This document shows positions 1 through 64,000 of a DNA stretch of 64,000 nt, in pieces. The position numbers and the translations under genes are program-made. The notes below the pieces were generated by a model that worked only from the letters and a program-made list of their open reading frames with translations, was not told the origin of the DNA and did no database searches. The DNA comes from Trichoplax adhaerens (Eukaryota > Animalia > Placozoa). Each line of letters opens with the position of its first letter. Position 1 is the stretch's first letter. The stretch is from NCBI RefSeq assembly GCF_000150275.1, contig NW_002060947.1, positions 2,903,740-2,967,739 of the forward strand, written 5' to 3'.

Positions 1-457
1 ACTCGGAATTATCCAACGTAGCACAATACCAAAATTGCTTTGCGATTGATATCATAATATGATTTTGAGAGCGTGAAATGTATTTTTACGTAAAATGTAA
101 TGTATACAGCTGTTACATATTCTTTAGTTCGAAATTTTACTATCTCTCAAATTTATTATTGATAGTATGTTCCTGAAGATGAATTCTTAAAGGTTTGTAA
201 TTATTGCAATTATCACTTTTTGCTTTCTCTAGTTAAATACATACATGTCTATTATTATATTTTGGAACTCTTCCGATCGTATTATTAGTTTATGTCTTAG
301 CTATATTCATTAAATCAATTAAATTCATGCTAAGTTATATAGTATGCTGTACATATGAAATTCTTAACATTTGCAAGCTTGCTATAGCTTGTAAAGTGCA
401 CTATTATTTAATTAATCATATTTTGCCCTTATTTTGTTAACCATTACATACGTACAA

Positions 458-3351
458 CTATGAACTAGTAGGATGATGAGTATCTTTCTTTGACGGGCGT
501 TTGTGGCGATTTATGATACCTTTCTTATTCGGTTCAATTTTGCTGCTGGGAAGACTCTCATCACTAGCTTTCATTTTGTTATCGCTGTGTGTCTGAATTA
601 ACTTTTTGGAAGATGCTATATGAAACTCTGATAGATCATTTGTTATACTTCTGTAGAGTTTCGTATGATATCGCTGAATTTTTGCTAGAGTAAGCTTAAA
701 AGTAGCAGAAGCATAGCTCGGAATCTTTAATTTGATAGCTCTTGTTATACTTTCTTGACTTAAACCAAGCTTTTTGTGCATGGCTCTGATTATTTGTTTC
801 TCAATATCTTTGGGAAGTGTAACTGAATCGTTAAGCATGTCCAGATGTTGCAGATTATTATTGCAGGAATTGCTTAGCCACTTATGTTTCCTAGCATTTG
901 AAAGTGAAATTCTTTCTCTTGGGTCCACACTTAGAAATTTGAACATTAAATCGATCGCATCTGCCAAAAATAATGATAACTCGAAATAAAATTCTTGTCT
1001 GTCAAATTCTATTTTTATGCCTGTTTGATTTCAGTACCGTGTATTTAGCTTTTAAGTACTAATACTACTTGACAAACTAAGTGTAAAAAAATTTAAACAT
1101 AATTGTCAAGTTCATTATTATTATGATCATCTATGTATTGGATAAAAGATTTTGAGTAAGTGTAATTAGGTTTAATCATAGATTGTTATGCCTGACTTTT
1201 AGAAATTAAAAAATTTGAAGTAGCTAAATTCATTCAATCTATTCCTTAGAAGTGATTTATCTTCTCAAATTATATGTCAGGTTCTTTACTCTTAAAATAT
1301 ATAGTGCCTTATTCTTGGCGTAACAGACGCTAATAAATAAATCGAGTACCTTCAGAGAGACTGTCTGGAACGGGGTTGATTTGAAAACTCATGATCTTTT
1401 GATGAAGTTCTTTAATATCGGCTGATTGAGTAGTAAATGGCAGCGATGCTGTAAGCATAGCAAACATATCGACACCTCTGAAGAAAAATTGGCGATTATT
1501 TATAAAGGAGAAATTCAATTCCAAAATTGCGTTAAAACTGTTGAATTATGAGACTTCAAATAACTGTAATGCTAGAGATTACGCTCATGGTACGGTATGT
1601 AACAATAAAGCATGAATGGGCTAATTAAACTTAAATAAAATATTACTTACATACTCCATATGTCCGCTTTAGGACCATACTCATCAATTGCTAATAACTC
1701 TGGAGCTGTATAGGCTGGCGAACCGCATTGAGACTGACACAGTTTACGAATAAAGAATACATTGGCTTTTTCACGCCGAGTTTTCGTAAAAGTGCTAAGT
1801 CCAAAATCTGCAGTACCAAGATTAGTCAAGGATCTAAGGTTTGTAGTATGGATACTAATTCATATCTTACCAATAATTTTAATGCTATCATCTTCATCAA
1901 CTAGTATATTTTCAAGCTTTAAATCTCTAGCACACGTATATCAAGATACAAATTATACCAAAAAGTTATCAAAAATCATTACAGGTCATAATTTGAAATA
2001 ATCTTCAAAAGATAACGTTGAAAGCATTTGATCAAAAAATGTAGAAATAGCATCTCGTCATTAAATTTGTCAAAATTTCAACTAGTAGACTTACCGGTGG
2101 ATTATATCTTGTGCGTGTAAATAATCAGTCGCTTCAATTATTTGCTTAATATACTTTTTGGTTCGATCTTCAGACAGTTTCCCGTTCTCCTCCAGAATGT
2201 CCGCCAAAGATGTATTACAAATTAATTCCATAGTAAGGTAGTAGTTATTGTCTGTTTCAAAAGTTTCTAGCAGTTGAACCACGCGAGGATGACTGATATA
2301 TCGAAGAATTTTAGCTTCACGATATAAGTGTCTGTTAGCATAAAAGTCATTCCGCAATTTTTGTTTATCCAGAACCTTAATAGCTACCTGCAAATTAGGA
2401 TACAGATGAAATTTGGGTATTTTGAAGTAGTTTGAAATAAAGCAAAGAAAAGACTGCCATATATGTGTATGTGGCACTGAAATTGATGTAACAAAGTGTT
2501 TATTCCCTAAGAATTATATAGCCATTCGCATAGTTAGTAATAAGCCCTTTTGATTTTGAACCTCGTCCAGTTAATGAACATAAGATACTGAATTAGGATT
2601 TAGTAAAAATACTAAGTTTTTCGGAACAATTATTTCGTAGCAGATTAAGCTTGTACTTTATCGTTTTAATTATAAAATCAACTAATAAACAGTATATATT
2701 CATAAACAAAAATTTTAACTGAAATTTTAACTGTCAAAATGATAATAGTCAATAAATCTATCAAAAACTATTTTAAAATGCCTGTATTTATTAGCCTTCG
2801 CTTCAAAGCTGATTTAAGCTATAGTAGAATTTTAAACTTTACTATGCTAATTTTTCTCATTCATATTAAAGTATCCTATTTCATTAAAATATTGCAATAA
2901 AAGATTATGATACCGTATGGCTAATCTGAGATCATGATAATTGATTACGCACAAAATCACTGTATTTAACTACTAAATACTGTAATATCTAAGATGGACA
3001 AGATCATGTCAGTCCCCATTTATGGTGCGCTACTCTCTTTTTAAATAGTTCTACATCGAAATCAAGACTAACATTACAGATTTAAATATTTAAAAATCAA
3101 TTAATATTTTCGTTTAATAATCATTTGTATACGTATACCCTACTGACCTTCTCTCCGGTAACAATGTGTAAGCCTTCGTGAATGGCAGCAAATAAACCTT
3201 GGCCAATTCTTTTACCAATTAGATAGCAGCTAATTCTTTTCTCGAATTCATAATGTTCGAGTTTCGACATCGGGAAAAAACAAATTTCTTTAGACCAAGC
3301 ATCGTTTTGAACGCTGAAACTATTACATCGACTATTTGACGCAGTTGCCAT
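458..3351 (-). CDS. HUNK: HUNK-like (AMPK-related/CAMK group) Ser/Thr kinase, 6 exons, ~446 aa
   Basis: Exons 3351-3148, 2387-2095, 1926-1871, 1807-1651, 1477-1350 and 960-458 splice in frame with GT-AG boundaries. Motifs: [86 protein letters not shown]. These closely match the HUNK pattern ([43 protein letters not shown].LPFT). A UBA-like helical segment follows the kinase domain. Confidence 0.88.
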
Positions 3352-5076
3352 TGCTACTAAAGAAGTATCATACTACGGAAGGCGTAGGTCACAGATTTGA
3401 TTATATATAGCAAATCATTTGTAGAATATCATTATCATCGCTATCTTGTTGTGTAGTACGATAGAAGATTTTACGTTTATAGATGAATAAGGATATTTAA
3501 CATCTGTAAAGGCGTAATACGTGTTTGTTTTATAACAAATGCTTTACAACTCAGCAGTTTAAAATCATCTATTAATAAAGGCCTTGCTAACAATCAGTTC
3601 GCATATATGTTATCACAATGCTCTTGTATCATCTAAACTAGCGTATTATATCGCGGGTATAAATCACCACATGTTACCATATTGGCAACATGAAGTATTA
3701 CAATACTAACAAAGCGTAAGGTCGAAGCAACGCTTAATTAGAATAAATTTTGAAGCTTTCGAATCTTACTAAAGTTCTGCAATCTATTTATTATTTTATC
3801 TATATTAAACTCCTTAATATTTTAAGTAATTGCTAATCGATTGTTTAATCTTCACAATCCTAGTACTTATCATAGTATTATTTATGTACTTAATGTTATG
3901 ACTGAAATTTAAATTTAATTAAGTTGTGGTAATGTACGGTAAAGATTAAATAACATTTCAGTAACGTTACAGTAAGGCAACTTAGTATACAGTACCTTCG
4001 ATAAAAGTAATTTTCTTGTGCATAAAAATTAATTACAATTATTAATTACTCATATATCATATAATGCATTGTCTCTCTAATTGAATTATTCAATCAAAGT
4101 AACCGATTTAAGATCGAATTCTATAAAATTTTCATTTATTACTCAATGAAGGTATTATTTTGCGTCATAGGTAGGACTGTCTGATCGAAACTATAACTAG
4201 AATTAACGTATTATTCTATCAGTTATATTAATGCTCACACAATGCGTGTTGGTAACAAATGTTTGGATCATTGATTTACTACCTAAATAGTAAAAATACC
4301 CGGAGATAAGCTTTCACTCTTTATAGAAATTATCATATCTAGTAAAATTTTTAAATCTAAAATCGGATAGGGTACTATAGATGCTTTGCCTTGCAATGCT
4401 ATATACTTGGATTTGCTACTTTTCGTTAATTTATATAATGCTTTATAGAAATCGCCAAAATTACAATTTACTTTAATTCAGTGAAATGGAATAAAATTTT
4501 ATGATATCTATTCCATAAATATTCAATAATCGATATTAATGGATAACATCTCACTCATATTCTAGATGTTGATACAAGTAAAGCGTTATTGATCTATTTT
4601 GCATACAGGCTTTAATATTACAATGGACTTCCAATTTCTGAATATAATATTCATCAGAAATTCTTTCATTGTTATTAGCAATTCAAGTATCCATATGGTG
4701 GCATAATGCTATTATAATTATCATGAACATGTTATCAACACATTGTTAGTGGATTGTTCAAAGGGTAAGAAATTCGTTCAATCTTGAACGTCGAGACTAC
4801 GTTTTTACGCTTTGATCACTAATACAGTAGTAACAGTATAACTTACGGCTTTCATACCATAGGTGCATGATCATAGTTATCATAAAGTATTTAGGGCACC
4901 CGTACTCTATCGAATTTATGTATACTCAAATCGTACTTATGGAAATGTTGACGTCTACCCCAGCCAGTAATGATAGCAAACCTATAATGCTGTGTATTGT
5001 ACTGAAAATAGCGGCATGATACTTTAGCTATTGCGTATTACTCTATATAATCAGACCGATATCTCAACATCGTTAG

Positions 5077-5291
5077 TGTGACTACCGTTATTTAATTGCA
5101 CTATTTACCATTTACGAAACAGATTTATTGCTAGTACGAACGTGTCTTAGTTACTGCTTATTATTTTCAATAAGATGGTGCCTAAAAATCATAAGTGTGA
5201 CTGCTGTTCTTTAAACGTCCTATTTACCATTTATAAACCATATTTATTCCTAATATGAGTATAACGCAACAAAACTGAAGTGTCTAGTTAC
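5077..5291. repeat. Degenerate ~118-bp direct repeat (2 copies) in the kinase-GPCR intergenic region
   Basis: gtgtgact...ctatttaccattta...atttatt...gtgtc(t)tagttac occurs at ~5077-5154 and again at ~5195-5291. Confidence 0.55.
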
Positions 5292-6993
5292 ACGAACAAC
5301 ATTTAGCATACGCCCTTGATAGATTGTTGTTTCGCAGTTTGATATTCTTTACCGTTTATAGAGTTTATGTAAACGAGGCTTAATCTAGAAATACTGAGTT
5401 CTTATCAGTGTTATACGATATTATCTTTATAATTAGTAATTACTTTATCCGATACTGCACACATGTAACTTTTGTTACTGTAGTGCTACATCAAAGCTGC
5501 CAGTATCATTCCTAAATCGATTTTGGCAAATTTTTCTCGTCATTATGTTAATACGAGTGATAGCGATTTCATTACTGTTATTTTATTTTCAGCTTTGTAA
5601 TACCTATCTTAACAGCTATAAAGCTTAACTAGAGGATAAATGAAGTACATTTATACACTATAAGTATGACATAAGCTATTACCAAGATTAAATTGATCCA
5701 TAGATGGCAGATAGACATCATGAATAAATTCTAGAAAAGCAAATCAGCTGGATTAAATAATTCCATACAAGATTTTACGGACCGAGTAATTGCATAAAAA
5801 TCGTGTACCAATTTCTGAGATAGTACATAATAATTCCAAGGAGGGAGACCTTCCAATATATCTATCAATGCAATCCGGGTCGTGAATGAAATAGTTAAGA
5901 TAGTTCATCGTGTAAAATTGTTTTTGGAGGCTTGAGTACAGTGCAAAAAGCAAGTTGCTTAAAGCGACTCTTACAAATCTTTGAAAATATACAATGATAA
6001 ACTCATTATAACTGAAAATTTTATCAACAACGAAATACTCGTAGTTTACTCTTTTATCGAGTTTGATATTGCATATCTGTTGCTGTTAGGAACTTCAGTT
6101 GCTATATATTTATTTACTTATACGTAATTTGATAGCTATAACGCATTACAAATAGCCTGTAATCTTTACTGTCCATGTGTTTATGATAAAGGAATCATAT
6201 GCCTAACTTGAATAGCCTGAACGGTGTTAAATTCGACTTTCATGAGCTGACACATTTTTCTGAGAAATAGGCTTTATCCAAAGGCAACCTGTGACTAAGC
6301 AAGTCTTGATTCTTGAAATGAGTACTGCATACAAATACCCTAATCTAATTATTATTTTTCAATTAGTATTATGGTCGCATGTTAACGCTAATCTGGTTAC
6401 TGAGTCACTAATCGCGTTATAAACTTGAAATTTTCCATTAAGCTAAAATCATTTCGGGGTTAGCCTCATAGAAGGGGAATTTTTTTCTATACAATTACGA
6501 AATTTAGGTTCAAAAACCTTTTCAAAAGGATCAGGTATACATATATAAACTATGAAAATCTGATTATTGACACTGGTATAGCTATTATATCATTAGAATA
6601 CAGGTAGTACTGGATTTAAAGCTTAAGAATAAATTCTAATTTGAGGAATTTTAATAGCTGATACAGGCACTTGGCATACGGTATTCAAGATAAGTATCTA
6701 GCAAATCTAGGTTAAGAAAGATTAGTACATAAGTACTTTCAAGTAAACTGAAATTACTGTAATCACATAAATTATAAATATTTAACGGATTAAATGATAG
6801 ATTATAAGAATAACTGATATTTTGCTGTCAATTTTAATTTTATAGCAGTCAAATCGCTTACACTATCTCGTTAATACTGAAGGTAAAGATTCGGTCTAAT
6901 CCCAAGACCTAGAACTTGGCCAGAGTAGTTGCTTTAATATTCTTAAATTGGATTTTATAAAGGAATCGTCCATTACGGTACTGTACATCAGAT

Positions 6994-9900
6994 ATGAAAT
7001 CCCAGTGGATTCTCTGCATTAACTTCATAGCTGTCGTTTGGCTTGTAATAGCCTGTAGTTGTGGAATTGCAGGTAGAAATTTAAATATGAAATATTGATG
7101 TAAGGCTTTTCTTTATTTTCGTGTCATATGCTGAATTATTATTATAATTTCTAATAGCAATCAGTAATGGTTGTCCAAGCATCTGCAATTGCAGCAATTC
7201 ATCTATAAGTTGCTCGAGTAGCAACTTAATAGCATTGCCCGACATTAACTATACTGGCATAGGATATGTGAAGTCACTGTTAGTATAATCATTAATAGAA
7301 ATATTTTATTCATAGTTTATGTTCAAATTACTTCATTTATTACGGTATATTTAAGACTAATCAAAACAGGCTAGGCTATAAATCCTTTAACGTAATCAAT
7401 ACGTATACTAATATAATTTTAATTATTGATCTGTCTTCACGTGCTGCTTACGCGAAGAATGAATGATCTTATACAGTCCACTATTACTGAAATTGATTAT
7501 TTAGTCAATCTATATTTTTTTAATAATTAAAATAATGTATTGAAAAGAATCCAAATAGAAATAAAATATAGCTTCCTAACTAAAATTAGCAAGTGGTACT
7601 CTACGCGTTCTTTTACTAACCACACGTCTAATAGCTGTAGCTCTCTTACCGATATTATTCCTCATTATATCTTTCGAATTATGCCAAAATTTTACTACTT
7701 GTTTGATCTACGTGATGATATTTAAGTTTTTATCGCTTAGGATAATCAATAATACCAGTATCAGAAAGATAAAAGCGAGAAGCTTCATTAACTACCCAGA
7801 GTTGATCGTGTTGTAAGTAATTCGAATGTGTATAATGCTATCTTCCTGATTTAGGATATAACTTTTTTCATCTCTGTCAAGTTGTGCCTATTTTATCTAA
7901 CGACATGACATGTATCTCAAACGATATGATACTGTATTATTTGGAACTTTCGAAAGCATACATCCTAGTTTAGTTGTAAGGGTAAGATTGAGACTCTAGA
8001 TTATGGTACATTTCAAAATATTAATTAATACGATTATAAGAATTGCCTGTATGTTCGATCTCATTGTTAGATTACAGAGCAAATTCATCTATATCAAAAA
8101 TCTAAAAACGTTAATATGCTGCAATATTGTTATGATATTAACATTGAGTACAATGTATCATGGAGAATAATTCAGTAGCAGCTTTTTTATCATAGTAGAA
8201 ATGGACAGATACAAAGGATTGACTCTTTTCATAGTATTTGTATAAAGTACATTTACAAGAATCTAACGGAGCATCTTGCCGTGTCCAATTGTTCATATCA
8301 ATTTTAAAAGGATGATAAGCAAATGAAAATTTATAAGGCCATTCTTATCTATGATTATTTGCCGTAGGAACATTACTAGTAGTCTTATCGAGGTTATCGA
8401 GACTGATGCGTTCTGCAGATTACCACATCTAACCAATCTGTAAGATTTAAAATTCATTCTATTTTCTAGATTGCTATATCGGTAAGGTTTATTTATGCTA
8501 GCATCTTTTATAAGGTCTTTAGAAGCCAATCGGCTACAAGCTCTTACATTTGGATCATTTAATTGCCTAAGTAATTTAAAATTATTGTAAGTAGCACTAT
8601 CCTAGGCTTCCAAACCCATTCTTAGTTTACACTTGATTGTTTGACGGTTGCACTATTTAGTTATTCGCGTTTTGATACCTTAGTCTCTTAGAATGTTAGA
8701 TTTATACTCAATGTAACTTTAAGATGTTTTATAATGATAAATTTAAGTCAGAATATAAGTGTAATATTAGCTGATTTTAAAAGATAAAAGTTTACCCATG
8801 TTACAAATCTTTGCAAGGCTGGGATATGGTTGCTTAAATCATTATTAAGCACATGAAATCAGCACTAAGCTCTGATGTCGTAATAAAATCTTAGCAGAAT
8901 TAATCGAACTAATACGAATGTATAGCTCTGTAAAAGGCGCTCCAAAATCTTAGTTTTTGTTTTCTAATTACTTTCTGCATTAAATTTAAAATTGTTAAAT
9001 GTACAGTAGCTTCAACTAAAAATTTATCAATAAGGTTACTATACGCTCAGTACGATACTACTACATTAAACTTCATTTATAACCTGGCCATTAAAATCCG
9101 TATATTCAATTTTTACAGGATGTTAAGATCGAATGCTCTGCTACATATTGAATCGAAAGCGTTTTGTATGTTGCAAAATTTGCAGTACCTGTAAGTATAG
9201 CATTTAGGTGTTAAGTATAAGTGGTTAAATTACAGATATAATTAGGCGGTGCTATTCTTACCTCTATACGTATTGTATGAAAATGTAATTTCACTAGAAT
9301 TCTGGATAACAATCGTCTAAAAGCCATGTCTCAAGGTGACTTTGGCTGCCTATTGAATTTGAAATATTTGTAAGTTTGAAGTTTACAGTACGCATTTATA
9401 AGTACGCGTGTGCATAGTTCGATTCTGGCTATATTCCAACGCTTAAGCTTAGATTTAAATTTAAATTGTTTTTCGTTACTTCTATGCATCATTGAAGAGG
9501 GATCAATAAGGATTTTATTTCTACTTATTATGGATATATTTTTCATAAGACATTAATGAGATGAAAATGTCTCGAGCACAATTGCTTACCATAGTGTCTA
9601 CTTGCAACATAGCATATCAAAGTTCTATTTGTATTAGGAGAATCAATATTTCACCATAGAAAAGATAAATCATATATCCAGTGAAATTTAATTTGTTATA
9701 AATTGCGTAGAGCTAAAAATGTACGCTGTAAAGTTTTATTTTATGATTTAAATGAATCTTTATTCGAAAGAACAATCAAACATTAGTGAGATATTAATCA
9801 ATAACGACAATATTTATTATGTATTATTCCTTAGCTAAAAAATTGTAGCTTGTAATAGATTAGAAATTTGATCAAGGTTTACTCTTCTGTAAATCTCAGG

Positions 9901-12900
9901 CGACTTAAACACAATGCTATCACTACAATTGAAGCCAACTCTTTATGTGGCTTGGAATCTCTCATTCGCCTGTTCGTATCGATAAATATAATTAGATTAA
10001 TAATTAAAGCTAACATATACGGTTAATAATACGTAAATATTGAAATTGCTTTACGAGATTTGACTAAATCTGCATGTTAAATTTAGTCAATAAAATTATT
10101 CAAAATTATTAAGCGTCCTCAATCAATATTTATGACCAACAAGCTCATAAGAACTTATTTATTTCTACTATAATGAATATTATATTACACAGTAATTTGA
10201 AGGGTAATCGTCTGAAGGTTGTTAAAAATAATAGTTTGGCCTGCCTATCAAATTTGGAAGATTTGTGAGTATCATACAAAAAGACAAAGACAGTTGGAGT
10301 ATGCGCTATACACATGCTTAAATAGCTAAGATAATTTCTGTATTATAACGATTATCAAAATGATTAGTTACGGAATAAGATCATATCTTATTCTACAATC
10401 TCAGGCTCACGCAAGTAAACTGATCAAAATATTTACTCATATATATATATATTAATTATAATATATTTTAGATATCTTGAGTATAATGCCATTGAAGAAA
10501 TTGAACCGAGTTCTTTTATTAATCTGAACAAAATTCGAATGCTGTAAGATTTTTAAATCAAAAATAATTAGCATTTTTGGAGCTGGTGGACAGTACTCTA
10601 TTATCAAAGCTTTAAATATTAACTTAGTATTCAATTATATAGCATTGTCAGTATAATTCATTCTGCCACTTATACAGCCGGCATAGCTTTTAAAATTTCA
10701 GATTTACTGAATTACCTATCTTCGCATTTATATTTATAAGGTTTTGATAAATTATACCTCTATACTGTTCTTTAATTGTTCCTTTAATCAGAGATCTGGC
10801 TGGAAATCGGTTGAAAATTATCCGTCGTACTACCTTCGCTGGTTTGCAGTCAATGCAATACCTGTAAGTTATAGAACTAGATGATCAGCTAGAAGCCGCT
10901 AGCTAATCTAAAGGCATATTTTAAGTATAAAGATATACTGCAAGTATTCGTATAAAATAGTAGAACTTTATCCAATTATTTCGTTACTAACTTAGATATC
11001 GCCTATATTTAAAATCGCTATCTATTTATCCCAAAATTCAATGTATCATTATACCAACGCCAGCAACGCACTTATTTACTATATTAAATTAATAGAAAGC
11101 AATTTTAGTTGCTTACAGTGTATCAAAGCGAACCTATTACTCATATTTTATGCACTACGTAAACTTGTTATGTATGTTACTACTTGCAGAAGTTAAGAAT
11201 CATTACGTTAATCCATTATATAAAATATTCATTCTTACATCAGACTATATCCAATATTTAATACCCCTATGTAAGCTTTTTCATGAAATAGCTGTAGATA
11301 CGTGGAACCCAATCACTATTTACGGAAATGAGCTATCAAATTTTCATTGATTTAGAAAACTCGAGCAAAATTCAATTATTTACATAGAACCGAATTCATT
11401 TTGTGGATCAGCTCGTATGGTAGAACTGTATGGTTTATTTTACATGAGAATTATCTTGTCTTCGTATGCAGCACAGCATTAAATGACACCAGTTTCTTAT
11501 TATAATATAATTTACAGTCTGCTTCATGCGAATAAAATCCATAAGATTGAACGTCATACTTTTGCCTGTGTCTCAAGAATAGAATTCCTGTAAGAAGTTA
11601 TGCATTAAAATAATGATAAAAAAATTTATACCAAGATAAAAGAAATTTTTTATGTTTGCTTCGTTAGTAATAGCTATAGATATTGTTTATGCCCTTAACT
11701 CTCTTAATAATGCAGTTTAATTAATTTTTATTTTCGATGTCTTACCGTTTTCTAACTTTAAAAATGCTGAATGTGTTATCAAGTGTTCCAATCATTTCTA
11801 GTTGAACTGTTTAGTCTTCATACTTAAATTCAATGGATCAAGTTATCTAGTTTATTAACCGATACTATAGTTCAAGCTCAAATTAGTAATTGTGAATTCT
11901 AGGTTGGGTATCAGTTTAAGAATATATGTAAAATATTTCTATATATACATTTTACATTTCATATTTATGTTTCCACTTTATTAGGAATATGGATAATAAT
12001 AATATCCAATCGATCGAAAGCGAGGCATTCTGTTCAATGCCGAATTTGTTGTTCATGTAAGCTAATCCGAATTTAAATAGTAAAGTGAACATTTCAAATA
12101 GTAACAGAAGTTTAAACTTTTCTTAACCATTCCTTAGTTCCTAATTATACTGCACAATTTATAGCTACAAAGTTAATCTGCATTTATATTTTCTACATCT
12201 CTAAGCTTTCTTAATAAAACGGTATTCCGTATTAAGCCAGTTGCATTTTAACAACAAAGTTTATCATTAGAACATTGGAATTACAATAATTTCATATTTT
12301 TCTATAGGTCTATAAGTGGCAATAAACTATTTAAAGTTTCTAATGGAAGCCTTACATGCCTTTCTCATCTAATTGGAATGTAAGAGAATTTAAAGTCATG
12401 TCTAATGCTATATTACAGTAATTACAAAGTTTACGTTCTCATAGCATGGCCTATCTATACCATGTTATATTAATTTTTCAATCATTCAACACATTGGTAC
12501 TGAATACTAGTAGTATTTTTGATAAATTGACTTAGCTAGCGCGTGAAATTGTGCATGTACAATTGTACAATGTACAGGGCTACTGCAGAGTCATATAAAC
12601 GCGTGTAAATAAGATTTTGAAGATTTCTACCTTTACAAAATATAAATGAATTATTGAAATTTACTTAATCAATAAATATGGTCATAATGTGATCTCTGGC
12701 TGTACAACCAGCATTTGAATTCTTTATAACCAAACATTGCATAATTTCGAGTCATTCGCAAATACCGTTGGTATTTATGCCAGATCTTATGAAGCTAATG
12801 AAATTACTGAGATTGACGACAATGCCTTCAAGCCGACAATCAAACTACAATCACTGTGCGTGTAGTAAAATAAAATTAAACTTTATAATCTTATCGTAAA

Positions 12901-15900
12901 TAGTGTGATAATTCAGGCAATTGATAGTAAAGTAAATGTTAACTAATATTTAAAAAATGCTTTTCATTTACAGATGTTAAGCGAATTTATATTTTTAATT
13001 ACTTCAAATCATTAGCGATTTTTCAGACAATAAGTTATCAAGGATACAGCCGAACAATTTTGCTAATCTTGCTAATCTCCAAGAATTGTATGTTGTAACA
13101 CTGACAATATCTAAAACTAAGGACAGGAAATTTATCTCGACTTTTAACACTTCAGCAACGTGATATTGTTCTAGAAAAGGTGTCTTTGTATTTAATTAAA
13201 TATGAAACATATTCAAATTATTCGATTTTAGACAGCTTGCTGGAAATGCAATCAGGACTATTGAAAGTGGTTCATTTTGTAAATTAAAGAATCTTAAAGT
13301 ATTGTAAGTAAGCTATGAAGGATGCTTATAGCAGACTTGAACAGTCTGTAAAAATTTAATATATTGTGCGCTAATTAAATAATTGTTATTCTAACATTAG
13401 CTTATCGCAATTAATTAAATGAAAGAGATTTATATTTTACAAGACTAAATCTAAAAGTATTATTTTACTAAAGATTGTGTTTCGTAATTTAATTCGTAAA
13501 TCCAGTAAGGATTATATATATTTGTCATAAATCGAAACGTAATTAGTTTCATATATTTTATTGTAATGAAATTCAAATCTAATGAAAACGTCAGTAATTG
13601 GTAACAGCTGTAATTACAACTTATTGGGAGTCTAGCCTTAACGGAGGATAAGTAATAACTGTTTACAGAAAGACCTCGCTTTATATGCAACTAGCAAAAC
13701 ATCATCTGCCACCTTACGATTTGCTTTTGCTTCCAAATTAATACAGTAGGAGCTTCTCCTAATACCATCGTGCCTTATATAATCATTATCATTCCAAATG
13801 CAGCATAGATTGCAACTAATTACATTGTTCACATACTTTTAGTCGATAACACTATTATAATCATCACGATAGATAAGATGTCTCTACTAATATAGGATCT
13901 CCTATATTAAGGTCAACAACTATTTAAGTTAGTTAATCTCGCTAATGTTACATTTATTTTATTAGCACAATCATTCTTTTCTAATATTTGCAAGGGTATA
14001 ATTATAAAATTGTGTATAGTGTGTTAGCTTTAAAGAATTGGTGTATTAAAGCTAAAATTTAGAATACTTAAAAGAAAATTTTCATGACTGTCTTAACTAT
14101 ATACATTATAGGTCCGTCACAGGTAATAATTTGGAGAGCTTAAAACCTGGTCACATTGATTGCTTAACAAATCTGATGGAATTGTACGTATATTTTACTA
14201 GACAAAAATTAAAACCTATTATTTACTTTCTAGCTACGCTATGTTTATCATCGCATCAGATCGAGAAATAATCCATTACTAACTATAATATATGATTTAT
14301 TCGTCTATAATAATAATGAATTATGACCTGTGTCTAGTTTTCAAGATTATTAGGTTATGAATGCATAAGCATGCAATACGACATTTGCGTAATACAAAAA
14401 AATCTTGTATGAATTTTGTTTTTGCGTCTACAGATTACTATCCTAACGTATTTGTAACACCATTTATGTGCGTAAGCAGACTCGGTGTACTCAATGTAAA
14501 TAGAACTGTAAATCTATATTATTATTTTAATACATTACTTACCCAGGGAGTAATTTTTGACTTAGATCTTTTTATTACGCAGCTTGTGTTTATGTTCTTC
14601 CAATAATAACACAACAGACATCATGATACATGAACTTCACTAGTTATATTTAAGGCTATCATCTAGGCTAGGGTATTCGACATGGTAAATTCTTATGCAT
14701 CCATGTTAAAAGTTATAGAACATTTATATATTAACACTAAATATTATACGCTCATCTAATTTTAACTGACCGTTATAGTTACTTATATTTACAAAACTGT
14801 ACATATCAGGTTTTTGTAGTTAAATAAACCGTTATCATCAAAGTAACTTGATATTGTTTGCTTTTATATAGAAGTGCTTCTATAAATAGGATAAAAACGA
14901 TAGAAAATAATACACTTTGCGGCCTTGATCGATTGAAGATACTGTAAGTCTTTGTCGCTCTTAGTCTTACCATTGGCTTTGTATTTCAATTTTAATTTAT
15001 ATCTATTAAAACAGGCAAATTATGCTGCTATCTGATTACTTTTAAATACTGAAAGCTTAATGTTTGTGATATTATATGATTTAGTAATATTAAAAACGTC
15101 AGCATGATGTAATTATTAGATAACCTTAGTCCATAAATATCTTAAATAGCAATTTATTATAACTTATCTAGATCAGGCCAAATACTTGCAATAAAACTTA
15201 TCCAAGGAGTCATAAAGTATTTTTCTTCGCTGTCTAAATAATCAGATATTGTATAGGATTTGATATTAAACCCTTTAGTAGTATAATGTTATCGTTACTT
15301 ATATATATTGTATGGTAACGGTCAGATAAAAATTAAAAAAGAACAAGTAAATTAATTTCGATATGATAAGTGATTATGCCACTACAGTTCTATATTGAAA
15401 GGCAGCGAAGTTATTTTTTCCGAAAATCATAAAATCTTGACACAAATGATTTGTGCAACTAACCGATATCGCCTGTTAGAGTAAAATTCAAGTGTTTATC
15501 AAAGCATTGATTTTAACAACTAGGCGAATAGATCGGAATAATTTGACACATATATATTCAAAAACGCTGTGCGCTCCCAACTTACAGAAACTGTAAGAAT
15601 CTAATGATCATAACTACTCGTAAATAACATAATTAACATAATTAATTTCCATCTAAAATTATATAGGTATTTAAATAGTAACTTTATCCGATTCATTGCA
15701 CCAACAGCCTTCCATCAATTGTCTAAGATTAAAACACTGTGCGTATAATAATAATGATCAAATAAGTAGTATTATTAACGTAGAGTTATTAATTAAGAAT
15801 TTACGAGTATTTCAATGTGAAGTACAGTAGTAGATCTTATTAATGATTTAGATATTTAAGGCGAGAGTTTATTTGTGGTGTAAAGGAAGGCCTTGAAAAC

Positions 15901-18900
15901 TATCGTGTTAGCTTATTTCTGCATTTAAAGCAGCTGGTTTAATCAGTATGCCTCCTTTTTTCTAGAGTTATGAATAATAACCACATATTTAATCTTCCTC
16001 CTAAGCTATTTAAATCGATGGTCATGGCAACCTCTTTGTGAGTCGCATTGTTAAATATCTTATTTATCTCAGTTTATAGTTTAAGTATCAAATCATTAGC
16101 AACTTTCATTCGGCATTACATTAATTTTACGCTTGTCTGGGTGAATTTTTCTTAAAATTTCAGTCAGGAAGAGAATTAATAGTCTTACTCTGAATATTCT
16201 GATATTAAGCTATGAATTATAAGAACATAATTTACCAATTACAATTACTCTCGTAAGTTAGTAACTTCCTTCATTCTGATATTGAACAGGAATATCACTA
16301 ATACCCAATTGCAAGTATTGGACAACCATCAATTTTTGGGTCTTTATAACCTATTCAATCTGTAATTCTGTTATTTGTAAATATTTAGATCTTCATAGTA
16401 AAAGCTAACAATAAGAACTCAAATGATAGATATTCGCTAGAAATTATTAGCGTAGTAAGATTTCGAGTATGTCATAAGGGAATATTTAAAATTGGAATAT
16501 TACATCAAATTTTCCATCATTAGGCAATTAAACTTCAATAACGTCTCTATAATAAAAGCTACCGCATTCAAAGACTTATATAACGTTACTACCTTGTAGG
16601 TGCCCAGTTATGGATAGTATAAAAATGCAACTAAAAATTATTAATAAAGTCGAATTCTAATAGTAGCAACATACAGCATTATAGGGCTATTTCTAATATT
16701 ATATCATGTAGAGATTTGGCAGACAACGATATGACGATTCTAGATCCAATAGTCTTCCTACCGTTGGTCAAACTTCAAGAATTGTAAAATTCATTAAGAA
16801 GCTAGAATTTTGTAGATAAAGCTTATCTCTCTGATAATTAATTGTTTGTTTTAAATGACTAAAATTGCTAGAAATTTAAATGAAAATGAAATTCGGTCAT
16901 TAAGCGCCTATCAGTTCCAACATCTCTCAAATCTTAAAGTACTGTAAGCATTAGCTGGCTCAAACTTCACCTAGATAATGCTGTGATTTTCAAAGCACAA
17001 TTTGAGACTGCGAGTTGATTGCCATTAATTTCATAGGTTATGTTAGGGTTACTAATGTAGATTTAAATCTGTATTATGAAGTAATATACGTAAGATAACG
17101 ATAGCTAAATCTTAATACACATAGTAGTTGTCCTGAGCTGATTTACAATCATTAGTTGTTAAAATGCTAATTTAAAAGCTATAAATTTAATAGCTTGCGA
17201 ATATCATTGTCAGTGATTTTATACCGATTGAAAGAATAATACATTTAAAATTTAAAAAGAAGGTTTCTGTTAAAAAATAGTAGGACTGTCTATTATATAG
17301 AGTTCAAGCTGCATTTCGTAGGCAGTGCATACAGTGTTTGTTAGTTTTAAGCGAAGAATAATGAGTATAAAATTGTATAATAATATAACTTAGTCTTGAT
17401 ATTCCTTGATAAGATTAAAATAAGTATAATTGTAATAGAATCAACGTTACAGCTTAGCGTAATTTTTCTTCCAATTATTATAAAGAATTACAGGATCTGT
17501 AGCATGTTAATATAATCAAATACTGGTCTCTAATAGTGTTAAATTCTTTTTGTAGACGCCTACAAACGAATGAAATATTTTCGATTGATGCTAATGCATT
17601 TTCTGGTCTAAATAAATTACAATTATTGTAAGTATTGCCTGTGCTTCTTTCACTATGTAACTAGGCTGCATTTAATAGTTCATCAATTTTAATATTTCTT
17701 TAAACTTTTTACTTTCAATGATAGTTTGTGTTAACGAAATTTAAAGCAAACAAACTTACTTTGCGTAATTTTAGGCAGCTTAGCGGTAATCCGATCAGTA
17801 ATTTTCAGGAATTTAAATTACCTGCTGTACCATCTATGGATTTTTTGTATGCATTAATTTACACTTATAATTTAATCAGATGATACAGTGATATACGATG
17901 CTGTCGTATTCTATGTCTAATTAAAAGCATACCAACATTTTTACATTATATTTAAAGTTATTTATCGCCACAGTTATCGCTAATGATTATTTGTATCCGC
18001 CAAGAGGGGTATCGAGATCTTATCCGCTGAAGTTAGATGGAAGACATAAATTGATTAACCGAAGAAGGAATACGGTAGTAATAAAGAACATGTAAGTCTT
18101 AACTAAGTTCCACGGATGATATGGATATCAATATAGCTCGTAAAATATATATATATAGAATAAAAAAATATAGTATTAGTAACACAATCATAATTGTAAA
18201 GCTTAGCGATCAGTGGTATAAAGTAAAAATTTAAACAATTTTTAATATTATTTAGTGAGTGCGAAATATTTTAAGCTAGTACCCTATTTAAAATTTTTTC
18301 TACCATGAATTCGCGTCATTGAGCAAATATAAATTATTTAAATCTTTAAGTAATCTTGTCATGAGTATCGAAATTATCTACACAAAGTGATATTATTAGT
18401 ATATAACAAATTTCAAAAATAGAATGTACTAGTGTTTATTAAGATAAGTAATCTCTATATCTGGATTAGTAAATAACAATTAAGTATTAATTGAGGCCAA
18501 CAGTTAATTTTGATTAATCCAAACTATTATAACTATGGCCTAGCCATGGTACAGTGTAATACAGCAAAGACTGTAACTTCAATTGTTGTAAACAATATTG
18601 ATTACATATATTCTTGTACCAAGCACTAATTTAGAAAGGATGAAAAGATTAAGAATCTATTAAATGATCAAATTGACCATTAATAGAGTTTATAACTGAT
18701 TTCAATCGTTTACCATATGTTACTATATGCTCATGGAAAAATCTTTTGCTTTTTGGTATTCTAACGTAGAGATTTGGCCAATAATTTCCTATCGGAAATA
18801 AAACGGTTGGACTTTGGAGACTGCAGGACCCTGTTAGTTATATCTTCATAACTATAGTTGAGAATGACAGTCGTAATCGATGTAAAATATCAAATTGCAA

Positions 18901-21900
18901 AAAGTATAGTAATTTTTGATCAATACTAATATTCTTATGTTAAAATTATATTTATATTGTATAATCTTGCTTGGTATCTCGCTTGAAATAGCAATTTATC
19001 TTATAACAAACTGCATGAATCAACTCTACTCAACTTTTCTACTCTGGATCACTTAGTCCATCTGTAAGCATGATTCTGATGATAGCATGAGAAACAAAAT
19101 AATAGCTACTTATAGTTAAACTTAATTTCAAATAAATTTCTTACTTTTTTTCACTGATTAATATCTATTTATTATGTTAGCGATTTAACAGGCAATCGTT
19201 ATAATAGCATTAGAAATATTAAGGATTCATTCTTTATGAATAATTACAATTCTATGCTTTCAATGTAAGTATTTCATCCATATCGCAAAATTATAGCTAC
19301 GCAATTATTTACTTCCTTACTGACAGATCATTGCTAATATTTGTGTGCATAGTACACGCTGATACATGTTTTCCGAGGTCAATTTAGAACTATAATTTGT
19401 GCTACTTCGCGATGCAATATGGTTATCATCTAGTGTTGCTTTGAACAGAACACAAGTTATCTTAACGAATTAAATTCACGCCTTCGATTTAATAATATTT
19501 GCATGGCATATGTTATGAGTCTCATAAGGTGCTTATGATTCTAGTCAATCATGAGTATCTATTTAATAATCTTCTAAGTTGCATAAATCTAGTTTCATAG
19601 ACATATTCCATACCAGTTTTATGGTAATGTAAGAAAAATTATTCTAATTTAATGCCTGTAATTGAAAGATAAAATAATTAAATAAGCATGCTACATTGCA
19701 TAAATATCTACTACCTGATTAAAGAAATTACTACTAGATAAAATGAATGATTGTGCATTTAGAATAGCTAGTATATATATGTATTCAACATTGATGCAGT
19801 ATCTAGTATGAATGGTTATTTGATTTATAATTTCTTGGGTAACTTCTGAGGTAACCGTTTGACTCGACCTAAACTCCTAAAATATAAACATCAGTAAAGA
19901 GCTACCTAACAATATACTGTACAGATAAAAGTTAAAATAAATTTGTAGCTTTTTGTAGTCAATTCTGCTAAAGTGATAATGTTATTGTGTGCAATTACAT
20001 AGTAACAGAGAAAGCCAATTTCTTCGTCATGCAACAGTAGTTTATATGATGAATCTAGATTAGAAAAGAATTTCCCTATCATAATTGATACGATTGGATT
20101 GCGATACTCAAAATCAGGCACTAGATCGACTAAATATAAGTTATCACTATAAAATTCGCCAAATTGTTTTACGATACTTTTAATTTGGCTAAGATTTTGA
20201 GTTAAAGGTAGATACAAATCTTACTGGGGGTTTATCATCTATAAAATTAATGTAAGGGCATTTAATAAAATATAATTTTTTTCTTACAGTGGGTCAAATT
20301 CTCCTTTATGTTAAATATCAGATTTCTTGTCCTTACTTAATTGTAATATTGATACGATGCACACATAATTTTAGGTAAATTGTTTTAACTAGAATCTGTT
20401 CAATTTCTACAGGAATATCTCTTCAAATACTCTAAATTACATCCATATTGATGCCCTGAGACCGTTTTCAAAGTTACAGTCACTGTAAGTACAAAAAATA
20501 TTAATCTTCCTAGGAATAATGGAAATACAAATAGCGTACTATGTAGTTTAGATACTCTATAAATATCCTAATCGAGCTAATTATTTCTCTGTTTACTATA
20601 TAATATAAATGCGGTAGCTTTTGTACGCTTACTGCGTTCCAATTATCTATTTTATTGCTCATATTTTGCAGATTCTTGCTAAAGAACCAGTTACAGAAGC
20701 TAGATTTTATAAGACCGCTGTCACAACTTGTTGTTTTGTATGTTTATGAGCTGAAAGCTGTGGTTGTAAACTACACACATATGTGTATTCACGTACGGCA
20801 TGTGTATCCCAATGAATTTAACTCTTTTCTTCATCTTGAATGTATGGCAATAGTGAAGAACTAGAAATTATTACCATATTTCACAAACTAGCTTCGTGAC
20901 AGGGATAACGCAAAACAAATCTCTAAATTACTAAAGTCTCCGGGATTCAGTATCCCTTAGCTATTTCTCAAGCACTTACATATCTTTCCTTATAGATTAA
21001 ACAACTAGAGAATTCCTATTTTATGCAGCTATCTGCCGAGCTTAAATACCCTTCGGCAACAGCTATCATGAATGAGCCATCATAAGATTATGAAACTTAG
21101 TTTATATTGAATAGTTAAATTAATACCGAGATATTCATAATCATACACATGTACTGAATGACTCTAAATAATTAGACTACCGTATGTCCTTTCACGGAAT
21201 TATTTATGGTATCACCTATAAGTGAATATTTTCAGGATATTAATCACATGCGTTATAAGACATAGCACTATAATCAATTCACACCAGTTGCTATATAAGA
21301 ACTCTTACTTCAGTACAGCATAAGTTACTGTAACAAAATAATAACTGCCGTGGTTCTTACTGTAAGCCATTAATAGTTATCTCCATATATAAATATTAAT
21401 TCACGAAGTTTAGTCATTTAACTCTTCACGGTAGTTCGTACCGTGACACCATAAGATATTATTTTCTTTATAGGTGCTGAATTCTGTTATTCTTACAAAC
21501 ATTACGATCATTATTTAGTAAAGCATGAATTGTCAAATCATAAAATTTAATCTATGCTATATAGACGTTGACTATCATGTTTCATTGAGCTTTTTGATAG
21601 CAACTCTTAAATCTTCTGCATTTAAATATAAGTAGATAGTGCTATTGTTAAGAATAGCAGTACACTAACTGAGTAAGTAAGATCTAAACTCGAATTATAT
21701 CTATCATCTAGATTAAAATCTTTGTATCACGATTATAACTGCTTCGTTAGGTCTTTGCATTAAATCCACTTATCGGGCAGCTATTACTGCATAGAAACAA
21801 GATTAATTTACAAGAAGTATTTTACTAGCCTTTATGCTTCTGAAATGCTAAATTGTGTCTTCTCTAATGTCCAGATCTCTTACGTTCAATCTTATCACGA

Positions 21901-24900
21901 CAATAAGCACACAAGATTTTATAAACTTAACACAGCTCAAAGAATTGTAAGTAAATAATTGATAGTGAAAAACACCTGATGATTGTAATCATAAATAGTA
22001 GTAATTATTAAACGAATCTATGGTTATGAATTACTGTATTTGTTTGTTTTTTGAAGATGTGCAAACTATTTCATTTACTTCATTTAACTCCATTTGTATG
22101 CACTTTTTAACATTTATTGATCTATTCTTGTTTAGTACATGATATAAAATGAAAGGCATGCATAGAATATTTGCTTATGCGCTTTCATAATTATTACAAT
22201 ATTTTCCTTAAAAGACACCTGGACTCAAACAGGATTGGAGTTCTTAGTGAAAATTATTTCATGAATACAAAGTTAAATTCTTTGTAAGACTGATAATCGT
22301 AGCAAGTTGTAATATGGTTATTTTACGAAATAGCATTAAGACATGAATTATACTTATTTTAGATACTTGCAAAATAACCATATCTCTAATATTAATTCTA
22401 TTTTGGAAGGATTACAAGACTTACGGATACTGTAAAACTGTTCTTTCCTTTATTAATAGCCAAGTTGTCATTATTTCTTACCCTATAAGAATTTTATATA
22501 GGCAACTTCATTATTTTCGAATGTTTGATCTAATAGAAGATTATTTTTTTATATTTATCAACTCTGGTGCATTAACTTGAAATACAAGAAACTTGAATTC
22601 TAATAATATTAGAAATGTTAGCAAGACTTTTAATGTCAAACTTTCCTATCTCGGCGAATTGTAAGTAATATGAATATACGTCTTAAACAATTTTAGGCTT
22701 TCGGAAATAATACTTGTTCAGTTTTAGTATAAGGTCCTGCAAAACTAAATAGCTTAATTTTAGGTATTTAAGTCATAACGGAATTGCGCAAGTAGAAAAC
22801 AAAACCTTTTCTTCATATAAAAACTTAAGAATTCTGTAAGGATGACATATTACATTATTACTTTATATTAATAAAAGTAATTATTGAAAAGATTGTCTTA
22901 GCTGAATATACTGAATTTACTTAGCGATTTAAGTGATAACGCTATAACACTATCTGAGCAAGATGATTTGGGGTTAACATTCCTAGAAAAGCTGTGAGTG
23001 AAAGTAGCAAAAATTATGTCCATATTTTTAATTCATTTTAACAATTGTAACCAAACAAAATCTATATATATATATCAAATAAAATCTTGATATCGTAGAT
23101 TTTTCAAAAGGCGATAAGTTATGGGTAAAGTATTCGTAGATGCACGTATAATGATATTGATATCTTTGTAATTATCAGAAATAAGCGTTACTGCTATAAA
23201 CAGCAGCTGCAATTCCTTTTCCTGCTAGAGGCATCAATTTCATTAATATACGAACGAAACCTATGAAAGAGTTAATGTATTATTAGTGCATTCTCTTGTT
23301 GGTTGTAATAGATTTACGTAACCTTTTAAGCAGTGATTTAATGGCTACTCTGTTTGTATTAAACTTACGTTCGTATAATATTATAAAACCAAAATCACTT
23401 ACTTGGATATTTTATAAGATTTTGAGTAAAATTGCCTATATCGTAATGGCAGATTAAATGATGTTAAAATATAATTAATCTTTATTAGATATAATCTATA
23501 AATTTTTCTTAATTGATTCTTACATTCAATGTAATTATAGAAATTTAGCACGAAACGATATAAAATACCTAAATTGCTCGGGATTACCTCCCGTATTGAG
23601 ATCTTTGTAAGTGATATCCTCATTTAACTATTCTTATTTATCAATACTAAATACTCTGACGGCTATTTTTAAAATATTTACTCTGAATACTGTGTTTGAC
23701 ATTAATAGAATATTACATATTAAAAAAGCCTGTATCATACCTTTTAAGAATTTTAGCAAACAACAATATAAAAAAATTCGATCCTAATTGTGACCGTTTA
23801 TTCTATCAAATGAAGAAAATGTAGGTAGATGCTTGAAGTTTATCGTGAACATAATTTGAAAATGATTTGTTTAACTGAATCTAGTACTGACATAGCTATT
23901 TTTGTATTTGTTAGTGACATGAGTTATACTAATTTGACTGCAAATGGGATAGAAATACAGAAAGGCTTTCTCGATAAATTAAACTTAGTTAACGACTTGT
24001 AAGTATACTGCTTATTTAGGTGACAATTAGATCTTAAAATAAGACTGCTACTTATTTAGAAGAGAGTTATTCAAAAACATTATCTTAGCTGTAATAGCTA
24101 AACTTATAAAGAATTATCTTATATGTAGTGAACTTGTCGATTGCTTTTAGGAAATTGGCAGGTAATAACTGGGTCGGAATAACGAAGGGAATGGCAGCTA
24201 TAATTAACTTGAAGTTGTACGTATGCCAATAGATCCTCTTTATAAATCTTTTACTGGGAAAACTTTTCATTATGAACTATTAAATACTTCCCTTACATTA
24301 TGAATGTCTAAGTTACATCTATGCACTGTGATGAATATGTCAGGTGATAAAACATTAACCCGATAATTCAGTCTAGAATCTTAAATATTGTTATTTACAG
24401 TAGACGAGCTTATAAGTATTATGCATAGAGCTATTAACTTTATAAAATATATTACTTAAGAAGAATTTGAGATCGATTTCGGAACTTTTTTGAGCAAATA
24501 GAGATGTAAGCGATAATCCAATAGTATTGGACACCTTCATCGATGATTTATACGAACGTGTTGGGCCGTTTCTTATCGGAATGTAAGTAAGCGAAGTAAT
24601 AATGAGCTGTCTTGACCGTAGCATGTAAATACGGTGTTTCCTTATGCAATATGCATAATACTGTATTGGATACTGATAACAGTTGGACAGCGTAAAATTA
24701 CAGATGCTGATTTTATATTTACTTATTTCACGTAAAAGTATTGAACTAATTTAAGAGAGTTTTAAAGCCAATAAAAGCAATTATGACTTTGGTTAACGAT
24801 CCTCTACTTAGAGTATCTTGTTGAGCTGAGTCGGACGGCAGAGAACGGGTATATTTAAGAGGATCTATAACTGATATTGCCTATGTTTGTTGCAATATAT

Positions 24901-27900
24901 CTAGTTTACCATCCGTTATATAGTTGACTATAAAATGATATGTAGTATGGTAAATCCATACTGAATTCGTAGTTGACATTAAATTCTAGACAAATCTTAT
25001 CACGTAGTGGGATATTCACAATTTAATAATAGAAATAAATTATCGAAAGGTGTAATTTAGGCATTGTATACGCCTAACTATATTTAAATTTTAAGTAATC
25101 ATAACTTAATCTTGGTAGTTTAAGGACAAGAAAGTGAACAGAAATTCAGCTTTAAGCACAGAGAACTTTCTGGCATAAATTTTTTAAAGAATCATCGAAA
25201 TTTAACTAAACTGAATATAATGTCTGATTTGCAAGGTTTATAATCAGCTTTTTTTTCTAAATTAAAAAAATTTTTATAGTAATTTAAGTAAATGCAATAT
25301 ATCAACTATTCCTGGAAAGGCCTTTACCGTGTTTTACAAACTTAAAATTTTGTAAGTGTGTTATTTTAATAACTTGATGTTACAATAAAATTTACCGTGA
25401 TCATATCATAGTATAATTTATTTTAGATTAAATTTAATGTAGTGCTCTAAAGATAGAATCGTTGGTGCAAGCAAACTGATATATTTTTATAATTACTTAA
25501 ATTGATGTCTTTTCTAAATAATAGATCATTAAATGATAACAACTTACATGAATTTGATATGGTTGACGTCTCTTTGAAGGATTTGAATGAATTAGTAGAA
25601 TTGTAAGTATTGTGTCGTATCGTCTAACAGCAAAAAGAGACTGTTTATTAGAGAAAACAGATATTGTATTTAATAAAATTTCGATATTTCTTTTAGAAAT
25701 ATTGCAAAAAATAGCCTAAAAAAGATAAAATCTACACTAACAATTCGATTTAAAAATATGGAAAAACTGTAAGTATGATTTTCGAAATATTCTGTTATGA
25801 TCTTTATTCTCATAGAATAATACCGTAATGTATTGGACTTGTTTCTTAACAAGATTATCGCTGCAAAATAGTTTAATGCAAATAAAGTTTATTAATTTAA
25901 GCATAATATAATCAATGTACTAATACTTATGTCTAAATGAATCAGTAATATATCGAATAACAAGGTTGAAGGATTATGTAGGCCAAATTTGGACATAGTT
26001 GAACTATTTCCGAACATAAATTTGATGTAAGTCTGAAACTTGAGTATGTTTAGTGTTAACACGTATTTGCAAATTTAGTTCAGTTGTTGTTAATTAGCTG
26101 TTAAGCTTGTTGACTATAACTAATAAAATCGTAATTTATCATAAAGCGATGCAAGCAGAAACAAAATTGAAACGCTGCAGGAAAGATGCTTTAAAGGTTT
26201 ATCAAGATTGCAAAAACTGTAAGTGTTAGGAGTTACAAAGGGTGAAAAGTAATGACTCTATTGTTACTAATCTGAATTTTTAAGATATACGATGTAGTCA
26301 GAGAGGAAATACAAATTTGTATACTTCCTGGTAATCATAATTGAATTGACGCATCATTGTTATCGTGTACGTACAGATAATTTTAGTTTATGCGACAAGA
26401 GATATATCGCAATGCAACATTTTTTTATGTGAAGATTACTTAAATACAGTATGATCACACCTGTTAAACATTCTTCTCTCTTATAACCTGATTATCTAAT
26501 ATTGCAATATTGATCCGTTCGTTACGCTTAGAAGTTATAAACTTAAAAGCATTCTGTAACTAATCGTATATAAATCGTGAATTTTGCTGTAATAAGTAGA
26601 TTATCAGATAGTCAGATAGTCCTTGGTAGTTAGACGAACCTAACTTCTGTAATAAAGTGAAATTTGCAAGAAACTGTAGTTCTTGATTTATTGTTTTGAA
26701 GATCACTTTATCGCATAGCCAAATACCGTTGTTTATCATTACACATTAAATCTTTCAAATCTTTTCATGTAGGCTACAAATATAGTAATTTACTACAAAT
26801 CCATTGTTTTTACCAGTTCAATTTATCTACCCGATATTTAAAGCCGTCCTTATTAGATGAATTTTGAGCTATTTCGAAGACTATGCTATTGTATTGCTAT
26901 ATTACAAACTTTATGTGTGGTCACTTTACATGAAAGCGAAAATTAAAAATTGCGTATTTCTCCCATCTTTAGCGATTTACGAGGGAATCTATTAGCCTAT
27001 GTATCCCGAAAATCCTTTTATGGTCCACCTCAGTTGGTGGAAACGTAAGTCTGAGAGGCCATGTCTTGCAATTTTCCTACTTTCATATAGTACGTTTACA
27101 TCAACCATTGAGCTTAAAGTGCGCTATCTTCTTTTCGGCTGTGTAACATGTCAATAGGTTAACGAATCGCCCTTATTTTTGTTGTATAATACCTGCTAAA
27201 ATTGTGACCTGTGAACCATCGATGATATCTGATACTTTATCATCATGTCAGCACCTTCTTGCTCATACTTCATTACAGTACTTCGTCTGGGTTGTTGGTT
27301 GCTTGGCGTTTTTTGGCAATATCATTGTTATTATTCAGAACTGTTATCTCAATAATACTCAAGGGAAAGTTCATATTCTACTAATCAATAATCTAGCCAT
27401 GTCTGATCTTGTTATGTCAATTTACCTATTTATTATAGCATTTGCTAATTCAAATTACAACAATAATCAGTATGGTCAACGGTCAGAGGAGTGGTTAAGG
27501 AATCCTTTATGTGTATTATCTTGCATCCTTGTGACTACATCAAGCTTAGTCTCTGTCTTTTTAATGTTAATAATCAGTGTCGATAGGTTTATCGTTATAG
27601 CTTTGGTGTTTAAGGCAGAAAAGTTGAGCATGCTTGCTACTCGAGTGATTACCGGTATAATATGGCTAGCTTGCTTTACATTTGCACTTGTGCCGGCATC
27701 ATTCAGTATCGATAAACCAGGTCATAATCGATTATATACGTACAACAGCATGTGTATGCCAAGCAATTATGAAAACTATTTGTACCGCATTTGGATGATT
27801 ATCTATATATTTCTCACTATTATTGGTTGGATTATCACTTGCACCCTTTACGTTGGGATATTTATTTCTGTGTACAAAACTAGAAAAGCCGCTGGAAAAA

Positions 27901-28253
27901 TAATTCCCAAGGAAAGTAAAATACTTGCAATGCGTCTATGTGTCATACTGATAACTGACTTGATTAGCTGGGTACCGTATTATGCTGTGAATAATTTTGG
28001 TTTCATAACCAGTAGAGGTGTTGATGTTATTACATTACAATTTGTTGGTATTTTTGCACTTCCTATTAATTCTGCTGTTAATCCATTCTTGTATACCATA
28101 ACTGGTAGAGCTGTATTTAAAAGATTATTTATTCTTCCAGCGACTTGTTTAACCAAGTTCATTCGCAAACCGAAAAGTCAAGCTCAGCCTACCCGCTCAA
28201 AAGTTCTCATTCTCAGCACAATTTATAACACCCATGAGGACGATTACGAATGA
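6994..28253 (+). CDS. Giant leucine-rich-repeat GPCR (LGR; RXFP/GRL101-like type-C hinge and 7TM, no LDLa seen), ~48 exons, ~1,500 aa
   Basis: Exon 1 (6994-7072) encodes a signal peptide, MKSQWILCINFIAVVWLVIACSCGIA. Exon 2 (7158-7278) encodes an LRRNT, GCPSICNCSNSSISCSSSNLIALP. About 45 phase-2 exons (mostly 72 nt) each encode one LRR (xLxxNxIxxIxxxxFxxLxxLxxL). The last exon (27158-28253) encodes the hinge PYFCC..C..SSCQHLL and a rhodopsin 7TM with NLAMSD, SVDRF, TDLISWVP and LPINSAVNPFLY. Confidence 0.92.
7741..27044 (+). repeat. Array of ~45 one-LRR-per-exon cassettes (34 of 72 nt; others 63-84 nt, all multiples of 3, all phase 2)
   Basis: Examples: 7741-7812 IINNTSIRKIKARSFINYPELIVL; 9119-9190 MLRSNALLHIESKAFCMLQNLQYL; 26973-27044 DLRGNLLAYVSRKSFYGPPQLVET. 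Each is bounded by AG and GT (mostly gtaag). Counted by hand, so a few may have been missed. Confidence 0.88.
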
Positions 28254-28636
28254 TTAATTCATTCATTCATAAGTACTGAATATAAATGCATTACTTCTGG
28301 CATAAATAATGAAAAATAAATAGTCAATAATAAATAAATAAATATTTCACACATCTAGCGCCAGCGTAATGTACGATGTCAATTGCAACATGACTCACTT
28401 TGATATCATGGAAACAGCTCTATGTAGAAATAATGCCGTACCAAGAGCTGAAAGTAGGATTATGCTCGATATTATAGCGAATATCTTTAATAATATTGTT
28501 TAGGAATGGCAAATTTTACGAATTAAACTTATATCGCTCAAGTCGCCTGCTTCCACTGCGTGCGGTGATCCATTTGACTTTGCAAGATTTCAACATTTAT
28601 TGGAATGGTAAATTGTTCAGATTGGCGGTAACTTTA

Positions 28637-29505
28637 CTACTGTAGTATCTACTGTACAGTGTACAGTGTACAATGCAGTACTTAATGTCAGCGTTGAGTC
28701 AAATCCAGGATGCCGACTGTATTGCTGGTCATTTCAATAATGCCATAAGTCTGCAAGCGTACACTATCCACTTTGTGATCCAGATTCGCTACCCAAATTG
28801 TTTAACCTTGACATACTGTACAGTACAGTACAGTACAGTACAGTACAGTACAGTACAGTACAGTACAACTACTGTACGCTGTACTGTACAGTGTACAGTA
28901 TAACGTACTGTAGGTCCATCTTTGAATTCTATTCTGCAGACGGTCCAGACCGGACCAGACCATGAACACTGTACTGTACAGTACAGTATGTTGCGATCAG
29001 TACTATCAGTACTAAGATGGTACAGTACTGTACACTGTACAGTGTACAGTATAATATTGTAATTAATATTACCTTAATATTATTACTATCCCATACTACG
29101 CATAGTACTGTACAGTATAACGCGCTTGCTGTAGTGTACAGTATAAAGTACTGTAGATCCATCTTTGAATTCTACTGTACAGTACAGTACAGTATTCTGT
29201 AGACGGTCCGGACCGGACCAGACTATGTACAGTACTGTACACTGTAGCGTACTGTACACTGTACTGTACAGTATAGTACAGTACAGTACAGTATATGGGC
29301 TTTTACAATACTGTACTGTACACTGTAGTACATAGTACTGTACTTTACTGTTGCGACATTGTGAAACTGTACAATACAGTAGATAGCAATTTACTGTTAC
29401 GTGTACAGTAGTGACTGTCAGCAAAAGTAGTGAACCGAAGCGAAATTTCTCTGGTTTACGCAGTACAGTCATGGTACTGTACACTGTGCACTGTAGAGTA
29501 CAGTA
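28637..29505. repeat. TACAG/TACTG (ACAGT) pentamer array in mixed orientation, block 1
   Basis: Runs such as tactgtacagtacagtacagtacagta (~28813-28867) plus tacagtgta and tacactgta variants, interleaved with unique sequence. Confidence 0.95.
28891..29227 (+). repeat. Local duplication of a 74-bp unit (28891-28964 and 29134-29227); copy 2 carries a 20-nt TA-flanked insertion
   Basis: The unit gtgtacagtataa.gtactgtag.tccatctttgaattcTA-ttctg.agacggtcc.gaccggaccagac.atg is present twice with 5 mismatches. Copy 2 has an extra CTGTACAGTACAGTACAGTA at 29175-29194. Confidence 0.9.
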
Positions 29506-29879
29506 CTCAAAGTCAAGGGCTCAAGGCTCTCTGAATATTCTTGATTCACTATCGAGTCAAGAAATGCTATCAGGAACATGTAAAGAAAAAGAAAGAGTAA
29601 TGACCAGCTCTGTGTTGAACTCATTATTTTAAACCATAGAAGAAACTCATTGAGAGACATAAAAAAGATCTTTATAATAAAATACTAAGATTCTATCTTT
29701 AAGAAATCCTGCTGTACAGCATTGTACAGTTCCTACGAATACAGTGCCGTAGTAGAGCAATCACAAGAACTCTGAAATAAAGTAGATTTTCTTATGCTTT
29801 CAAAATCATGGACTGAAAAAGGACTGACACTGCCGCATTGTTATGAACTTATGATCATTGATCATAAACACTATAGTAG

Positions 29880-30157
29880 ATACAGTACGTACAGTGTACA
29901 CTGTACAGTACTGTATTGTACTGTACTGTACTGTACTGTACTGTCCAGTACAGTACAGTGCATAGTGCACGGTCACAGTACTGTACTGTACAGTACAGTA
30001 TACTGTAGGACAGGATCTCAGTACTGTACTGTACTGTACTGTACTGTACTGTACTGTACACTGTGTCTGGTACCGCACTGTACTGTACTGTACTGTACAC
30101 AGTGTACAGTACGTACACTCGTACAGTACAGTATTGCGTACTGTAGCGTACAGTACG
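29880..30157. repeat. TACAG/TACTG pentamer array, block 2, immediately upstream of ARID1
   Basis: Dense (tactg)n/(cagta)n. It ends ~100 nt before a strong donor (ctcaag|gtaagg, ~30259) that probably closes a non-coding first exon of ARID1. Confidence 0.95.
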
Positions 30158-30614
30158 CAATTTTCAGCGCCGTTCACGATTGAACACAATCCACAAAGCT
30201 TTATACACTAGTGCATAGCGGTAAACGTCAGATTTCGATACAAAAGAAAAGGACTCAAGGTAAGGAAAGGGAACAAAAGACAGTATATTAAGAAAGAGTG
30301 ATATAACGTAAAGAATTATTGAGTTGTGTAAAACGATCTTTATAACGTAGTGTGTTTACTATATCCTATTGGATTGACTTGTGAGTCGTATCCTTCTTTT
30401 CCTTACTTTATCAAGTATCAAATTGTGCTTTAGACTGCGTTAGAAATATCGTAGTGTTGCTGCATTGAATGTTACAACAACTTCAATGTCCCAAGAATCA
30501 TTGCAGTAGATCGACTTATTCCATGTTCTCTACAGCAGTATTCCTTGAGTTGTTATTTCACTTTTACGATTAACAAATCCAATATCATATTTGATAGATT
30601 GGATTAAAAGTAGT

Positions 30615-33600
30615 ATGGATGGTAAAGATTTATGTAAAACTCCGTATCCTAATTCTGGTAGCCACGTCGATATGTTCAACTTAAAACAACCGCGATATCA
30701 ACCTGGTCATACCAACATAGCCATCAATCGCGGCGAGAGCAATAATGTAGCCAACATAAGTAACTCATCCTTTGCAGCAGGTAATAGAAATTCATTTAAA
30801 GTAATACCACCATTCTAGATAGATAGATAGATGCTTGCTATTAACACTATTTACAAATAGGATAATAATTAATAATAGAATATTATGTTTCAATTGCTAG
30901 ATAACACTTCCAATTCATCAGTTGGTTATCGACAGGGTACTTTTGTTAGAAATAAAGGAGTCGCATCTGCCTATGAACGATTGGGAAATTCAGCTATGGC
31001 TAATATGCAGGCACAGCAGCAGCATCATCAGCCACAAATTAATCCTAGCAATAATAGAAATGCGAATACAAATGCTAACTTAAATGCTTTGGTAAGACAT
31101 CAAGCACCTAATCAGTATGGAAGTAACGAAAATTTACAAATGGCATCGCATGGCAAGACGACACCGTTACCTTACCGAGTTCCCGTTCAACAACAACAGC
31201 ACCAGCAACAATCACAAGCGCAATTAATTAATATGCAACAAGGTCAGCGAGCATACTTGCAACGACACCATCAATCGCATGATCCATCTAGTCAACAGTT
31301 ACAACTTGATGCCGCGTCTCGGACAATAGATCCTCGTAGCCAGCTGCAGTATCAAAATTATTCTTATCAGTCAAACTATAATCGAAATATTCCATCGTAT
31401 CATTCGTCTCATCAACAATTGCAACAAAGACGTAAGACAAATGATACGACTTTAGCTGGAAATGACGGTAATAATGCTAGTAGTGGTACTGGTGGTAGTT
31501 ATATGGATAATTCTGGTGGTATTCACACTGGACAATATCGAAACAGGCAAATTGCTTCTGAAACCTCTGTCAATGTTAATCCTCAGGTATTTATAGAAGA
31601 TATGGTGATTTTTATCATCCTTTCCTACGTCAAATTATTCACCTGTTTTATCGTACATCTTATACTATCTATTTGATATGACTGAATTATAAGTTGAAAT
31701 TACGCGATATGTCGGGACTCTTATTTGATACAGTATCCTCACGTCTTAATGTACGGTTTAAGATCATACCTTAATGCTTATTAGTAATACTAACTAATAT
31801 ACATGTATATCCAATTAGGATGGTTATAATTATAATATTGGTATTCTCTGTTTTAAATGCAACTACTGTATATATACTGCCCTTGCGATCATATCTAAAA
31901 ATCATTTCATTAATTCAGAAGTTAGCCCGTATTAAATGTTATTCTATACTGTTTATAAGGCTACGAGTGGAAAGAGTATTTACCATCCTTTACATATTTG
32001 TGATTAATATCAATTTTCCAGCTTTACAAGTTTTGACAGTAACAGTGTTTCAGTATTTAGTATCATACGTACATAGTATTGACAAAAATTACATATAAAC
32101 ATAAGTATCTTTTTACATGATTTGGTATTCATAGTGTCATTTATATCAAATTAGTTAATTTATAATATTTGTATCGTAGTTATCTACCTACTTGCATAAA
32201 CTTGATTCTGTATTCTGTAGTTCCTGGCTTATTCGCAGTAATTGATTTTACCTAGTTCAAAAACATTTCTGATTGATACTACTTTCAGTTATGCAGCATA
32301 TTCTGCATGATCTTTACTTATTAATAGTCTCTATAACCTCGGATTTGAAAGTTTTAAAAGATTGCTTCAGTAGTTCGCTGATTAGCAGGTTCTACTTAAT
32401 TACACAGTATCATCTGTATTAAATAAAATACTCTGGTCGTCATTCTGTAGTATTTATGTTTAGACTATTTCTTTTATTAGCATCGTTGATAGATTGTGCT
32501 GTAGATTGTTATGATGATTTGCGTTGGTGTTAACTAGTAATTTTGTATTCTTTAGTATCATCAGATAGAATCAAATCAGCCAGGAAAAGCACAGCAGCAA
32601 CAGCAACAATCTGCAATGCCTAGCCAACATGTAGCGAGTCCAATCTTATCACCTAACTATGGTAGAAACGATGGTATTAGTAATATACCCACGAAATCGA
32701 ATCCAATTCAACAACAATCGTTACAAACTTATGCTATACAAGCACAACAGTTGAAGTTACAAACGCAACAGATAGATAACAGGTCTATCTTGCAGAGATC
32801 GTTGGCACAGTCAGGACCTAAGCAAACCAGCCAACAATCATATTTTCGTCCTAATTATCAGAATACTCACATTTCACAATCACAGAGACAACAGGTGATA
32901 CAAGTTCCTATCACTCGACATTCTACTGGAACTGCGCAAGTGTTACAGCATAAGGTATAAACAAGTACCTTTGCATATTTTATTTCCTTCATTATATTAA
33001 TTACCATATATTATAATTCTTAACTTAAATATTATAGGCTTCATCTGGACTCGGAACCGGAAATAGTATGATCCAGCCTTCTATGACATCAGTTCTAGAG
33101 GGCCAGTCGAGACCAACTAGACACTCACCTGTAAACTCTATGGCAAATTCGAACAATCAAGCTACGGTATTCAAACAACGTACACCAGCACTGTTAAACC
33201 AATCTTCTGGACCGTCACCTTCTCTAAAACGTAATTAATTAATACAGTACTTACATATTGTAGTCAAATAGTAATATAAAAATAAATATAGCGTTAATGA
33301 TGATAATTAACCGCTTTAATGTTATCGCTAACTGGCTTCACAGACCAGAATACTATGTCCGCGACTGTTACACAACATGATGACCAATTAGGTATGGTTT
33401 AATTAGCTTATGTAAAGCGTATGATTAAAGTTTTTTACTGTTTAAAAGCGTTTGTGATAAAGATCATCTAGTAATGTAGCGTAAAATACAATCCTCAAAT
33501 AATCCTAATCGATGTTTTAGCACTCACTGTTAGTCTTAACAATAAATTAACGAGATGTATTGCATCTGCGCGTTATCAAAAAATTTAGCTCGTTCTGATT

Positions 33601-36600
33601 CATCTCCGTATTTACGTGGAGATGTATCGAGCCGAAGACCTGGGAAGAACGTTCCAGGAAGTTTGAACGTTGGCAATGATTTGACAGATGCGTCACAATT
33701 GGATGATATTCTTAGTGATCTTTTGGATCCACCTATTGGTCTTTCACCAGTAAGCTTAGATAGCGATTGTTAAAGCTTCAGTTTGATAACGAAATAGGAT
33801 CAATAGATGTTTTTTAAACCAATTTTGCTTCAAGCATTTGATTGTGCGGTATGGCTATAGTTGATTTAAATGACTTATTTAAATAGGATAAATTAAATAC
33901 TGATGACTTTGCTAATTTTAATGTGTTGTAGGTTTCGCAATCTAGTAGAAATACTCCTCGTGCTGTTTCCCCAGTAGGCTATGAGAAAGTAAATCAGTGT
34001 TAAATGGCCTAAATATAGTTTATTTTAAATTTTTAACCGTGTATTATTTCCATTTTAAAGGTTGATCATTTGTATAAATTATACAATAACAAGAAGCAGA
34101 AGGCTTTTTTAGATGAGCTTCTTTCATTACGACAAGCCCAAGGTAACTAAAACTGTAAAATATGTATCACTAACTTACATTTAGAAATGCTGCATAACTT
34201 TACTAAATTATCGCGTAAAATCAGGTAATCCAGTTGAAAGAGTTCCAATTATGAACAAGCAATTACTGGATCTATATAACTTATATAAATATGTGAAGGA
34301 TCTAGGAGGTTCTACCGAGGTAAATTGTTAACAAAGTTAGCAGTAAGGCAGAATCCCATTGTAAAGTATAGGAACTTCTAAATCATTTCTTGTTCATACA
34401 GGTAACTGAGAAAAAATTATGGAAAGAAGTTGCTACTAGTATGGGATTTGAAAGTTCAGTTATGATTATTAACGCTCTTTTTACTCACTACGTACATTAC
34501 ATCCTTCCTTATGAATGCAAAAATGATAAAGATGGTATCGATGTTAAGATAGAGACTGAATATTTACGCGGTATTAAAAAGAAAAATTATGATGATGAGA
34601 ACGTCGATCAGAGCACACCTACTCGCAATACGTATTCACCACAAAATAGCAAAGCTACGACGAAATCAAACAAAGAAATCCTCAATGATAAAGAATTAAC
34701 GGATACCGTAGTTGATCTTGCTGATTTTGTAAATTCAGACGATTTTGATTTTAATTTTGATCTACCAGATTATATATTATCACATGAACATGAAGCATCT
34801 AATTCTAGCGAATCTGCGAATGTCTCTAAGCCTCCTAATTCTCGTGCACATGAGTTAAAATCACCAGGTCATAAAGCTGTACCATCTTCAAGCCCAGCTG
34901 CTAGACCAGCGTATATGTCATCAGCGCCTTGCCCTCAAAGCTATGATAACACTTCGACGAATAATGCGAACTCTTGGAATGAAAAATCTAGTTTAGAAAC
35001 ATTTAATAATGGCGCTAAAAATCAATTAGGTATTCCGTGATATCTACTTTTGGGTTGTATTAATAGAGATTTGATTATTTCTAACCATCGTCATCTTTAT
35101 CTAGTAGCTAATAATCCTAATGCTTACCCGGTCGCGTCGCAAGGTCAAAGGTCTGGACCTGGGGTCGCATTATCGGCTGCATCACTAAAGCAGAGTTACT
35201 TGAATAACAACAACGATACCAGATCTGAGGTTACGAATCGTTATGTGAGTAACAATTTTATTATTTATCCTATCTGACGATTTCTGTAGTCTAGGATAAA
35301 GTATATAACCTTTTCGTTATACTTTTGATTATGATATCATGTTTGTTGTTCAATTTACCTTGCTTTGATGATCTTTAAGTGTATGCGCATACAAGCGATT
35401 GTAAATCGTTGCATTTAGTGTTTTAGCGCGGTCGTAAGAATCATAATCTTGCAAATTTCTAATATATATGTAAAGCGCGTATGCGAGAAACATTTTTTTA
35501 GTACCATAAAGTATCTTCTTACTATAATTGACGCTCTAATAGGCTTTAAGTAGTGAAACCATCATTTGCTGATGTTTAATTCGTAATGATATAGAATGGA
35601 TTTTCTCTCAAATTAAAGGAGCAGAACAGAATTACTCAGAAAGCTGTAATTTCAAGGAGTAAAGAAAGTATAATTGTGGAAAACACAAAAGTCACATTGA
35701 GAGAGAGAAGGAAAAAAACTGCTCATGAACTAGGTGAAATACATTGAATTACGTATTATTATGTTGTGCAAGTTTAGCTATAATGTTTAGCTTCATACGC
35801 CAACTACGTCTACCATATTACTAACTTGAACTTATTGCGGTCTTTATTTTAGGACCCGTAGAAGCATGGCGTTTGCTGATGTCACTAAAGTCAGGACTAT
35901 TAATTGAATCGACTTGGGCACTAGATACACTTAACATATTATTAGAAGATAATCAGACAGTGGGATACTTCGATTTGGCACGCTTACCAGGGCTATTAGA
36001 TGCCATTCTTGATCATTACATAACGTCTCTGTCAATAATTTTTAAAAGCGTTAGAGACATAAAATCCAATGATATAAAAGTTGATCGATTAGTGCAACAA
36101 AAGATTGATATTCTCATTCAAAGCGAACTAGAGGAACTTTCTTACATTCAACACTCTTTGTCCAATCTTAACACTCCAAAATTGGATAAAATGCTTGTTC
36201 TGGAAAATAAGCGCTGTAAACTTTCCAGTTCGTTCTCCGATATCAATATGTCTAATCTAAATGAATCTGATCAAGCTACTCTATTTCAGGAAATCACTCA
36301 AAATGGTGATTTGCTAAAAAATGGGGATACTGAAATGATGGATATAGAGGGAGAAAATGATTTAGCAAATCATTCGCCGGGCTCTTCCGACAGAGAGAGT
36401 ATGGTGCAATCTATAGAATATCGCCGTAGTGCTAATTTACAGGAGTGCTGCTTATATACCCAAAGTGAATCTGATGATGAGGCATCCAGACGCTGCATTT
36501 GTATTTCGAATATATTTAGGAGTTTGTCATTTATTGTTGGTAATGATGTTATAATGTGTAAACATTTACGACTATTACACACTTTAAGTCAAATGTTAAT

Positions 36601-37345
36601 GCTGAAAGATAGTAACTCATCGAAATGGTGGTGGAACTGCCTTCAAGTCATAAGACAAAATACTCTTGTTGTTTTTTCCAATTTATCTGGTCAACTGGAT
36701 GTTACCTTGTTACCTGACGATCTCTCAAGACCGATTATAGAAGCACTAATTTACTGGTGTGTTTGTAAGTGCGCTGAGGCAGTAGATGTGTTTCCACCCT
36801 CTGCAAATGCGCCGGGGCTTTCTATGGAAAAGTTGGCTTTAGAGTCATTGGCAAAGATCAGTATTCTGAAAAACAATCAGAATACACTATCATCAATAAT
36901 AAGCCCAGCTCTCGCACAACAGTTGAGTGCATGCTTAGTGGAACTTGTTAGTAATCGCATGCATGTATCAAGTAGAGAATTTGCTGTAGTTCTCATATCG
37001 AATTTTTTTCGATCTGAGAAAGCATTTTGCGAAGAATGTTATTCGAACACGTGTCTATCTTCATTAATTCGTTTTATTGAGGATCATGTTTCCATTGTCA
37101 CAGTTCGTTTATCGACAAGAAAAATATCGAACGAGCAGCGAATTGATCATGAACATTTGGGTGGCACAAGCAATTACATACTTTGTTGTGCTGCGGAAGC
37201 TATAGCTGCGCTTGCTAGATCGATCGAAAATAAAGAACACTTTCTTCCGTACATTGATCGAATATTAAACCTTACTATGTCCAGGAATTTGGTATCGAAG
37301 GTGATCAATATCTTAGCTCAAGCACTGCATGACGGTAGCATGTAA
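30615..37345 (+). CDS. ARID1: ARID1 / BAF250 / Osa subunit of the SWI/SNF (cBAF) complex, multi-exon
   Basis: Q/N/S-rich N-terminal exons. The ARID domain is split over exons near 34061-34142, 34225-34320 and 34402 onward (AFLDELLSL..GNPVERVPIMNKQLLDLYNLYKYVKDLGGSTEVTEKKLWKEVA..YVHYILPYE). The terminal exon starts at ~35853 and encodes the BAF250_C/ARM region (EAWRLLMSLKSGLLIESTWALDTLNILL; RRCICISNIFRSLSFIVGND; WWWNCLQVIRQNTLV). The start ATG is inferred. Confidence 0.93.
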
Positions 37346-39423
37346 AATTAAACATCAATGATTATAAAGTAAAGTAGTGTCTGCCTTGCATTGAGAGTTT
37401 ATCGTAAGTAGTGAGCATATATATGTGTATACTGTTTAAATATTTAAGTAGTGTTCATGTCTCATTTTACATCAATGGAATTGGTGTCTTTGTATTCATT
37501 AAATATGTTGGGACGATGTCTTTTGTAACGTTTTATCGTTCAAGTTTGTAATTATGTTTCGAATATTGCCAACAACCATTTTTCTGAGGTTGTGATCGAC
37601 GATATTCCTACAAGATGTTATATATTGTAGATACAATGTTAATCTATTATAATTATCAGAAAATTATCAATGTTAATAATATTCATAATCTTAAGCCGAA
37701 CCTACTTAATATTCACTTTCCTGTTATTAAGATAAATATGCTCTATTGTATTATCTGACTGTTAATACGAGCTAATTCTTCAAAAGTATATGAAGAAACT
37801 GTTTTTATTTAAATATCAATTCATAGCCTATACGGTTATCAGGATTTGATTTCTTTGTACATTGCAATAGAGGTCATAGTACTGTATTTCAGTAATACGA
37901 CTTAATTGATACAAATACGATGGCATCGCTGATGATGCTTTTCGTAATCGTTTTAAGTATTAAAATTGAGGCAATTTATAATTCATATTTATGACTTTTA
38001 CCGAACTTATAAATAATTATAATTATTAACAAAAAGAATTTCTGTGATTTACATTATTGTACTGCAGTAAATTTGTGTTGATGCTAAATAGTATCATCTA
38101 CAACTCTACGTGCAAAGTATCACTGTATAGAGTATATTCACATGCAAACTACATATGTACAGTTTAAGATGTTCGTATCTTACGGTCTACAGATATACGT
38201 ACGTAACATATACCGCAGTATTTTTGTTGTTTTTAAATGTTTCAGGGTGTTATTTATGAAATATTACATACAGTACTGTATTAAAGTGAACAATCCGTAC
38301 TAATATTATTATATACATTATTTCAAAGTGAATAAAATATTTACAACCGGTAGCTCAAGTTCCTTGTATTTCTATGAATCAGGATATATGAGTAAGCTGT
38401 GCTACTTGAATAACTTTACTAAGCAAATATAACAACGAAGGTGAACTAATTTTATTGCTTTCAAAAATGTAAGTATATCGACGATGTAATTTCGCCGAGA
38501 AAAATGACTTGCATCGATTGTACTAGCTAGGTAGGAGCATTTAATAAGGGTTGCAATTCTTAAATAGCATATCGTTTTATTGCTTGGTGAGGCAACGTTA
38601 ATAGTTTGTGCAAAGAGTTGTAAGAGCAGGTTGAAAACGTTATAAATTCAGCAGTCCTTGCAATACGAAGAGTTATGCCTCCTTGATTCCAAGTTAAAAG
38701 TATCAATATTGTGTATGCTGCATTTTCGAACAAGTATTGCTCCATATTGTATTGGCATTTCTTATTTATTGATTCAACACAAAATTGCTCGTACAGTATA
38801 TAACATTTTCATGAACAGCACATAAACCATAAATAAAAGTTTGATTTGGAACTAAAAAGTAACTTCCAAAATGCATAGTGAACACGTGTGTCTACTCTAC
38901 GTATACTGCATCCACATCAGGTAAACAGCTAAATAAAATTAATACTTTTAAATTGTAAATATATAATATCTATCAAGGCGGTTGTAGCGAAGTCATAGGT
39001 TGCCACAAGAATTGAATCCTTATTTGTAACCGGAAACCTCAGCTGAATGCTTCGCCATTCCTATTTAAAGCAAATCGCAGGTCTATTATTTAAGCTATCT
39101 TCAAGAAGGTAAATCGCAAGATAAAACATTTCAAATTACATCATCGATAAAGTTTATTTATTAACTAATAGTGTAATCGAATCCAACAATTATCATTAAT
39201 TGTATCAAAACATATATAATCATCTACGTTATAAATTTCAAATTAAGGATTAAGGTCCATGAAGCACTAGTAATGTTTTCACATTTGTATTGTTTTTAAA
39301 GATAGCTACTTTGCTTATTTCAGATGAAATAGCATTGACTAGACTGAATCCAGTTATGAAATATAAAAAAATTGGCATTCAGATTTTGTATTCATTCCCT
39401 GACCTTACTAATACCCAAACGTA

Positions 39424-40246
39424 TTAGACCTTGAAACCATGCTGTCTTAAGCAATCTTTATGCGCCTCTATTAAGTCTTGACAGTCTGCTTCACCTTTCT
39501 CTATCATGCTGTGTAAAAAATGAAAAAATTGTAACGTCAACGTTTAAGTGCTTTTACAATGATACACGGGTTATCAAGCATTGTATCAGCAGTTTCGAGT
39601 TTAAAGTAGCGAAATGAAGCCATTAGTAAGCAGTTACAAAACTGATCAATATATAATAATATGCTGATACTATTGTTGATTATATGACTTGTAAATAATA
39701 TTGCATGTACAGCTGGGCTACAGTTTTAGATGCTTGATTTTCGGTAACATGAGGCATATACTGCAAAGCACAATGCTATATTTATTGTGTCGTAACTGGG
39801 ATCGAGAAAACGAGGGCATAGCTGATTAATTTCAGCACAGTATACTAAGGATGATGCTTGTAGAATGCTACATTGAAGAAATTGATTGAAAAAAGAAGCT
39901 GCAATGACAAGTACAATGCTGAACAATCATGATTTACAGACTACTAAAGAGAAGGCTCCGAAAAAAAGGTAGTCTATAGCGTAAAGTTAAGCGATGGACT
40001 ACTGCATACTAGAATATGCAGCTGGACTGCATAGTACCCTAGTAGTACAGTACTGTACATTACGGTATTATGACAAAAGTAGGATCAAGTCCAATAGATT
40101 TACCAACTATTTTTACATATGTATCATATACAAATAGGCTTAAAAGTAGATAAGAATTACCACTGATCCCGAGCTTTTTTAGTTTCAGGGCAAGCACAAC
40201 AAGGTCTCAATTTCTTCGGGGTTTCTTTGGATTTTTTGTCGTCCAT
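39424..40246 (-). CDS. COX17: Cytochrome c oxidase copper chaperone COX17, 2 coding exons, 56 aa
   Basis: Exon 40246-40161 plus exon 39508-39424 gives [56 protein letters not shown]. It has the CCxC copper site and twin CX9C motifs, with GT-AG boundaries. Not in the ORF track. Confidence 0.97.
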
Positions 40247-40297
40247 AATTTATTAGCAATATTACTAATATGAGAGAGATCGATAGATCAACTAGTA

Positions 40298-40742
40298 TTA
40301 CTGTACTGTTCTACTGTACTGTACTGCCGAATGATTGATGGTAATCCCTATCCCGAAAGACTGAATTGCGCATGTACAAAAAGTTCGACCTTGTGGACCT
40401 TTTATCGTACTGTACAATCAGTGTACACTGTACTGTACAGTACAGTATTACGGATTTACAGACCACAGTACTTGTACACTACAGTACAGTACTGTATAGT
40501 ACAGTATACGGAGTACAGTACTATACTGAACAGTGTGTGTCAAAGTATTTTGTCACCTTGAAAAAGAATCAACCAGTGATCTTAATAAGTAAATATTGAT
40601 TAAAAGTTGTTACATTGCATAGCATTTATAGCTTTACTGTATTTTTAATGAAAAATATTGCCCGAAAGTGACAAAATGTTATGATACGTACTGTACAATG
40701 TCTCTGCCAATTACAATTTCTGTACTGTACTGTACTGTATAC
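40298..40742. repeat. TACAG/TACTG pentamer arrays directly upstream of COX17
   Basis: tactgtactg runs at ~40298-40326, 40407-40530 and 40688-40742; another short run lies in the COX17 intron (~40040-40060). Confidence 0.9.
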
Positions 40743-42718
40743 CGTCCTGTGATGATTATTAATTAATTATATTATCAAGCTTATCCTCTCCAGCCAAACG
40801 AAGCCTTCCTGGCAATCCGTAAAACAACTCACCACCGGATACACGTTATTATCATACCGTAGGCTCATACACAGTACGGTACTTTGCACATTTTACTTAC
40901 TCATGAGTTAATACTGCCTCACTCGATTACAGTAGGTGTCCGCAGGTCTGGTCCAGTGTTGTTTGGATTCATGACCTCTAATGTATTCATGTTAAAAATA
41001 ATTAAAAATAAAATTAAAAATAAATTAAATTAAAATAATTAAAATGAATCTAAAACATTTCACCACGTTTCATAAAATACCAATACAGGGTTAGGCCACC
41101 TAAAAATGATTCGATTTGCAATTACAGTGCTGCATAATATTTCGACAAGTCCCTGCTCTAGTCTAGTCCACAAAACGGACGAATTTCAGGCCATTTTTAC
41201 CATTCACTACAGTGTAGACTGAGAGATTAAATGTACATGCAGTATGTAGTAGGTAAAAGGTAAAACACCACTGGTCTATCATTTTACCAGCCTAGCTTCT
41301 CAAATGATATTACACGGTCCACCTACTATAAGTGCTGTCATTTGAAGATATTTCAGTGAATAAAATATAATTAATCTAAGACGTCAGGTAGAGCAAATCA
41401 TCGTTTATGTTCTTACTAATGTCCATAAGGAGATTCCTAAGCTATTACTCAATGATTGCTAAGCACGATACAAAGCCAAAGTATAGCTTCTGCAAATTAT
41501 CATAAAGAAAAGTTTCAACGATTGCCTTAATGCAATGCTATACAGACGCAAATATTATGCGATAGCATATCACTGAAGGCGTTGCACTCTACTCATTGAT
41601 TAATTTAGCGACCATATTAATTTTGCTATAATTACTATGTTTTGATAACGTTCTGAATAATTTAGGCCTGAACTTCAGGGTATTTGCTGTATGTAAAGTC
41701 GGGATAATGTCGAAGGTTTATAGAAAATGGTACAGTAGCGTACTGTAATTAAAGGAAACAAGAAAAAATTGATGGCTGCAATTCCCATTGATCCTAGGTT
41801 TTCTTTCACCATATCTTTATGGATCCTAAGCATTTAACAGTGTTGAACAACACTAGTACTTACAGTCATGGATTTATGATACTCCAGTTTACTGTACACA
41901 TCAGCTACATCAGCTTATATCGACTGCTAGAAATTTCTAGTGGTCCATGATACAATAGTATGGCTAAAAGTGTATCATGTGCATTCCAAACCGTACTGCT
42001 GGACTTTATGACTGCTCTTAGTACCGTAATATAAGTTAGCACTCGATATTTGATTGTTTGGTGCATTGAGATTGTACCTTGATTGACGCTTTTCGATAAA
42101 GACGCAATTTTGTCAGTTATATTATGCTATGCGCGTATTATACAGTTTTCTAGACATATCCTGCACGTCTTTTACTATATACTAACGGCATAAAATTTAG
42201 TTTAGAAAGTATATTGGATCCTCCGTCACAAGTGATCGATTTAAGGGCGACTGAAATGGTTAAAAGCAGCACTGCTCCTTCACCATTTTGCGTAGATTAA
42301 ATGAAAGATATTTGAAAGTAAAACGCCGTAATTCATTGTTATGAGAGTGGGTGCAATCTAGAACTTTCGTAAATATTTTTTAGGATATAGTATAAGTAAT
42401 ACTGCAACCGTATCAAATTTCGATATCGCCTCGTTTATTCATTAATTATATATTAACTATCATGTTTTTGTATCATCTATATACTTGCTTTTAATAAATG
42501 AATGCTGAAATAGAAGAAAAATTTCAAATATGCTATCCATAATTCTTTTGCTAATTAATTGAAAACAATTGGTGTAGTTTGAAAAAGAGTATATCCTTAT
42601 GAGATTAACTTTTTCAATATAACGTGGGCTTACGAATATGTATGCATTTACTATTCCTATATGAGAAATTGACAATTGTTTTTGTCATCGTTGCAATCTA
42701 ATTCCATTTCATTATCCT

Positions 42719-42738
42719 GTACATGTCTAAACATGTTT
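42719..42738. promoter_or_regulatory. Candidate p53-family response element (two half-sites, zero spacer)
   Basis: GTACATGTCT-AAACATGTTT matches RRRCWWGYYY x2 at 19/20 positions, with CATG cores in both halves. Confidence 0.5.
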
Positions 42739-43675
42739 CCAGAACTGCATTTGTTGGTAATTGATTAATTGTCATGCCAATATTGTACGATTTATAATAA
42801 TATCGAAGTTAATATCGAACGATATTTCGAACAGGATATACAAATAGCATATTAGTTAAAGTTATTAATGTATAATAAAACAGCTGTGGAAGATCCATAT
42901 AATACTAAGTAAAGGCATCCTACAAAATTGTAAAATAAATATCATATAGTAGATGATGCATAATTTCTTTAACCCTTAATCGATCAATCAAATTTACTTG
43001 CATTTATAGAAATCATCTGATAATATATCAATTTATTGCTGTAATATTGAATAAAGGCTTAGTTAGAAATCATAATATTCCCTAGAATCGAGAACGAGAT
43101 GAGTTTATTGGGTTATATTATGAATTTATTAATATTTCAGCTAAATGGTATGATACAAAGAGTGTAGTATGAATTATGAATTACGTGATACTGGTACACC
43201 AATCCTAATAACGTATAAGATTTAAAATTATCTACCATGCTCTAAATTTGAATACAGTGCATTTATTGGATGATGAGTGTTATTTTAAATACCTAGTTAT
43301 TTTACTCTAATACACGCTAAATTACGTTTGCTTCTGCAATAAAATTAAATATTCTATGAAGAATACAAACGTTAGGAGTACACTTATACCAAAGTAGAAG
43401 TAATTATTATCTATGACATTGATATATGGGTCAAGATAACTTTTTTGATATGATGAAACGGCTGTTATGCGCCAAGCCCATACTGTGCAGCACAGCAGTT
43501 ATGTATTATGAAATGATAAGTGATAATTGACTTTGATGACCAAATATTTTAGTTAGTAAAGGATTGAAATGAAAGGATTTTAGCATGATTCAGTGTTGAT
43601 AGCAGACTAAGAAATCATATTTCCTTATTAGATGATTGTAAGGTTCGCAGTCATGAAACCGTTATTAATCACAAT

Positions 43676-43915
43676 TTATAGATGATTTTCACCCAAAAAT
43701 AAGGCTACAAGGTATCTTCTTACAGCCTTTAGAATTACCATCGAATAGTTAATAACATAATAGTCATCGCCAATTCTTTGCAAATCTTTCGCAATTTTCT
43801 TCAATCGTATATTGTTGTCGATGTTTTCATGTGCTCCATCATCCACAGAATCGGTATAGTAAATATAAGACAGTCTGAAAATATCTCTCAATAGCAAGAG
43901 TTTATAACCGTGCAT
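43676..43915 (-). CDS. Candidate BH3-only pro-apoptotic protein (BIM-like), 79 aa or the last exon of a longer protein
   Basis: BH3 motif IAKDLQRIGDDY (43795-43760) versus BIM IAQELRRIGDEF. C-terminal MVILKAVRRYLVALF versus the BIM tail MVILRLLRYIVRLVW. The ATG follows directly after an acceptor, cttctttttag|G. Confidence 0.72.
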   Translation of the reverse strand: MHGYKLLLLRDIFRLSYIYYTDSVDDGAHENIDNNIRLKKIAKDLQRIGDDYYVINYSMVILKAVRRYLVALFLGENHL

Positions 43916-46900
43916 CCTAAAAAGAAGCTTCGTAATGGTATAGCCTTAATATATTACATAATCAATTTAAATTATTCTAAGAGCAAATACTACAACAATA
44001 TTGCAAATATATCTCTCGGTTAGATAGAAAAACTCTGAACTAATTCAAGTTGAGCCGTCTAAATATTGTTTGCTAGCAACTTGAATAAAAACAGAAGCTT
44101 TCTAGCTATGGCACTTAGTCGAATACACATTTAAACTGAAGAGGACCGTATAATATTCATACTCCACAGATTGTATGTTGGAAAGTAAATAAATATTCAT
44201 AGAATAGTCCTCTCAATTTGTCGAAGGCTTTTTGTTACCGCCTACCGGTAGTTGGTAGTTACAAATGAAAAGATGTGATAGATAAATTATACCCCATTTT
44301 AACTGCGAGAGCTCTTCAAATGGTTTACGACAAATGAAAAATGATTGATCTCTACGTATTATAGGTTAGTGAATTAGACTACAGTATTACTCAATCAGTT
44401 AACTGATAGTATTCCCGGTTCATTGTTGGCTAATATCCTATAGATCAACAATTCATTCTCGGCGGAAGTCAAGCCAAATGCGTGGGGTATTGAATATGAA
44501 TAGCGCTCGCTTTAGTTCTTTTCCGAAAGGGTGGATCTAAATACCTATCGTAGTAAATTAATCTGTACATATCGCCGGAATAGAACTTTATTTTGCAATT
44601 ACCGTAAAGCGTGCGTGTTTTTCAATTTTTGTGCGCTTAATTGAAAGATATAGGGACAATAATTGTTTAGTACTAGCGGTGTATCATTTTTAAATAGGCA
44701 CTAATGTAAGAATGAACACTGTATTACATTTTTCATCAAAGTTTACTTTCTATCTTAAGCATTGAAATGATACCACAGTCAATCCAAGCAAGTGCTTAGT
44801 AAAATTGTCCTTAAACAAACCGTTATATGAACTCGCTTTCTTTATCAACATACTTAAAATCGCTCAAAATAGAATCTCCTTATTGAATCCTTTCTTTTGC
44901 CGAAAACAGGGTTATTAATATCATTTAATTTTAACATCTTAGAATCACGATAAAGTAAGCTATAGTCACCATCATCATTCTATGGCTTGTTATTTATGTT
45001 CTGGCTTTACACATAACAGATGCTGAAGTTGATGGGGAAATTGAAGAGAAGATATCCGGAATTTAAACACGTTAATAAAATAGAAAAACAATCGGCATTA
45101 CATTGTTATTGACAAATAAGTTAAATATAGCATAGCGAACAATACCATAATGAAGATATTTCACATGGTTGTGTTAAATATGGTCGTTACCGTATCACTT
45201 TCGGCCATCGCATAATTGTTACATCATTCATAGATTACGTTATTTTTGGTATAAAAAATGAATTTCCGTTATTTAAAGTAAATTGATTATTTTCAGTCTC
45301 TTCGAACAGAAAAGGTGATATTGACATTGCTATGTAAGGGCTAGCAATGCTCTGATGTTGCTTACGTTGAGTTAGAGTTAAAATAGTAAAGTAAGAACAC
45401 ATGTACTGTATATGTATGGTAAAGTACGCGAAGTATAACGGGCGAGGGACCTGCTAGCATACTAATAAGAGTGACGTCTTGATGATTTTATGGAGGCCAC
45501 GAAATAATACAAAAAATGCAACTTAGTCCATTATTAAAGAATGTTTTTGATATTACTCTAGTAACCTGCTATGTTACATTGGCAATAGCTATTAAATTGG
45601 ATATAAATAACCAATTATCTGACGATATACAAAAGCTTCTTCAAAGGCTATGTAGTTTTCTATCTTACTTTATTACTTATCTATCAAATTATGTGATTGC
45701 TGTATTTACAACAATTATATAATATACGCTACTTTAAAAATTCAAAGTTTAACTCTTAAAAGCGAGCGATATGTCACGATTTAAATAACACAGATATGAG
45801 CATATACTGAGTGTAAAAATCAGCTAATATTATTGGAAATCTCATTCTCATAGTCGTCAATTAATGGCAACTTTCACACCAAAGCAGCAATCTTTTATGG
45901 GTTGTATTTCGACTGTTACAGTATTTGTTTTAAGAATAAATTTGATAGGTTTAAGACCATTAATTGCGCTCAATAATATCAGCTACGTGATAGCAGTAGA
46001 GTGCATACCCGCAATTTGTGGCTTCCAAATATACGCAAATATAGCATAACAAACTTATCATGGACTAATTAGTGCCAAATATTGATACTGGATTAGACTA
46101 AGCACCGCAGTATGTACACTTGTACAGTAGGCTTCTAGAATTGAATATAGTTAGGAATTCCTCACCTAGAGAATCTTTCGAATCTTTCTTAATGACTCAC
46201 ATCTGCAATTTTTAATCATAGTATGTACAGTATTTTAGCTGTATCATTTATTGTTTATCTAGTATCTGATATTTGAACTAGTTACAGTCATGGAACTACT
46301 GTACACTGTACAGTAGTATGTCAAAAATACTGGGTACGATCGGTAACTTTGTGAAGATAAACTGTGGGGTACATTCTGTATATCCGCAGTGTAAAATCCA
46401 AAGCAAAATATGGAACTGGTAGCAGGCTACATTATGAACGTTGCTGCAAATGTAACTAGATGGGAATAGATATTCTCTATCATTCATTTGTCCGACCCGC
46501 CTACAATTATTCATTGTCTGTGTTCAATAACTATAGCTCACCCAAGTAAAGTAACTGCGCATACTTTACGCATTAAATATGCATTTATTGATATCTCGTT
46601 GATATCATGCAACGCACAAAAGTCAAAGAAGAAGTAAAAGATATTAAAATGAAGGTTAGATTATGAAAATTGCTTATAATAATCTCCTATCATAAGATTT
46701 TTAACAGATATACACAGATTCCATATTATTCAATGTTACATTATATTTCTACTATTTATCCAAGTCAAGCTTATTGTACTTTTTATCAGTAGAATAAACA
46801 TGTTTATCTATCAAAAGGTTCTTAGTTTATGTTTACTGCTACAATAGTACTATTTTAAGGTCATAATTTTGATACAAATGCATCTTGCTAGTATATATAT

Positions 46901-46953
46901 ACAATAATTCAAACTACATCTTAGTTTAACTGACGTAATATTACTTAGGATAA

Positions 46954-49900
46954 CTATAACGATTTCATCAAATTAAGTTTAGACTGCAATAGTGGCCCTC
47001 CTTTAATTGGTGATGAGACTCCAGCAGTAGTTAATTTTAGATTTTCCTGTACGAAATTACGCCTTCTATGGATAAGTGAATGACTAGTTGCATGGACAGT
47101 GCTATGGCCTGAAGGAGGGACATAGTCTTTGGGTAAGCCTTTAACTGCATAAGTCCATTCCATATTCTTCGTCTATAATGGAATAGAAATATAGCAAAAT
47201 ATAACTACATTTTAAACATCTACATGCTTAACAAAAAATTATTATAAAAGATAAGCAAACCTGAACAATTAATTTAGCACGATGTGTTCTGCCGTAAGTG
47301 GAAGGTTTATAGGTAATTGTAAACGCTGTTCCTTGAGTTCCTAAAGGCAGTAGTTCCCCATACTTTGGAAATACTGTGAAAGCAGCATCAGAACGATGCT
47401 CGAAATACGCCTCAAATGGAACTGGAAATCTGTAGTAAATTTTATATTTGGTTATTTAAGGTGTATAATCATAATCAGCGTATTGTAATTTCTGTTCGGT
47501 TACAGTTAATTGTTTGGATATCCAACATTGTAACTTACTTTTCTTGGCTATGCAAATGGAATGTAATAACAGATTCTTTATTTAATCCAACAGATTCAAT
47601 TGATATGGTATCATCAACTTGTGGTGATGATGCTCGAAATTTTAAAGGAAATTTCCAAACTCCACGTTTCTTAGCAGTAACCACTAATTGGACCGTTGCG
47701 CTGGAGTACGATCATAGTTAATAAAGTATTTTAACGTTAGATTAGAAAGACATAAGATAAATAAACGAAATTAAGAAATGATGTAAACGTAGTAATACGA
47801 ACTTGAATGGCTTGAAAGGTGCAAAAATTAAATGAAATACCAATCGGATTGAATTTGTCGAAGAATTAATAATTTTTCGGATCAAACTTAGACCTACAGC
47901 TTGTTCAATTAAAGTCTTATTAGCATCATCTGCATAAACAAGCCTATATTCGAAGTCTTCATTTAACATGATCTCATCATCCATTAAAAATGAATCTTGA
48001 GGTGACGGTGTTATTGCTCTAGTCAACAAAGTATGGTTTTTCTCTTCAGTTGCTGTTTCTGCTTGATGATTTAAGGTAATCTCTAGTCTCTCTTCTATGC
48101 GACTGCGTGATTGGCAATGTACAACGGCACCGTTTGAATCAACGGTAACTAATTCCGGTATTCCAAATATTGGAATGTGCCACTGTAAATGATCAAACGG
48201 ATTGCCTGCATCATCAACAAATGGCACATCTTCTTGCCTCTTAACATTAATACAGCAGGTTGTTTCAAAGAATGTCATATTCTCAGGTGCAAAGGTAAAG
48301 GGTATTTCCAGAGTTCCTTTAGCTTGTAAGGTAATATTATGAGTATGCTTCAACAGCAACCGAAATACGGGCTGTTGTACCGCAGGATTATTGCTATTAT
48401 CTTTGTCAATCAGCTCCACAGTAACACGCAGTGGCTCATTAAATGGGTTATGAAATGGTAAAATTAGCGAAGCGCTAGCTCCAAGTAACGAACTGACATA
48501 AACTGGATCGACTTTAGATGGGACTAAACCATAGCCTTTAACACTAAATCTCCAGTCACCAATCTAAGTTGTCAAATTGTAAAATTCATGAACGCAAATT
48601 TTATCAATACCCAGATGGCTAGATTGTTACATTGAAATATCATGCTACTAATAAATGTAAATGGATAAATAATTGTACAAATTTTTCTTATTTCGCTCTC
48701 ATACCTCGGTACTCTTGAAATTGATGACGGCCATCTGATTACATAAGCCAAGCATGGAAGGTACAAATTCTAATGGCACTTCGATAGAAGACTGAGCATC
48801 TAAAGTAAACTGAAATTTGTAATGTATTGATTAGGATATCTATAACATTTTAATTAATAATATTACAGATTGATAATTATACCATACTTCCTCGTTTAAA
48901 GGAATATCAAGGCGGAAAGAGCTAGTATTCGAGCACTGTGGAGTAAGATGTAAAATTTCATCGGTTGGGTTTTGCAGTTGTATCATTTGCTTGCAAGACC
49001 TAAATACGGGTATTTCCAAGTATATATAAAGACAATTAAGATAGCACAACTTGCTGACAGATTATTTTTCGATCAATAGAAATTAAAATTAAAATGGTTA
49101 CTAATTCTTACTTTCCAAGTTCACATTTCATATCTTGCAATTGCGTCGGCTCAGGAGGCAATGCATTCAATTTCAATTCATACCAAAATTCTCCTATAAT
49201 TTCATTCTGGAATAGAATGCTATAAAACGCATTGATACCCAATTAATTTATTAATATAGATACCGATAATGACTTTGAGCGGGTTATATAAAAATCTTAC
49301 TTAAAATCGTCATTGTTAAGTTTATAAACTGTAGCTCTATTACCTTGCACTGAACGTTCCAATTATGGTTGGTGAGTATATGACTCGAAATTTAGTTGAT
49401 TCATTTGATTGAAGGCGCAAATTATCGGCAGCACTTAAACACTGTGAATGAAGGATTTGGACTTGAAAATTGATGTCGCTATCGGTAGGGTTTGCAATTC
49501 CAATTTCTATCGCGCAGGAACTTTGTACAGCACAAGAAACATCAAAAACTTTTTCTGGTGGCGGGGGATCAGCGTTAATTTCTACGGCATACCATACTTT
49601 ATGACTACCAATGGGCATATCCATTAGTGTATTTAATGCTAGATCATCTGCTTTATTTGGTAGGTATGCTAATTTGGTTTCATCATTATAAGATGATAAT
49701 CCATGATTTTCACTGCCCATGTCGCTGTTTTCATCACTATTTTCATTAGATTCTTGTTGGTCTATTGCATAAGCTTTACCCCTAAGAAATTGAAAGAGTT
49801 TTATTGCCCTTAATCCTTATGAAGTAAATTCAACAAACTTCATTATTTAAATTACACGCATCGTTAATTCATTCGAACAATTTTATATTGCGATAGTGAT

Positions 49901-52900
49901 TCTATTTAGCCTGTGAATATAGCGTAATTAGAATTAATTAACTTACATTGGAAATATTTCTGATTCTTCAGCGATGAAAGATATTATCCCTTTATGCTGT
50001 CCTCGACGCAACGGAGTGACAATGAATTCGTAATCAGCATCTTTACCAGGACCAACAGAAACTTTACCTGGTCCAGTTACACAAGCTATGTCGGTAACAA
50101 CCTGCATAGATAATTGTTTGACATAATCTTCCTTCTAAAGTTATCGAATAATAATGTAAATATACTATTTCAGACTCCTATACCTTGAATGTTACCCATT
50201 TCCTTGAAACGTTGGGGATGCGTATCACATGCGTTAGACTAATACCATATCATCAAAAACAAATAATTTAGACGTAAAACAAGTAATAATCATAATTATC
50301 TTAGCTTTACTAATGCAGTGCTATAATTAAATAAGGATATTACCTTTTCCTAGCTTGACATTTTAAGACGATCTCGTCCAAAGCAAGAGGTTTTTCACCA
50401 AATCCTTTCAGATTGAAGATATGAGTATTGCCATCTTTTTGATTGCTTAAAACCAATCGGCCCTATATTGAGTCAAAATTTAACGGAAATTAGCCAATAA
50501 AATTAAAATGAAAATAAATATAGCGAATTTTGTATATAATATAATGTGTTATTCATACCGTAGTAGTATATTCATGAGTTGGCCTGAAATATACTGGAAA
50601 ATAGGTTGTCATGAATGATTTAGCTACTAAATGAGAAGGTCCAACGAAACCTTCTCCAGATAATTTTGCTTCGAGATACCAATCCTCGATTGTATAATTT
50701 GCCTGTGGAAAATAGTTGTTAACAGTATCGATTAGTACAAACATCATTATTTTAAATAATAGTGCGTTATATTCGAAAATAACAATTTAATAGTAATGTT
50801 TGGTATTTATAACTTACAATAGGAATCTCCTGTTTAATTGATTGATATGCTGGGCTGTGAAATTCCAGATCCGCAGCTGCAACCGTAGCGGTTACGGTAC
50901 ACTCAACTTTTAAGACTCGAATATCATACTTCGAGAGTAAGATTACTTGGCAAGGGTAGTGGCCAGCACCATGAGGCTCGAACTTGATAGGTACGCTTAA
51001 TTTATCTATTTTAATTAAATAAGCAACGCTGTACCATTAGTCATACTAATTGCTAATCAAGGTAGAATTGGTCTAAAGAATTCACATATTTGCAACTGCC
51101 AAATATACTCTACTCATACTTTCTTATGATAAGCTTCAGTTATGAAGGACATTTCTTAATCGATGGTGAGATTAAGAGATATGTATTCATTTATGAATGT
51201 AAATATAATCCAGGTAGAAGTATGTTTATAGTCTTACGTATAAATTTCAATTTTAACTATCACTAATTTTATCATCTATGCTTATATATCTGGCGCATAG
51301 AGATCAACGAAAAAGTTTTCTTAGGTAAGTACTTGAGACTTACTTTTATCATGAGGTGAAGATTGGGCCAAAATAGGAATAGTAGTAGGAGTTGAGAAGT
51401 ACTTTGAACTGACTCGAACCTGATATTCACTTTCCGGTAATTCCTCATATCCTGCTGGAGCATTTTTAAGCTTCATGGCGGCTACACCTGCTAAAACTGT
51501 ACAGCTCCGTAGAGTTTTTGTTAATTTGCGCCTCTCTATTTCATCCTGAGACATTTGCTGTTTAGCAGCAATAGCTAGTGCTTGCTCACGTACTGTATTA
51601 ACTATAGGCAGCTTAATAACTTCATTTAGTTTTTGATCTGCGTTACATCTCCAATAAATAATAGTAGGATCCCCACCAAATAAGCCTTGACCGCGCCCTG
51701 CAGCCGCTGCACTACTTATACGGACACTTCCAGGTATGCTAACAAATGGTACGACAGAAGGTAAAGGTAAAGTCGCCATAGTTCGGATTAAATATAAAAA
51801 TTCGCCAACAACGTTATTCGCAAGTAAAACGGAACAAGTATGAAGACCTAGATGGAAAGGTAAGAATTCTATTTCGATTGTTGTTGATTCGTTGGGGTTA
51901 AGGTAAATTTGTTTGCTATTAGACCAGAAGGCTTGCAGCTGTTCATGTTTAGACGATTTTAATTCTGCTGGACTTGTATCTACCCGATCAGTCATTAAAC
52001 GAGAATGATGTGATGGTCCCGCTTGATCGCAAGATTCAATTAGCATTAGACGAAATAAAGCTCCTTTATCGAATGGGTTGCTGATAGTTAAAGTTAGAGG
52101 CTTAACTTCAAAGCAGGGAGATTCCGTCGACAAGGTGTTTATCGGTTTAATGATATCAATTACCGCATTCATCTTAAAGACTAATGTTGATGCTTGTGAA
52201 CTACCCAAACGTCGTCCAACCAAGACTAGACTTGCTTGAGCAGCGCGTAGAAATCGACTCTTAAAGGCTACTTCTAGATCGACCTTTTTATGTGGGGCAA
52301 TTTGGATATGATTAGAATGAACTGAAAAATCTTGAGCATCCTGACCAACAATATTAATGCTGTAATGTAATGGCTTAGTGCTAGGGTTTTGCAAGCGGAT
52401 TTGCCTAAGAATCGTGCTATGCAAAGCTCCTTGAAATTCTATGGTACTCTTTGATTGATAATGAGGTAATCGATCAAATAGGAAAGTAGTTAACATCAGT
52501 AATGAAACTGGATTGGGATTCATAATGTCGCTGGCTTGGATATCATATTCGAGACCAAGGCTTTGAATTGCGTTAATAATATGGATCGCATTGTGTAAGC
52601 ATTGCTGTGTATTATTGGGATTAGTGTATAACATTTTTATGTAAGTAACATTTAAAAATGGCGCGTAAGCACCTAAAACACAAGCTAAAACTAGTCCATC
52701 CATTAAATCATCACTAAAATTGACAACCCATCTTGCTGCAGGAGTTTGATCTGGCCAAATTTCATGTCTTTGCTTTTCGAAATGATAATTTAACCAATCC
52801 AATAGGATACGTTCCGACATATTGTAGATATTGCTTGCTAAAGGATCTGGGTTAATAGCGTCCAATCGTTTAGTACCGTCAATTAATGCAATCTTTTTAT

Positions 52901-55900
52901 ATCGGCGTTGCGTGACACGATTTAAGATGAAAACTTTATGCAATTGTAGTAAAATGTGCGTCCAAGAACGTATCGAAATTCGCTTAAACTGCTCTAAATT
53001 GTAAGAATATTGGCCAGTTTGTTTGATCCAACTCTCATAACATTGGGGTTCCAACAAATATTCGGCTCGAATTGAGCCAACCATACCACCTTGTGTTCTT
53101 AAAAACGTCAAAAGGGTCGAATATTGCCAATGTAGATGTGCTGCTTTATCCATTAAATTAGATGGTAGAGGAGAATTAATTGGAATACCAGGCACATGTC
53201 TACCACATAAATGATGAATTAAATCGAAAATGGTTTTAGATTCTCGCTTTCCATTACTACTTGATTCTAGTCGACCTGCACGTGTAACGCTGCTACTCCG
53301 TGCAATAGATATATAACACGATTTAGGCACAATTGTTGGTGATATTCCGCCAGGCCAACCATGAAATGAGTACCACCTTTCTACAGCTTTAACTGCTTTA
53401 GCTAAATAGCTATGACTGGTATCAGTGGCGGCATGTCTATCACGCCGATCGATTTCGTCTTCATCCTCATCATCGCCCTGGTTGTCAATAATGTTAAGAT
53501 TGCTCAATGTGATTTCGGATTCAATACCTTCATCACCTTCAGTAAATGGTGTAATATTGTCGAATATTGAACTAGTATTATCAATAGATTGTTCGTGATC
53601 TGATAATGCTTCACATTTTACTAAAATTGGTTCAACAAAAGGTAAAGGGGAATCTTGCTGATTTCGGATTATATGATGGTCTTTATTTTTGGATGCGATG
53701 AACGGATAAGCAGTCAGTAGGCAATTTTCACCAGTCACGGCAACATTTAAGGTATAGCTAAACAGCAGAAAGGAATTACGTTTATTCGCGCGTTAGATTT
53801 ACTATAGTTGTTAGTAACAGTAGTACGCTTGTAAAACGTATTTCTATTCTATTAGATTAAAGTTGCTAAACTTTTAAAACTGTTTATTACTACCTTACCT
53901 ATTTCCAAAGGAATCCTTAAATTGTATCGGTATAATAGTTGAAACTGGCTTGCTCGTTTGAAATTTAATGATGAAAGGAAGAGAAGAATTATCACATTCG
54001 GCTTTATTTTGAACATGCCCCTGGATCAATCTACCCTTCGGAAATTCAACGCATAAAACCTGAGCTAGACTACCGTCTTCCAATTCACATTCTGGTATAA
54101 AACATTCAATTTCTGTATCCCTGCAAAGCATTAATGCGATCTATTAAAAATGCGATAATTTTATTTTGGTTTTAGCTATCGTCCATATTTACCTATTAAA
54201 TCCACTGGCAATTAGAGCACACGAAGCTACCACTTCAGTCTCAATAGGAGCTGGGCTTAACCAGACTTCTCTAGGTTCAAACTCTATAACTGGTGCTCTT
54301 AGCTCTCCATGTAGCATTAATTCACGCAATGCCTGCCGTTTGTTCCTAACGCAAACCGGTAGCGAAGCGGAATAGATACCAGGTCGAGCTAATGATTATA
54401 AATTATTGTAAATCAAAAGTGTAAGGTCATTAACGTTGGCAAGAGCTAGAACTTGATCTATAATGAGTAAGCTAACTTAAATCTATGATAAATAAATTTT
54501 ACCTGGATTAAAAACAATTCCAAGCAGGCTACTTTCCCCTGGTTTTAGATTTCCATTTTCGAACTGATTACCATCTTTATCCAAGAATTGGAACGCTTCT
54601 AACTGAGGATTGGTAGCCGTATCAATATCCAAGAACCACTCTAATTCATCATCAGTACAGTTGGCGACCATACAGCCCTGAAAGGTAGCAATACATACTA
54701 TTATCTATCATTCTGATTTTAAGACCTAACGTAGATTCTAGGTTAACATTTGCAGATTTTAAAGGACATCTATTCCTATCTAGTAGGATTTAAGAGTATT
54801 ATTATTAGCTGAAATTGATAAGTTTGTGTTATTATTAGCTAGTACCTGTAGAGGTTTATCCATTTGTTCTTCACTAGTATATTCTGCACTTAGTAAAAAC
54901 TCTACGTGAGTGTGAGATAATTGCAAAAGAGGTCGTAAAGCAGTTGCCAGAACATGACGCTTCGGAGTGGCTAACTGAGTTAGGGTGGTAGGAGTATCAA
55001 TACGTGGATAACTATATTTCGATGTAGTTGGCGTTGGTGGTAGTGGAGATTGGGGTGGAGAAGGGGGATTTATTTCGTTAATTGTAACCGGGAGATAAAA
55101 ATCGTATGATGCAACCTAAACGAGATTATTTTAAAAGTGTCATTCTTAAAAGATCTAAATTTCAGTACTATAATTGCGTATTGAATTGACGGCTGAATTT
55201 ACATGCTACATTACTTCTTGTTTCTAGTAAATTATATTTAAGATCGATTAGCTATTTATTCTAATATGTCTACCTCTGATGGATAAAATTGTAGTATATA
55301 GCTGATGACTTCATTGCCGTTCATACTTATCGTATATAAATTTTGATTCCCATCCTCTCTAATCAATTTCTCTAGGAAGGCAAATAGAAATGGATATTAA
55401 TATTAATGCAAGGAGTAAATACTTGAAGATAATTATGGACTAGATAGTATTAACTTAACACTACAATGATAGTAAGTCAGAAAAGTAGACACTCTCTCTT
55501 TGATAAGTATGAGAACCTTAGTAAGCGTACCTCCAGATTCAATTATAAATAATGACAAACACTAACAAGATAAATGATAAGAAAATAATGAAATTACCTG
55601 GATTAGTTTGTGAATCGCACCGAATTTTAAAGTCTCGAAATCTACTCAAGTCGATTGCAACTTTAACCGGTGTATTTGTCTAAAGAAGAAATTTCCAAGG
55701 AGAATTTGTTTGTACGCGTATAAATGATATTAATTGCAAAATTTATAATTCGTGAAGTTGAGATCAAATGAATATTTATCTCATCTTTTACCTTGTTGAC
55801 CAACTTAAATGATTCTTCACCAAAAGATCCACAGTGGATACCACCAAAATAGAATTGTTGCTTTGGGAATTATTAGTAAATAGCAATGAAGAATAAGACA

Positions 55901-58900
55901 TATCCACCACGAATAATAATACAATCAAGCATCTATGCTAACCCCGAATGTTGACTATCATCCTCATACAGCATAACTGCATTGGGGTGTGCAACTCTTT
56001 AGCAATTTATAAGTTAACGTACTTTATCAATGTCAACGCGGGGTTCTTCAACACGTCCTCCAACTCGGAGTGAAATGGTTTTCCATCCGCGAATCTTAAC
56101 ATGTATGCTTGTATCGAATTTCTGAACCACTGTCGGAGTAAAGTCCACCTGAGAAAAGAAAAAAATTTACAATGTGCTTGCATAATTTACTGCTGTAGAT
56201 TTATTTTCTGAATACGTGTAGAAGACGGATATTTTGCAATTAAACTTAACTTTCTATAGATGAGGCTCAGATGCTTTTAGAAGCATGATATAATGCTGTT
56301 AAACTCCTCTGTCAGCTAGTCAATATTATTTCTACTTTATATCCTGATTAACATGTGGGCAAGGGAGGCACCAATACTTGTACCTCCCTGTATCATGTGT
56401 TCAGGTATCACTGATTATACATTGGTAGTCATATCTCATATCTGTATCACTTCTACGTTAATATGAGAATAATTTAGAAGTAACCACATTTCTTTACGTT
56501 AGGATTTACAGAATACTAGATTACTTCCTGACTATACGAGTATTGCTTAATTATAATGCTATACATTATGATGTACTGTAACATACTGATATCAATTACA
56601 TATTTTGTTGAGCTCATAATTACTAGGAGAATACAACCACTATACTAATTGGAGACTACAGATTATAATTATCAAGTGCTCATTTGGATGTACAAAAAGT
56701 AGATCACACTTCAATTTTGTTAATGGGAAACGGTAAATGCTGTTGTAGTACTGAACCCTATTACCGACCTAAAAGCATTTTTCTCTTAAATTGACTGGAT
56801 GTTTCGTTATCTCATGTTAATGCTATACGTACATTATGACATATCTATTAGAAGCTAATGTACCTTAATTTCTGTATATCCTCCTACTGCAACTAATCCA
56901 GATATTGGTGTGATAGTCATGCCTTGGAAAGGATTTGAGTCTACCACCTGTTACAAAATTGTCAAAGTGATAATATTTTTTAGAATAGAATAGTAATTTA
57001 ACATGGGCAATATATTTTAGGCATGCAAAATAATGTATTTTACAAATTAATTTTTAAAAATTTATGGTACTATACTTCAAAATGAGCATGATGCTGTCCG
57101 GTATTTTGCAGTAGAACAATTTTAGTGGTAGTTAAGTGAAGAGGTACCGAACCAAATAAAAGCCTTCTTTCTACAAAAGCGCACTGAGCTTGCCCAAACT
57201 GCAATAAATAGATATAAGGTACATATGTAATCGTATATCCTTTACTAAAATCGAAATGGAACCGTAATCTCGATATAATAATAACTAATTAATCAATACT
57301 TGCCTCACAAGTGCATCTTAGTAATGAATCTGCACCACCTTTAACGGATAGCAAAAACTCTACTTCAGTCGAGGATCTGTATGTTGGATGACAGATAACT
57401 TCACATGCAAGGGTGGAAAATGCTTCAACATAGCCTAGTGAACATGAAACTCAGATTATTGCTTAAGTAAAATGAAAGTAAGTGACTTTAATACTGAATG
57501 CAAAAATATAATATTGAATACCAGTGGCGGGGCTGATGTAGTAAGTTGGTTCTCCGCCTCCTGAGTTGTTTAAAGTCCATTTAAATTGTGCTGGATAATT
57601 GCGCGGATTAGTCACATAGACTAATTCTCGAATACCTTTATAAAAAATATCACCAATACATAAATGTTTTAATAGCTTCTAAAGCTAATGGCAGTTCGAT
57701 TCTCAATTAATTGTAAACCTGCATGTGCTGGCTGTCCAAATTTGGGTTTCAATACAACTTTATTAGTGGACAATTGTAAATCGACACTAACGACATTGGC
57801 GAATAGCACAAGATGTTTCATATGCTTGCGATTAATGTAATAGGTAATATTACTAGAAGAAAATTGAAATGCACTTAAGACAGGGTTGATAAGATTTAAG
57901 CATTTCGAGTGCAAATAATTTACTGATATAATATATGATCGAAATATATCCATTTAAAATATGTACAATATAGGCATAGCATACCGATGATAGCTTCCAA
58001 GTTGATTTGCCTCAAAAATACATTCAAATTGCGCTACACATTTAGGAGGTATAACTTGAGATGCAGGAAATGATTGCAACATTTCAGGGCAGTTATCGAA
58101 CTATACAAATGGTCGAAATACAATTAACTATTGTGCGAATGTCGTTAATTAAGAAAGCGAGTTTGTGGACTAGTACATAGTAAGCACATAATACATTTGT
58201 TAATTCACTTACTTCTAAAGAGAACAGAATATGGTTATCCAGATTATTTGCAACCCGGAGATATTTAGAATTAGTGGATTGTTGACAAACTTCTCCATAA
58301 TCTAACGTTCCTGGAGCTAAATTATAGTTAAACACAAATAAATAATATAAAATAGTTAATGCCGTGGATGTGACATATATACATATATCGCACTGTCTGG
58401 CTATGTTGTGATTCAGTAATGTTTATCATAGCAATGACATTGAGCATCATTCGGTAATTAGAAAGACGTGTTATCCTATGCTCTACTTATAATTAATTTT
58501 AAAATTAAATTTTAAAATGAACGGGAAAAAATTTATTTATGTAGTGGTTATGGAATTGATTGATTACTATCATGTCAATTCCTTACCTAATTTAATCAAA
58601 TGTATTTGAGCAGGCATTAAAGTCCTTGAACAATCGCTGATTTCTTCTTGTGTCACAGGTATAGTTCCCAAGCCTAGCTTTAGGGCCTATAATGTTATAT
58701 TAAGTTTAGTTGATCATAACATCTCATTAAGATCAACATTTATTGACTGCTTTGTTCACTCATTATAAGTACCTCTTCGTTGCCCGTCATATTATGGCAA
58801 TAATCGACAATTTTATTACTTAAGACCATATGATTTTTTTTCGGTTTTTGATTTGAGGCTGGCGTAATACCAGTAATAAAAAAGAAATTTTCGTAATTTG

Positions 58901-61900
58901 ATTTATTGTATCGAAATTGATTAGAGCATTTAGACTAATATATAAAAACATACTTTTAACATCATCATACAGTTCTTTCAATGAAGCTGTAGGAGGAACA
59001 AGCCCTGCTCCTGGCTTTATTCCCAAATCTATATCACTATCAATTTTCTGGTACATTCTAATAAGAAAACATTTTTTAATTGCGTTAGCGAGGCATAAAT
59101 ATTCGATCTTATAGATCTTTAAGTGGAAAATTCAAGTATATAATCATACTGTCTAAGAAAATCGATTAACTCGGGAGCCTAATTTATGGATTAAGGATTA
59201 CAGTGATAGCTAAAAAATTTATTAGCAAATTTCTTAAAATTAGAAAGATTACTTGTCTCGTTGGCGACTTTTTCTGGTATCCCTGAGATCATCAATGTAT
59301 TTTCTATATTTGATGTTATTGATATCTCGCTTTTGGGTTTCTTCTTTGCTTAGTGCATAATCAGGATCAATATAAGTATAGCGATCTGTCCGTGTATACT
59401 TTGATCTAAGTAATCGGACAAAAAGTTGATTAGATTAATATCAAACAACTTTTCTCAATCCAAATATTAGTGATATCGTAAGGTAACGACGTAACTCGCA
59501 TAACTACTTGAAGACTTGACAAAAAAAATTAATCTTAATAACTTTAGAATTGAAAATAAAATAAAAATCTTGTACCTAACGCGGGACCTGGGATCTGCCG
59601 GTCTCACACTCCCTGGTAAATCATTCGGATTCGCAAGTTGGACATCATCTCTGGATCTATTCTTGCTGGCTACTTTACTTTGACTTGAATCTATTTGGAT
59701 ATGACCGTTACTAGTCTTTCCTTGCTGATCACGATTTAGTGCAATACAGTTTACTTCAACATGGATTGGAACAGAATGAATGATTTTGCCATGATTATCG
59801 ATAACGTTAAGGTTAATATTATTTTTATACAATCCAAGTTGCTGAGGGCGAGCAGATATAATTATACTTTGTGATTGTAATGGTCGAAGTTTTCCTTCGC
59901 CTGGATTGGTATAGAAATGAGCAATTTTGCTGAATTTAAATTTTACAGCTAATTCCTTGGATTCATTGGTAATCGTGAATAAAGCATCTGTTCTTTCACT
60001 GACTGTACAACTTCCAAAATCATACTGCATGTCAGGCTTGATAGATAATAGTACAGGTAAGGCACAACCTGTGATGGCGACTTCAATGCCTAAAAAAACA
60101 AGCACGTAGTCATCATAAGAAATAATTAATGTAGCACAGATTTTCGCTGCTATTACGTGTGATTTTAACTGGAATGGAAAGTTACATGGCGTTATAATGC
60201 TAACTTTCTAGATTTAATGTTTTAATCAGGATATCAAATTACCTTTTTGGCCATCCTGAAGTAGCTTATTTTCTTGCTCGCTATTGATTAAATTATTTTG
60301 CACCAATGTAAATTGCATGTAGATAGCGTAATCGCGCCTTGGGGGAGATTGCTGCTTATTTTTGAAGCCAATTGCTGAGTAATGATATTCAGGTTTGAAA
60401 TGGAAATCAATTGCCAGTTTCTCGTAAGGCTTCAAAATTCCTTGATTAGGGGTTGTTGTAATTAGAGATAAGATATCATTTGTACGACCATCATGATGAG
60501 CTTTTTCCGTTAGAGCTTGGGCAGTTGTTAGGCTAAGATCAGAGTCCTAATATAATAAATATGTAAAGTTGATATGCTGTTGATGTAATTACTATAAATA
60601 GAAGATTATACTACGTAAACAAATCATATTATCGCAAAAATGAAATTGTCAAGCCTTAAGCCAAATAAATTGGTGTTAATTTTTAATTCATTAAAATTAT
60701 CATTATTCGATCAAACAACTAAAATTTCTATCTTACAATTGATAGAATTAAAGTGTAGGAGTACTTACAACTTCTTGACCCAATTGGTCTTCTAGCAGAA
60801 TTGCAACAAATTGGATTTCATCAGGACTATTATTAAATAGGATTCCTTGTTTTTGTTGCTGAGTACCGTAATAAGTTGGTCCAAACTCGACACATCGCAG
60901 AGGTTGAGTGTCATCGGGATTAAGCAACATTAATTGACGTCTCATAACCTTGCCTTTAATTGACAATTTACTTTCGGGACGACTTTCTAACATAACACTA
61001 TCGAATGATGGTTGTTAGAATAGAGATTCAAATATGATAAGAAGAGCGAATATGCTACTAATATAATAATATAGCCCTAAATAGTCTATTTACTTATGTG
61101 CTGCAAATCAATAAGTTTAACTAGTTATGCTAAATAACAAGGGTTTGGCCGATAAATTGTTTTAGTTCATTGCGCTATAAATTAAACAGAGCTATTTTCA
61201 AACTATTCAAGGTTAATATACCTGGCATATTCTTCGAATTCGGTAGCTGTATCCGCGATAAAGTTAACCTATCAATGCAAATGTATGATAGTTCAATACA
61301 TATTTACACTTTCGTATTCAATACAAAATTATCGCCTGATAGCAGTAAGATTTCGTCCTACATGATTTACCCTCAATGCTAGTTAAAGACATTACCTCAA
61401 TATCTAATTCGCTATAGGGTTCAACATTGCCTGAACTTGGTTGAATTGTTATTGACTTTGAACCAGCGTAAGATATCTCGAAATGCCCATTCCTTGAACC
61501 TTCATTAATTATTTTAACGCGTTTTTTAAGAATTCTTCCATCAGCAGGTGCAGTACCAAAATCTACGGTTCCTTCAATATGAAGTAATGGTACGGGACAA
61601 ATCCTATAGGATAGCACATTAATAATAATGATACGATACTCTTGTCATATGTATAGATAAATTCTTAAACAAATAAAAGAAATTCAAGTTGCTTGTAGTG
61701 TGGATTGAATCTAATTTTATAGCAAGAGTCATTATTCCTAGTTACCATTAGCTGTATGTCTGATAACTTCCGAGCTAATATTGTTTGTATCGCCGTTACT
61801 CTGACTTACCCTAAAAGCGGTATTTCAATGACATCATCATCTGCTATAAGTAATATGCGATCCTTATAATGATCATCGGCGGCCGGACAATATTCAATCG

Positions 61901-62249
61901 TCGTCTTTATTAGCAAACCAGGTGCGATACATTTTTTATGAAAGTTTGTAGTGAGTTTGAAAACCTGTTAATGTAGGGTTATTAGAAAACTGCGATTAGT
62001 TGATTGATTTATAAATCATATAATTCATCATTCTATCTTAGACGGATTTACCAGCAAGTAACACAATTTTATTATTTGGTGGTTTAGCTTTACCTCCGTT
62101 TCAGGTCCAGAAAAACGAAGTGATTTGGATAATCCACTAACATTTTGTAACGTCAAAGTTTGTTTATAAGTCTCATCCGCAATCGCATCATTGAATTGAA
62201 CCACTGATGGAAATATTTTTATGCCTGCTATTACAGATCCACTATCCAT
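46954..62249 (-). CDS. CFAP47: Cilia- and flagella-associated protein 47 (ASPM-SPD2-Hydin/MSP Ig-like repeats plus calponin-homology domain), ~40 exons, ~3,100 aa
   Basis: N-terminus MDSGSVIAGIKIFPSVVQF..TLTLQNVS. Repeated ASH-type segments (VDFGTAP..KIINEGSRNGHF; VEFGPTYYG..LFNNSP; YDFGSC..ITNES). CH domain SNIYNMSERILLDWLNYHF..WVVNFSDDLMDGLVLACVL in the 2.4-kb exon. C-terminus ends NFVQENLKLTTAGVSSPIKGGPLL. Exon lengths summed by hand give ~9.3 kb. Confidence 0.9.
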
Positions 62250-62439
62250 GATACTTACAACAATCAAATTTCGAAATAAAATGGCTTCAAAATCTGTTGA
62301 TATCTTAAGTAATGATCAGGATTTAATTTATTTTTGTAAGATATCTATTAAACATCGTTACTCTGAATTACGATAGTGCTCTTGTACTCGAACTTGTAAT
62401 TTGCTATCTATACTATGGCAAGCTATGTGGATCATTCGG

Positions 62440-62453
62440 GTTGCCATGACGAC
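62440..62453. promoter_or_regulatory. RFX X-box upstream of CFAP47
   Basis: GTTGCCATGACGAC versus consensus GTTGCCATGGCAAC, ~190 bp upstream of the ATG of a ciliary gene. Confidence 0.7.
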
Positions 62454-63176
62454 GCACGATGCGATCCATCGGTAGTTCTCTATCTGATAAATGGGTTCAT
62501 CCGACGGTTGTATATATAATCATATAAGTTTTATGACGTGTTATCGTTTGTGCACAATAAAGGGAATGCGCATAATATGATTGTATTATGATCGAAGAAA
62601 TTCATCCCGGTGACCGCGATTAAATTAGATTGATCCTCAGTTGCATATGTACTGTACTGTACTTTAACCCATATAATGCACGCTATATGTGAGTATACTA
62701 CAGTCTACCGATAAATCCTGCACAGGACTGGTTTACGGTATAAAATTTATCTTATTAGTAACCCGAAGTATATAACTTATACATGGGTACCCGACAACTC
62801 ATAACTGTTCATTCTTTCATATCCAGTTTATGCGAGCTTTAATTAATACGTATGTACTATATACCGATTTCAAATTAGCGCTTTGTTGACGTACTATTAT
62901 ACCCAACGATTCATAAAAATATCCCTGACTACGATCGAGCTCAAGTGAGCGGGACTTATTTATGTATACTGGAAATATAGTACTGATTTTTATTATTGTA
63001 GGTTAACATTATATTTATATATTATACTGTTCGTGAAGCCACATAATAGTACAACGTATTTGTTAATTTTCATTTTTAGTGGAGATGATGAACTTCTAAC
63101 TGAAGTTAACAATCATAGCAAGTATTAATAATTATAATTAATAAATAAATAACTAGTATTACAAATATATGGCTGA

Positions 63177-63467
63177 TCATAATTCATGAAGGTCATCGAC
63201 GAAGATCATATTTTGTCCATCTTGTACCTCTATGGATTGATAGTTGCGGTACTTGAGTCATAGGATGTGAATAAAATTCGTACTAAAAAGACTCTTAAAT
63301 AGCAATAAGTTCATCAACACCGTACCATCGCTTTGCCATCCATTCATTGTTTGATAATGGTACCTACTTAATTACAATGGAACAAATAGACTTATTTAAA
63401 GAAATGTAGGAAGCATTCTTATTCACTAACTCACAATTCATCAACGAATTGTAACGTTGAAACGTGA
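63177..63467 (-). CDS. Possible last three exons of an unidentified minus-strand gene ending ...FVDDLHEL*
   Basis: Exons 63467-63435, 63363-63326 and 63229-63177 are joined by 71- and 96-nt GT-AG introns and stay in frame: HVSTLQFVDELYHYQTMNGWQSDEVQDGQNMIFVDDLHEL*. Upstream exons were not resolved and no family was recognised. Confidence 0.35.
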
Positions 63468-64000
63468 CTGAAGTTTGATTTATGTTTAGATACTAACTAT
63501 TCTCACTAAAAATTGCTTTACCAAATCTATCTAGTTCACTTTCTGCAGCAAGATAAATTACTATAGATATCGAACGTTATCAGTAAGAAGTTACTAGAGT
63601 ACAAATTACTGTCTGTATTTCTATAATATAAATACATCTAGTAACGCTGTAACAACAACAACTACTAATGACTCAAAGTAATAATGATATCGACAATCTA
63701 AATACGAACGTTCGTATATAGAGACGCACTGAGATGTGAACGCCCATCGGATTTAAAAATGTTGATAAAACTAACAGTTTAACCTCGTAGCACTTCTAAT
63801 CGTATTTCTTTGTAAATGAAGCTTTGTTCTAATGGCAATGAAGACGTAATCAATGCACGGCGTACATTTGCATTTATAAATACATTTCGTATTTATATAG
63901 GGCAAACTAGTGAAATAATTTCGATATCTATACTGTAAGTCATTGCTAAAGTACATCCGATATCAGAATGTCATGTAGTAAATATTCATAGAGTATTTTC

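Follow-up and report, generated by a model that had tools for sequence, protein, structure and literature searches.

A conserved microprotein gene downstream of CFAP47 in Trichoplax adhaerens encodes a candidate BH3-only protein

The window analysed here is a 64,000-nt stretch of the Trichoplax adhaerens genome, and at 43676-43915 its minus strand carries a complete coding sequence for a 79-residue microprotein, with the ATG start codon at 43915-43913 and the TAA stop codon at 43678-43676. The open reading frame (ORF) listing and translation reproduced both this minus-strand frame, in which the original prediction had seen a BIM-like BH3-only apoptosis initiator, and the string I41-A-K-D-L45-Q-R-I48-G49-D50-D-Y52 that had been read as its BH3 core (IAKDLQRIGDDY). 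The acidic stretch said to precede the motif is likewise present (TDSVDDGAHENIDNN). The product can be divided into a conserved segment at the N-terminus, an acidic linker, a BH3 helix predicted to be amphipathic and, at the C-terminus, a predicted helix of hydrophobic and basic character. Residues 1-20 (43856-43915, minus strand) are hydrophobic and aromatic, follow the pattern M..YK-LLLL-RD-..-RLSY-.-YY and hold 10 invariant columns in an alignment of three orthologues (see below); with its R-x-S-Y site, this segment may be regulatory. The linker, residues 21-35 (43811-43855, minus strand), is poorly conserved, with few invariant columns. The BH3 core from I41 to Y52 (43760-43795, minus strand) comprises the four hydrophobic positions h1-h4, the small residue and the Gly-Asp pair, and is followed by MVILKAVRRYLVALF. 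Residues 59-75 (MVILKAVRRYLVALFLG; 43691-43741, minus strand) form a hydrophobic, basic tail that is a putative membrane-binding helix or tail anchor, and the protein ends in the hydrophobic and basic sequence MVILKAVRRYLVALFLGENHL. A profile search of the Trichoplax genome itself (105.63-Mb assembly, 1414 contigs, ∼31% G+C) found the ORF in single copy, with no paralogues.

On the same strand, ∼2.6 kb upstream of the ORF, lies CFAP47. The reads that we examined over 42001-48000 came from three transcriptome-like runs and one DNA-like run, X4, which covers introns as well as most of the interval and thus behaves like DNA. CFAP47 was spliced in the three transcriptome-like runs, with introns at 47173-47260, 47430-47538 and 47701-47802 that are all GT..AG on the minus strand. 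Its contigs end at 46547 in one assembly, in a T-run that corresponds to a minus-strand poly(A), and at ∼46651 in the two others. Because CFAP47 transcripts stop at these positions, the possibility that the ORF is a tail exon of CFAP47 was ruled out. In X9, the only declared RNA-seq run, the sole true coverage of 42001-46300 was a 159-nt contig of depth 4. This contig (43722-43877) falls wholly within the ORF and shows 5 differences in 156 nt, with T>C at 43758 and 43808 translated as Y53C and I36M. On the expectation that RNA-seq would confirm transcription, the reads offer one depth-4 contig within the ORF, whereas the two other transcriptome-like runs were empty there. We regard the X9 contig as weak but positive evidence of transcription.

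Several blocks upstream of the ORF are conserved among the three species in which we found it. The block nearest to the start codon, an interrupted inverted repeat of 72 nt at 44027-44098 (minus strand), shows 70-90% identity and contains stops in all three frames by our reading. Its arms read ..TTCTG-TTTTT-ATTCAAGTTG .. CAACTTGAAT-TAGTT-CAGAG.., and RNAalifold paired 18 positions, with two one-sided changes that preserve pairing through G-U and zero compensatory changes. A search of Rfam with 43300-44700 returned no match. Further upstream, a perfect 10-bp palindrome (CTACCGGTAG; 44242-44251, minus strand) is invariant in the three species within an otherwise moderately conserved block. The most distal region, at 44445-44619 (minus strand), is non-coding, carries TTCCGG and ACTTCCGC motifs and aligns by BLASTN with the contig of a second species (L003, introduced below) at 71% identity over 187 nt; its core at 44444-44488 is 83-90% identical in the three species, the core sequence of the region being CCCACGCA.TT.GCTTGACTTCCGCCGAG..GAATTGTTGA. 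This region is a putative promoter or first non-coding exon. A p53-like site was noted at 42719-42738.

These blocks bear on the question of whether the ORF could be the final coding exon of some longer protein, with upstream exons spliced to it at the AG at 43917. A few codons 5′ of the ATG there is an in-frame stop, and the start codon is preceded by ctttttAG and one further base. This pyrimidine tract with its AG (43917-43926, minus strand) could be the 3′ splice site of a 5′-UTR intron, and the arrangement of T-rich tract, AG, one base and ATG is kept in all three species, as would also be expected of an exon of a longer gene. Among the contigs mapped to 42001-48000, we saw neither a transcript end for the ORF nor a read-supported joint at the splice acceptor that had been predicted at 43917. 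However, the methionine is invariant and follows immediately on the AG in each of the three species, the CFAP47 transcripts end well before the ORF, and in the assemblies of the two orthologues gene callers predicted a separate gene of 76 residues. Moreover, the upstream conserved blocks could be rejected as coding exons: by our reading, they are either closed by stops in each frame or differ by indels of lengths not divisible by three and by substitutions of a non-coding type. The candidate exon at 44351-44293 was also discarded, as it falls in a poorly conserved, indel-rich stretch. Since the conserved upstream blocks are non-coding and the methionine is invariant after T-tract-AG-N, we take Met1 as the start codon and consider an origin of the ORF in a longer protein very unlikely. 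The gene likely has a single coding exon, probably with a spliced 5′ UTR ahead of it.

To place the ORF among known proteins, we compared it with several sequence collections. Against 1.84 billion cluster representatives, an exhaustive phmmer search returned P0001 as the sole match (E = 1.1e-14), a protein of 76 residues that aligns with the window ORF from Met1 to Gly75 at 50% identity, the only indel in this alignment being a single in-frame gap of one codon. P0001 is encoded on L003, an 11-kb Logan contig with CFAP47 exons (Pfam CFAP47, CH and Ig_CFAP47) upstream on the same strand. This gene order recurs in the window, whose big CFAP47 exon is 84% identical to that of L003. A query with P0001 reached a third orthologue, P0002, which also has 76 residues, shares 70% identity with P0001 and 44% with the window ORF, likewise aligns from Met1 to Gly75, and is found on L004, a contig of 981 bp from an ENA metagenome assembly. 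All three orthologues share the start methionine, the one-codon gap is the only indel among them, and their stops are at most 4 codons apart; Trichoplax has GAA where the two other genes have their terminal TAA, which adds four residues. A profile search of 5.8 billion proteins found nothing beyond the two orthologues, and neither a word-indexed protein search with the ORF nor a scan of JGI metagenomes for it gave a match. The gene is small and fast-evolving, and so far found only in placozoan-type genomes.

Comparison of the three sequences revealed the signature of coding constraint. The dN/dS of the window gene (Nei-Gojobori) was 0.31 and 0.32 against its two orthologues, at dS values of 1.07 and 1.31, and 0.57 between P0001 and P0002. 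For the neighbouring CFAP47 exon, dN/dS was 0.068 at a dS of 1.33; from this comparison, the silent sites of the ORF have diverged about as far as those elsewhere, whereas constraint on the protein is moderate. Third codon positions carried a surplus of differences (20/18/35 and 27/20/39 at the three positions; p = 0.03 and 0.04). The two alternative frames hold 5-9 stops each in every species, and when random substitution was simulated at the observed density, the frame stayed open in no more than 2.0%, 1.3% and 7% of cases. Finally, DNA conservation drops just past the stop codon of the ORF.

We weighed these data against the reading that the ORF is not translated at all, and that frame and motif are accidents within a conserved non-coding element such as an enhancer or lncRNA. 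The neighbouring non-coding blocks are conserved equally or more strongly, the RNA evidence amounts to one depth-4 contig, and the ORF sequence itself was absent from the protein collection that we searched, all of which would fit such an element. Against it stand a frame that is open in three species at a dS of ∼1 while the other two are riddled with stops, a probability of neutral frame retention of about 0.02 x 0.07, the in-frame indel, the third-position excess, the dN/dS of 0.3 and the fall in conservation right after the stop codon. A purely non-coding element is therefore extremely improbable in our assessment. The ORF is very probably a real coding sequence rather than a chance ORF, and its orthologues, the synteny and the dN/dS of about 0.3 support a selectively maintained gene.

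We then asked how closely the motif resembles an established BH3 core. Using the Bim BH3 12-mer as printed in PMC10063584, the ORF scored 42 of a possible 59 in an ungapped BLOSUM62 comparison, with a runner-up of 28 among the 127,930 six-frame positions of the window; none of 1,000,000 composition-preserving shuffles of the ORF reached 42. The two orthologues scored 38 and 34. At the DNA level, a strict BH3 pattern that requires Tyr as its h4 residue ([T-middle codon]-[A/G]-x-x-[L/F]-x-x-[T-middle codon]-G-D-[D/E]-Y) occurred at one site in the 105.6-Mb genome, which is this ORF, and its reversed-pattern control at none. With a T-middle codon as the last pattern position instead, we found five genome sites, versus three for the control. 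The full architecture, defined as a Met ahead of the motif plus a hydrophobic 15-mer whose end is no more than 8 codons from the stop, is present at 0.6% of random six-frame positions.

The check proposed for the BH3 core and for dN/dS came out in favour of the prediction, with the core kept in 3/3 orthologues (IARELQNIGDSY in P0001 and VARELQIIGDSY in P0002) at a dN/dS of ∼0.3. A42, L45, Q46, I48, G49, D50 and Y52 are invariant in all three, and h1 is I, I and V. The core is the best-conserved segment of the ORF, the N-terminal 20 residues being about equally conserved. The variable positions 47, 51 and 54 are spaced by three to four residues and lie on one helix face, which would fit the exposed side of a groove-bound helix, and the maximum helical hydrophobic moment of the protein is at residues 37-51. 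The four spaced hydrophobic residues, the small residue after h1, the Leu at h2 and the small residue-Asp pair after h3 that characterize BH3 motifs are all present. The BH3 core is thus canonical and under constraint.

The statement that BH1 and BH2 are missing also held, as Pfam models including PF00452 gave no match up to an E-value of 10 for any of the three orthologues; BH4 is likewise absent. Consistent with this, an AF2 model from the three-sequence alignment consisted of two helices (residues 3-26 and 32-78) with a break at 27-31 and showed no globular fold, although its confidence was low (mean pLDDT 66, pTM 0.34). The N-terminal segment falls within the low-confidence helix 3-26, residues 21-30 are the 10-residue block with the lowest pLDDT (mean 54), and the BH3 helix has a pLDDT of 60-78. 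In the Atlas, the protein-language-model neighbours of the ORF are first of all unnamed small eukaryotic clusters; the named ones among those listed are PXT1, BMF, NOXA, BMF, BIM, BMF/PUMA and BIK, with scores of 0.79-0.85. The named neighbours, all BH3-only families and PXT1, are leads only, and they rest on the same motif.

The original prediction had gone further and proposed two BIM-like segments in the correct order, the BH3 core and a membrane-targeting tail. Of these, the core stood, whereas the tail did not. Compared with the Bim C-terminal 15-mer (MVILRLLRYIVRLVW, as printed in PMC4695108), the ORF scored 20 of 74, a value that 4.4% of shuffles attained, as did 39 six-frame positions of the window, and hence at chance level, and the orthologue tails scored 12 and 11. 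The MVIL of the ORF is MAIL and VKIW in the orthologues. What is conserved in the tail is its physical design, a hydrophobic helix with spaced Lys/Arg, and not the Bim sequence: the 15-residue mean Kyte-Doolittle hydropathy is 1.3-2.1 in the three orthologues, Lys or Arg recurs every 3-4 residues, and the last nine residues are all hydrophobic. Because it contains 2-4 basic residues, the tail is not a classical transmembrane anchor.

Searches with family models pointed in the same direction. In hmmscan runs of the three orthologues, the Pfam models Bim_N (PF06773), Bclx_interact (PF08945) and BMF had no match. A genome-wide search with PF08945 did not pick the ORF locus and gave only one unrelated locus at 15.3 bits; this hit, MIAESLYRYGDIKQ, is a weak match inside a 1331-residue frame and was set aside. 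Sequence and profile searches of the PDB yielded no Bcl-2-family peptide, only chance matches to a portal protein, SMC, enolase and xylanase. The BH3 of trBak, one of the Bcl-2-family proteins of Trichoplax itself, scored 30-37 against the three orthologues, nearly as close as Bim (34-42). The likeness to BH3 is real, but it is not specific to Bim. As the likeness of the tail failed and the Pfam models did not match, we class the ORF among candidate BH3-only proteins rather than as an orthologue of Bim.

A direct comparison with Bim (BCL2L11) illustrates both sides. The BH3 core of Bim (IAQELRRIGDEF) is identical to IAKDLQRIGDDY at 7 of 12 positions and similar at the rest. Both proteins have a C-terminal amphipathic hydrophobic helix after the BH3, with basic residues on one face; in the amphipathic C-terminal sequence of Bim, these are R130 and R134 (Chi et al.). 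On the other hand, the ORF matches neither of the Pfam domains found in Bim (Bim_N and Bclx_interact), and such likeness to the Bim C-terminal sequence as it has is missing in its orthologues. Bim has no counterpart of the conserved N-terminal segment of the ORF; set against Bim, the ORF carries BH3 and tail in one exon. The two also differ in size, as BimL is numbered to about residue 140 and BimEL is close to 200 residues long, compared with the 79 residues of the ORF. The long isoforms of Bim additionally feature a TQT-type dynein light chain motif, which the ORF does not have, TQT being absent from all three orthologue sequences. Orthology of the ORF with Bim is therefore not demonstrable.

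Other BH3 proteins share different aspects with the ORF. HyBH3-only-2 of Hydra vulgaris, which has been called the earliest BH3-only protein in evolution known to date, is likewise short, non-bilaterian and without any Bcl-2-family feature except its BH3. Its core (IGACLRAIGDDI) is identical to that of the ORF at 6 of 12 positions, with the same h1-h4, Gly and Asp, but there is no detectable homology beyond the motif, and phmmer gave no cnidarian match. HyBH3-only-2 binds HyBcl-2-4 at 149 nM and is pro-apoptotic, whereas the ORF is known from sequence. trBak (trBcl-2L4) comes from the same organism as the ORF and would share its presumed receptors. Its BH3 (IGRHLAQLGDSY) is identical to that of P0001 at 7 of 12 positions, and the unusual Tyr at h4 is common to both. 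However, trBak is a multi-motif protein of the Bcl-2 fold with BH1 and BH2, whereas the ORF, at one third of the size of trBak, lacks a Bcl-2 domain. In overall architecture, the ORF resembles Hrk, Bik, Noxa and Puma, which are short, for the most part unstructured or helical, and carry a C-terminal membrane-targeting segment after the motif. Its nearest named Atlas neighbours include NOXA, BIK and BMF/PUMA clusters, yet the ORF shows no sequence-family membership with any of these proteins, and its N-terminal 20 residues have no counterpart in known BH3-only proteins.

This N-terminal segment is one argument for a different reading, in which the gene encodes a conserved placozoan microprotein, perhaps membrane-associated, that is unrelated to Bcl-2 and whose motif serves some other partner. 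A segment about as conserved as the BH3 but unlike any BH3-only protein could indicate another function. In addition, the BH3-only Pfam families did not match, all Atlas neighbour scores were below 0.9, and BH3-like motifs, which are degenerate, have a known tendency towards false positives (PMC9171138); indeed, we came across chance BH3-like strings in a phage portal protein and in a TPR-like ORF. Several observations nevertheless argue against an unrelated function. From amino-acid frequencies, we estimate the probability of finding the strict 12-residue pattern in a given 79-residue protein to be of the order of 1e-5. Across a dS of >1, each of the seven defining positions is either unchanged or has a conservative replacement, and the exposed variable positions fit groove binding. 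The order of motif, hydrophobic tail and stop is that of Hrk, Bik and Bim-type proteins, and every named Atlas neighbour bears a BH3-only family name or is PXT1. We consider a role outside the Bcl-2 network possible, if rather unlikely.

The screen for the strict pattern also brought up a second, unrelated ORF of 59 residues at G000:C1408:1790840-1791019 (L012:561-740), which is one of five other strict-pattern sites. It has an acidic N-terminus, a BH3 core (LATQLKNIGDEM) and a 20-residue hydrophobic C-terminus directly before the stop, which is overlapped by an AATAAA. It resembles the window gene over the 14-residue motif only.

Two architecture-complete matches were thus observed in the genome, versus ∼0.02-0.04 expected by chance, which strengthens the view that Trichoplax has BH3-only genes. 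A more far-reaching version of this view would be a hidden tier of BH3-only proteins, made up of at least two unrelated microprotein genes, in which the window gene is a true descendant of the Bim/Bmf lineage. We regard this version as doubtful. If it were true, Bim-type initiators with a C-terminal membrane- and Bax-binding helix would predate the split of placozoans, cnidarians and bilaterians, and would be neither later-arising nor derived from a Bak-like protein.

The candidate can be viewed against the known Bcl-2 proteins of Trichoplax. A Pfam Bcl-2 search detected four Bcl-2 genes in the genome, which we analysed by their first-exon open frames without joining exons. The trBak and trBax BH3 peptides given by Popgeorgiev et al. 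2020 (PMC7527217) recur in these frames without a single change, and one of the genes (L005) matches chain A of PDB 6YLD with an E-value of 1.8e-95; the probable placozoan origin named in the original prediction is confirmed by these matches. NWGR is present in three of the four; trBak has SWRR, such that the Arg, which pairs with the Asp of a BH3, is kept in all. Both Trichoplax anti-apoptotic proteins, in recombinant form, bound human Bim BH3 at 83 and 41 nM, and both also bind the trBak and trBax BH3 peptides in the canonical groove, with a crystal complex available for a Trichoplax Bcl-2 protein and the trBak BH3 peptide (PMC7527217).

On the basis of the sequence features described above, we propose the window ORF as a strong candidate for a placozoan BH3-only initiator that is membrane-held and groove-binding, a reading that we favour by a modest degree. 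Its tail would keep the protein on the mitochondrial outer membrane, while I41, L45, I48 and Y52 of the BH3 helix would enter the groove of the Trichoplax anti-apoptotic Bcl-2 proteins and D50 would pair with the Arg of the NWGR motif of these receptors. As a result, trBax could be released or directly activated, leading to permeabilization of the outer membrane. The protein would then act as a BH3-only initiator.

No BH3-only gene had been found in the Trichoplax genome (PMC7527217; Banjara et al. 2022, PMC8998228), in agreement with the original prediction, which had described Trichoplax as lacking a recognised canonical member of this class. In the literature from 2021 on, we found no later report of a placozoan BH3-only gene, and as far as our literature search shows, the ORF has not been reported previously. 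On this absence, a model has been built in which early animals governed mitochondrial permeabilization solely through multi-motif Bcl-2 proteins, and trBak took the place of a sensitiser (PMC7527217, PMC8998228), its BH3 having been proposed to act in a BH3-only-like manner. The gene described here is a concrete candidate, conserved in three genomes, for the BH3-only protein that placozoans were thought to lack. The reagents for its biochemical analysis are at hand, namely trBcl-2L1 and trBcl-2L2 as recombinant proteins, an ITC set-up and cell assays in BMK DKO cells. If its pro-death activity were true, the documented origin of BH3-only initiators would move back from cnidarians, the model of the ancestral apoptotic switch would have to be revised, and microprotein genes missed by annotation would be seen to conceal components of core pathways.

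Upstream of the small BH3-motif gene, a strongly conserved non-coding sequence lay on the minus strand of the window at 44445-44619 and 44242-44251, with 83-90% identity in its core across three species (Trichoplax and the species represented by the Logan contig L003 and the ENA metagenome contig L004). This region is probably the small gene's promoter or its first non-coding exon. It carries the motifs TTCCGG and ACTTCCGC, which by our reading resemble ETS/E2F sites, as well as a perfect palindrome, CTACCGGTAG, at 44242-44251. Closer to the gene, a 72-nt interrupted inverted repeat (44027-44098, minus strand) was also kept in the three placozoan-type genomes, with a variable loop of 24 nt. 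RNAalifold on the three genomes gave 18 pairs, with two one-sided changes that preserved G-U pairs and no compensatory pairs, and Rfam returned no match for the repeat. It could be either an RNA hairpin in the 5′-UTR or a palindromic site bound by protein.

Further upstream, the gap between the small gene and the 3′ end of the CFAP47-type gene contained two short minus-strand blocks of 34 nt (45096-45129) and 66 nt (45228-45293), with 76-82% conservation between the window and L003. The large CFAP47-type gene itself spans 46547-60105 on the minus strand, with a poly(A) site at 46547; the CH, CFAP47 and Ig_CFAP47 domains were read in its counterpart on the orthologous contig. Mapped reads showed that the gene is spliced and revealed three short GT..AG introns within the stretch they covered. 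Between the window and the L003 species, the big exon shows 84% identity and a dN/dS of 0.068. On the 3′ side of the small gene, ∼940 bp from its stop, a p53-like candidate site, GTACATGTCTAAACATGTTT (42719-42738), deviates by one mismatch from two spacerless RRRCWWGYYY half-sites, with CATG as both cores. It lies beyond the ends of the orthologous contigs. Four p53-type sites with at most two mismatches were found in the window, compared with 1.5 expected.

In the whole Trichoplax assembly, the only candidate for the Pfam family Bclx_interact was MIAESLYRYGDIKQ (C1413:6722347-6722418, minus strand, corresponding to L002:1501-1572; 15.3 bits, E 2.7). Embedded in an open frame of 1331 residues, it looks like a BH3-like string that arose by chance. 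The genes for the anti-apoptotic Bcl-2 protein of PDB 6YLD (stretch L005) and for trBak (stretch L006) share one contig (C1388), ∼20 kb apart and on opposite strands. In all four Bcl-2 genes the open frame stops soon after the BH2 Trp, and we read an intron at that point in each. Elsewhere, a 59-residue plus-strand ORF (C1408:1790840-1791019, corresponding to L012:561-740) is acidic at its N-terminus, carries LATQLKNIGDEM as its BH3 core and ends in 20 hydrophobic residues immediately 5′ of the stop, where an AATAAA is located. It is a second candidate for a BH3-only-type protein, unrelated to the first: its likeness to the small window gene is confined to the 14-residue motif.
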